Shown: positions 1 through 64,000 of the stretch, piece after piece
How positions within the stretch are numbered: the first letter of the stretch is position 1
Layout: every line of letters starts with the position of its first letter
From: Octopus bimaculoides
Taxonomy: Eukaryota
NCBI RefSeq assembly: GCF_001194135.2
Contig: NC_068990.1
Span: forward strand, 30,025,561-30,089,560
Direction: 5' to 3'
Length of the DNA stretch: 64,000 nt
Made by a program: the position numbers and the translations under genes
The notes under the pieces: generated by a model
The model's database searches: none
The model's input: the letters and a program-made list of their open reading frames with translations, nothing else
What the model was told of the DNA's origin: nothing

Positions 1-21
1 AATAATAATAATAATACACAC

Positions 22-126
22 TGTTTTTAATCGCTTTTCCTTCTTCTTTTGCAGAGTTGGTGGTAAGACATCATCAACAGCAGCAAATTCTAGCTTTTTC
101 CGTCGTTCGTTGTCAATCACTGTTTG
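22..126 (-). CDS. Probable internal coding exon of an unidentified gene (QTVIDNERRKKLEFAAVDDVLPPTLQKKKEKRLKT)
   Basis: Minus-strand acceptor ttttctttctttacag ends at 127, then 105 nt open in phase 0-0, then donor ACA|GTGTGT at 21. Charged, protein-like peptide; no homolog recognised. Confidence 0.5.
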
Positions 127-699
127 CTGTAAAGAAAGAAAAATTTTAATCAAAAGAAATACTGTTCACATTAGGGTTTCTTTCAATAAAGAATACATTT
201 ATATTTGGTTTGTGGTTCAAAATGATATGAATAATAAAAACCTGACTTTGTAACAAATAAAAGTGAGAAGGTAAATTAAAAACTAAAGATATTTCTTCAA
301 TAGATCTCAAGTGACACATGAAGAGTTAAAAAAAAAAACACACATCAAGTTATCCCTTAAAAGAGGGATTCAAGTAGGAGCACTACTCAACTGCTGAATG
401 CTTCTTTAGTTTACAAAACTAGAAAACTGTTTTGTTCGAAGGTTACTAAAGATGGTGATGTTCAGGCTGAATATCAACCACATGAATCTCTTTAGAAGGG
501 ATTGCAAAGGTTATGGGCCTGCCGCTTTTTATTTGACTAAATTGTATTAAAATCAAGTAAGCTTTAGTGGAAAGTACTTTAGCAAAATCTTGGTAGCCTA
601 ATCAGTCTTGGATAATTCCGATATAGAGCTCCAAATTGATTGGTTGCATCAACACTACAAACAAGGTAACTAATTTGATGGAGAGGAATTAACGTCACT

Positions 700-868
700 A
701 AATGACTGACACTGGTTTTATCAGTACGCAACTGGTACTTAATTTATCGACCCCAGATGATGAAAGGCAAAGTTGACCGCGGCGGAATTTGAACTCAGAA
801 CGTAAAGACAGACGAAATACTGCTAAGCATTTCACCCGGTGTGCTAACGTTTCTGCCAGCACGCCACC
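700..868 (-). mobile_element. tRNA-derived SINE, decayed copy
   Basis: Same sequence family as 7760-7968 and 30977-31189 (GAGCTGGCAGAAACGTTAGCAC head, GTTCAAATTCC B-box-like, AAGTACCAGTT body). Confidence 0.8.
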
Positions 869-1599
869 TGAATGATCGCGATTTCAAATTTTGGCACAAG
901 GCCAGCAATTTCAGGAGGACAGTTAGTCGATTACTCTGAAGACGGTGGGTGTAAGTGCACAGCTAAAGGTGTGATGAACTAAATCTACCAACATTATTAG
1001 GGATCTCTGAGCCCCCAGAAACAGCTGTTGGACTTGTAACACCTTTCTTCCACCCCTATAATTTTCTGTGTTGTTTGTACTTCGTGTAGGCTGGCCCTAT
1101 GAATATAAATATCCAAGTGTAATCAGTTGTAGCGTGAGATTAGGCTGATTAAGTATATTACAAACACAAGCAAAAATCACAAAGATTTAACTTATGATTT
1201 ATTTAATGGAAGAATGAACATGAATACATTCTTAAATCCTCACTGGTAGAGAAACTAAGATGTATGAGTCAACCCTTAACAGTGAATGCTCTGATTAAAA
1301 GTTTGTCCTTGATTTGCTTGGCGAGAACTGGGTTGTGTTCTCTTCGAATGCCATGAGATTTTTAGCGCTAAAGTGTGAGTAAGACATCACTGACCAACTT
1401 CTCTGCGTTGACGAATTATCTGCATGCTCTAGTTTCCTCAAATATCTNNNNNNNNNNNNNNNNNNNNNNNNNNNNNNNNNNNNNNNNNNNNNNNNNNNNN
1501 NNNNNNNNNNNNNNNNNNNNNNNNNNNNNNNNNNNNNNNNNNNNNNNNNNNNNNNNNNNNNNNNNNNNNNNNNNNNNNNNNNNNNNNNNTTATGTTTAA

Positions 1600-2750
1600 A
1601 TAAAAAAGATATAATAACAGATAATAACTTTATTTACCAAAATATGTTACGAGGATAAAAGTAAACTTTCTTTTCTATAACGTTATTCAATAAATCCACC
1701 TTCAGCTTCAACAACTGCTTCTATATCAGATCTAAATCATTTACAAGCTCGAATCAAGTGGTTCATTTTGGACATTACTCTGTTTATGGCAGCTTTGAAA
1801 GAATCTTTGGTGTTATGGGTGTGTTCATTGACCTCTCTCTCAACAACGCTCCACATGTAATAGTTCAATGGATTGAGATCTGAGGAATTAGGACGCCAAA
1901 TGTTCGGGGTTACGTGATCATGAAACTTTTCTGTCATCCATTCTTAAGCTACTAGAGCCATGTGTGATAGTGCATTATCTTACTGAAACACATATAGCCT
2001 TCCATTACATACACTGTGTATGCAGCGCATAACAATTATTTCCAGGACCTCAATGTAGGCGGTTAACTGTAAAGCCTTGTGGAAAGAAGTAAGGAGTAAG
2101 GGGGCATCATATATCTTTCATTGCTGACAACGCCGAAAACCATGACAGTTGCAGGAAATTTTGTATGCTTAATATTTGTAGCTTCAGAAGAGTCTGCACA
2201 TAACCATCTGTCATTTCTTCTATTAATTTTTTGATTTTGGTCGAAGTTTTTCTCGTTTGAGAAAAACCAAATCAAATCTGCTGCATTTTTCAGTTTGTTT
2301 AAGAACCTTTTAGATCTGATGTAGTGATTTTCTTTTGCTTTTTCGGACAAATTTATCTTTCTTCATCATATAAGACTTATATCTGATGTCTTCGTGGGCA
2401 ACATTTCTTACTGTTCCTTCTGAAATATGGAGATCTTTCGCAATTGGCCTCATGGACTTTCTGGGATTGTAATCAATGCTTTGTTGAACTTGCTGGAAAA
2501 ATTCAGGTGTTCTGATGATTTTAGAGTGTCTAAAATGCTTCTTTTGCTTTGATCTGGCAACTTTTAAAAATCGTGACATTTCTAAATCGCTATACTCAGG
2601 GTTTTAAGCCACAATAACAGCATTCCACTTCATTTCTTGGGTAAGCTGAGGGTCTGCCATTATTATTTTCTGAAACAAAGATTATACAGAGTTAGCAAAA
2701 AAATACAGCAATGACACAAAAAATGTATGCTCTCAAATACCTTCCACACC

Positions 2751-2754
<4 letters not shown>
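1600..2754 (-). mobile_element. Tc1/mariner maT (DD37D, Bmmar1-like) transposon remnant, copy 1
   Basis: Frameshifted transposase pieces WFFSNEKNF, KFPATVMVFGVVS, WRPNSSDLNPLNYYMW. Terminus TA|CAGGGTGTGG at 2754; the other end runs toward the N-gap at 1448-1590. Confidence 0.85.

Positions 2755-2825
<71 letters not shown>
2755..2825. repeat. (TA)n microsatellite between two maT elements
   Basis: Pure TA run. Confidence 0.95.
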
Positions 2826-2826
<1 letters not shown>

Positions 2827-3420
2827 GGTCTTTCAGATAAATTGAGACAATTTTTACGATGTATAAAACTTATAAATACTAAAAGAATGGTAGTAGAGAC
2901 AGATATAATTTTAATGTAACAGTTATTACGACAAAAACATTTATCACTCAATATGGCCGCCCTTTTGGTCAATTGCTGCCTCTACACGAGAACGGAATTT
3001 TTTTGCAGCTTCCGCAACCTCTGCCTTTTTTATTTTGCATGTCGCATGCACAATGCGGGTCCTCAAACTGTTGACATTCGAGTGTGGTGAAGCATTAGTC
3101 ACTGCTTGAAGTACCCCACATAAAAAGTAATCGGGAAAGTTGAAATCAGATGTTGGTCCTCACAAAATATGGTACCTTGTCGCCGAGGAAGGACGATGCT
3201 GTTGTAACCCATGGCACGGTGCAGAAACCCGAATAAGCACCACATTGTCAAGCGCAAACTTCTGCTCCGTCCAAGGTAACAGAAAGTTCTTCAGGATGTC
3301 CAGATACTCCTTTGTGCCGATCTTCAAGCTAGACTCAATGAAGTGTAGATTCATGACAGTTACATCACTCGCCACAACTCCAAATACAGTCTAAGAGGCA
3401 GCATTCAGCATTCTTAGTTT
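2826..3420 (-). mobile_element. maT (DD37D) transposon 3' half, copy 2, different subfamily
   Basis: TVFGVVASDVTVMNLHFIESSLKIGTKEYLDILKNFLLPW ... DFNFPDYF ... FRSRVEAAIDQKGGHIE*; terminus next to the TA run at 2826. Confidence 0.8.
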
Positions 3421-3499
3421 CAAACACAGAGGGAACGTCAGAAGGGTGTATTGCAATTATTCGAGAATTATTCGAAAATGCAATTATTCGAGATTCATC

Positions 3500-4510
3500 T
3501 CAGCGTTCACTGAACTTCTCGTCCACAAACACGAGAGTTTATCCTGTACCTTGTAGAACTTCCAAACTGAAATACTTTTGCTTTGAATTCTTTCCATAGA
3601 TTGTTTGGATCACGATTGATACTTTCTATAGCGTCGTGGAATATTTGAAGGTTGCTTGGGAATTCGAAGTTTGCGTCATCTAACTTTTTGCATATATGGT
3701 ACAGGACATCGAAAAACGTTAAACACAATGAGAAACGAAAACATAAAGACGAAAAAGGAAAACGAACTTTTTTGAACAATGAAAAGAACACACACAGATG
3801 TGGAGCCATCAGCAGAGAGCAGAGGTGTCGGTCTTCTACTTGAAGGCCCGTAGACGGCTTTGATGAGGTTAAACAGCTCTCTTTTCCCACCAAGCATCTT
3901 GCATGGCGTTGAGGTTTTTCGCTGAGCTTTGACCTTCGCGTCGTGAGACACAGCTGGGATGGTTCTGCCAGTTGATGTAGGCGTTTCTCTTCTCTTTCAG
4001 CAGGGCTTGGATGACTTCATTGTTTTCGTCAAACTAGTCTTGATGATGTCTCTTCCTGGGGACCAAGGACTGCTTTGGCTGTCTGAGTGAACGCTTCTTT
4101 GAACTGGTTCCATTTTTCCTCTGGCCTTCCAGTAAGCGGACTTGCTGCATCAAAGCTGTTCTGGAAGTCCTGCTAGTATTGATTAGACTGGAGTCTTGCT
4201 GTGTTGAAGGCCTGCTTGATGAGCTTTGGGATGCTTGGGATTGTGGGGGACTATGCGAATGTTGAGCTTGGCTCGAACAAGGTGGTGGTTCGTCCAGCAG
4301 TCTGCACTGCGCATTGCTCTGATGATGAGGACTTCACTAACGTAGTCTCACTGATGTAGTCTATGAGACGCCACTGTTTGGCTCGGGGGCGCATCTACGT
4401 GTTCTTCTATATATCAGCCTGCTCGAGGACTGTGTTTGTGATAAGCAGTTCATGTTCTGCACACTTGCTCAGCAGGAGGAGTCCGTTGCACTCCATCTTG
4501 CCTACAGCAT
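3500..4510 (-). mobile_element. RTE-clade LINE fragment (end of AP endonuclease and linker before RT)
   Basis: Degenerate frames give KCAEHELLITNT, MRPRAKQWRLIDY, LIKAVYGP, PLLSADG, typical of RTE ORF2. Confidence 0.75.
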
Positions 4511-5004
4511 GCTCGAAATACAGCAACATGTAGTTTTTTCTAATAAATAAGATATGAACTTCCAGAAGTGATATCCTGAAAGTTTAATTTAATCTATTTC
4601 AATGCTTCGATCAATTTTATTCCAGCATGAAGAGGTTGTCTTAAAACTGTTGTATATTTTCTTTCTGTTTTTCTCTGATAAATGTTTTCATCTTTTTATC
4701 ATTTCAATCCCTTTTATCATTTCAATGTGGCAGAAGTAACGCTTTTTGTATTTGCGTTTTCTAGTTTCTAAATGAGTTACTTTTTCATTTCCTAAAACGT
4801 CTGTGATTTATTTTTCATTGGTTTCTTATTCATTTCTTTAAGTAATGCAATAAATTTGGGTTCAATAAAAAAATTACTTAATAAACATTTATATACTATC
4901 AAAGTTATTAAATGCAAAAACGGTGTTACTTCTGCCGCAACCTGTATTTCCTCATGTTGGACTTTATAATATTGTGTATATATTTATGTGTGCATGCACA
5001 TACA

Positions 5005-5050
<46 letters not shown>

Positions 5051-5454
5051 ATATATATATATATAACATATATAACAACATATATACATACATACTGGAA
5101 CAAGTGTATTAAATATAATTATTAAAAATAAAATATCCAACCATTATGAGGTACACAGTGCATATATATGTACATTTATGCACACACTCCCTCCCCCCAC
5201 ACACACACATACACTTTTTCTCTCGTTGTCTTTTTCCCTCCTCCTCTCCTCCTAGACAACACCCAATCTCAAACGCTAGTCTTTCACTCACATTTGTCCC
5301 CTTTCTTCCCCATACTACCACTTACACTCCTACAGGTACTCTCACTTACTCACCTGATACATATATGTATGCATGAAAGGAGACAGACACAGGCAGACAC
5401 ATTTAGAAATTGCTTGAAGCAGACGACACTTTTGTTCTGATAGGTTTGTTCACC

Positions 5455-5597
5455 ATGGACTACGAAGAAGTGATTGGGACAATTGGAGGATGTGGACTTT
5501 ATCAGAAACTGATGCTAGCTTTCCTCTTTTCTTCATCCATTATGGATGGTTTACAAATTGGAAGCATGATATTTATTGTACCTGACTTAGATTACAG
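5455..5597 (+). CDS. SLC22: SLC22 coding exon 1 ([18 protein letters not shown]...VPDLDY)
   Basis: caccATGG Kozak context; donor AG|GTAAGT, phase 2. An acceptor-like ttctgatag at 5443 suggests a non-coding exon further upstream. Confidence 0.92.
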
Positions 5598-8500
5598 GTA
5601 AGTTTATAATAATGATTTCTTCGTATTATTATTTATTCTAGGGGTGTGGTTGAAATGGTGGCGCTTCAACCAAAAATTCTTTGAAACAATTTTTCTTTTG
5701 TTGTTTGAGGTTAAAAACCTTTCTTCCTGCCCCTACCATGGGTTTACGATACCTGTAAACTTTACACTTGATTTTATTGACCTTTTGAGATCATCCCTGC
5801 ATATTCTCTGCCCATAATTCCTGGGAGGGTCATGAGGACAGAGTCCTCAGTTACCTCACCCATAGGGTCCTATCAGAAGCAACTTCCTAAATCTCTTTCC
5901 CAGACACCTAGTTATAGACTTGAAGAGGGAGGCTCAACAAGGGGATTCTCCTATAATTAGAACCTTCTCTCTTTTGTCCCCCTTTTTAAAAACCCCTTCA
6001 GGCATTAATAAATAAAATACTAACGATGTAGTGTCATTGATTTAATCAAGGGTTCCCTCATCTCTCACTCCAGAATTCCTGATTTTTATATTTCTATCTT
6101 TTGTTTCACTCATTGGGCTGCAGCCATTGGCTTTCAACCTTCTGGGGTCAAGTACTGGGATTTAAGGCTTTAACCAACACCACACCCTAATACACAAATT
6201 TCTGTACCTTTTGTTAGAAGCGATTATTATTTGGTTGGTGGATTTGTTAGGGAACTGGACAAAATAATTTGTGGTGTTTAGTTACAATTGTTTACATTCT
6301 GAGTTCAAATGCCATCAAAGTCACCTTTGCCTTTAATCCTTTATGGGGACAATAGAATGAAATACCAGTAAAGACCACTTCAGGACCAGTCAGGTTTTTC
6401 TCGAGTCTACCGCTTCATTTGGCAGGGACACAGCCCAGCTTTCAATGACTAAAAATTCAACCCTCCTCCTGAATGGGTTACCAGTCTACCTAAGGGATAA
6501 CCTCTCCCACCAATTTATTACTGGTACTTTTATTCAACTGAGGAAACTGGAGTAACATGAAAGGAAACGTTTTACACCAAAAGCACAATGTGTTGACTAG
6601 TCTGGGAAGTGAAACAATGACCTTGCAGTTATGAGTGCAACACATTAACCATTAGGCTACACGTCTTCCCTGATAGCCTTTAGTGTCTCTAAGGTGGTGA
6701 GCTGGACAGAATGCTTTGTGGCATTTCGTCCATCTTTATGTTCTGAATTGAAATTCCACAGAGCTTGGCTTTGCCTTTCTTTCCCTTTTCGTGGGGGGAG
6801 GTGAGATAAAATGAGTAGCAGTTGAGAACGGTGTGGAGATGGAGGTATGTCAATGTAATCGATTTACCCCCTCCTCTGAAATTTCTGGTCTAGTGTCAGA
6901 ATTTGAAACCAATAATACATATACTGGGTCTGGTTTTAACAGAGTAACCCCCTCCCTACCTTGAATTTACGGCATTGTCCCTTCGTCAGAAATGATTGAA
7001 TATTATTTGGTTAATGACTAAGGATGCTGAACTGGCAGACCAAATTGTGTCAGACAAAATTCTTTATGGTACTTCTGGTTCTTCATATTGTGGTTTCGAA
7101 TCCTACTGTGGTCTACGTTGTCTTTCACTCTGCAGGCATCAACGACAAAATATTGTTCCATTCACATTCAGGGGTCAATGCCCAACCCCAAAATTTCTTG
7201 CTTTGTTCTATTCTAGAAACAATTACTACAATGGCAGCGACCAGCAAAATCTGTGGAACATTGGAGAAAATGTTTGTAGTATTTTCCGATGCCTCCTCAC
7301 GTTCTGAGTATAGGCATGGGGCTTAGTGGTGAGGCAATTCAGCTCATGGTCATAGGGTCGGGAGTTCAATTCCCTGCAGTGCATTGTGTCCTTGAGCAAC
7401 ACACTTTATTTCACGTTGCTCCAGTCCACTCAGTTTGCAAAAAACAAGTTGTACCTGTAATTAAAAGGGGCCAGCCTTGTCACAGTCTGTGTCATGCTAA
7501 ATCTCCCTGTAAACTACGTGATAGGTACGTGGAGGACTCAGCCACATGCACGTTAATTTCATGAACAGGCTGTTCCATTGATTGAATCAACTGGAACCCT
7601 CGTTGCCATAATCTACAGTGTGCTAGTTTTTTTTTCTTTTTTTGGGTGGGGGGGTCACGCCTTGATTCCAAATCAAGAGTGAGGAAATTGATTCCAGAGT
7701 GAGGAAATTGTCAGCCGTGTCTTTTATAAGAAGCGTCGTCGCTGTTAAAAACATCTTTTTCTACTCTAGGTACAAGGCCCGAAATTTCGGGGTGGGGGTC
7801 CAGTCGATTATATCAACGCCAGTACGCAACTGCTATTTAATTTATCGACCCCGAAAGGATGAAAGGCAAAGTCGACCTCGGCGAAATTTGAACTCAGAAC
7901 GTAAAGACAGACGAAATACTGTTAAGCATTTCGCCCGGCGTGCTAATGTTTCTGCCAGCTCGCCTCCTTGCTGTTAGAAATATCAAATCACAGAAAACAC
8001 AATTCAAAATCGCAATATGAAATAAGAGCAAATATAAACGTAGGTTAGTTGGTTGGTTGGTTGGTTGGTTGTTTGGCTGGCTGGCTGGTTGGTTGGTTGG
8101 TTGGTTCGTTCGTTGGTTAGTTCGTTCGTTCGTTCACTGGAGAGGAAATAAAAAATTAAAGAAATTGAAAATGCCTGAGATCTAAAGTCTTGCTGTATAT
8201 TATTATATTTTTCTATATATTATGTTATATATTACTAGAAAAATGTTAAATTTTTGCTTAGATCAGTCAAGGGCATTTACTCCCTCAAACCCCACAAACT
8301 CCGCTATTGTAAAATATTTACAAAAAATTCCCCATTTTCGGAGTTTAGGGGGCTTGAGGGAGTAAATGCTCTCAATTGATCTCAGCAAAAATTTTGTATT
8401 TTTCTAGTAATTAAATATAGTAGCATTTTAGCTCTCAGGCATTTTCAGTTTTTAGAATTTTTTTTCTTTTCACTGCACCCTGTGCTCTTTACATTGTATG

Positions 8501-8807
8501 GAAAGAAGTAACACAAGAGATTCAGGATGAAGGCACATAATAAATTTGGTGACGGGGGGTGGGGGTGGCATTTCACTTGCTGGCATGGGTTGGAGAGTTA
8601 GTAATGTAGAAAGTTGGTATCTCAGTTACTAGCAGTTGAGACCTGCATAATGTAGACGGTGTTTTTAAATTTCATAATTCACTTAACCCGGGCAACGCCG
8701 GGTATTTCTGCTAGTATATATACACACACATATATATAATATACAGAGTGTCCTAAATATAAGGCAACCAATTTCTTCAGTTTTGTCGATGTGACAGCAC
8801 GTCCGTC

Positions 8808-8843
<36 letters not shown>

Positions 8844-9479
8844 CTGCCTCTACCTCTCTCTCTTCTCTTCGTACGTGACCGGTGTTCAGCCAAGCCTGAC
8901 CTTTCTTTCTTGGGCGGCCGTTGTGCGTGCAACATCGTTATTCCTCCCTGTGCCTGTGTAATCTTGTATCCCTGCTGTAAGGCCTTATTTCCATACACGC
9001 CAGCTTATTTTTATTCGTCCTTAGTCGAAAGACTTCTGTTGTTATGTCCTGTTATTATTCCTACTGTATTTGTGTAACATTGTTCGGTTTTTTCCGTCCT
9101 TGTTTTTGTATACATTCGCTGCTTTCTTCCAAGGAATCTAATGCTCTTAGCTTAGTTTTTCCTTGGGGCTGGCCAGATTGGAGCAATATCGAGAATAACC
9201 AGCCGAAATTGCAAGGCTAATCTGGATCTCGACTGAAGAAAGAAAACACCGAATGACCTGTCCGTGTTTTCTTTGTATCGTCTATCTGTATGTTTTGTCC
9301 CTTTCTTGTATCACNNNNNNNNNNNNNNNNNNNNNNNNNNNNNNNNNNNNNNNNNNNNNNNNNNNNNNNNNNNNNNNNNNNNNNNNNNNNNNNNNNNNNN
9401 NNNNNNNNNNNNNNNNNNNNNNNNNNNNNNNNNNNNNNNNNNNNNNNNNNNNNNNNNNNNNNNNNNNNNNNNNNNNNNN

Positions 9480-9519
<40 letters not shown>

Positions 9520-10400
9520 CGACGGGGTTCTTTCAGTTTCCATCAACCAAATCCACACAACCATGCCTGCGCTATGTAATATATGAACAAATAGCAACGG
9601 ATGGATAATAGTTCATTCACTACAGCTGTTTCCAACGAGATTTTTTTTATTGATGAAGAGAGATATTACATCATGCATAAATCCGTTTTTATCTGGTGAA
9701 TATACACGAATTACATATTTGAAAAACACGTTCCAAAAGTCACTTCATGATTCCCTGACCGGCACTGGTCAAAAGAATGAATTCGCTTGTTCAATTAATA
9801 CTTAAAATAGGAAAAAACCTTACGGTGGCATGAAGTGTTGGGGAGAGCATTTATAGCAGTAGGAAGATTAGAGGAAAGGGTATAATAATATTCGGTTCAC
9901 CTTCTAAAGGACAGTCATTTTATTTTATCTATAATCTTTAAGAGACTGAACGACAGAGTTCTAGACAATGGACTTTAAAAGATAATGTGGGAAGTGAATG
10001 GGGGAGGATACAAAATAGGGGCTGACACCTTGATATCATTTTATTTGTGATGAGGCGGAAGATAAATGGTTTATTTACATAGAGAGGGGAAAAAGCGTAT
10101 ATAGTAGGACTAACTAGGAATTTATCATTTTTTCATATATTTGTTCAGATCTGGAATTCATTCATCCTTCATATAATACCATAAATGGTACGTAGGGCAT
10201 TTATTTTTATTTTATTTCTATTTTATTTCATTTTTATTGTAATTTTTTCAGTGAACTTCTTTTACATCGTGTGATATCAGGTTTTCGCTATCTTTTCTTT
10301 TTCTTATGCATTATTCTTTTTCAAATACACTTCTCAATCAATAAAAGTAACTTATTTAAAAGTGTTTTTTGTTACAATTTGTGCGCGCGCATGTGCGTGC

Positions 10401-10442
<42 letters not shown>

Positions 10443-11655
10443 TATGTAAGTTATTCAGAATGTTCAAAGTAATGAGAATCAGATCACTGATGCGTGGTTT
10501 CCAAAAGTAACTTCTTTAAATGTGGTTTTTGTTACAATTTGTGCGTACGTATGTGTGTATGTGTTTAAATGCATATATTCACGTACACACACAAATTCTG
10601 AAGTACTTATGACCTAAAAAATAATAGAATTTAAGAGCTCAGTTGTTTAACAAGATCTTATTGATATTTCCAAATTATCATTTTGTTTACAGTTGTTTCT
10701 ATGAGTCATACAAAGATATCGTCAACCATTTAATTATTAATTGTAATTATTAAACTCATTTACTTGAATGTGACGTGGAAATCATTTCATCAAAAACGTT
10801 TTTGTGATATGGAAAGATGGTTCATCTGGAAAAGCAGCTTAGACCCCGCTACATGTCTAAATTCAAGAACTGAACTTTTTGGATCATGTCCACATATGAC
10901 TAAATATTTACGTTTTTGGTTCCATCCAAGAATACAGATAGAACCTGCTTTTTTATATTGTGCCCACGTACAAGCATTTTATCTCTCTATATTTTTTTAA
11001 TATATTTTTACATATTTTTTCTATGTATTACCACTCACCCTGCATTTTTTTTTTTGTGCATGTGCGTATATAGACGTGTATATGAACACATTTGTGCGCG
11101 CATGGGTATATACACGCGTGTGTGTATGCGTGTGTGTGTATGCGTGTGTGTGTGTGTGTGTGCGTGTGTGCGGGTATGTATATGTGTACGTGTGTATGGT
11201 TGCACATATATATGTATACATATAGATGTGTGGGGGAGTGCATGCATGTGTTTCACGCGAGTGTGAGTGAGCATATGCTTATAGGCACATGTAGGTGGGT
11301 GTGTATGCACGCAAGTGTATGTATGTATATGCGCGCATACGCGAATTCTATGAGCGTTTTTTACATTCTCCACTTCGGGTGTTTCCCTTTATTCAACAGT
11401 CATTCTAATAGCTCTTGTTTGTCTTAATAACGGTCAATTACATAGTAATTTCCCTTTGTTTAACGGTCATTTTCATAGCATTTTTGTTTGTCTTAATAAC
11501 TGACGAGATGCCGGAGCAGATTTCCGCCCCGACATCCGAAACTCGGAGTTTTATTATGGCAACCGAATAATTGTCACATATTACATTACAAATAAATTCC
11601 TCTATTTACATAATATCGAGGTCTCATTCATTCTTTTGTTGCCATACTATTACCA

Positions 11656-11698
<43 letters not shown>

Positions 11699-11751
11699 TA
11701 ATTATATTTATATTATTTAATTAAACACCACGCATCCATTACTAAGTAAGT

Positions 11752-11786
<35 letters not shown>

Positions 11787-13505
11787 TTTGTTTATATTTA
11801 TGTTTTGCCTATATATGCCTGTATATGTATGTAGCCATGTACCTATGTCTGTATGTTTAGTGTATAGATTGTTTGACATGTGTATGTATTGCTAAAATGT
11901 GTGTGTAACTTAGCGGGAAAAATTTTTAAACGATATATCTTTTAATTTATTTCGTATGTGTATTTCGTGTGCAAGATTCTTGATGTGGATACGTGTGTCT
12001 CTCTACTTCAAAATAAATGGAAGTGGAGAGACAAGTTACTGAAGAGATTGCAAGAGTGCAATGAAATAATTTAACAAAAAACTATATAAATTAATAAAGT
12101 ACTGAACCAGTGCGTGTGTTTATTACCGGCATAATGCCTCTCCCAAGGTTTAATTGTGTTTTAATTTATTAATTTATCATTATTTTTACAGCTAATTATT
12201 TACCTTGGGTATTCAGGTCTTTTTCCTTTATAAGCTATTTTTGATTTAAGGTTTTCGATTTTCTATGATTTTCAACTGCAATTTGTTATTTCATGCAACC
12301 GGTTATGGAAAAGACCGTTAGTTGAAAAGTCTAATGAAACAAAACCATTTTCAAATGTGTATCAGTCAAAGTAATTGTATTTCTGCATATAACATAATCT
12401 TGCTCCATTCTAAACAAAATTGTCCGACGAATGGGAACGTGAAACTGTGAGTAACGGTTTTTGTGATATTTTTGCTGCTTTTTAATAAATCATATTACAC
12501 TACCTCTAGTATTCGAGTACTATTTTTTTCCACCTTGTTTCACATTTATGTGCTTACTCTGGTATATATATATATATNNNNNNNNNNNNNNNNNNNNNNN
12601 NNNNNNNNNNNNNNNNNNNNNNNNNNNNNNNNNNNNNNNNNNNNNNNNNNNNNNNNNNNNNNNNNNNNNNNNNNNNNNNNNNNNNNNNNNNNNNNNNNNN
12701 NNNNNNNNNNNNNNNNNNNNNNNNNNNNNNNNNNNNNNNNNNNNNNNNNNNNNNNNNNNNNNNNNNNNNNNNNNNNNNNNNNNNNNNNNNNNNNNNNNNN
12801 NNNNNNNNNNNNNNNNNNNNNNNNNNNNNNNNNNNNNNNNNNNNNNNNNNNNNNNNNNNNNNNNNNNNNNNNNNNNNNNNNNNNNNNNNNNNNNNNNNNN
12901 NNNNNNNNNNNNNNNNNNNNNNNNNNNNNNNNNNNNNNNNNNNNNNNNNNNNNNNNNNNNNNNNNNNNNNNNNNNNNNNNNNNNNNNNNNNNNNNNNNNN
13001 NNNNNNNNNNNNNNNNNNNNNNNNNNNNNNNNNNNNNNNNNNNNNNNNNNNNNNNNNNNNNNNNNNNNNNNNNNNNNNNNNNNNNNNNNNNNNNNNNNNN
13101 NNNNNNNNNNNNNNNNNNNNNNNNNNNNNNNNNNNNNNNNNNNNNNNNNNNNNNNNNNNNNNNNNNNNNNNNNNNNNNNNNNNNNNNNNNNNNNNNNNNN
13201 NNNNNNNNNNNNNNNNNNNNNNNNNNNNNNNNNNNNNNNNNNNNNNNNNNNNNNNNNNNNNNNNNNNNNNNNNNNNNNNNNNNNNNNNNNNNNNNNNNNN
13301 NNNNNNNNNNNNNNNNNNNNNNNNNNNNNNNNNNNNNNNNNNNNNNNNNNNNNNNNNNNNNNNNNNNNNNNNNNNNNNNNNNNNNNNNNNNNNNNNNNNN
13401 NNNNNNNNNNNNNNNNNNNNNNNNNNNNNNNNNNNNNNNNNNNNNNNNNNNNNNNNNNNNNNNNNNNNNNNNNNNNNNNNNNNNNNNNNNNNNNNNNNNN
13501 NNNNN

Positions 13506-13562
<57 letters not shown>

Positions 13563-16009
13563 CGTGCGCGTGTGCTTGTGCGTGATTGCATGCACATACA
13601 TACGTATGTATATTATATATTGAATTACCCAGAGCATGTAAAGTAGTGAGAATCACATCACTGATGCGTGTATACCAACAGACCTGAAAAATAAATAACG
13701 CTTCATGTTGTTGGATTTTACCTGAGTAAACGTTTCTCACTTTGAGACGATATGTGTTAACAATACACACAATTCAATGACATAGCAGACTCTGAAACAG
13801 CCTGTGTTTTAGTATAATTCAGCCACCTTAAGTGAGAGACAGTACATGGACCTCTGCACCGAGATAAGAATACTTGTTTCTGTCTATAAAATTCAACAAA
13901 CAAAATATTTTCAGATGCATGGTAAGGCCCACAAAACTGAAAGCTACAGAAGGTGTAAGTAAATTGAAATGAAAAATCAAAGAAACTTATTTTGTATATT
14001 TTCCTAGGTGTGCTATTCCTGGCTACGACAACGACACGTATAAAATCCAAAGTGAAATCCATAAAGAACTGATCAACGAATATATTGCAAAAAGTGAGGA
14101 TGAAGGGGAGGTGGTTTATGAAAAATGTTTGATATATTCCAATACCACAGAAAATGGAAATCGAACTACACAGAAGTGCAGCTCTTGGGTGTATGATAAA
14201 ACCAACACGCACACCTCAATCACCACTGAGGTAAGGTTCTTTTGTAGGTCATATCTATCTATCTACCTACCAAGCTATCTATCCATCTATTTAGCTATAT
14301 ATCTATATATTTATCTAGCTAGCTCGCTAGCTATCTAAAACTGCCCGACGAAAAGGAACATGAAACTCTGAGTAACAGCTTTTGTGATGTCTTTGCAACT
14401 TTATTAAAAAAGTATATATATAGGTGTGCGCGTGTGTGCGTGTATAGATAAAGATAGATTGTTCTGTCTGTCTGTCTGTCTATCAATCAACTCAGGTATC
14501 TATCTGTCTATCCATCTCCCTACCTATTTCCTGTCTACTTTTAATTTTACTTCTATGTCCACAAGCCTTTCATACATCCTTAGACTTTTAAAACTTTTAT
14601 ATCCACGAACCATTAAATCCTTTATATCCGTGATCCTTTAATCCGTGATCCTTTATATCTGTGAACCTTTATATCCCCCAACTTATTACAGAAACTTAAA
14701 CCTCTTTCTACTCTGCTCCCTTTTATTCTATTCTATATCGTTTCACTTTATTTTCTTTCGTTTGCCCTCTATATTGTATCTTATCCTGCTTTATTTTATT
14801 TTACTTCTTCTCATCTTCTCTGCCAATTCTACGAACAGCATTTCCCTATTATCTTACTGAAATATATGAGTGTATATATAGAAGTATACATGTATATGTG
14901 CGTATGTATATATATATATACATATATGTGTGCGCATGTTCATATATCATGAGTATGTGTGTGTGTTTGTGTGGGGGTGCGAATGTGGGGAGTGCGTGTG
15001 CATGTGTATAAAGTTGTTAGCTACGACCATGAGAAGCATTCAAGTTGTTTATGGAAGGATGTACAATTTACCTCTTCAAATCTTGAATATTGAATAGTTC
15101 TCAATAATATAAAAGTACAAAAATTTATTATTTTCGCTTTAGTTGTCACAGACGACATTGTGATTAACAACTTTAATAATAAAAACATTGAAATGTTAAA
15201 GATATATGAAAGAAGAATTCAGAACTTGTTACTGCGTGAATCCATACAATTTCATGGTGTCTGCATTTTATAAAATGGGGGCGTTGTAATATTCAACGTT
15301 AGACCAATTTCTTTTCACTCGTTGCTCAATATAATTTTGCTTGCGATTTTGTAACCTTCATAAACAAACATTTCCCTAATGACCATAACTATATTTTATC
15401 TATTATCATTTACAAATTTTATTTTATTATCATTATTATTATTATAATCATTATTATTATTATTATATAACAAGTGCATTGCTGAAATTGGATTAATCCA
15501 ATAATGGAAAATAATGTTTTAAATCAGTCCAAAAATGGTTCCACGCTCATTTTTTTTTTTTTTTTTTTTTGGTGATGAAAGTTTTAAGGAGGTTTTTTGA
15601 AGCGTTTCATTGCCTCTGCACCACCAAATTTTAGTGGCTGTACTCTCGCTGTTCCCTCACCAATGAACAGTGGTCCCTCTGACAGTGGCTCCTTTCCTAT
15701 TAGACAAACTGACTATTAAAGGGGTTTCCAAGAAACAGTGTTTCTACAATTTCAAAACATAAAATTATTATTATCAAAATTATAAAATGTATACATTAAA
15801 TAATTCTCATATTTCTCATTGCAGCTGAATCTCGTTTGCGATAAAGCAATTATGGCAAGGCACACCTTTACATTTTACTTCATGGGCTTCTTTTTTGCTA
15901 TGGTCACTTGTGGAATTTTATCAGACAGGTAAGTTTGGTGTATCATATCTGCACGCTGGTGTGTTTAGTGTTTGCATCATATTTTACATTTTTGCATACT
16001 TCATATATA

Positions 16010-16050
<41 letters not shown>

Positions 16051-19000
16051 TGCATGTATATGTATATGTAGTTGTGGATGTTAACTCGGGACCAAGCATG
16101 ACCACTTCATAAGTTCAAAACGTCCTTGTAAACGTTGTGAGAGTCCAAGAATTTCTTCTGCATGAATTTGTTTTGAGAAGAACCACTTTTCTGAGCAAAC
16201 GGCCATAAAACCAGAGGCGCAACAGAGGCTGAGATGACCAGAAGCCAACTGCACTTCAATGTTTTTTTATAGAAGTTTACCTTTGCCTGAGAGGAAGTTC
16301 TGACAAGAAGTAGGGGGTCCTTCATTCCCGGTGATTTACATGCTAATTAAGCCATACCTGGGACCTTAACAGGTGCTACTATTACAGGTCAGATCTGGGA
16401 CCAATAGTATCAATACCTACATAAATATGTACATACATATATAGATTGGTATACACACACGCGCGCGCATACACACGCGTGTACGCGCACACACACACGC
16501 ACACGCACACATATATATATACAGAGAGAGAGAAAGAGAGCTAGTGCCACAGGTAAAGATGCTTGGGTGTGTCTGCCTGCATCCCTATCTCCCAATCAAC
16601 TCACCTGGATTTCTCTTATGGCCACCCTTTACTCTCAGACTCAGTTTTTGATAAAGACTTTGGAGTGTAAGTTCACATCATTCCAGCTCTGTTATATGTT
16701 TTCTATATTGAGCATCTCTCGATCTCCACTGTAGACTATATANNNNNNNNNNNNNNNNNNNNNNNNNNNNNNNNNNNNNNNNNNNNNNNNNNNNNNNNNN
16801 NNNNNNNNNNNNNNNNNNNNNNNNNNNNNNNNNNNNNNNNNNNNNNNNNNNNNNNNNNNNNNNNNNNNNNNNNNNNNNNNNNNNNNNNNNNNNNNNNNNN
16901 NNNNNNNNNNNNNNNNNNNNNNNNNNNNNNNNNNNNNNNNNNNNNNNNNNNNNNNNNNNNNNNNNNNNNNNNNNNNNNNNNNNNNNNNNNNNNNNNNNNN
17001 NNNNNNNNNNNNNNNNNNNNNNNNNNNNNNNNNNNNNNNNNNNNNNNNNNNNNNNNNNNNNNNNNNNNNNNNNNNNNNNNNNNNNNNNNNNNNNNNNNNN
17101 NNNNNNNNNNNNNNNNNNNNNNNNNNNNNNNNNNNNNNNNNNNNNNNNNNNNNNNNNNNNNNNNNNNNNNNNNNNNNNNNNNNNNNNNNNNNNNNNNNNN
17201 NNNNNNNNNNNNNNNNNNNNNNNNNNNNNNNNNNNNNNNNNNNNNNNNNNNNNNNNNNNNNNNNNNNNNNNNNNNNNNNNNNNNNNNNNNNNNNNNNNNN
17301 NNNNNNNNNNNNNNNNNNNNNNNNNNNNNNNNNNNNNNNNNNNNNNNNNNNNNNNNNNNNNNNNNNNNNNNNNNNNNNNNNNNNNNNNNNNNNNNNNNNN
17401 NNNNNNNNNNNNNNNNNNNNNNNNNNNNNNNNNNNNNNNNNNNNNNNNNNNNNNNNNNNNNNNNNNNNNNNNNNNNNNNNNNNNNNNNNNNNNNNNNNNN
17501 NNNNNNNNNNNNNNNNNNNNNNNNNNNNNNNNNNNNNNNNNNNNNNNNNNNNNNNGGCGGGATTCTTTCAGTTTCCGTCTACCAAATCCACTCACAAGGC
17601 CTTGGTCGGCCCGAGGCTATACTAAAAGACACATTCCCAATGTGTCACGCAGTGGGACTAAATCTGGAACTATGTGTTTGGGGAAGAAGCTTCTTACCAC
17701 ACAGCCACTCCTGCGTCTGTCTGTGTGTGTGTATGTGTGGGGGGTGATATAATTAAACTTCAGTTGAGGCACCAATCCAGTTCGGTATAGTCCACACACC
17801 TCGAATTTAGGTGACCAACCTGCGTATAAGTAACAAGGATGTCCCGGTGTCAATGCATTACGGCCGTTTCAAGCGGCTCCATTTAATCGCTCAATGACAA
17901 CATAACATTAGTTTGAAAGAAACTGCTCTCCCCAGACATAGATGAACATATAGATTTCCAGCAGAAAGGATAAACCATTTTAGCAACAATATATCAGTAC
18001 TAGAATCGAAAATAATTACATAGTTTCCTTATGTTATATTTGTGCCAGAAACAATGTAATTATTTTGGTTTCTAGAATTGGTGAAAATTTGCTAAAAATA
18101 CTAAAAATGGTTTATCCTTTATGTTGGAAATCTATGTGGTCATTTACGCCTGAGGAGAACGATTTCTTTCAAATTGATGCAATGCTCTTATTGATCAATT
18201 AAATGGATCCGCTTGAAACGGCCGTAATGCATTGACATCTAGATACCCTTGTTACTTATTTGCGTTTCATATATATATGGGTGGGTGTGGGTGTGGGTGG
18301 GTGTATGGTGGTGGTGGGGTGTTGAATGTGTGTGTGTATATATAGAAATGAATATTTATTATCCTTAAGCAAGAATGTTGTTGACAGTGATTTCGAAGTT
18401 TCGACCAGCTAAGCCATCGTCCGACTGCAATGCATTAGAGTTAGTGTTGCTTTATATAGTCTCTTGCGCAGAGAATCTTCCTTGGGTTTGTGGGTTTGAG
18501 TGGAGTGGTAATCAGGTGTTTATGGTTGGTTATTATGGAGAGGTGTTTTGGAGAAATTTTTGTTGATTAAATTTGGGACGATGTTATTGTTTAGAATTTA
18601 TTCATGTAGGTAGAAATTTGCAGACAAGTGTGTAGGTGTTTCTCTTTTCTTAGGTAGGCACAAGGTGTGAGAGTATTGTTGTTGCTTTTGGTATTTTGGG
18701 GTTTATTGGATTTGACAATGGAAAGGTCAAAGGTACAAAGTCCAGTATTCAAGTCCTTAGCAATTGGGTGTCTCAACGTTTTTGTTTTTAACAAAAGAAT
18801 GCAGGTAGACGGTAAGTTCTGGCAGAGAAATTCCTAAACATTTATGAATTTTTACATACCATAAGATTAGTACCAGGCTTGAGAAAAAAGTACTAGGGTC
18901 GTTTCATTTGACTAGAAATTCTTCAAGGCGGTGCCCCAGCATGGCCACAGTCGAAAGACTGAAACAAGTAAGAGACACATGAATAAACAGTACAATAGTT

Positions 19001-21555
19001 TCTTCACAAATTAATGCAAATAAAGAAAGCTAGCCCATCAGATTAGCGGAGCATCAACTGTTCAACTTTAAACATACACAATAAAGTCCTTTATATATAC
19101 AATGTACNNNNNNNNNNNNNNNNNNNNNNNNNNNNNNNNNNNNNNNNNNNNNNNNNNATTCCCCATTCTTAATTTAAGCAAAATAACAAGAAATAACAAG
19201 AAGTGAAGTAAAAATAATATTAAAAATATATGAAAATATAAGCAAATAATATAAAAGAACTCTTCACCAAAGTAATTACACAGAGGGAAATATGGGGGAC
19301 AAAAGATCTGATGATTTTAAGATTCTATGGAATTCATGGATAACTTACTTCATAAGTAATTTCCTAGATTGTTACATGATGTCCTTCCATAACTATTCGC
19401 CAAATCTTCTCAATCACCGCCTCGTTTCCGCTTGTGGATGGCCTACCTGAACATGCCTCACTCACCACTCAGTAGAAGCCATATTTGTAGCAGTTGTACC
19501 ACTCCTTAATCTGAGTTTTCTCCATGGCATCATATCGCCAATGGTTTGTTGAATTGTCTGGATGGTTTGAGCTTGAGTATCACCAAGCTTTTGGTCAAAC
19601 ATGATGCAATATCTCTGCTTGATGCAATTGGTCATCTTACGGGAAAACGAAAATCCGAGTGGGAACTACATATCTGTACTTTGGGCATAACAGCCGAGAA
19701 CTGATGCAGCCTACAGGTACAGGAAGGGCGGTGTCACCTCCCATCCAAAGGATGTTGCCCACGTGACATTAGATTTGGAGGAAAAGACATTAAATTCGTA
19801 TACTTTTTGTGCACACTTCGTGTGTGTGTGGGGGTGGTTAACCAGATGAATTTTAAGTTCATCTCTTCAATCTTTTTCAGATTTGGTCGGAAGAAAGTGA
19901 TAATTGTGTGTTTATTTTTGCAAAGGTCAACCGGAATAGCAACGGCCTTAATCTCCAACATTTATGCCATATATGTGTTACGTTTTATCACTGCTATTGG
20001 TGGTGCTGGATCCTACGTTCCTTCGGTTGTCTTTGGTAAGCAAACAACAATAAAGCACCATAAATGTCCACTTTTAATTTTAAATGCAAGTTGAATTATC
20101 TTCTGTCTTTTTTTCTTCATCGGCTCTCATCCATTAGAGGGAGTCCTTTGAGGGGTTTTAATCATATCAACAACTTTATTTTATCTCATTAGGGAAGAAC
20201 TGTTACGTTGCTCTGAGTGGAAAGTGAGCAGTCTTCATGAGGCAGTATGCCAAGTGACATTGTTGTGTTCGCAAGTTGTAAAATTTGTGTTCTTGTGATC
20301 ACGTGTATGGTGTAGTCTGCACTTTTTGTCAAGGACAGGAAGCTGGAACAAAGAACCAACGTGAAATTTTTCGTTAAACTTGGAAAGTCTGCTACAGAGA
20401 CATTGAGCCCTGCTTCAGGAATCTTACGGTGATGAGGCAATGGGTCGTACGCAAAGTTTCAAGTGGTACGGATGCTTCAAAAGCGGAAGAACGTCCCTGG
20501 GAGACGATGAACGATCAGGAAGACCTCCAACGAACGTTACCCCTGGAAATGTGGAGAAAAGTCATCAGCTTGTAAATGAGGATCGACAGAGGACAACGAA
20601 CCAGGTTTTGAAGCATTTGAGGGAGGACATTCTGCGAAAGCGATCGGATCTATGGAGAACAAAGAATTGGATTCTTAACGATGACAGTGCACCCTGTCAC
20701 CAAGCTCTCCTCACCCTTGAGTTTCCCACCAAAACAACATCGTATCGCCTCCGCACCCGCCATATTCGCCAGATTTTACACCTGCAGGCTTATATTTCTT
20801 CCCCTAAGATGAAAATGCAACTCAAAGGTTGCCGTTTCGACACCATTCTCAAGATCAAGAGAGAAAGGCAGAAAGTCCTCGACTTCCAGGTTGGATACCA
20901 AAACTGGCAGAAACACTGGGACGGGTGTATTGCTGCGCAAGGTGACTATTTCGAAGGAGATGATATTAAAAACTTAGATAAATAAGTTATTTTTTTTATT
21001 AAACATAGATAGTCCGGGAAGATTTTCATACCACCTCGTATGCATACATATTCATGGTGGCATGCATATATACATGCACACACAAAAACACATATAACCC
21101 CCCCACACACACACACACACACACATACATATAGGTTATGAACAAACAGAATAAAATGTAACACGTTAAATGAGTGTGTGGGTATATATATATATGTAAC
21201 TGTATATAATATATATCATAATGATATTTATTCTCCGATTTGAAGCGACATTTTTTTAAAATATAAACAAATGACTGAAAAATGATGAGCTAGCCTCAGG
21301 CAGAATTGAACTCACGAATCGACGCTTTCGCGGCTCCTTGCGAATCCTATTGGCCAAACGTTCGAGCTTCATGGCTGGCTGCCGATAGATTTCTGTAAAA
21401 TATGGATAGTTTATACTGTTCATGCTATATTATAAGCATTATCCTGCGTTTGAGAATAAAATTATTTCCTTATCTTTCAATACATCTCAACGCTTCTAAA
21501 GCAAACTTTGTTTGTTGACTTTCAACGTAAGTTGAATTTAATGCACACACTCACG

Positions 21556-21650
<95 letters not shown>

Positions 21651-24600
21651 AACAATAAGCAACACGGATTTCAAAAGTGATTGCAGTACGCACGTTTCAT
21701 GCTACATCAATTTATTTAAGTAATGTGAGCATTACCTTAAATGCAATATGAAGAGCAATCTTCAGCTGCACGAAAAAATGTAGAAAAAAAGACATATTAC
21801 AAATGTGGCAACATATTAAAACCAAGTGGGAGAGAGCAGAGGAAGAATATATAAGTCCATCTTGACATAGCAGATAGTTGGAATTTCCAAAAAAAAACAC
21901 AAGAGACGAAGACGTATTTAAAGAACAAACAGGTGTATTAGTTTAACGCTCGGGAAGGTGAGAAAATCTTTTAAGTTTCGAGCCTACGCTCTTCAGCCGA
22001 AAGGAACATGAGAAAACAAGAGTTAAGGAATGGTATCGATAAGATGCAATCTACATATGTTTCATAGCGAGTGGAACCTCGAAAGTGGTAAATACCCAAG
22101 TGAGGGTTATACTACAGGCTACTCGTCAGGTTGAAGGAATCTTGATTAAATGAAGTTTAATTCTAGCATTCTGATCGAATCTTCCGTGTGTTACTTCATG
22201 CCCCCTTAGAACAATGCAACCTTTATTTAATCAAGGTGCCCTCGACCTGACGAGTAGCCTGTGGTATACACCTCGCTTGGATATTTACCACTTTCGAGAT
22301 TCAGCTCGCTATTAAACCTATGTAGCCCGGATTTTATTTACGCCATTCCTTAACTCTTGTATTCTTGATCACATACCTGGCAACCCTGGCTGCCTTCCTT
22401 GAAATATAAAATTATTTTTGTCAGCTTATCGTACTTCGATACGGAAACGAATTCACAACCTTCCTCCCCATTAAACCACTGTTGTTCCTGAAAGTTGTTT
22501 TTTTTTATATTTTGCTACGGATTGCCTTAAGCTCAGCTTCATACACCTCGATCCTTGAATCCCATGGTCAGTCTTTCTTTCTCTCCCTTTTCTACACCTT
22601 TCGCGTAGTTGACTGGTCCTAAATTATCTGTGTTCCGCTGGCACATGACATGTCTTGTTGTTATTTCTTGTTTTCCTAATCTAGCAGGATACTAGCACGA
22701 CATTACACCAAACTCAGCGGTGATGGCCATGTAGTATTCCACTAAACTGAAGTTGTATTCTGTCATAAAAGTAAGATTAGACTCCATACAATAATAAATA
22801 GGAATTATTTGGGACAGATGATACAGACACAGCTTTTCATACAATATAACAAATCAAATATTAACATGTTGTGGATCCTTTCTGAATAACAAGTAAACGC
22901 TAACTAGTCTTGAGACAAAATTGCAAGGGGTATCAGAAACGCTTGTGCGGTGTCGTGTGTGAGGCTTAAACGGAAAACGTATTCAGTTCATAGCTTGGAC
23001 TTACTCTCACAAGTTCATAGCAGGTGTCAACGAAATTGGTAACATGACAGGCTAATGTCGAGTAGGCAGTGACGGTAGATTAGCTGCTGAACAAATCGCC
23101 ATGATAACATAGGATATAATGATAGCTATTGAAAACGACGGTGGTCTGAAATCTGCTAGGCAAGCGTCATTAGAACGACGATAGTAAGAAGACTGCTAGT
23201 CAAATGTCATTAGAAAGACGGACGGTAACCACATATGGTCTATAGCCTGAAGCAAAAGAGATTGGACAGCCGAAAAAGCTGCTGTTATATCTTTTATGTC
23301 TTGCTGCTTGATTTTCCCACCAGGGAAAAATGACTTGTTGGGAGACGATTGGATAGTTGTACTCGACCATCCCAACTTAGCGTCTGTAGTTTTGTAAAAT
23401 ATGTCCGTTTCTATATTTCTAACCAGTATGTCTAGGAACGGGGTTTCCCCTTGATTCTGTTCCATTGTGAATTGTATGTTTGTTTTAATACGATTAAGGA
23501 GTCTTTTGAAATCCAGGAGTTTATCTATGTTTTCATTCCAGAGGATGAAGCAGTCGTCCAAAACTTTTCTAATTTTCTTTTATATATTGGGAGAGAGGGT
23601 TTCCAAATTTTGGAAATACCTCCTTATATATTGTTATTTCTAAATAGCCCATCGTTAGGTTGACAATAAACGGGGCTGCCTTGGTCCCCATTGCAATTCC
23701 AGATTTTTAGCGATAAATAGTGGGGTCGAACATGAAATGGTTATTTTGTGGGATGAATTTTATTGATTCAATTATGAAATCTTCGTTGATCCGTTCTGGT
23801 ATTTCGTCTGGATATTTGTCCAGCCAGAAATGAATTGCTTCTATTCCAAAACTATGGGGTATGTTGGTGTATAAATTAATTACATCGAATGATACCATAA
23901 TTGTTTCCTCCTTAACCCTTTCTGGCAGGTGATTTAACATATCTAAGTCATCTCTAATATGACTCTTAATATGTTTTAGAAATGGTTTCAGGAAGATGTC
24001 CATGAGGCAACTTAGTCGATGTATTTCACAGGATGGTCTAGCTATAATGGGCCGTAATTTTAGGTCTCCTGGTGTTGATGTATGTATGTATGTATGTATG
24101 TATGTATGTATGTATGTATGTATGTATACCTTTGGTGATTTTTTGATGGCTTCGTTTATAGTCTGGCTTTTGTGAATTTTCGGTAGACCATAGAATAGGC
24201 TGGGTTTACATTTAAAGTTTTTTATGTAATCTATTTCTTTTTCTGTTAGATCTTTTCCGTGGATTTGAATTAGTGAAGAGAGGTTTTTCATTATTTTTTG
24301 GTGGGTGTGATCTTTATGGTGGGTGTGATCATTATTTAGCATGGTTACCACTAGATTTTTGTAGTAAAATGTGTCCATTACCACTACNNNNNNNNNNNNN
24401 NNNNNNNNNNNNNNNNNNNNNNNNNNNNNNNNNNNNNNNNNNNNNNNNNNNNNNNNNNNNNNNNNNNNNNNNNNNNNNNNNNNNNNNNNNNNNNNNNNNN
24501 NNNNNNNNNNNNNNNNNNNNNNNNNNNNNNNNNNNNNNNNNNNNNNNNNNNNNNNNNNNNNNNNNNNNNNNNNNNNNNNNNNNNNNNNNNNNNNNNNNNN

Positions 24601-27600
24601 NTATATATATGTATATGTAGTAAGTACGTAAGGAGACAAATCGCAAATCCATTCAGGTAGATGGCCCTGCTCAATCTGTAGAAAAGATCTAGGTAGAAAC
24701 TCCATACGATGTACACAGTGTAAGCTATGGACACATAAGAGGTGCAGCAATATCAAAGGAAGGTGAACAGGGAAAATAAATTTTGTGTGTGGAAGGTGCA
24801 CAGGTACAATAAATACTACAAATGTACAGAAAATGGACCCCATCCAATACTAGTGGGGGTAAGGTAGAGGTAGTTGATAGCTTCTATTATCCTCGTAATC
24901 AAGTGAGTAGTGAAAGTGGATGTTCCAACAGCGTAGCTACGAGAAAAAGAATAGGCCGGGCGAAATTCAGAAAGCTCTTACCTCTGTTGGTAACAAAGGG
25001 CCTCTCCGTAAGAATAAAAACATACTGTATGATGCATGTGTGCGAACAGCTATGCTACATGGTAGTGAAACATAAACTGCGACAGTCGAGGACATTCGTA
25101 GGCTTGAAAGAAATGAAGCTAGCATCTTCTCTAGTTGTGCAATGTAAGTGGCATGTACGACAGAATGTTAGCATATTGAGAGATAAGTTGGGCATAAGTG
25201 GCATCAGATGTGGTGTGTAAGGGAGGAAACTGCGATGGTATGGTCATGTGATGTTTATGGACGAGAACAGCTGTGTAAAGAAGTGCCGATATCTAACTGT
25301 GAATGTGTTGTGTGAACGCCCCAGACGATAAGTAGGCTAGTCCAATACATATAAATGGTGGACGTGATAGCTAGTCGTAGAAGCGTCGAGTAGATTTTAT
25401 GAGTTGAGTTGTTGATTTGGTCGGACGATAGCGTTGTTGTTGCGAGCGGTGAATTATTGTACAATGAATTTTTGAAACTGTTATATTGTTGGAATTTTGT
25501 AATTATTGATGAATTTGATTCTTTCTTCCCCATTGTTGGGTGAAGATATGGAAGCTGGCAGTTACGCTATGAGTAAAATCCAAGAGTATTGGAATCTTAA
25601 TAATGGATTTACAAAGGCAATGACCAATCTTAAGGACAATTGGATTTTACTCACACGGTATTGGGATCTTATATGTATACCATTCTGCCTAAACAATGGA
25701 TTTACAAATACAATATCCCTACATTCACTCTCTATTTCCTATCTTAACTAAACTAACTATTGCATAACCATCCTCTCACACCGTCTCCAATGAAGGGATA
25801 TAACAAACATCCTGGAAACAGCTGTAAGACCTTCTATTTATAAATGTTCTATATCATACACAGCCTTGGTTTTTTATCTCATTACGAAAAGTAAATCCTT
25901 ATATACATACATACATACATACATACATACATACATACATACATACATACATACGCACGCGCGCGTATGTGTGTGTATGCGTGTGTGTGTGTATTATAAT
26001 TCCCTCTTTATATCATCATCTTTGTAATTGTTCTCATTTTTCCTCATCATTCTTTCAAATTCTAGCTTCTGAAGTCTCTTCGGTGGACAGTAGAATGAAA
26101 TCTTCCATGGCAATCCAAATAGTGTTTTCCATCGGATACCTGATCCTTTCTCTGCTGACTTATTTTGTGAGGACCCGGAGGACTTTGATGATCATAATAT
26201 CAATCCCGTCACTGATGCTCGGTACCGCCTATATCTGGTAGGTATACATGTATGACGGGTGAATGAATGGATGTGTGTGTGTGGATATATGGGTGTATGA
26301 TTAATGGATCTATGTATGTACGAATGTATGGATGTCTACATATATGTATGGCTGGATGTGTGTATGTATATATGTATGTATTGATGTATGCATGTATGTA
26401 TGGTTGGGTGTATGTATGGCTGGGTGCATGTATCAATGTATGTATGCATATATGTACGTATGAGTAAATGAATATATGGGTGCATGGATTTATATATACG
26501 GACGCACTTAAGTATATGTGGGTGCATATATGTATATATGGATGGATGTATACATGGGTAGATGAATAGATATGTGCGTATGGGTACGTGTGTGTGTATG
26601 TGTTAGTTTGCACGTAAGTCTATATGTATATACAACCCGTTACATAGTTGGCGATTAAACTTGCAACCCTAACAAGTTCGTTTGGGAAGGAGGGTGGGAG
26701 TGGGGTGTGTTTATATTGGACACTTTCCAGGATGAGAAGCAAAACACGTCAAAAGACAGCTGGGGGTGAGTAACCCTTAGTCTTTGTTTAGATATCTCTC
26801 TCGGGGAAGGAAAACTATGATCTAACACCTGTACCTTCGTTTGAATCCAATTATGTAGATTAGTTCTTCTTTTGGGGCAAAAGCATTCGATGTTTAGAGA
26901 CGGGTAACTTAAGAAGCTTCAAATACAGGCTTCACCTGACTTTTAAACATCTTTATTAACATCATAGGTGCAGTCGTAGCTGTGTGGTAAGACGCTTGCT
27001 TCCCAACCACATGGTTCTGGGTTCAGTCTCACTCTATAGCACCTTGAACAAATGTCTCTCTATTTACTTATCTGTGTGTTTGTATGTACGTATGTATGTA
27101 TGTATGTATGTGCATGTGTGTACATATATATATGTGCGTGTGTGTGGTTGTACTTTCCGTTTTCTATTTGCAAGGTTTCTAGACGAATCTCCCCGATGGC
27201 TCCTCAATAAAAAGAGAACAAAATATGCCAACAAGATTCTTAGCAACATCGCCAAACTGAATAAAACAGTTTTGCCTCAAACAGAAATCGTTAACATTTT
27301 CTCATCGAACAATAAAGAAGTAGAAATCTGGAAAATGTTTACCATTCCTCAGCTTCTAAAACGGACTCTAATTTTGATGCTAAACTGGTGAGTGATATTA
27401 CAGTTACCATTTTCTGTGTACTCATTATCTTTCATCGTTTACTTGTTTCAATCATTTGACTGCGACCATGCTGGGGTACCGCCTTGAAAAAACATACTTG
27501 AATTAATTGACCTCAGACTTTTTAAATCCTGGTCCTGATTCCATTGGTTTCTTTCTAACCGTTAAGTTATGGGGACATAGACAAACCAACACAGGTGGTA

Positions 27601-30600
27601 GGGGAACAAACACATAGACAAAGACCCACACATAGCTATATACATATGTGTATGTGTGTGTGTATGTAAATATGATGGGCTTCTTTCAGTTTCCATCTAT
27701 CAAATCCACTCACATGGCTTTGGTCAGCCCATGATTAGGGTAGAAGACACTTGCTCAAAATACCGCGCACTGGGACTGATCCTGGAGCCATGTGGTAGGG
27801 GAGCAAGCTTCTTACCACACAGCCATGCATGTACCTAGATTGGTCATAATGATGCAGATACTCGTGGAAGTTTTCTTGCAAGAAATTCATGTGGAGTCAA
27901 ACTTCAGAGAATATCAAAGATACTAAGTGTGCAAGGATGCTTACATGAAGATGAAATAAAGGAATTCTTTTGAGAGCAAAGCAAAGAATGATAAAATGAG
28001 AAGTAAAACTTAGTTGACCCTTTTGATATCATCAACCCACATGAGAATGTCCCTTTTTGTATCATACAGACTTCCTGTTTGATCTAATTTGAAATTTTCC
28101 ATTCAAATTTCTCGTTAATTTCTGTTCCAGACACCAGATTAATTATGGGCAACTCATTTTATTTAATTTTTCATTATTTTCAAAATTAACTGAAACAAAA
28201 CTAACATTTTGACAAAACCATGGTAACGNNNNNNNNNNNNNNNNNNNNNNNNNNNNNNNNNNNNNNNNNNNNNNNNNNNNNNNNNNNNNNNNNNNNNNNN
28301 NNNNNNNNNNNNNNNNNNNNNNNNNNNNNNNNNNNNNNNNNNNNNNNNNNNNNNNNNNNNNNNNNNNNNNNNNNNNNNNNNNNNNNNNNNNNNNNNNNNN
28401 NNNNNNNNNNNNNNNNNNNNNNNNNNNNNNNNNNNNNNNNNNNNNNNNNNNNNNNNNNNNNNNNNNNNNNNNNNNNNNNNNNNNNNNNNNNNNNNNNNNN
28501 NNNNNNNNTGCTGTGCGGAAGAGGAAGGATATGATGATTTAGGCAGGGCCCTTCATCAAATTTAGAAAACTATTTCACTAAGAATTACCGAAGGCTAACA
28601 AGTGTCAGAGACTACAGACAAATCAGTGAATTCTGCTTATCACAAAATACTTTTTACTCCATGAACATAAACACTCCATGAACATAAACACTCCATGCAC
28701 ACAAACTAAAAAAGGCCACATATACATACAAACCATCTACTCACCATTGATCCAACACACTAAAGTTAACTGGCTCTCATTGGCTAACTCTGTCTCAGTT
28801 CTTAAGTTGTCTTAGTTGTCTATATTAGACAGTTAGTTGTATAACTCTACTTGCTGTTCGCCTCAATGTTCAAATTATCATAATTCTCTCTAAAAAGTTA
28901 CGTAGCCATCTAACCAGTGTTTGGTCTGCAATTTTGGGGCATTTTTGCACATTATATAAAATGTTTGATTTCTTTTATATAGGGTGATTGTGAGCTTGGT
29001 ATATTTCGGCCTTACTCTTTATGTTGGCAAATTATATGGCAATCTCTATATGAATTATTTTTTGACTTCGATTGTCGAGTTTCCAGCCTACATACTGAAC
29101 ATCCTTCTGTTAAATCGTGTTGGAAGAAAAAAATTGCATACTAGCATGATGGTTTTGGCTGGTGTCATTTGTATTGCTGGAATATTTCCCGTCCTGTATG
29201 GCACAAAAGGTAAACAAATCATTATTGTTGTTGTTGTTCTTGTTGTTATTATTATTATTATCATCATCATCATGAAAATTATTATTATTATTGTTGTTGT
29301 TGTTGCTGTTGTTGTTGTTGTTGTTACGAATGGGGGAAAATTACATCCTGATGATTTCACGTTCACACGACGCGAACATCGCTCTCTAGTATCAAATTTT
29401 AAAAAAGGAATAAAAAAATATTGAACACAGGAGAGTGGGGTGATATTGAGACATAGCTGGGTTTGAAACAGTGCTCTACGGGATTCATGCCAGTGGGATT
29501 TCGATTGTCTTGTCAGAATGCTCAGTTTTTTGTAATTGTAGGTACTTGATATCTCGACCTCTACGGTCACGAAGAATTTAAAACAACGACAGAATAAGCC
29601 TGTTTGTAAGATAAATAAGCACTATATTACAGGCGATATACCTGTATTTCTGGCTGCATCACCTCATATATATACAGGTAATCCTCGTGTTGTGAGGACA
29701 GAGAGAAACCAGCCGACAAGCAGGAAACACGCACATTTTACACAGTGAAAGTAGAGGGAGTTGGTGGGAGGAAGAATACAAAGCGGGAACGACAGGCGCG
29801 AACGACACAACCAGGAATGTGAACATCGCAGAGGTAAATGAAAGAACTGCCTGTTATCGAAGTCACATGTTTTCTGTAGTTTCACGTGCTGTGTGTACTG
29901 GTGCATTGTCCTGCAAAAACAAGATATTACGGCTCAGCTTTCCACGGTGTTTCTGCTTCAAATCTTCCTGCAGTTCATCCAACAGAGACATGTAGTATTC
30001 TGTATTGATAGGCGACCCTTTGGCTGGTATTTTATGAGCAGTATTCCCTTTTTGTCCCAGAACACTGAGGCCATAATTTTTCCAGCTCTGGCTCCGAAAT
30101 TTCTTGGAACACAGTGAACTTATGTGACACCAGTCCATTGATTGTTGCTTGGCCTGGAGATCATAATGATGCTAAGTTTCATCCATGGTGGCTAAACGGG
30201 CCATAAAATCAGCCTCTCTCACTGCAAACCTGTCCAAAATCGCCTTTGATGTTGTCGCTCTGATGTGCTTCTGATTTGCGTTCAGGCATTTCGGCAACCA
30301 TTTTGCATAAGCTTACTCAAGTCCAGAATGTTGTGGATAATGTGGCCACACTTTCACGTGAAATCCCCAGAATTTCAGCTATGACTTTAGCTGAAATCTG
30401 GCGGTCCTCGAGAATCATGACGTGTACAGCGTCTTTTATCTGTTTATTATCTTTTTCTTTTTCAGCCCATCGATGGATGTTAACTGCCAGTTCAATATTC
30501 GGCCGTTTGTTTATCACTTCAGCGTTTGGAATTGTGTATTTATACACTTTGGAATTGTATCCAACTTGCATAAGAAACGGGGGTTTTGTCCACCTTTGCA

Positions 30601-32605
30601 CGTTTTGGCGGCAGTGTGGCACCTTACACTCTCAATCTTGTAAGTATTCAGACACGGTATTTGTTTTGTTGTTCGCCCTTTTTGTTAGTCCACCCATCGT
30701 GGGACCAGCACAACTAGTAAAGAGACAGAGCTAGGCTTATCTTTCTATAACAACATACGAATAAGGAAATAGTATCCATCAGACCAGGCACAATGGCTAT
30801 AAACCTTTTGTTACCGTATTTGGGATGAAATACACTGTATTTGTTTCAAAAAATTTAGTAAAATAGCTGAGCCTTTCGTTACTACATTTCTGAAACAAAC
30901 AGCCTATGTTTTAATTAATTTTGAAATAACGAAGAATTTAGTGAAATAACTTAGTCATTATTAAGCTACTACTTCAGGTGGTGAGCTGGAAGAATCATTA
31001 ACAAACTGGAACGAATGCTTAGCAGCATTTTGTCCGTCTTTACATTGAGTTGAAATTCCACTGAGGTCAACTTTGCCTTTTATCCCTTTGGGATCGATAA
31101 AATAAGTACCAGTTAGATATTGGGGTTGATGTAGTTGACCTACCCCAACTTCCCCCGAAATTTCTGGCCTTGTACCAAAATTTGAAACCATTATTAAGCT
31201 ACTGCTTGGAACCTAAAACTGATATGCAATTTTCATGATCACCGTAAAACACAAAGTTTGTTTCATAGGACCAGTTATGGTCTGCAGCAAGTTGGTATCA
31301 AAACGATTTATTTTCAAAATATATTAATCAGCGAAGAATACAAGTTGTCCATTTTCTTTTAATGCCATCTCCCAAATGGGTAAAACTGCAGTTGGTGCCC
31401 GACTTGGATATGTTTTGGCTCAATATCCGGAATAGGGGTTACACAGTCAGTGAATCAAAATGGAAAACGTTGTAGCATTGGAAACGAAAGAAGAAAGAAG
31501 ACACAGTATTTCTGTAGACTAATCTATTATCTTTTGNNNNNNNNNNNNNNNNNNNNNNNNNNNNNNNNNNNNNNNNNNNNNNNNNNNNNNNNNNNNNNNN
31601 NNNNNNNNNNNNNNNNNNNNNNNNNNNNNNNNNNNNNNNNNNNNNNNNNNNNNNNNNNNNNNNNNNNNNNNNNNNNNNNNNNNNNNNNNNNNNNNNNNNN
31701 NNNNNNNNNNNNNNNNNNNNNNNNNNNNNNNNNNNNNNNNNNNNNNNNNNNNNNNNNNNNNNNNNNNNNNNNNNNNNNNNNNNNNNNNNNNNNNNNNNNN
31801 NNNNNNNNNNNNNNNNNNNNNNNNNNNNNNNNNNNNNNNNNNNNNNNNNNNTTCAAAAGAATCAATAATTTTTAATCAGCATTGATTTTTCAAAAATCAA
31901 TAGGACATTTCAATGCAAATTCTTACATGAATGTTATTTTCTACCGGAAGTTTTAAACTTTTCAACTGATTTTCTTGAAATTTTATACACAGATGGAATA
32001 TGCGCTATGCATGGGTTGAGATATTTACCTAGGCTACTCAAGCAAAGTGCAAGATGATTTTTGATTAACTGATTAACGAAATTTGGCCTTAATTGTTGTG
32101 GGGTTAAAATGTTCATCAATTATTTCAGCATTCTCAGGTTGCTGTAACATGTATTTTCTTAACACCTGCACAAATTATCGATTCTAAACGTTGCAATCGA
32201 TATTTGATTCTCACGATCAGTGGGAAACACAGTCGTCAAATTAAGTGCTTTTTCTCTAAATAATTTTTCGTTTACTTTTCAAACTTTTAAGTTGTTGTTT
32301 TTTCATAGCACTCCTTTACACTTCCTATTTTGATGTTTCCATTGATTATATATTTGCAGCTTTCCACTCATCTGACCAAACGATCGTCATTTTCCGATTC
32401 CGCACGCATCTCTTTGTTTTATTGTTTCGTGAATGAATACGCTTATGCCTTCTATTATCTGTCCTATGTCTTGACTTTATTTTTCATCTGAGAGAAATTA
32501 GGTATTGTAATGGGTACTGGGAATACCCCCGCTCCCAGGTATTACCGGGTACCTCAGCNNNNNNNNNNNNNNNNNNNNNNNNNNNNNNNNNNNNNNNNNN
32601 NNNNN

Positions 32606-32637
<32 letters not shown>

Positions 32638-33765
32638 GTCTGCTGAAATTACCACAGGATGGTCATGGTGGGAACAACTTTGACCATAAGTATGCTTGTT
32701 CAGTAATGATCTGGGTCTAATCAACAGCGACAAAATGAACAAAACATATTTTTAAATTGCTGTTTCTTTTTCTGTTTTTTTTTTTTTCAGTCAGATTTGG
32801 TTTCTGGCAAGGTTGGTCGAATAATGCCGATGGTTCTTATGGGAGCACTTTCCATAATCGCGGGGCTATTGACATTGTTGTTACCTGAAACAAACAACCG
32901 GAAAATGATGGATAACTTCAATGATTTGACTAAATCTGGACAGCTGGAGTTAGTGTAGGTGTCACTCATATGATTTAAACATCATGCTCACCATTATCAT
33001 TGTTAGCATTATCATCATCATAATCATCACTATCAACAACATAGTAATTATCATCATTATCATCATCATTATCACCATCATCATCATTATGAACCAAGAA
33101 GCAAGCCTTTAATCGATCATTCGACTTGCTAGAAATTAAACCCAGTCATCTTAAAGAAAAAGGAAGGACACATTGAATATTGAGTGACCATGGTCAGAAA
33201 ACAAAACAGGTTGTTTAAGGCTGGAATGCTTTTGACCCTAGGTTTCCTCAGTCAGAAATAATCAGGGTCACTTGGTGGCAGTTTTTTGTTTGAGTAAGGG
33301 TCCGATCTCATGTCCATTGTGGAACTCTTCGACTTTGGTAACTCTGATGCCGTTAGAATTTCTCTTGTTGTGTTGTAAGTCAATGGCCACTGAGAGAAAG
33401 TGTTAGAAGAACAATGTCCTGGAGAGGAAAGATTAACTGTTGTGGTTAGCAGTGCTGTAGCATGGGCAAGACCAAAGGACAGTTGCTCTGGACTCAAAAT
33501 TCTTAGAGGTACAAGATTCCAAAAGAAAACTTAAATGAAATGGTTGTATGGTAGGAAGTCTGCTTCCCAAGCACATGGTTCCAAGTTCAGTGCCACTGCA
33601 TGACACATTGAGAAAGTGTTTTCTGTTATAGCCTCAGGCCAACCAAAGTCTTATAAGTGGATTTGGTAGATGGAAACTGTATGAAGCCTGTTGTATGTAT
33701 GTACATATAGATAGATATAGATATAGTACATTTTTGTTGATTCTACTTCTATTGGATCTACAATC

Positions 33766-33803
<38 letters not shown>

Positions 33804-34527
33804 CGCGTATGTATGTATATAAATATGTATATATGCATGAATGTATTTATGTATTTGTCCCCCCTCCCCCTGCTTGACAACCAGCATTGGTGTGTATATA
33901 GTCCCATAGCTTAGTGGTTCAGCAAAAGGGCACCAACAGAATATGTAGCAGACTGTAAAAATTCTTTTAGGCAGTGCTCCAGTATGGCCACAGTCTCATG
34001 CTAGAAACAAGTAAAAAATAACCGATAAAAAATTTAAAATAACCCATTTTCCTCACTTACTCAGAATTTGATTGATTTGCCCCCCTTTATTGGCTGCCGT
34101 TGCAATGCCACTGGTGTTTAATGCAGGGCAATGAAGGGTGGACACTGTAGGAGTGAAAAGAGGAGGGGAAAACGAGTGTGTCAGTGATACCTGAATGGAT
34201 ATGAGCTGAAACTAGCTAACTCCCAGGAGCAACAGCAGTGGAAGGGAAGGTTTGCACAAATAACATCATTGATTTAATAAGAATCTTAATCATCATCATC
34301 ATCATCATCACTAGCCGTAGCAATATCGTCCTCCTCCTCATCATCACCATCATCACTATTATCATCATATTTCAAATATTAAACATTATGTTGCTAAATG
34401 TCTGATTGGCTCTTACCTCTTTTTCTTCCTTTCTCTTTTCCCTTCCAGTACTAAAAAGGATGCAATTCTAAAGGAAGAAACTCACCCTATGAAACCGAGA
34501 CAACCTGAAGAGGATATTAAATTTTAA
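5455..34527 (+). CDS. SLC22: SLC22-family (organic cation/carnitine transporter-like, MFS) gene, 10 coding exons, frameshift in exon 8
   Basis: Exons 5455-5597, 14008-14230, 15825-15928, 19881-20035, 26066-26237, 27175-27387, 28983-29209, 30466-30639, 32791-32948, 34449-34527; all GT-AG with matching phases except at the exon-8 lesion. Motifs: four loop cysteines, SDRFGRK, ESPRWL, NRVGRK, ELYPT, LPET. Sum is 1648 nt; 1656 nt (551 aa) if 8 nt are restored. Orthology to a specific SLC22A member is not determinable. Confidence 0.93.
6470..6670 (-). mobile_element. Decayed tRNA-derived SINE
   Basis: Minus-strand head GTAGCCTAATGGTT (A-box-like) and a gttactccagtttcctcagttg core similar to the 7313 copy. 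Confidence 0.55.
7313..7625 (+). mobile_element. tRNA-derived SINE, second family
   Basis: GGCTTAGTGG A-box-like, GAGTTCAATTCC B-box, core gttgctccagtccactcag shared with a decayed copy at about 44430-44620. Confidence 0.75.
7760..7968 (-). mobile_element. tRNA-derived SINE, well-preserved copy
   Basis: Matches the copies at 700-868 and 30977-31189; B-box GAGTTCAAATT. Confidence 0.85.
8167..8446. repeat. Fold-back (inverted-repeat) element, MITE-like
   Basis: Arms 8167-8303 and 8339-8446 are reverse complements (gaaaatgcctgag...aaactccg / cggagttt...ctcaggcattttc). Confidence 0.85.
11494..11556 (+). ncRNA. Minimal type-I hammerhead ribozyme motif, near intact
   Basis: TAATAA-CTGACGA-GATG..CATC-C-GAAA-CTC-G-GAG-T-T-TTATTA: helix I 6 bp, exact core, helix II, quasi-palindromic helix III, GUU triplet. 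Confidence 0.7.
12035..12075 (+). ncRNA. Hammerhead-like motif, degenerate
   Basis: GTTA-CTGAAGA-G-ATTGC-aagagt-GCAAT-GAAA-TAATT-TAAC; C11.1 is missing. Confidence 0.5.
12420..12457 (+). ncRNA. Hammerhead-like motif (U4C core variant)
   Basis: TTGT-CCGACGA-ATG-ggaa-CGT-GAAAC-TGTGA-GTA-ACGG. Confidence 0.45.
14008..14230 (+). CDS. SLC22: SLC22 exon 2, large extracellular loop ([11 protein letters not shown]...[18 protein letters not shown])
   Basis: ttcctag acceptor, GAG|GTAAGG donor, 223 nt, phase 2 to 0. Confidence 0.93.
14341..14378 (+). ncRNA. Hammerhead-like motif, paralog of 12420
   Basis: CTGC-CCGACGA-AAAGGAACAT-GAAAC-TCTGA-GTA-ACAG; downstream flank is also homologous to 12458-12500. 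Confidence 0.4.
15825..15928 (+). CDS. SLC22: SLC22 exon 3 (LNLVCDK...GILSDR)
   Basis: ttgcag acceptor, AG|GTAAGT donor, 104 nt, phase 0 to 2. Confidence 0.93.
17557..17716 (-). mobile_element. tRNA-derived SINE, third family
   Basis: Head GTGGCTGTGTGGTAAGAAGCTT; homologous copies at 27675-27833 (-), 33540-33690 (+), 26965-27060 (+, partial) and 9523-9570 (-, deleted). Confidence 0.8.
17826..18259. repeat. Long fold-back element, arms about 200 bp, 20-nt loop
   Basis: 17826-18027 is the approximate reverse complement of 18048-18259 (gtcaatgcattacggccgtttcaagcgg / ccgcttgaaacggccgtaatgcattgac). Confidence 0.9.
18385..18427 (-). ncRNA. Degenerate hammerhead motif at the end of a probable Penelope-like 3' fragment (about 18430-18800)
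   Basis: CAGT-CGGACGA-T-GGCT..GGTC-GAAA-CTTCGAAA-TC-ACTG. Confidence 0.5.
19310..19680 (-). mobile_element. mariner transposase N-terminal (HTH) fragment
   Basis: Degenerate [17 protein letters not shown]...[18 protein letters not shown]. Confidence 0.7.
19881..20035 (+). CDS. SLC22: SLC22 exon 4 (FGRKKVII...[19 protein letters not shown])
   Basis: tttttcag acceptor, G|GTAAGC donor, 155 nt, phase 2 to 1. Confidence 0.93.
20170..21038 (+). mobile_element. Internally deleted mariner element
   Basis: [48 protein letters not shown]-like region, QGDYFEG; right TIR ...ttttcataccacctcg|TA. Confidence 0.88.
21290..21375 (-). mobile_element. tRNA-like SINE head
   Basis: Minus strand TGGCCAATAGG (A-box-like) and GAGTTCAATTCT (B-box-like). 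Confidence 0.5.
21968..22003 (-). ncRNA. Degenerate hammerhead-like motif
   Basis: CTTT-CGGCTGA-A-GAGC-gtag-GCTC-GAAAC-TT-AAAAG; helix III has collapsed. Confidence 0.35.
22016..22360. repeat. Inverted repeat, arms about 136 bp, spacer about 73 nt
   Basis: 22016-22151 pairs with 22225-22360 (acaagagttaaggaatgg / ccattccttaactcttgt; caggctactcgtcagg / cctgacgagtagcctg). Confidence 0.88.
23365..24387 (-). mobile_element. Penelope-like element reverse transcriptase fragment
   Basis: [55 protein letters not shown]. Confidence 0.9.
24620..25310 (+). mobile_element. RTE-clade LINE 3' fragment with an internal Cys-rich (PHD-like) segment
   Basis: [50 protein letters not shown]. Confidence 0.82.
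25783..25830 (+). ncRNA. Degenerate hammerhead motif with a perfect palindromic helix III
   Basis: GTCT-CCAATGA-AGGGAT..ATCCTG-GAAA-CAGCTG-TA-AGAC. Confidence 0.45.
26066..26237 (+). CDS. SLC22: SLC22 exon 5 ([11 protein letters not shown]...LGTAYIW)
   Basis: ttctag acceptor, TG|GTAGGT donor, 172 nt, phase 1 to 2. Confidence 0.92.
27175..27387 (+). CDS. SLC22: SLC22 exon 6, central cytoplasmic loop ([10 protein letters not shown]...RTLILMLNW)
   Basis: Acceptor tttgcaag (AAG), TG|GTGAGT donor, 213 nt, phase 2 to 2. Confidence 0.9.
28983..29209 (+). CDS. SLC22: SLC22 exon 7 ([10 protein letters not shown]...NLYMNYF...VEFPAY...NRVGRK...YGTK)
   Basis: ttatatag acceptor, G|GTAAAC donor, 227 nt, phase 2 to 1. 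Confidence 0.93.
29865..30445 (-). mobile_element. mariner transposase fragment abutting the exon-8 acceptor
   Basis: [32 protein letters not shown] (first D), [19 protein letters not shown] (second D). Confidence 0.88.
30466..30639 (+). CDS. SLC22: SLC22 exon 8 with internal frameshift (AHRWML...ELYPTCIRN / [20 protein letters not shown])
   Basis: tttttcag acceptor, CTT|GTAAGT donor. The family-like TM11 sequence is in a shifted frame after AAC at 30578. Confidence 0.88.
30977..31189 (+). mobile_element. tRNA-derived SINE, same family as 7760-7968
   Basis: GGTGGTGAGCTGG head to ggccttgtaccaaaatttgaaacc tail. Further decayed copies near 6690-6915, 37818-37890, 43900-44040, 60280-60580, 61490-61680. 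Confidence 0.8.
32791..32948 (+). CDS. SLC22: SLC22 exon 9 ([18 protein letters not shown]...LPETNNRKM...KSGQL)
   Basis: Long poly-T tract then cag|tcag tandem acceptors; phase-2 donor GA|GTTAGT at 32949. Without splicing the frame ends at TAG 32956-32958. Confidence 0.9.
34449..34527 (+). CDS. SLC22: SLC22 terminal coding exon, copy A ([25 protein letters not shown])
   Basis: Strong pyrimidine tract ending ccttccag; phase 2 matches the exon-9 donor; charged C-terminal tail then TAA. Confidence 0.75.
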
Positions 34528-34789
34528 TGTACGTACGTATGTATATACTTAAGTGTGTATGTATGTATGTATGTATGTATTATGTATGTATGTATCTGCG
34601 TACGTGTGTGTATGTGTGTGTATGTATGTACGTATGTGTGTATGTGAGCACACACACACACACAGTTAGACAAACAGACAGGCAGACAGGCAAACAGACA
34701 GACAGATAGATGATTGTAAAAGTGAACACAAGAAATGATACTAATGCACTATAGGATTCTAAAGGCATATGCTTATATGTGTGTGAGCG

Positions 34790-35520
34790 TGTTTTTTCTA
34801 TCCCATCCACCCCTTCTCCACTTCAGTCTGTTGTTACCATTCCTCCAGATCTTCCTCTCTCTGAGACGGAGCACTCCCTCCTCAGTAGGGGTCTGCGCTT
34901 CATCCCTCTCACTCCATCCAGCAATGAATTTCGGACTCGTGCCGATATCCACAGCTTTGTGTGCCGTGTTAGGTTGTGTGCGCTTTTCCACGACACTCCA
35001 CCTGCATCTAATGAAGAGTACTGCTTCACCGACCTGGGCCGCCAACCATCCCAGTGGACGCCAGCTCCTGGCCAATTCCAAGCAGTCGATCTTTTTGCGG
35101 GCGCCTGCCAGCGCGCTGTGGACCGGTTTAATTTTTCCCTGTCATCTGAACATCTCCCCAGCCAAACTCTCGGCCCTTCGAAACCTCCGACGCCGCACTG
35201 ACATCATCATACAACTGGCCGACAAAGGTGGAGCCGTGGTGGTATGGCGTAGACCTCTACAAGGTGGAAGCTCTCCGCCAACTTCAAGGCAACTTCTACT
35301 GCCCTACTGCCCTCTGCCCTCACGCCCAGCTACGAAGAGACTTTGTCCTCCACTATCCCTGACCTCATCTCCTCCTCCCGTCTCCTCCTACCGCTTCCAA
35401 CCTCATTGTTCGCACCCCTCGCACCACCACAATTTACTTCCTCCCCAAAATCCACAAACCTAACAACCCTGGCCCCTCCATCGTCTCCGCCTGCAACAGC
35501 TCCACCGAAATCATCTCCTC
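34790..35520 (+). mobile_element. Penelope-like element fragment (pre-RT region and start of RT)
   Basis: SLLSRGLRFIP, IIIQLADKGGAVVVW, IYFLPKIHKP, IVSA. Confidence 0.85.
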
Positions 35521-35625
35521 CTCATCATCATCACTATTATCATCATATTTCAAATATTAAACATTATTTTTCTAAATGTCTGATTGGCTCTTTCCTCTTT
35601 TCCTTTCTTTCTTTTTCCCTTCCAG

Positions 35626-35704
35626 TACTAAAAAGGATGCAATTCTAAAGGAAGAAACTCACCCTATGAAACCGAGACAACCTGAAGAGGATATAAACTC
35701 TTAA
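35626..35704 (+). CDS. SLC22: SLC22 terminal coding exon, duplicated copy B (...PEEDINS*)
   Basis: Near-identical acceptor and coding sequence to 34449-34527; differs in the last codons. Confidence 0.55.
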
Positions 35705-35887
35705 TGTACGTATGTATGTATATACTTATGCATGTATGTATGTATATATGTATGTATGTGAGCACACGCACACAGATGGACAGAAAGACTGACTGACTGA
35801 TAGATAGATAGATAGACAGATGGATAGATCATAAAAGTAAACACAAGAAATGATACTAATGTACTACAGGATTGTAAAGGCATATGC

Positions 35888-35926
<39 letters not shown>

Positions 35927-35983
35927 TATATATGTATGTGTGTGTGTGCTTGTATACACACACACACACACACACATATATAT

Positions 35984-36211
35984 AAGAATCAAATTTAGGC
36001 AAATCAGGTTCACATATTCATTTATATTTCTTCAGCCCCAGACCTAACTTGCATGAATTTCTCCAAAAGTATTACTCTATATATTATATCTATATATTTT
36101 TGATGTGTTTGATGTATTGAATATACTTTTGGAGAAATTTGTGCATGCTGGGTCTAGGACTGAATAAATATCAATGAATATGTGAACTTGATTTGCCTAG
36201 ATTTGTTTCTT
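35984..36211. repeat. Fold-back element, arms about 89 bp
   Basis: 35984-36072 pairs with 36123-36211 (ttcacatattcatt / aatgaatatgtgaa; aatttctccaaaagtat / atacttttggagaaatt). Confidence 0.85.
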
Positions 36212-36319
36212 ACTTCTACATTATTCTAACGCCAATGGTTTGAATATCTTGAGCACTTCAAAGTGAAGTTTATGCATAGGAGAAAATCTTTTTCCTTATA
36301 ATCATATATATATATAAGA

Positions 36320-37380
36320 CAAATAGTGCCACAGAGTACTGTCTTGAGACCACTGCTTTTCATAATGGCCCTCTCAAATATGCCCTCAGCTGCCTGGATA
36401 GCCACCCTTGATAGCTACGCAGAAGATACGAATGTCTCGCAGGAAATACAGATCCCCAGCAATGTTGCACACATTTAGCAAGAGTTGGACTCAATTTACA
36501 GATGGGCTGAGGACAATAATATGCAATTCAATGCTGAAAAATCACAAGCCCTGCGCTACCAGCGTCCAAAACTGAATATAAAACTTACAAGGTACACTAG
36601 TCCACAGGGGATCTCAATCCCAAAGCCTAAATCAGTGAGGGACCTGAGTATCGACANNNNNNNNNNGGTACACTAGTCCACAGGGGATCTCAATCCCAAA
36701 GCCTAAATCAGTGAGGGACCTGAGTATCGACATTTTCAGGATGGCGACAAAGAGCAGACAACAGGCTGGATGGATCCTGAGAGCATTCAGAACCAGAGAG
36801 AAGGAAACCATGATGGACCTCTGGAGGATATTCGTCCTCAGCTGCCTGGACTATTGCTCCCAGCTATGGTCACCCAACAGTGTAAAATTAACGGCAGACC
36901 TTGAAGCAATCCAGCAAAGCTTCACAAAGAAGATCGTCTCTTTGCAACAACTCAGCTATTGGGAAAGGCTGAAAGAGCTAAGAGTTTACTCCCTGGAGCA
37001 AAGGTGGGAGAGATATGCAGTAATATACATCTGGAAGATTCTGGAAGGAATTGTGCCAAATTTTGGCATTGAAAGCTACACCAATACCAGAAAGACTCAA
37101 CTCTGCATAGTGCCAAAGATTGTAGTAATGCCGTCGCACTTCAGGACCATTTACTGCAACAGCCTGAGTTTCAGGGGCCCACAGCTCTTTAATATTCTCC
37201 CAAAGAGCCTGAGGGACCTACACAAAGTAGATGTAGGTGTTTTTAAATCAAAACTGGACCTCTTCCTGTTGAGAGTCTGAGATGAACCTACCTCACGGCA
37301 AGAGGTGCAAATGAGGCTAGTGACTTCAAACTCCTATATTCACCAAATGCCACATATCAGAGGAGTCTTTCAATAACAAC
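36320..37380 (+). mobile_element. CR1-group LINE, 5'-truncated RT C-terminus and 3' end
   Basis: VPQSTVLRPLLF, SYAEDT (YADD-like), RWAEDNNMQFNAEK, LDYCSQLWSP, YWERLKELRVYSLEQR, LDLFL. Confidence 0.88.
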
Positions 37381-37474
37381 AGTTTAGCAAAACGGTGGTG
37401 ACCCAGCATAGCCGCAGCATTTGGCTGAAACTGATAAAAAAATATGTATGTATGTATATGGCGCTCTTAGAGAC

Positions 37475-37815
37475 TGAGAATAAAATCAGACTCTCCCATG
37501 CAAAAGGAAAAGAAGAGAGAAGCCAGGGCGGTGGAAAATATAAAAAGCAGCCCTAAAGCTTTCTACAAGTTCGCAAAAGAGTCTGCTTCAGTACGATACA
37601 GGATAGGGCCACTGTTTGATGAAAAGGGCTCACTAACTGCAAACCCCAAGAAGATAAATGAATCACTAATTAAAACAATTCCAAAGTGTTTTCACCTCCC
37701 CACTAGAAAACATGAAAATAAGCAGACTTAATGAGTTCTTCAACACCTCTAACCTACAAGAGAAAAAGGCGACCATCAATTACATTGACATTACAGAAGA
37801 GGATGTATTGAAGGC
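37475..37815 (+). mobile_element. CR1-group LINE fragment from upstream of RT
   Basis: AVENIKSSPKAFYKFAK...IGPL...YIDITEEDVLKA. Confidence 0.75.
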
Positions 37816-37892
37816 AGTGAGCTGGCAGAAACGCTAGGACGCTGGGCAAAATGCTTAGCGGTATTTCGTCTGTCTTTATGTTCCGAGTAACT

Positions 37893-38360
37893 AGACATGA
37901 CAGAGTTGGTCAATATCCACACTGGTTAATACGTCAGCATTATAAAATCAAAGCTGCTGACAAATGGAATAAGCACCATCCTGAGGTTGGAACTGAGGGA
38001 GAAAACATAACGGTCCTTTGGGACTTTCCAGTATGTACAGACCAGACCATCAAAGCTAATTAACCAGATATCGTTGTGAAAGACCAAAACAATAAAGATC
38101 TGTTTACTGATTGACATGAGCATACCTTGGGGTCATAATATCTCGGCAAAAAAGCTTGATAAGCTCAGAAAATATAAAGATTTGCTGATTGAAATCAGAA
38201 AAAATGAGGCGTCTCAAGATAGTTAGAATACAAGTGATTGTAGGAGAACTTGGAATGGTTAAAAAAGGGAACTGAAAGTGATTTACGAATGATCCCTGGC
38301 TTACCACCCTTACAGGAAGTGCAAAGATTGTCTTAACTGGTCACAAGTATTGAGAAGGAC
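37893..38360 (+). mobile_element. R4-like non-LTR element, restriction-like endonuclease region
   Basis: RHDRVGQY, VLWDFPV.TDQTIKAN.PDIVV, IDMSIP, DKLRKYKDL. Confidence 0.8.
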
Positions 38361-39869
38361 ATTGTTGCTCTTTCCTTTTCTTTTCCCCTTTTATTGTCTT
38401 TCTTCTTTTTCATCTTTTTCTTTATTCTCCTGTCTTTCTTCTGATGTGTTTATTTTGATGGCCTACCAATGTATACAGTTTCTTTGTTCTAGGTGTTGGG
38501 AAGACACTCAGCAACAAATGGAAATGAAAGTGAAAGAAGATAATGATAATAATAATAATAATAATAATAATATGTCGAAATATCATTCACTAGATGACAA
38601 TGGCACTTATCTTTTAATTTTGATTTAATAATGATAAAAATAAAAATAATAATAATAATAACTCAACTTTTGTCCCTTCAAAGTACTTCATCAGATTCTG
38701 ATGAATTTTATTCTTCATCTAAATAGATGAACAGAATCCTCCAGCATAAATTAAAAGAGGGTTATTTCAATAATGACTTGAAACCTGAACATCTCAGATC
38801 CACATCAATCACCCTTCTACCATTGCTAATATTTTCTCACTAGATGTGGATGCTATGTGCAATTGGCTACCTCACTTCATGCAAGTTCTTGGTTTACCTG
38901 ATCATGTAAAAATACCGACTTGCACACACCATTCCACATATCTTATTCGATGGCTACTCTTCTAGACTCGTCCTCTGAGAGGAGACTCCACAGCACAATG
39001 GTTTCTTTCCTCATAGCAGCATGGATATCACTACCTCACATTTATAATAACAACATTATATTACTACCTCTGCATGTTTGGAAGATCAGTTAGAAATAGT
39101 AGCTGAATCTCCCTCATCTTACTACATAATCTCTTGTGTATGTTTACATGTATTTGTTTGACCAGGTAATTTGATGTCTGTCTTGTCAGTATCTGTGCAC
39201 AATCTTCTACCCGGCCACTTGTCTCACAATAAGAAATATTGGACTCCGATTGTTATATTACTGTGTTTATGCCAGCCTAGCAGGCAGCTTGGATGAAACA
39301 TCACATGACTGTCCTTTGTTTGTTATGTTCAGCCAATCGCAAAAGGGAACTTTTAGCACATTTGTTTGCCTCAAAAAGCTGAGTAAAATCTCTATAAAAA
39401 CCTTTTTTTCTATTTCAACAAACAGGAATTGTTGTCTGATGAATCCACACGAGATGATTTTTTCAAACTCTCAAATACATAACTCACCCCATCTCTTTCT
39501 CCCTCTCCCCCTCTCTCTCTTTCTCTCACACACACACACGTTATAAATAGACATACACATCATTCTTTGCTTGCCGTTTTTGTTATTTGAAATGTTTCAT
39601 AAATTTTCTCACGACCATTTCTTCGTTAAATATAAACAACATTAAACATTATCATGGCATGGAATTTCTTGTAATAACTGTTGTTGTTGTTTTGATCTGG
39701 TGTGGTCAATTTAATATTTTTAATGGAATAACACATGTTCTCGTATTTCTGAATAGTCTTCAGCATCTTTTCATCTGTGTGCGTGTGTGCGTGTGAATTA
39801 TCTGTATGTCCGCCTTTGCATTCAGACACTACAATACAACCCCCCCCCTCCATCAAATTATATTATCAT

Positions 39870-40150
39870 TTGCCATCTCACAATGAAGAATTACCCATAA
39901 TGCAGAGGAGACAAAAGATATACAAATACCGGAGCCTGACCGGCCACTATCAGTTTGTGCTGGTTGCAGTAGTGACCTGAGGTGTTCTCAGACCCTGCAT
40001 GGATGATTTCCTCCACAAAATCAGAATAATTGTGGTCCACCTGAGAAATGAGCCCCACTAGGTGGACTGGCTGCTGGAACGAGTGTTGCTGGCCATTCTC
40101 CACAGCAATGCCTTTGCAATCAAGTCCACAGGGCACCATTGAACATGCCA
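39870..40150 (+). mobile_element. CRE-like non-LTR element, RLE C-terminal remnant
   Basis: KIYKYRSL..YQFVLVAV.T.G ... WLLERVLLAILHSNAFAI. Confidence 0.6.
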
Positions 40151-41786
40151 TTTGGTCTGGGCTGTACAACCTTTTGCTTCCTTCTCCTCCCCATTTTCTG
40201 CTGCTTAATTCCCACCATCCCCCCCACTTATTTGTATTGTAGTTTTGTCACAACAGAAATAAAGTTGGAAGACTAGCAATTTTGGTGATTTGTGTGTTGC
40301 ACAAAAGCCTAAACCAGAGTTCCTCAACCTCTGGACTTTTTTGACTTCTTATTTTATTCTGAAGGAACATCCTAGCCATTTGATGCTTAAAAAATCTTAT
40401 ATTTTTATAATAAAAGTATGAGCTATTTTATTACTCATAGATCTGAATGTCAAAATCTTACAGGGACCCCCAAGGATCATATGAACCCAATTGTGAACCC
40501 TCACTGGTCTAGAATGTTCAATTAGTGGAATCTTTTTGGTGACAGGGTTTCATATTTGTGTTGAGATCTCATATTGATATTAGAGTATTATTATTATTAT
40601 TATGGATGTGCAGCTTGGCAGAATTTCTATTTAACTTCAGTTCATCTTGTTTGTAAACAGGGGGAAAAACCTGAAATTTGGGGGTGGGGTTTAGTCAATA
40701 ACATCAGACACAGACAGTTAATGACTGGTACTTTATGCATTTAAGTTGCCCTCAACAAGATAACTTCAACCATTATTATTTTAACAGTTACCTTCACTTT
40801 ACTAATGACTATAAGGTAGTCTCTGCTTCATGTCTGTTATTCTAATTTACCTGTTGAAGGTGCATGGCATAGTGGTTAGTGCATCTGTACCTGAATGTGT
40901 AGGATGGGTAAGGATGTTGTGGGGGGAGGGGTAAGACTAGCAGTTAGCTCTGTATTCTTGTCTCCTCTCTCTCTCTATGGCACCAGTGTTGTCCTGATAC
41001 ATCCTTTGGCATCCCTTTTGTCTCAGGCATTGCCATCAGAATGTCAAAACCCAACAGACACTGCAACGCCCTTTGCCCAACCCTCTAACATCGCCATTAA
41101 TCAACCACCCTTGGATTAGGACAATCACAGAAAACACACACACACCCTGCATCTAGGGTCAAGCGAAAACAAAATGAGATTTTTTGCAAACAATCAAAAT
41201 AAAACAACCAAACAAAAAAATACAATAAAAAAAACAAATTAGTTAGAATCATGCAATTTTATTTTTTTTTTGTGTGAATGCATTTAATAAAAATGGTACC
41301 CTTATATAGATAGAATATATATACATGAATAATGAAAAACCCTAATGTTTTAATGGTGGAAAGTTTCTTAAACCATTCTGAAATTCCCCAAAGAATGGTT
41401 TCCACTCTTTTTTATTCATTTCCCCAAATCATTTTGTTTTGTCTTTTGATTCTATTTTCCACAGAACTTTACACTTTAATTGCACATTGGAATATAAGAA
41501 CTAAAAATAAACATGAAAATAAATTTAGAAGAAAATAAATGCATAACGATACTAATAATAAAAGTAATAATAATAATGATAATAACAGTGACCTTTATAA
41601 CTTAACATCATTTAAGATAGCATGGAGATTTGAAACTGAATGGAGATTTGAAACTGAATGGAGACCCTACCAGGAGAGGGAGAGGGAGAGAGAGAAGGGA
41701 AATGTTGCACAAGTATATACATAATGAAGAAAAGCTAGATTCAGTTACCTGAAGAAAATGAATATGTATGCATATATACATAACTG

Positions 41787-41830
<44 letters not shown>

Positions 41831-44800
41831 ACTGTGTATGTATATGCATTTGAAAGAGATTGAAACCATCAGAAAATGGTATTTTCTGGTTGAACGAAAT
41901 CCTGTTTATACATGTAAGGCTAAAGAACAGGAGGTAATAATTGTAGAACTGAAAGCAGAAGAACGACATACTAGCAGTAAGGAGTGGCAGCACTGTGAAA
42001 TTGACAAGTGTTTCATTAACTTGTAGTGCCAAGTCTAATTCCAGGTGTGGTTCTAGCTTGGCAAAGGTTGGCCTCAGTTCAGCTGATTTGTTCTACATAT
42101 ACAAGAAAAGCAATGTTCCTGTGTCAGTCCTCCACAACCCAGTGATGCTGTGGCTGTTGACTGTTTATTTATAGAGAGTAGCACTAAAGATGGCAAGGCA
42201 AGAAGGAAGACCTTTCATTGGAGAAGGATAAGGGATGTATGGGGTGGTGATACGGAGATTTTTTAAATGATAAGGGCTGCCTTAAAAAGGTAAAAAGGTT
42301 GTACAGGGCCTCTTTAAAAGGTAAAGGCTGCATAGGACTGTTCAACCAGCAACTTTAATAACATCATTAGAAGGTAAGTTATGGCCCTAGACAGGTAAGT
42401 ATAAAGCACTGAACTAGATTCTGTAAAAGATTTAACGGGATTCACAATCCACTGTTGCTTCTTAAGTGAAAATTGTAATTCTAATTCTAGGGTGAAAAAT
42501 TAAATATAAATTGATATTTATGAATTTAGGTTTATTTTCACTTGTTTCAAAGAAAGTTTTTAAAGTATTTCAAAAATTAAAATAAAATGAAATAAAAGCA
42601 AACAAGCAAGCATACCATNNNNNNNNNNNNNNNNNNNNNNNNNNNNNNNNNNNNNNNNNNNNNNNNNNNNNNNNNNNNNNNNNNNNNNNNNNNNNNNNNN
42701 NNNNNNNNNNNNNNNNNNNNNNNNNNNNNNNNNNNNNNNNNNNNNNNNNNNNNNNNNNNNNNNNNNNNNNNNNNNNNNNNNNNNNNNNNNNNNNNNNNNN
42801 NNNNNNNNNNNNNNNNNNNNNNNNNNNNNNNNNNNNNNNNNNNNNNNNNNNNNNNNNNNNNNNNNNNNNNNNNNNNNNNNNNNNNNNNNNNNNNNNNNNN
42901 NNNNNNNNNNNNNNNNAGCAGCAGTTGAGTTGAAATTTGGTTCCAGAAGTCAAAACATCAGAACTTGCTTCTTATTAAGGTTTTCTGCATAATTTAGGGC
43001 CCATCTCTTTTTTTTATTTATTTATTTAAAGATTTCATATAAATGTGAATCATGCTTTGATCAATGTTTTTTTTTTTTCTTTACCATGATTTATTTCCGA
43101 CTTTCATGGAAAAAAAAAACATTCCAACTGTATTTTCCAGTTTCCTCCCCACCCCCCAAATAGGGCAAAATTTAAAATTTTGGACCCATGTTTACATACC
43201 CACCCACCCTTCTCTTTCTCACACTGCACGCACACATACACACACACAATTCTCTGTCACACAAATGCACAATAAAAAAAACTGTTTTTCTCATTAAGTC
43301 AGATAATTTTCACCTGACATTAACACCTTGATTAACACTATGGACAGACCTGACAAAACCTGTCACAACTGAGTGTAAACAACTAATACTCCATGAAAAT
43401 CACTATAAATGAGCTGCCTCCATCATACTTTATCACTCGCACTAGTGTGTGTGTGTGTGTGTGTTTGCAAATATCTTGATTCTTCCCCTCCTGCTCCTTT
43501 TGAAGTAAATAAATACAACAATTTGAATGACAGGAACCAATGTTGGGATAAAGAGAATGAAGATAAGAATGTTCTATGATGGCCACAAAGTTTGATGAGT
43601 ATTTAATCCCCCATTCCCCCCTCTGTACTTGATGATAAACTCCAATTTCCATTTATGGAATCTTTTCATAATCCAACTCGATATAATCTGGACATACATT
43701 GGCATTATGACATTCTTAATGCTCACCTATAACTACAAGCAGATCAGAAATATGTTTATGGCTGGTTTGTTATATTGAAAAAAACCTCCACTACTTTATC
43801 CATCATTACCTATTTAAGAAATAAAAACTAATTTAATAGATATGCTAAAATCAATAGATTATAATAAATAAGAAGAAAAAGAAGTTTTCTACTTACAGGC
43901 CTAAGGCCAGCAATTTTCATGGGAAAAGGGGAAATCTATTATAATGACCAACCCCAGTGTTGAACTGGTACTTTATTTTGTAGACCCTGAAAGGATGACA
44001 GGTAAAGTCAGTCTTGGCAGCATTTGGACCCAGAACTTTAATTCTGCTCTAATTTGATAAGATGCTACATCTGTACTAAATATCATAGTCATCAAGCAGA
44101 AATAAAATCAATTGAATTCTGGGCCAATTCAGAAATACAATATTAACAATTCATTTGTTACATTCAACCAGATTAACATCCAACTTATTATAGAATTAAT
44201 ACTTTTAAACCACTCAGAACAACTACAAACTTATAAAGGATGTTGGTTGCCATGCCAAGATACTAAAATCTAAAGAGAAATGGCTAAAACAGAGAGATTG
44301 GAACAACAGGAGAACAAACTGCTAGAAATTGCCAAAACCCTGACTGAGATTTGTTATTCTTGATCATCTCCAGATTTCTGCAATGTGAACTTCCTTCATT
44401 ACTGTGGACAGATATTAGTTAATACCAATGTTTCCTGGTGTCAAGTGCAAAGCTATGTGGTCAGGGAATTTGGCTATCATTAGGTCACAAGTTCAATACT
44501 CAACAGTGTGCCATGTCCTTCAGCAAGACATTTAATCTCACATTGCTCCAGTCCACTCAGCTGGCAAAAATGAGTTGTACCAGTAATTCAAAGGGGCCAA
44601 TTTTATCACATTCTGTGATATTATTAATTCAATTAATCCCAGTATATTACAGCTACTAGATTTCTTAGTCCCAGAGGAATGAAGGAGTTTTTCTAGCAGG
44701 AAATAAATCAAGAAAACAATTAAATACCATAAATTCACTATTCTATAAAAACAATACTAAATTTTCTTTGAAAAGAGAATTTGGTTCCAGTGATGTCACA

Positions 44801-46838
44801 GAAAGAATTTGCTCTGGTGAGGTGTGCCAATTGTCTTCATCATCAATGGTGGTGGTGGTGGTGGGGAACTAGTCATGGCCTCTTGGAGGAGGGTGAATAT
44901 TAAACAACTTCTATAAAATTTTAAACCTTTGTAACAGTTTGGTTTTAGTAAATCAATCACCTGAATATGTTTGTGCATCTGTAAATATATATATATACAC
45001 ACATTCACAAGTAAAGATGTAAGCACAAACATACAAAAATACACACACAAATATATATATATATACATACATACATAGACACACATGTAAGTCAATCCCC
45101 AAGAATGTTTATGTACACACACGCACACACACACGTTAATATTTAGCAAAAGCAACTGAGTGACTTGAGAGCCGAGAATTTCATGCATTAGTTTTAAGAG
45201 CACTAACACACAAAACTCTTGGCTCTCGAGTCACTCAGTAACTTCTGCTAAATAGACATATACACACCTGCATGATAGCATGTATACATAAGTACACTTG
45301 TTCATGCGCATACATACACGTAACTGTTTTCTATATGTACAGATGGCAGCTCAAAATTGGCAAGCCATAAGATAAACTGCAACAAGCAGGAATTATTGCA
45401 TGCATACATGCAAGTGTGCACCGGATGAACGTAGAGTGAAGATGTGTTAGTGGGAATGGCAGGATTGAATAGCAAGGAGTTAGGAGAAGCCCAAAAGAAA
45501 TAAAAGCAGGTATAAGAGGGTAGTGGTGATGATGGTGGTGGCAGTGGTAGTAGTTAAGATTCAAACATTATTATTATTATTATTATTATTATTATGAAAT
45601 TAGTGGCTAAAGGAGAGGTTTAAATAAATAAAAAGCTAAGCCGTTTCCCCCGATTCCAAGGACACATAGGATCCATCCTTCTCTTCAGTTCTTATATTGT
45701 AATATTGAGTAATAAGGTTCCTCTTGGATGGGCTGAGAGATTGGAATGGCTGAAGGGGGAGGGTAAGAGATCAACTTGGAAAGATATTAAAAAGTCTTAA
45801 AAATAAAATTTCTTATATTGAATGGCAATAGTATTTTGGGCAGGAGTGGGGTGGGGTTACACGTACAAGGGGGTTTCCCTCTCACTTCAGGACCTAGCCA
45901 GTGTTTATTGTCTTGATCCCAGTAAATGTGAAAGATTAAGTCCACTCTGTTAGGGTTTGAACTCACAAAGTAAAGGGACTTTGACTAAATACAACATTTG
46001 ATCCAAGACTATGATTTCTTTGACTGCAATAATGAAGCTGAGGGCTTAAAGAGAGTTATAATAGATTTGTTAGAGACATCAGATCATTGAAACAACATAT
46101 GGCTGGACCATAACAGCTGTTTCTTTTAATTGCCATGAGGACAACAAAAACATAAACACTATTGCATCGTAGAGATTAAGACAGACAATGGACAGTGTAG
46201 TGGCCAAACTAAAAATTGATACAAAAACAGGATAAAAAACAACAACTAAAGAAATACCAACAGACATTAGAAGATATGGAAGGTATTGTGTGATTAACTG
46301 AGGAGTAAAATTAATAGAATTTACTCCAGGAAAAGACTGGGAGGTGTGGGGAGAGAATGGAAATAGTGTGAGGTGTGGGGAGAGAAGGGAAAGTAAATTA
46401 ATTCAATTAGTTTCTGTCCTTTTTTTTTTTTTAATTTTTTAAAAAACTCAAAATCTAAAGGAACAAAATCTGAAACTGCGATGTATCTCATTGGAACGAT
46501 CTAAAAGGTTTTTAACAGTCATAAAAGAGGGGGGGAAGAGAAGGAGAGGGAGATGAAACAGTGTTTGTCTCTTTACAGAGTGAGGTGTGTGTGTATTTGT
46601 AAGAGGAAGATCCAATGGAAGAGAGAAAGAAAGAGAGGTGAAACAGAAATGTGTGTGTGTGTATTTCATCATGTAATTGCTCCAGTATGAGTGATAAACA
46701 TTGAAAGGTGGTTAGGAAGAAATGGCAGGTCTTAAATGTCCAGTTCTCTTCTTGCTGTTATTCCACAAAACGTGATGCTCTTTTTCTTTAACCAACCAAG
46801 AACACACAGGTTGCAAGTTCAACAGTCTACCACAAACT

Positions 46839-46844
46839 TTTATT
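46839..46844 (-). terminator. Candidate polyadenylation signal for the FMNL transcript
   Basis: AATAAA on the - strand followed about 30-50 nt later by GU-rich cctgtgtgttcttggttggtt. A similar configuration occurs at 41258-41263. Confidence 0.35.
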
Positions 46845-48052
46845 CTGGTCACAGTTTTCTTGTTTTTATCACAAAACACACCTCAACATTTACAAATTAA
46901 AAACCATCTGGGTTTTCTTCCAGTTGTTGCTTAGTCCCAAGTCATCTGGATCTATACAGACCAATCATCAAAACCATTCCAGTCATGATCAAAACCATTC
47001 CAGTCATGATCAATCCATTTTATTCTCAGTTTGTCAAGAACTGACATTTCATTTCCTTTCTCCTGATGTGAAGCATTCCCATCTTCCAGAAAATAACATG
47101 TGTGCCATAACAGACTCTTCTTACAAATAAATTTCACTTTATCAGATCCAAATTTGGAACCAATCCTTATCGAACATCAATTTTCTCTCAATTCTTAAAC
47201 AGATTTGTATGTTGTCCCAGTATCAGTTCAACACTAACAAACTGCAATGTCTGTGGAGATTAGAAGCAATCAGAACCAAGGGCCCCAATTCATTTGACAC
47301 TAGGGTTAGAAACAGCGGATGGACATTAGAATTGATGGAATCTTCCAAGCAAATCTTCTAGGGAAAAAGGACTGACTCTACAATATGAAAGAGGAATAGT
47401 GAATGGTTTTCAAGTGTTTGAAGACCTCACACAGACCAGCATCGGTTAATCTGAATGCATAACCCACTCACTAACAAGAATTATAAGCTTGTATACTAAC
47501 TATGGTTCCGAAAATTAGTGAACGATTGAAGATGTAATTGAAGAACTGAAGAGGTTGATGTTATGTATCTCTGGAAGACATTTGTCATCTGCAGCTGGGC
47601 AAAGATGCCATCAAGATATGACCGTCTTTACAGGAAGAAATCAAACAGTCAAAAGAGATATAAATATACATGCATGAACACTATATTGTGTGTATATATA
47701 TATATATATATATAAAGTAATGATGTAGATAAACACAGTCAAAACTTGACTCTAAAACCACATTAATGTTGCTTTAGTGTCAAGTTTTGACTGCTATATC
47801 CAGCATAATGGTATCTTTTAGATACCCTTAATTATAATTTAATAATAATAATTATTACCTCTGAGGTTTTTATATTCCCATGCTAGCCACTTGATATGAT
47901 CAGTATTTTAAATAATGATCTTATCCTTATTGATATAAATATATATAAAGTAATGATGTAGATAAACACAATTTGAGCACTACCACATGTTTTCTATACT
48001 GAACATATCTAGCCCTATTGTCTGTGTCTATGTATGTATGTATGTGTGTGTT

Positions 48053-48087
<35 letters not shown>

Positions 48088-48404
48088 TTATAACGGCTTA
48101 AAACACTGAAGTTTCACATTTAAAGTTACAATATTGAGGCTTTAATGCTTTTCCCATCTTAGCAACTTGAATGGTTGAAAGGAGGCATCAAAATCACAGG
48201 GATCCAATGCCAAAACTGTTTGCTGTAAAAGATGTGTTACAGCAATTAATTAATTATGAGGTGATATAATTAATAAATTAACCAAATGAGTGGAGAAAGT
48301 GTTTGGTTTGTTTGATGGAGTTTGGAAGAGAAACTTCTCAAATGGGCAACATTTGTTGACTACAGTTCTATATTTAAGAGAGAGGAATTATTCACATTAT
48401 TTAC

Positions 48405-48630
48405 GGGCATATGGCGTAGTGGTTAAGAGCATGGGCTACTAACCCCAAGATTCCGAGTTCGATTCCAGGCAGTGACCTGAATAATAATTATAATATCAAA
48501 AAATACTTTAGGAATGAGAACCTAGGTTCAAAATTTCCCCGAGACACCTGATGAAGGCTGGAGGGTATATCAGCTGAAACATGTTAACAACAAACAAGAT
48601 GAGGACAAATATACATCAAATGTAAATAAT
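48405..48630 (+). mobile_element. Composite SINE-like element: tRNA-like head, (AAT)n linker, hammerhead-like body
   Basis: A-box TGGCGTAGTGG 48412-22, anticodon-like loop CTACTAA, B-box GAGTTCGATTCC 48455-66; CTGATGA-A-GGCTG..CAGCT-GAAAC at 48548-80; 9-bp terminal inverted repeat ATTATTTAC / GTAAATAAT. Confidence 0.7.
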
Positions 48631-50238
48631 TTGTTGACTAGAAAGACATTCAGAGATGAAATGAAGAGAGGAAAATAATTTAGAGCAGAATTTTAAAGAA
48701 TAATAATAATAATAATATCAATAATGTTTACTTAAGCAAAACAATTAGCAAATAATTTTTTTTTTTGCCAAATGGATGACTATTTAGTCTTTCATTGGAA
48801 AGACCAAGAATATTACAGAATTCACCAAGCAGAAAAATAATTGGTGGCAAAGATAAGAAGTTGGAAGCCCAGAATTCTTTAACGAGACAAAGGAAGCTTG
48901 TATTTTAAAATAAGACTCCAATAAGGCAATCAAATTGTGGTAAGGCAAAAATCTCCAATCCTTCAAGCTGTTTAGATGGAGATGAAATCACTATTTTCTC
49001 CCAATCTTGGCACTACCATTTTATCTAGAAATAGGAATTTGGGTTTCCCCTGTCACAGAAGTGAAACGATTTTAAACAATCAAAACCAATCACAGAAGCA
49101 ATTTGCTACAAGAATTTGATTCTAAAATTACTTTGCCAACTAAAAGATAATATTTCTATTGATGAAAAGAGAAAAATTTATTTTTTGAGGAAGACGAAAC
49201 TGGTTAAAAACAAACAAAATAAATTTGTGATTAGTTGAGACAATTCTCATTGTTGTCATCTTACAATTAAAACTGACCATTATCTTAGAGTTCAGCATCA
49301 GAGAATAAGTTCTATAACCAATACTGAGAGACAGATTAAATACAAAAAAAAAAAAAAAAAAAAAAAAAACAGGAGAAAAAGGAAAAGAGTAATAATGGTC
49401 CTTAAATCATGAAAGTAAAGAATTGGAAGAGGTTTGGGTTAAGAAACAAGTAAAAACAAATGACTGTTTACAAAAGCAAAACAAGAAAAAATGTGCAGTT
49501 TTATGGGAAAAGGAATAAATGACCAGGAAAAGCAATTAAGGAAGAATTAGGTAAGGAATTCAGGAATTGGTTGTTTGAGGGAAGGAAACACAGAAAGAGA
49601 GGTGAACATTTTAGACCCAAGGCAGAGAGAGAGGGAAAAAGAGAGATGTGTTTAGTTTAATTGGAAAAAGAAGATTTTGGTAAAGAAGAAGAATTTAAGA
49701 TAAAAGTTGATAAATAAGTATCAAGGGTAAGTAAAGAAAAAACAGAGAAACCAAAGTGATGTTAAATAGCCAAAAGTGGGAGAGAAGGTGGGAGAGTTTA
49801 AAGGAAATTGTAGGAGCAGCTCACCTTATGGCTGACAAATATAGTGTCATTTAACTAGGCATGTGGAGTGAGACAGGTCACAGCTAGTGGCTGTATTAGA
49901 TGTCTACGCTCTTTGTTAGGTCGCAGGACTTACATACAGAGCCAGGAAGGCAGCGTGTTGAGGTGGTGGCCCTCTCGTTATTTCTAATTGGATCCATTCT
50001 GTGAAGCTTTGTCTGTTAATGTAGTTACTACCATGGCTTTGGAGTTTACTCATGGCTACATGTGACACGAAGGGGTCAGAGTAGGGAAGCTTACCTTCTC
50101 TAGATAAAGCAAGAGCAGCAGTTAGAGTAGCACCATGTCAGCCCATGAGCACTAGCAATACCATGTGTAGCAACAAACAATAACTCCACAATACATCCAT
50201 GTTGCACAACTGTTTGTCATTTCACCACTACGAACAGC

Positions 50239-50269
<31 letters not shown>

Positions 50270-50579
50270 GTAATAATATCACAATTTTACAGATAATTAA
50301 GCATGAAAAAGTAATATAATAATGGAAAGTCAAGAGAACGAGACATATCTCAGTATAGAATCACACACACACATATATTTAGTTTTGAGAAGAGATAAAG
50401 TTTTGTTTGTTTTTTTCTCCCTGAAACAAAATTTAATTTTTAAAAAATTTATCTCAATTTTTTTTTAAATAAAATTTTGAAAATTTGTTTTTCTTTTTAT
50501 CTTTAGTTTTGATTTCCATTTGAAGAGATGAACTTTTGAGGGTTTAATGAAGATCTTGATGATCCAGTTTATCAGTGTG

Positions 50580-50612
<33 letters not shown>

Positions 50613-51947
50613 AGCTGCCAACATTGTTTGGTCATCAAGAAACTATGTCTAAATGCAAATTGGTGAGATAATACTGACAAAAGAATCAGAACTTGTACAT
50701 TGTGAAGAGAACAAAGGGTCTTTGATGTCAGACAACAAAACAGAGAAAATAGTGGCATCAGAGAGCTGTAATACTGCATGATGGGTGAGGGTATCAGATC
50801 CAGTAAAAAGGGGTCTTAGATATGGAGACACAAAACTTTAATTTACAAAGGAAAAAGAGGAATGGAAATAACGAAGGATTTTTTTTTTTTTTACCAAGAC
50901 TCTTAGCGAATGAAGGGAATGGTTTTACAATGGAAATTGGCAATTGAAAGAAATCAGGTGTGTTGCTGCACTACAGAAAGTGCAATAATGTTTCATTTCC
51001 CCTTCAACACTAATGACAATCATGACACTAATAATCATAGCAATAATACTGATGAAAACAATGAAAAAAATAATTAACAGAAGGAACTTCGTTAATTTTC
51101 TTTTTTCTTTCACCGAGAATAATTTCAGAGATTTGAGAACAAGTCCTAACATAACTGAGAAAATAACTGAGCCAGATCAATGGAAACAAATTTCATTTGG
51201 CTGCAAAGACGATCACAACTCTGTCTGAGAGTCTACCACAAAAATGCAAAATGTAGATTAAATGTAAAACAGAAAAGAAAGCGAGAGAAGCAAAGAAGAG
51301 ATTTCAGAAGAATGACAATTTATGAATCCTTCATGCCACATTCTGAAATAAACAGAACTAATTGATTGATGGAAAAAGAAATGGCAGAATAACCCCTCGT
51401 GGTACCCCTTACCCAGGTTCTTTTGATAAAAAAACCCACCTAACATTCATGTTTTATGTAAAGATCTTTTGTGAAGTTCTAAACATCAGATTAATGTAGG
51501 AATAAATGAACAAAGTCATTTTATTAAATCACAATTGCAAATGGTTGATTTTCAAAATTCCCTGAAACACAGAGAATGCCATTAGAAATATGGAAAGAGA
51601 AGAGAGAAACACTTTAACAGGAAGAAGACAGTCTATTCCGACTATTTCATATGTCAGTTTAAAAGACAAATATTACTATAAAGCTAAGAAGAACCTGGAA
51701 TAGAAAAATGAGGGCCAACAAGCTGAGATTGGGTTACATAAAGGATTCAGAGTTTAATACTGGCATCCCCCTTCATCAGTTTAAATTTTGAATTTGAGAA
51801 CTTTGGCTGGAACGATCTAGAAAATTTATAGAGTTATGAAAGCTTCCTGATAATACAAGAAAATTAAACTTTGTTAACTTTATTTTGCTGAAAGGACAAA
51901 TAATAAGACACCATCTTCCATCGTTGTTGTATACCTAACAACTTTTG

Positions 51948-52168
51948 CCCTTTAGTGCTTTAAACTGACCATATCTGGCCAAAATACTCAATCTGCTTTA
52001 CATTCAAACTGACCAGGTCTAGCCTCTCACACCTACCCTACAATGTCATTTTCAGGATAAAGCAATCACATGAAATGAAATCTTGAAGCTATGAGATAAT
52101 GCTTAATGAATACAAACCAGTGTGAATAAATAAGCATTATTTGACAGAGTAATCTGAAAGCTAAAAGG
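51948..52168. mobile_element. TTAA-type (piggyBac-like) MITE; second copy at about 59946-60150
   Basis: Ends CCCTTTAG...CTAAAAGG|TTAA; internal sequence (ctcacacctaccctacaatgtcatt, agagtaatctgaa) is shared between the copies. Confidence 0.6.
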
Positions 52169-52953
52169 TTAAACAGACAGATTGATGTACTTTAACTAGG
52201 GGCACAACACAATGGCTACATTAAGGTTTGAACTCTTGACCATGTAGTCAACAGATTAGCATTTGTACAATTGAAGCCACTTTCGGTTAAACACTGTTGC
52301 CTGAAAGAAGTAGTTTGAAGCTAATTTAGTGGAACATTCTGTTGTCAATTACTTAAAAGTTACCAAAAAGAAAAAAAATTTCGTTAGCAGTGAAATATTA
52401 ATTATTCATAAACACTTAAACAGCCTAATACCCCACCCCACAAATAATTCATCATCTCAGAACCACTTCCAAACACTCAAAGGTTAAGATTCCAATTTCA
52501 AAACGCAAAATACATGTAACCAGATTAATGAATATAAGATTTTTAATTAACAGATAAATTCATTATTTCAAAGAAACAAATAATTATTTTTATAATAATA
52601 TATAGAATTATTTTTTGTCTACATATTCTAGGTATTTCCTAAAAGGTTCATTCTCAGATGTGCAATGGTCCATTTACCATTTCCTTACACTAGAATATCT
52701 GTAAACCAAACTTTTATGGAATAAAAAAAAAATTCCAATCTTGACATTCTACTTTCATCAGAAGTCAAAACAGTCACAACAGAACCAAAGAATGAGTTCT
52801 AGAGTCAGTTTATCACTTCCGGTGGTGCCTACTGTGACCACCACCATCAAAACTAGAATCTCTTTTTCTCTCTTCTTTAACAATAAACTCCAGGTTTGTG
52901 AAGGACAAGAGTAGAAGTTGGAGTGCTGATACCTTTCCTGGAACTAATGGCCG

Positions 52954-52988
52954 TTCTCTAAACTCAGGTGCAACCTGAGTTTAGAGAA
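52954..52988. repeat. Perfect 16-bp palindromic hairpin with a 3-nt loop
   Basis: TTCTCTAAACTCAGGT-GCA-ACCTGAGTTTAGAGAA. Confidence 0.95.
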
Positions 52989-55254
52989 TACTTCCAGAGA
53001 TAAATAAAACTTTCCGAAATTCCTACATACTCACTGTTGTATGTAAAACTTATTATTGCTAAGACATTATTTCCAAGCAAATAGTTAAAGGCGTAAGAAT
53101 TGTTTCCGCCACAGCATTAAGATGCTGTAATTAAGACAACAATAACAACAACAGCAAAGATATTAAAAATTCTTGATTAAATGTTAATAACTTTGTTATG
53201 TTTACAACATTAACAAACACAGCATGCATTTGACACAAAAATGGTTGCACCATGGTATTTTGCACCAGAATTTAAGAAACAAACCATCAAAAATCTGGTG
53301 TTAATTTGAAAGCAACACAAAACATTCAATCAAGCTAAACTGAATTTCAAAACATTAATTAAAACACTAACATGACAAAAAAAAGACAAATTTTCTACAG
53401 AAATTTTAAAAAACACACACAAGAGAGCAAGCAAAGTAAAAAAAAATGTTGTTTTGTTTCCATTCCAGCTTTTGGAGAATTTCATTTACCTGAAGAAATT
53501 TCTCCCAAACAAGACAAATGAACCGATTCAAGTTCAGTCTTCTTCTGTTTTGAAGGGAAGAGGCAGCAATGTTTCATGGAGACCATATTTACTTTAATGT
53601 TGTCAAAAAAATAAATTCTAAACATTGGTTTCTGTTGATTAAGGGGTTTGCCAGTTCCTGTAAGAAGATGTCTTACCGATTGTTACACATCTCTGGCTAA
53701 GGGTTCCTGTTAATTTAATCATGTTAAAAAACAAGGTGACAGCCAGACTGGTGTGTTTTTATTGGATGCATCTATCTAAGGCTATTCCACTGGCAGATGT
53801 GACAACGAGATGCTTGTAAAGAACAGTTTTACGAGTTGACTAGTTCATACCAGAATGTGGTAAGGTACTGCAATAAATAACCAACCCTTTCTCTTGATTT
53901 GCCTAAACTAGAGTTTTTCAGTTGATTAGTTGTGTTGGTGGTAAGGTGTTTGGAGTTTGGAATGGCCCCATATTATTTGGAGACATTTTGAAAGAACAAT
54001 TTCTGAAACTCTGGGACTGTTGGTTGGCAGTGATGAAGATGAAAGCAAACGAAAATTCACAGAAAAAAAAAGAAAAAAGCTACTGGAATTGAAAGGACAC
54101 AAAGAAAAGCAAAATCTTTGAGAGAAGAAAACAAAAAAAACACGAGTTGGATCCTCACAATAAATGTATTTGTCACAAACAGCTGATGTTTTATAACATA
54201 GAGAGAGAGACATAAATACAAAATAAACAAAAAAAAAACAAAAGGAAGCAAAAAATAGCAGGGATGAAAGGAAGATCAAAACCATACAATTGTCATTGAT
54301 ATTAGGGGAGGATCAGGGGCTAGGAAAACAGATTGATATAAGGAATTTGGGGAGCGGGGATAAAAATATACAAAACAAAATAACAAAAAAATAATTAAAA
54401 ATAAATAAATGTCTGGAATGAAGTTTAAAAAAGAAGTTACTACATTGAAGGAAACTATTTCAAGAGGACAACCTTTTCAAGGTTTGGCGGCATCAAACCG
54501 AAATGGAGTAATAATAATAATACAATAAGGAAATATTTATCAAGATCTTCTCTTTCGAAATACAAAACAACAAAACAAAACAAAACAAAAACTTCAAAAA
54601 AAAAAACAAAAACAAAACTATTCAATTCTTAGAATTCCTTGGAAAAGCAAAAAATTTCAAAAACAACAACAAAGATATGGAAGAATGAATGAAATCACAA
54701 AACCAAAGACGTTCTGTGCTGATGTTATTACCAGAATCCATTTTTTTTTTTTTGAGTTGGTTGGTTTCTTTTTTTGGTTTTATTTATTTTTTTGGCATTT
54801 TAATGGTAAACTTCATTACATTTCAAAGTATATACACAGGCAAATTTCTTCCATGGCAGAATTTGGTCTCCTGCAGTACTAGCTTGAAATGGCAGACAGA
54901 GAACAAGAAAATGTTGGCTAGTAAAAAATAAATTAATATGGATTTCTTAAAACGTCATACAAATGAAGCAGAAAAAGTTTGTAGTTGTCAGTAGTGAGAG
55001 CCATGTTTGAAAAGACAAGGATTTCAAATGGAAAACTGACACGAATTAAGGAGAGGCATCCGGCCACAGAATAGGAAGAATCAGGCCTGTTTCAAAAAAA
55101 ACAAGCTGGAATCGCATTGACTAGGGTGACTTGACTAGAGAAAATCACGAAGGACACCTACGAGGGTGATTTTGACCAGAATAGAGACCTAATTGTATAT
55201 GATTACAGAAATCACAAACAGGACAGTTATTAAAGGTGAATGTATATATATATA

Positions 55255-55314
<60 letters not shown>

Positions 55315-55948
55315 AGGGTATATTTTGGACCAGATGGCAGTCTTCTGGTGAATGAGTAGTCATTTAGTTCCAAAATGAAAATAAAGAATGACAAGTAATG
55401 AGTATGTGCATGTATGTATAATATGTGTACGTGTGTGTGTGTATNNNNNNNNNNNNNNNNNNNNNNNNNNNNNNNNNNNNNNNNNNNNNNNNNNNNNNNN
55501 NNNNNNNNNNNNNNNNNNNNNNNNNNNNNNNNNNNNNNNNNNNNNNNNNNNNNNNNNNNNNNNNNNNNNNNNNNNNNNNNNNNNNNNNNNNNNNNNNNNN
55601 NNNNNNNNNNNNNNNNNNNNNNNNNNNNNNNNNNNNNNNNNNNNNNNNNNNNNNNNNNNNNNNNNNNNNNNNNNNNNNNNNNNNNNNNNNNNNNNNNNNN
55701 NNNNNNNNNNNNNNNNNNNNNNNNNNNNNNNNNNNNNNNNNNNNNNNNNNNNNNNNNNNNNNNNNNNNNNNNNNNNNNNNNNNNNNNNNNNNNNNNNNNN
55801 NNNNNNNNNNNNNNNNNNNNNNNNNNNNNNNNNNNNNNNNNNNNNNNNNNNNNNNNNNNNNNNNNNNNNNNNNNNNNNNNNNNNNNNNNNNNNNNNNNNN
55901 NNNNNNNNNNNNNNNNNNNNNNNNNNNNNNNNNNNNNNNNNNNNNNNN

Positions 55949-56000
<52 letters not shown>

Positions 56001-56303
56001 CACACGAACACACACATCTATGTATGTGCATATATGTGGGTGTGTGTATGTACATACATGAGTGTCTCATCAAGACGACTAATGACTTTGCCTTAATGAG
56101 TTTAAACACAGAAACATGAATTTGGTGATGATGGTTCAAATTAAAATAAAAAAGTTGTGACGATGAAGACAACAACAACAAAAAAAAAACACAAACTAAT
56201 GTTAATGCATCAGGCATCATCATCATCATCATCGTCCCCTCTCCTCCTCCCGGCATTATTGTTACTGTGGTAGTGGTGATAATGACTACAAATTATTTAC
56301 TGA

Positions 56304-56404
56304 TCAGCATGCATCACTTCTTCCAGATGGCATAAGGCCCTCCACACGGCGCCTCTGACTCCGTCGATAAGCATCCGCTCGTCTGTAAGGTTCATTCTTC
56401 AGGT
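56304..56404 (-). CDS. FMNL: Formin-like (FMNL/Frl) terminal coding exon (DLKNEPYRRADAYRRSQRRRVEGLMPSGRSDAC*)
   Basis: Acceptor tttctttctgtctcttttgcag, phase 1; L.N.PYRRADA.RRS.RRR is the basic region of the FMNL DAD. Confidence 0.9.
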
Positions 56405-56609
56405 CTGCAAAAGAGACAGAAAGAAATTAAGATGATGGACTAAGATGTAAGAATATATTGTGTAGTGGACATCTTTGAAACTCACTAATTCTTCAAGACA
56501 CAAGAGATCAGAGAGTAATTACTTCAACCATTATCGAGAATGAGAGTGTATGTGTGTGTGTGTGTGTGTGTGTGTTAAGCATATTTGAATAAATGATCTC
56601 TACACTGTA

Positions 56610-57156
56610 TTAGGTTGTCCAGAAAGTTCTGAGCGTTTTCAAGCTAAATCCTTTAATGCTTCATTGAACACACCTGAAACGTAAAACAGTTAAAACTTTG
56701 GCATTGTTTGAAGTGGTAGTGCATCTCTTCTTTGTTCTTGATTAAAAATAGATTTATCGTTCATTCGGATTCCCCTTTATTGACACTTGAAATGGAGAAC
56801 CAGAAATCTCATGTTCGCATTGTAATGCTTTCCTTTCTTAAAAAAGGAGAAAATGCTGCAAAGACTTGCAAAAACATTTGTGAAGATTATGGTAATGATG
56901 ATGCTGCTGTAGGTGAATCAACTGTTTGAAGGTGGTTTGCAGAATTTAAAGCTGGGGAGTTTAGCTTGGAAGACGACAGCCGCAGTGGAAGACCTTCAAA
57001 ATTGGATGAAGATGTTTTGATGGCAAAAATTGAAGAAAACTCAAATATGACAACGAGAGAACTTGCAGAGAAGTTGGAAATTTCTAAAAGTATGGTTCGT
57101 GAAGTATATCACTTTTCACAAATTAAAAAATGCTCAGAACTTTCCGGACAACCTAA
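56610..57156 (+). mobile_element. 547-bp internally deleted mariner (Hsmar1/cecropia-like) with both TIRs and TA target duplication
   Basis: TA|TTAGGTTGTCCAGAAAGTTCTGAGC ... GCTCAGAACTTTCCGGACAACCTAA|TA; encodes only the HTH region (MENQKSH...RSGRPS...TTRELAEKL) with one in-frame TGA at 56927-29. Confidence 0.92.
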
Positions 57157-60100
57157 TATTTGCAAGACTGTAAATTCTACAATACACACACAAATGAGTG
57201 TGTTTTAACGTTATCTGAGAAATTAAGGCAACAGTTAATTTTTAAATGCAATTTTTTTTTTAATAATTACAATTATCACACAAATAGTAATAACTTTTAG
57301 AAAACACTGAAATTTAAATGTCATTTTAATTCTCTCCACAATTCTAAGATTACAACACAGGAGAAATATTTGCAAACAATTTACCATTTGTATTCAATGC
57401 AAAAAAAAGGAAAAGTCATGTGACTGACTTTATTAAATAAATAAAACAAATAATAAAAGATTATGTCTTGTTTTTTAGAGACGTGAAAAGTCTGGTTTGA
57501 ATGTTTAACTGAAAGAGTAAAATTAGGTCCTAAAGAGCAGAATTAATCCCTTTTCCCAATCAAATGACAAAGCAATAATAAGACAGATAAAAGTGGCCCT
57601 CTTGTACATATGCGTATCTTGACACATGTGAGTAAACCCAATGAATAAAGATTTATTTTAATACCACATGCAAGGGATTAATCCATAGCCAGTTCAATTT
57701 TGGATGGGGAATGGTGGTGGTGGTGGTGGTGGGGGATTGCCAGGAAGAAAGAACCTATTTTACTCTAAGATAAGAAGCAAAAAATTGTGGAAATTGGATA
57801 TTGGGAAAGAAAGAAAAAGTTTGAAGAAGGAGTTGGAAGGAATGAAATGAATGATTAGGAAGAAAGAAAGCAGTCTTTTGAAAAATGGCTGTGTGGCACT
57901 GTGTGGGAAAGTTGATAGAAAGGATAATTGAGACAACAAAGAAGAAAGAATGGAGAAACTTTTGTTGTGGTGCAAAGAATACAATCTATAATGGAAGGAA
58001 TAACTCCATATTTCCATTGTTTTGAGTTTGTCCTTGTATAAATAATAGCATAATCTTAACTTCTCAACTAAACTTATAGCAAAGATTTAGATCAGGGATT
58101 CTCAGCCAAGGTCCATATGACCGGGGTGGGTGCATAAAAGATTTGGTTCTTAAAATTAATAAACAATAAATTGGTTTTGATTCTACAATAAAAAAAAATA
58201 TATTTTAAATATTTTTATATAATATATAAATATAAGAGGAAATTTTTTAAACATTGAATGGTTTAAAGGATTCATTCGAGTGAAATAGGGATCAAAGGGA
58301 GTCAACGAGTCAAAATTGGTTGAGTCTAGGATGTAGTTGGAGATTCAATACATATACAGTTCCATAGTTGGCTCCAAATTAGACAGTGCTAATTAACTCA
58401 ACAGGCTCCAATAACAAGTAATTAATGAGCTTTGGGGTTGAGAAAATCTTTTAGACACTGATCACTTCAAAGGAGAAAAAAAGACTGCTGCCATACAGAG
58501 TCAATGATTTCAGGTTTGCTGTCTACAAAGATATTTTGTGAGTAGAAATCAGATGGCACAGTTATGCCATGCGTTGATGGCATGCTATCTGCCCGACTCT
58601 CAACCATGCTCTGGGGTCAATTCTGTCCCTCATTTCCCCAAAACTTAGACAATATTCTCAGCCAAACAACATGGCCATTCATTGCACCTAAGCATTCTCT
58701 TACCAGACATCACTACACACAACTTAGACACCAAACATCAAACATGCATTGAATCCCTAAAAGACATTCTGGGACCATGCTCTAGCAGGGCCAACCACGA
58801 CAACCTTGTCTCTTTTAACAGTAAAAACCTGAAACACTATCAAGAAAATACTCCTTCACCACCCACTAAACATATTGGTACGACATCACAACCCTCAGAG
58901 CTACTCTAAATGCTGGGCCTCACTGTCACGGAGGATCTCTTCTGGTAAAAGCACAACCTTAAAATAAATCAGATTGCATCTGGCTGACCATTCACACCAT
59001 CATTCCCTCACCAGTAACAAAGGGTCTATGAGAATCATGGGTTCTACCCTAATCCCATCCCTTTAAGAGCAGCAAATAAAAACGAAAAGCAACTTTTTTT
59101 GCTTTTAGCTTTTTTTGTTCTTTTTCTCATGATGACCCCAAAATGGACAGATAATTTTGAAGATTTGATTATTAAGACAAGAATCCAATGTCTGTATTTT
59201 TCAATGTCTTTTACTCCACTCTCCTAGAATCTTAAGCTGGGATGGAGGCAGATTAACAGACACAACTTGGCAACTACAGCAGAGTTTCAACTTTGGAACT
59301 TATCACTGAAATATGGGAAAACATCAAAGAATTACTTTGTATCTGGTTTGCAAGACTCCTGATATTAATGTGTGTGTTGAAACAAATCTTGTCATGAGAG
59401 GGTCATTACACACACACACACTGGTTTAATTTCACTCCTTTATTATTAGTCAACTGGTTAAATATCTAACTAATTGTTTGTTCGTGTAATGTGCTGAAAA
59501 ATATCTATGATAAAGAGAAGTATAGATGAGAGCCACCACATCATGTCATCTATTGCCAAGTGTGACAGTAACAATGTTACATTGTTGACCAACCACCAAA
59601 ACCAGCCGACAAACCCCGAGTTACAGAATAAGCTCTGGACCAAACCTTAGACTTTCATTTGTGAGATTCAATGGATCTCTATGTGTTTCATTTGATTTAG
59701 TTTACTGAAAAATAAAAGTTTACTTGTGAAGACAAGAATTAGTGAGGGAAAACAACAACAAAACAAAGAAAAGAAAATTGTTAGAATGAAATAACATGCA
59801 GGAAAAAAAGGAAACATTTTTTTTTTAATGAAAGACAAGAGGGCAGCAGCTACACTCTTTCCTTCATTGGGGGTGGGGACTAAAGCTGGTGGGGTAGAAG
59901 GAACTTTCCTGAAACTTAAGAATTGACCCTAATACAGAGTGGACTATTAACTGTTTAGCATTTAAACTGGTCGTATTCTACCTGTTTCATGTCCAAATTG
60001 ACCAGATCTAATCTCACACCTATCCTACAATGTCATTCAAAAAATATACAATCACATTTTTTAAATCTTGAAATTGTGAGATGATGCCTGATTAATTAAA

Positions 60101-60753
60101 AACAATGTGAATAAAGAAGTCTTTCATAGAGTAATCTGAATGCTAAATACTTATGGATACCCAAGGATCAGGTGGTGGGGTTTGGTCTGACACCAGCAAT
60201 TCTGGACAGCTGACCCCCTTTCCATCATACCCAGCAAAATAAGCTGTGAGTTTTCATATAATAATAATAATAATTTCTAATTTAGGCTCAAAGCCAACAA
60301 ATTGGAGAGGACAGCTTTAATTGATTATATCAACTCCAGAACTTGGCTGGGACCTAACTGATCCCAGAGATGAAAAAGTAAATCTGATCTCACTAGGATT
60401 TGAATTCATAATGTAAAGAGTAACAATGAAGGAGTTTTGTCTGAGGCTCATTTACAAGGAAGGAAATTTTGGGAATATTAATTACCAGATTAAATTGACC
60501 TCAGATCTTGACTGGTGCTTTAATTCATCACCCCTACAAGGATGACTGATAAAGTTGATCCTGGCAGGATTTGATCTCAGAAAAAGCTAGAACAAACACT
60601 GCAGGCACAACATTTGAGTTAAGCGTTGGATTAATGCAACCATTTCAGTTATTTCTTCTTCAAGAGATATCTTTGAAATTAATTCACTTGGGTTCCATGG
60701 GGAAGAAATTGGAAATAATACCAAATACTCTCGAGTCATTTGTCTTGAAGGAA

Positions 60754-60800
60754 TTACTGTAGACAGTTTGCCATAACAGAGCTGTTTTGTAAATTACAGC
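60754..60800 (-). CDS. FMNL: Candidate alternative FMNL terminal exon (GCNLQNSSVMANCLQ*)
   Basis: Pyrimidine-rich acceptor tttcctttctctgttcttgacaattttaccattttcag; read in phase 1 it gives a short tail. No homology support. Confidence 0.25.
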
Positions 60801-63002
60801 CTGAAAATGGTAAAATTGTCAAGAACAGAGAAAGGAAATACCTTCAACTTGTGTGACAAATGAGATATTCGAGAAAAAAACAAATAATTAGTAAGAAAAT
60901 AAGATGACATTTTGTAAAGAGTTAAGAATTCATGCAATACCAATAAATCGTCGTTAGAGTAACCGATGTAAAAATTAAGAATGAGTAATCATGCAGTAAT
61001 AATGATTTTGGGGAGTCGATTGAAGGAGTACATTACCACAACAGCAGGGGTATTCATGCTAGATATAGTGTTTGTGGCTATCAATAAAAGCACAGTTTCA
61101 AGTATGGTTGACAATGATAGGAACTAACAAAATCTTGACATGTTATCCCAAACGTAGAAAAGAAAATGAAAATAACAGCAATGCTTTCTAACATTTGGAG
61201 GGAAACAAGGGAAGAAGAGTTTAGATGACTTCCATGTGATTTGAACTTAAAACATAAAAAGGATAGAACTAAATACTACAAAACAGTTTTGTTCAATATT
61301 AAGCAGTTTTTAACAATCTATTCATTCTAACCATAATTTTGGATGTTTCTCAAAGTCTAATCAATTGTGGTCACTCTTTCATATTTATTATAATCATTAT
61401 TAGTGGACTTTACTTTTCGTCCTTTTGGTGGGGGTCAATAAGATTTGAAACCATTATTACTACTACTGCTACTATTACATGCTGTTTCTAATTTAAGCAC
61501 AAGGCCAGCAATTTTGGGACAGATGAGGCAAGTTGATTATAATGGTTCCAGTGCTTGACTGGTTCTTTATTTTTGTCAAAGAACCAGAAGGATGACAGGC
61601 AAAGTTGACCTTTGCAGAATTTGAACTTAAAAGGTCAAGTATTGGAACAAACATTGTAATGCATTTTATCTGACATTCTAATAATTCTTCTTATTCTCCA
61701 TACAAAACAGAGAGAACCATTATGGACAGAGTCAGCCTTGAGTATGTGTGTGTAGAGGGGTGAGAAAAATAGAATATAAAAATTTTTCAAATTATTTTTT
61801 CAAAGAAAACCATTAATTACAAATTAAGGTATAAGCAAATTAACTGATTCTTGATAGAACTGCTGTCTAAATGCCGTTTTCATAATTCCATGCATTCAAT
61901 GTTAAATCTATAACTGAATTATCTTTTTGAGATTATCTTCCTGTACAGGTTTTCACTGCAATCACAAAAGTTCTAAAGGAAAAAAAATCTACCATTAGAG
62001 GAAGAGAAGAACCAAATCAGTTTGGTATGAATAAAACCACTGGATTTATCACTAAAATGTGTTGACATAACACCATGCAAGCCAACAGCCATGGTAACAT
62101 TGTCATGTCAAACATATGTTCTATGTTAACACAGTACCTTATCAACAAAGCACAAAATCATTGTAGCAACAATACAGACATAACACAGCTAATACGATTG
62201 TGTTAATCAAGACAATTTTAATTAAGGAATATGTAAGGAAATGAGTTAATTCTGAGAGTAGTTTGTTTGTAGGGCAATATGCTAACACAATTCTGCCACA
62301 GAATCACAATTTAAACAAAGTTTTAATTTATTATTTTGGATTGGCATTCAACATGCTTTCACAACACCAAAACTCCACCTCTACCCTCAACTATTCTAAC
62401 ATCATACCCAGATGACACCCTTAATATTTGAATTTTGTCTGTGAGTGAGTATTTCTCCATTCAAAGCATTACATGCATAGAAAGAATTCTGTCTATAAAA
62501 AGGGAAAAGTATAGGAATTTTAAAAAAAATATTCCAGAATGTTGTGACCTTTAATTAAGGGATTTTATATCTGATGATATTCGCATCTGTGTAAACCACA
62601 CTCACAGTTTCAATTTCAGGATGGGTACAAAAAATAAAAACACTTGAGGTTGTATCGTCAAGTCACGGCAATAACATTTTGAAAGTTTTTCCAGTTTCTT
62701 TATTAACAAACTCCAGAAACTCAGCCATGAAGGGTTTCACCAGCAATTCTTGAGGGGGAAGGGTCTTAATTCATACCATTGACCCTAGTCCTTCAGTGCT
62801 ACTTAATTTTATCAATTCCAGAACAATGAACTGCAAGGTTGATCTCTACAGGACTTCAACTTGAAGAACATAAAAAGCCAAACCAAATACCACAAGGCAT
62901 TTTTTCCCCTATGTTCTAATAATTCTGCCAATCCCCACAACAATAAAACAACTAAATTAAACATCATTGCAAAATTAATTAATAAATCAATTGCAGACTT
63001 AC

Positions 63003-63111
63003 CTAAAAGAATATCTTCCAGAGCACCATGATACACTTCGTCTTTGTTTAAAAGTTTTTTCTCTTTGATTTGTCTGGTCCTCGTTTTAGTTCCTTCTGCG
63101 GCAGCTGCCTC
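63003..63111 (-). CDS. FMNL: FMNL penultimate coding exon (EAAAAEGTKTRTRQIKEKKLLNKDEVYHGALEDILL)
   Basis: Acceptor ttttaatag, donor TAG|GTAAGT, 109 nt, phase 0 to 1; GALEDIL is the DAD core (GAIEDII in vertebrate FMNL). The rest of the gene lies beyond the window. Confidence 0.9.
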
Positions 63112-63157
63112 CTATTAAAAGCCAAAGAGTAACAGTTACTTACCATGCTAACCTCAG

Positions 63158-63189
<32 letters not shown>

Positions 63190-64000
63190 TTCAACAGTTT
63201 TATGCCATTTTTTAAAATCATTTTCTCCAATGTAAATCCGTACCACTTTACATGTCTTTGTATTGTTTTCCTCATCTTTGCCCTGATGGCAAATCTAAGA
63301 AATTATTATTCCTGGCATCCAGCCAATGCCAGCATGGAAAACAGACATTCAATGATTATTAGTAGTATTACCATTAACACTTTCAACAGTTTTCTCAAAG
63401 TTCCTACTGCACCACCACCACCACCACCGGGTGCACTTCAATGTCCCAGAGACATATGCAACATTGTCTTTTAAAAAATGTAAAATTATGTTCATATACC
63501 ACATGATGATGATACTGATGGTAACAATACCATATCAGTTTTTGTCTAATTGTGGGATTTGTGTTTGGGGTTTCTGATGTTCTTTGTGGGTCTCTTTTGT
63601 TGCCATTTGAATTACATTATTTCATTATTACACATTGTACTACATATCTGGTACTGGTGCCATATAAAAGCACCGGTGTTGGTGCCACATATAAAGCACT
63701 GGTACAGGTGTCACATAAAAAGCACCCATTACACTTTCAGGGTGGTTAGCTTTAGGAAGGGCATCCAGCTATAGAAGAAACCTTGCCAAATCAGACAATT
63801 GGAGTCTGGTATATGATGGTGGTGGTGGTGGTGGTGGTGTGTGATTAGTGTTGTGTTCCATTGTCAGATGGCAAGGTGACTGTGTTCGGACATGTGGTCA
63901 GTGGTTTCAGTAGAATTTGTAGTTTGTAACTAAATAGAATGGATTTTTTGTGAGAGTTGCCAATGTCATAATGTCAGGCTTCCATTATGTTGGAATGGGT

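Follow-up and report, generated by a model that had tools for sequence, protein, structure and literature searches.

The window, a stretch of 64,000 nucleotides of Octopus bimaculoides (GCA_001194135.2, chromosome CM046610.1, ~30.03-30.09 Mb), contains an SLC22/organic-cation-transporter (OCT)-like gene that lacks 8 nt in exon 8, at the start of TM11. The deletion is found in both DNA and RNA, and in the transcript carrying it exon 9 begins at the first of two possible acceptors. We regard the gene as probably (roughly 0.6) a young pseudogene: an unprocessed duplicate, one of a tandem array of such transporter genes, that lost its function recently and is still transcribed.

The gene model and tblastn of homologues define 10 exons on the + strand, from 5455 to 34527. 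In the gene model all nine introns are GT-AG and every exon other than exon 8 is open. The features of the locus are:

5455-5597, + strand: exon 1, with the ATG at 5455 and TM1 (gene model, tblastn of homologues)
14008-14230, + strand: exon 2, large extracellular loop (gene model, tblastn)
15825-15928, + strand: exon 3 (gene model, tblastn)
19881-20035, + strand: exon 4 (gene model, tblastn)
26066-26237, + strand: exon 5 (gene model, tblastn)
27175-27387, + strand: exon 6 (gene model, tblastn)
28983-29209, + strand: exon 7 (gene model, tblastn)
30466-30639, + strand: exon 8, with TM10, loop and TM11, bearing the lesion (sequence, gene model, X13 RNA contig over 30472-30639)
30578/30579, + strand: deletion junction, 8 nt gone between AAC and GGGGG, frame +1 (DNA alignment, contigs)
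30640-32790, + strand: intron 8 (GT..AG), with both assembly gaps and an (AT)n run (30639 to 32791 joint in contigs of four RNA runs)
32791-32954, + strand: exon 9 as spliced in RNA, behind the first AG (32789-32790), donor GTAGGT at 32955 (X13 RNA contig)
32793-32794, + strand: second AG, lying in the Ser-Asp codons TCA GAT; an exon start at 32795 would restore the frame (sequence; unused in RNA contigs)
32886-32888, + strand: premature TGA, codon 503, 66 nt ahead of the exon 9/10 junction (frame of the observed splice)
34449-34527, + strand: exon 10a, the likely terminal exon (tblastn of homologues, gene model)
35626-35704, + strand: exon 10b, ending in EEDINS and a stop, a duplicate terminal exon (tblastn, comparison with P0021)

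All three conceptual products of the gene matched Pfam Sugar_tr (PF00083; 96-106 bits, gathering cut-off 22.3) and MFS_1 (PF07690; 77-87 bits, gathering cut-off 33.4). When the read-through sequence of the gene was used as query, the alignment to OCTN2 (SLC22A5, PDB 9pdq) was colinear and full-length (query residues 2-520 versus 3-525, E = 2e-67). A Pfam search of two long intronic ORFs (20407-20982 and 24813-25217) returned no match. An upstream paralog with an intact exon 8 (L001, 17358-17543) ends ~2 kb ahead of the window, and at least seven copies of the family are present on one O. sinensis chromosome. Across the span of the window gene, the NCBI record has the gene of this upstream paralog alone. 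Exon 10b is 100% identical to the C-terminal end that NCBI gives for isoform X1 of the paralog (P0021). This isoform appears to leap over the whole window gene and to end in the terminal exon beyond it.

The frame of exon 8 breaks directly after ...ELYPTCIRN (AAC at 30576-30578). A single extra G (30579) precedes GGG GTT TTG TCC..., and this downstream family frame reaches 30639 in phase 0 and connects to the first acceptor, with exon 9 starting at 32791. A sequence-only reading of this DNA had placed a frameshift in TM11 after ...PTCIRN, with about 8 nt lost. DNA alignment with the upstream tandem paralog bore this out, showing one gap of exactly 8 nt, GGTGCATT, and the same gap was seen against a closer copy in reads. 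The missing nucleotides can be placed in three ways, as GGTGCATT, GTGCATTG or TGCATTGG, with a 2-nt GG microhomology. Among the 11 aligned homologues that cover the deletion site, 10 have RNGALG and one has RNAALG. The TM10-TM11 motif ELYPTxxRNxGxGxxSxxxRxG is kept by the other aligned homologues covering it and is broken in the window copy. Besides the 8-nt deletion no second lesion was found in the window gene.

The reference assembly is a 2015 draft built from short reads, rich in gaps and since then only re-scaffolded with Hi-C. An assembly or consensus error, with the 8 nt kept in the true locus sequence, had been suggested at the G5/T4 run. We initially accepted this explanation on the basis of Logan DNA contigs of X1, X3, X5, X7, X8 and X14, none of which spans the junction as it is in the window; the contigs show GGTGCATT ahead of 30579 instead. 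Over all 11 DNA runs (eight samples), likewise, no contig spans the junction in its window form. It was dropped when independent data agreed with the window. A spliced RNA contig of X13 (361 nt, depth 24.4) agrees with the window over 30472-30639 and 32791-32954 (332 nt in total) without a single difference or gap, and continues for another 29 nt. In addition, two raw DNA reads of X24, a 2026 sample from another study, are at least 99% alike, and the depth profile places both uninterrupted across 30579. The raw reads amounted to ~0.7x per sample, and these two clear deletion reads came from one of three samples; the proposed check of raw genomic reads thus confirmed the deletion. Contigs prove presence, not absence, and contig simplification usually drops the less-covered branch of a short bubble. 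The deleted junction is therefore probably missing from the Logan DNA contigs because its short, less-covered branch was popped, and we attribute the contigs that contradict the junction to other copies. The assembly gaps (31537-31851 and 32559-32605) both lie within intron 8 and are irrelevant to the exons, because RNA contigs connect 30639 straight to 32791; for the same reason, no exon is hidden by a gap, and exons 8 and 9 belong to one transcript. An assembly error as the origin of the frameshift is accordingly highly improbable.

The joint from 30639 to 32791 (GT..AG) was the only one seen in the contigs of the four RNA runs, which were X13, carrying the deleted form, and X25, X26 and X27; deleted and intact forms are spliced identically here. 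With this first acceptor, the shifted frame is predicted to run into the TGA at 32886-32888 and to give a 502-aa product without TM11 and TM12, and the early stop in exon 9 expected by the sequence-only reading was thus confirmed. The two AGs (32789-32790 and 32793-32794) are spaced by 4 nt and share one long polypyrimidine tract. Use of the second (exon start 32795) would restore the frame and give a stop-free product of 549 aa, computed with exon 9 as 32791-32954 and exon 10 as 34449-34527, in which a 21-residue segment takes the place of TM11; the length given earlier was 547 aa.

If a minority of deletion transcripts used this distal AG and escaped decay, a 549-aa SLC22 protein of altered function could be made. 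We consider both this scenario and the more general view of the gene as a splice-rescued variant very unlikely. The frame arithmetic of the proposed rescue holds and the paired AGs are suitably placed, but the deletion-bearing RNA contig is spliced to 32791, and acceptor 32795 was used in no contig of the four RNA runs, a type of data that rare isoforms would escape. The comparison of the two junctions that had been proposed, carried out on these contigs, therefore yielded 32791 alone. Moreover, the segment that would replace TM11 has a lower hydrophobicity (mean Kyte-Doolittle -0.09 versus 0.59), and the portion of the motif aligned to TM11 of OCTN2, the conserved G-x-x-S-x-x-x-R-x-G-G, is lost in it. 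The Ser-Asp codons TCA GAT are kept by every aligned homologue covering exon 9 except a cuttlefish protein, and the upstream paralog shares the first 40 nt of exon 9 with the window gene, so the second AG did not evolve with the lesion. An exact look-up in the protein collection found neither the 502-aa nor the 549-aa product. Gene predictors had been expected to pick the second acceptor and so to mask the lesion. This was not borne out, as neither product is in the collection and NCBI has only the upstream paralog's gene at this position. Were the rescue true, TM11 with the conserved Arg of the relatives (S-x-x-x-R-x-G-G motif) would be swapped for an unrelated 21-residue segment, and the locus would serve as a natural experiment on how a frameshift, combined with a tandem acceptor already in place, gives rise to a new transporter variant.

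Ribosomal frameshifting at the G5/T4 run, by which translation would return to the family frame, has a negligible probability. In the zero frame the deletion creates G GGU UUU (30581-30587), a heptamer of the -1 slippery type in its form. Slippage by -1 at this heptamer was rejected, since it leads into the third frame whereas the family frame requires +1. Three residues of the motif would be absent even if the frame were restored.

An intact and expressed copy of the gene exists. In contigs the intact form reads ...ACTTGTATAAGAAACGGTGCATT, followed by a sequence identical to the window over 30579-30648. It was found in DNA contigs of all eight samples examined (four studies) and in RNA contigs of X25-X27 (depth 34-78), the latter with two differences in exon 9. 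Overall the intact copy is ~97% identical: its exon 8, and exon 9 as far as it was sampled, diverge by ~3%, and its intron differs from that of the window by indels as well. The upstream paralog's exon 8 differs from the intact copy. The locus of the intact copy was not found in the window or in the 21.5 kb upstream of it (86 kb in all), P0009 had no record entry, and the protein collection has no record of a protein of the intact form.

The main rival to the young pseudogene is a segregating null allele. The gene would then be a functional one, represented in the window by one haplotype and in the reads by the other, intact allele of the same locus. The identity over 30579-30648 is letter for letter, each RNA run contains one form only (deleted in X13, intact in X25-X27, never both), as would be the case with alleles in different animals, and the lack of a second locus in the 86 kb searched, the missing protein entry and a dN/dS that is still low point in the same direction. 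However, contigs of window-type and alternative-type introns occur at ~1:1 depth in all seven DNA samples, from four studies, in which both were measured, which is unlikely for alleles unless the samples were pooled or came from the same animal. A divergence of ~3% with intron indels is also high for alleles, and the reads with the deletion come from an unrelated 2026 sample. Taken together, we consider a null allele possible but doubtful, and the intact form probably represents a separate locus.

Relaxed constraint would be expected to raise dN/dS to near 1 and to add further lesions. Against O. sinensis P0001, the window gene as a whole gave a dN/dS of 0.325 and its part downstream of the lesion one of 0.216; private substitutions were no commoner than in intact paralogs. 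Relaxed constraint was thus rejected, as no sign of it was seen in dN/dS (0.2-0.3) or private substitutions. Since dN/dS is low and no other lesion is present, the 8-nt break appears to be young, and a recent lesion would in turn explain the absence of relaxation. The dN/dS comparison that had been called for is consistent with a young null, and the earlier proposal of a young pseudogene or null allele is now strengthened by the presence of the deletion in RNA and raw genomic reads, the lack of other lesions and the low dN/dS.

For the young pseudogene we propose the following course. An 8-bp deletion, flanked by the 2-nt GG microhomology that probably underlies it, took out codons 2-4 of RNGALG, where TM11 begins, and thereby shifted the frame. 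Splicing of the transcript is normal, with exon 8 joined to exon 9 at 32791, and translation would proceed through 52 out-of-frame codons before stopping at the TGA at 32886-32888. Without TM11 and TM12, the resulting 502-aa product could not form a 12-helix MFS transporter, and the gene has probably lost its function. The ~97% identical intact copy, expressed from elsewhere, would remain.

The value of these results is mostly practical. The O. bimaculoides reference is right about this frameshift, so the appropriate annotation for the locus is transcribed pseudogene or null allele; the gene should not be 'repaired' or modelled with the downstream acceptor. A close intact relative is either missing from the searched part of the assembly or was not found there. 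A caution on method also follows, as simplified run contigs gave a real deletion the look of an assembly error. In terms of biology, the locus is a further example of a tandem transporter family that turns over by birth and death of its genes.

The closest solved structure is human OCTN2 (SLC22A5; PDB 9pdq), of the SLC22 family of OCT, OCTN and OAT transporters. Like SLC22 members, the window gene encodes a large loop between TM1 and TM2, whereas its identity to vertebrate members is only ~30%. The motif ELYPT..RN.G.G..S...R.G is whole in intact relatives, while the window copy lacks 8 nt inside it and, unlike SLC22 transporters, has no open frame through TM11-TM12. Much closer are the 'organic cation transporter protein-like' arrays of octopuses (P0001-P0007, XP proteins, in O. 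sinensis; P0009, P0020 and P0021 in O. bimaculoides), with which the window copy shares 82-88% protein identity, the same 10-exon structure and the same chromosome neighbourhood. All aligned homologues that cover the site have RN[GA]ALG, and the full-length ones (533-553 aa) have an intact frame, so that the loss of 8 nt is seen in the window copy only. With its pair of AGs, separated by 4 nt and served by a single polypyrimidine tract, the locus resembles tandem alternative acceptors (NAGNAG, delta-4). In contrast to these systems, its distal AG is unused in the contigs of the four RNA runs and is a by-product of conserved codons. The locus is most similar to transcribed unprocessed pseudogenes, being an intron-bearing tandem duplicate next to its paralogs, with one disabling frameshift that leads to a premature stop, and still spliced; compared to typical unprocessed pseudogenes it is very young, with one lesion and a dN/dS of 0.2-0.3.

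The window gene, a 10-exon SLC22/OCT-like gene on the + strand, was modelled by combining open stretches and splice sites with homologues placed by tblastn, and its introns are GT-AG throughout.

Exons of the window gene (window coordinates; each from open stretches, splice sites and tblastn)
Exon 1: 5455-5597, + strand
Exon 2: 14008-14230, + strand
Exon 3: 15825-15928, + strand
Exon 4: 19881-20035, + strand
Exon 5: 26066-26237, + strand
Exon 6: 27175-27387, + strand
Exon 7: 28983-29209, + strand
Exon 8: 30466-30639, + strand
Exon 9: 32791-32954, + strand
Exon 10: 34449-34527, + strand

The upstream frame of exon 8 reads ...ELYPTCIRN, and its last codon (AAC, 30576-78) is followed directly by five Gs (30579-83, the G5 run) and four Ts (30584-87, the T4 run). 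A family-like frame resumes one base off, at GGG 30580-82. It reaches the exon end (30639) in phase 0, and acceptor 1 (exon 9 from 32791) continues it in the correct exon-9 frame. At this site 10 of the 11 aligned homologues covering it have RNGALG and one has RNAALG. When aligned with exon 8 of the upstream tandem paralog, the window exon shows a single 8-nt gap, GGTGCATT, for which three equivalent placements are possible, indicating a 2-nt GG microhomology. With acceptor 1 the shifted frame ends after 502 aa at TGA 32886-88, which lies 66 nt short of the junction between exons 9 and 10, and acceptor 2, an AG 4 nt downstream (exon 9 from 32795), brings the frame back. The sequence-only reading had described the frameshift, the early stop and the restored frame correctly; its restored product is open with TM11 replaced by a 21-residue segment, as it stated, but is 549 aa long, not 547.

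The window is identical at 45,704 of 45,704 overlapping positions to a stretch (L001) of O. bimaculoides GCA_001194135.2, chromosome CM046610.1, where window position x corresponds to L001 position x + 21504. This assembly is a 2015 short-read draft re-scaffolded with Hi-C (PMC9068888), which explains the numerous N gaps in the window. An assembly error, with the 8 nt truly there, was first suggested by the Logan DNA contigs, as none from the 2015 sample or other samples spans the junction as written in the window. One contig on about 30525-30580 has 2 differences and continues TGCATTGGGGGTT; a second reads ...ACTTGTATAAGAAACGGTGCATT and then matches 30579-30648 exactly. However, a 361-nt contig of the 2015 RNA run X13 (depth 24.4), spliced to exon 9, crosses the junction without a gap or a difference from the window. 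For the 2026 raw genomic data, about 0.7x per run was read, and two reads from run X24, at ≥99% likeness, pass straight across 30579 (starts near 30519 and 30561, ends past 30660, placed from the depth profile); one further X24 read is clipped at 30580. In run X23, depth bins only weakly place one read apparently from 30576 into the window-type intron and another, 30579-30652, in an intact copy with an alternative intron. From the X13 contig and the X24 reads it follows that the 8-bp deletion is real and present in both DNA and RNA; the gene that carries it belongs to a tandem SLC22-like family. The assembly error, one of the options raised earlier, was rejected as highly unlikely. The best explanation for the deletion's absence from DNA contigs is graph simplification, in which the less-covered branch of a short bubble is dropped; the alternative branch is 4-6 times deeper and common to several paralogs. 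Run contigs are evidence of presence, not absence, and inferring absence from simplified contigs calls for caution.

At 30519 all DNA contigs and both raw reads covering it (90% likeness threshold) have G instead of the window's T (Ser to Ala, FITSAF to FITAAF). The X13 contig shares the T, so the G probably comes from paralogs and is not an error. Just upstream of exon 8, 30350-30430 has DNA contig depth 10-40 times the local level with many variants, and is a dispersed repeat abutting the exon.

Contigs of four RNA runs (X13, X25, X26 and X27) join 30639 directly to 32791 (GT..AG), and the X13 one agrees with the window at every position it covers in exon 8 (30472-30639) and in exon 9 (32791-32954). 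Both flagged gaps (31537-31851 and 32559-32605) lie inside intron 8; they conceal no exon, and the scaffold joins the right exons. Splice rescue through acceptor 2 is sound in its frame arithmetic, but the deletion-bearing X13 contig uses 30639->32791, as do intact-form contigs in X25, X26 and X27, and 32795 is never used in the contigs of these four runs. Moreover, the second AG belongs to the Ser-Asp codons TCA GAT that open exon 9 in all aligned homologues covering this exon except the cuttlefish protein, and the upstream paralog shares the initial 40 nt of this exon without change. This AG is ancestral and incidental. In the hypothetical rescue, the new segment is also less hydrophobic than native TM11 (mean Kyte-Doolittle -0.09 vs 0.59), and the conserved S-x-x-x-R-x-G-G part, which aligns to OCTN2 TM11, is lost. 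In this family the residue at that Arg position (rat OCT1 has Asp475, whereas OATs and OCTNs have Arg) is a determinant of substrate charge. Splice rescue is very unlikely. The window gene is transcribed and spliced normally, and its translation then stops early. Recoding is extremely unlikely.

Within intron 8, 31040-31215 draws RNA contig depths in thousands, with many partial matches and odd joints, and is a highly repeated, expressed element; the (AT)n run 32606-32637 likewise draws very high depth.

An intact form, about 97% identical to the window (divergence roughly 3%), has T30569 and GGTGCATT followed by identity through 30648. It was found in DNA contigs of 8/8 samples examined (four studies) and in RNA of X15, X25, X26 and X27, with contig depth 34-78 in X25-27. 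Compared with the window it has 5 changed positions in 30430-30580, 2 (including G32829A) within the initial 73 nt of exon 9, and indels just inside intron 8, where the alternative intron has a 10-nt insertion; one unbranched X14 contig ties GGTGCATT to this intron. The upstream paralog reads GGGGGTTATGTCTACC at the site and was ruled out as its source. Both intron types are present in X5, and in all seven samples with a measurement of each type their contigs were near-equal in depth.

Depth of intron contigs by sequencing run
X7: window-type 9.6, alternative-type 9.3
X3: window-type 13.4, alternative-type 17.1
X1: window-type 36.5, alternative-type 39.2
X2: window-type 44.6, alternative-type 50.3
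X4: window-type 35.5, alternative-type 47.4
X10: window-type 57.7, alternative-type 69.7
X11: window-type 68.5, alternative-type 68.9

Since seven heterozygotes out of seven would be unlikely for alleles, two loci are favoured, provided that the samples are different, unpooled animals. The main rival, a segregating null allele, would fit the failure to find the intact copy in the 86 kb of assembly available, where it may be collapsed, or it may be placed elsewhere; given the near-equal depths, we consider this rival doubtful, though far from negligible.

The young pseudogene or null allele proposed from sequence holds up, with the deletion in DNA and RNA and no further disruption in any other exon. 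Nei-Gojobori dN/dS, also named earlier as a check, was 0.325 (dS 0.196) against the O. sinensis homologue P0001, and 0.216 over the 100 codons that follow the lesion, taken in the family frame. At columns that are otherwise invariant, the gene carries 10 private substitutions (G172R, W246R and N350Y among them), compared to 0-14 in intact paralogs. The lack of other lesions, these ratios and a substitution count within the paralog range indicate that the frame broke recently compared with the split from O. sinensis. We consider a young unprocessed pseudogene the most likely reading (probability roughly 0.6).

The finding is an ordinary one, of use mainly for annotation. Gene predictors had been expected to hide the lesion by choosing acceptor 2; instead, the window gene was skipped. 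Neither the 502-aa nor the 549-aa conceptual product is in the protein collection, and no protein on record is >88% identical to the window gene. Across L001 a single gene is called, that of the upstream paralog (proteins P0020/P0021). Its span, L001 10001-57208, takes in all of the window gene, and its end coincides exactly with that of a duplicate terminal exon (window 35626-35704) matching the P0021 C-terminus at 100%. Isoform X1 of this paralog thus seems to skip some 37 kb across the window gene, and its model may be chimeric. The terminal-exon region is duplicated in tandem (34337-34580 and 35515-35757, about 91% identity, spacing 1177-1178 nt), giving two possible last exons, ..EEDIKF* and ..EEDINS*. 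The upstream paralog itself (L001 1537-19647, window -19967 to -1857) has an intact exon 8 with AAGAAACGGTGCATTGG at L001 17468; its annotated protein is only 327 aa, probably because gaps interrupt its 5' part. An intronic ORF fragment at 24632-24763 has PHD-finger and C1 zinc-finger Pfam matches (E = 2e-6), and Pfam gave nothing for two long ORFs nearby (24813-25217 and 20407-20982); all three are probably transposon remnants.

In Pfam, the conceptual protein of the window gene passes the Sugar_tr and MFS_1 cut-offs. Its identity to Octopus 'organic cation transporter protein-like' proteins is 82-88%, and a single O. sinensis chromosome holds at least seven of these. Over its full length it aligns with human OCTN2 (SLC22A5, PDB 9pdq; E = 2e-67).
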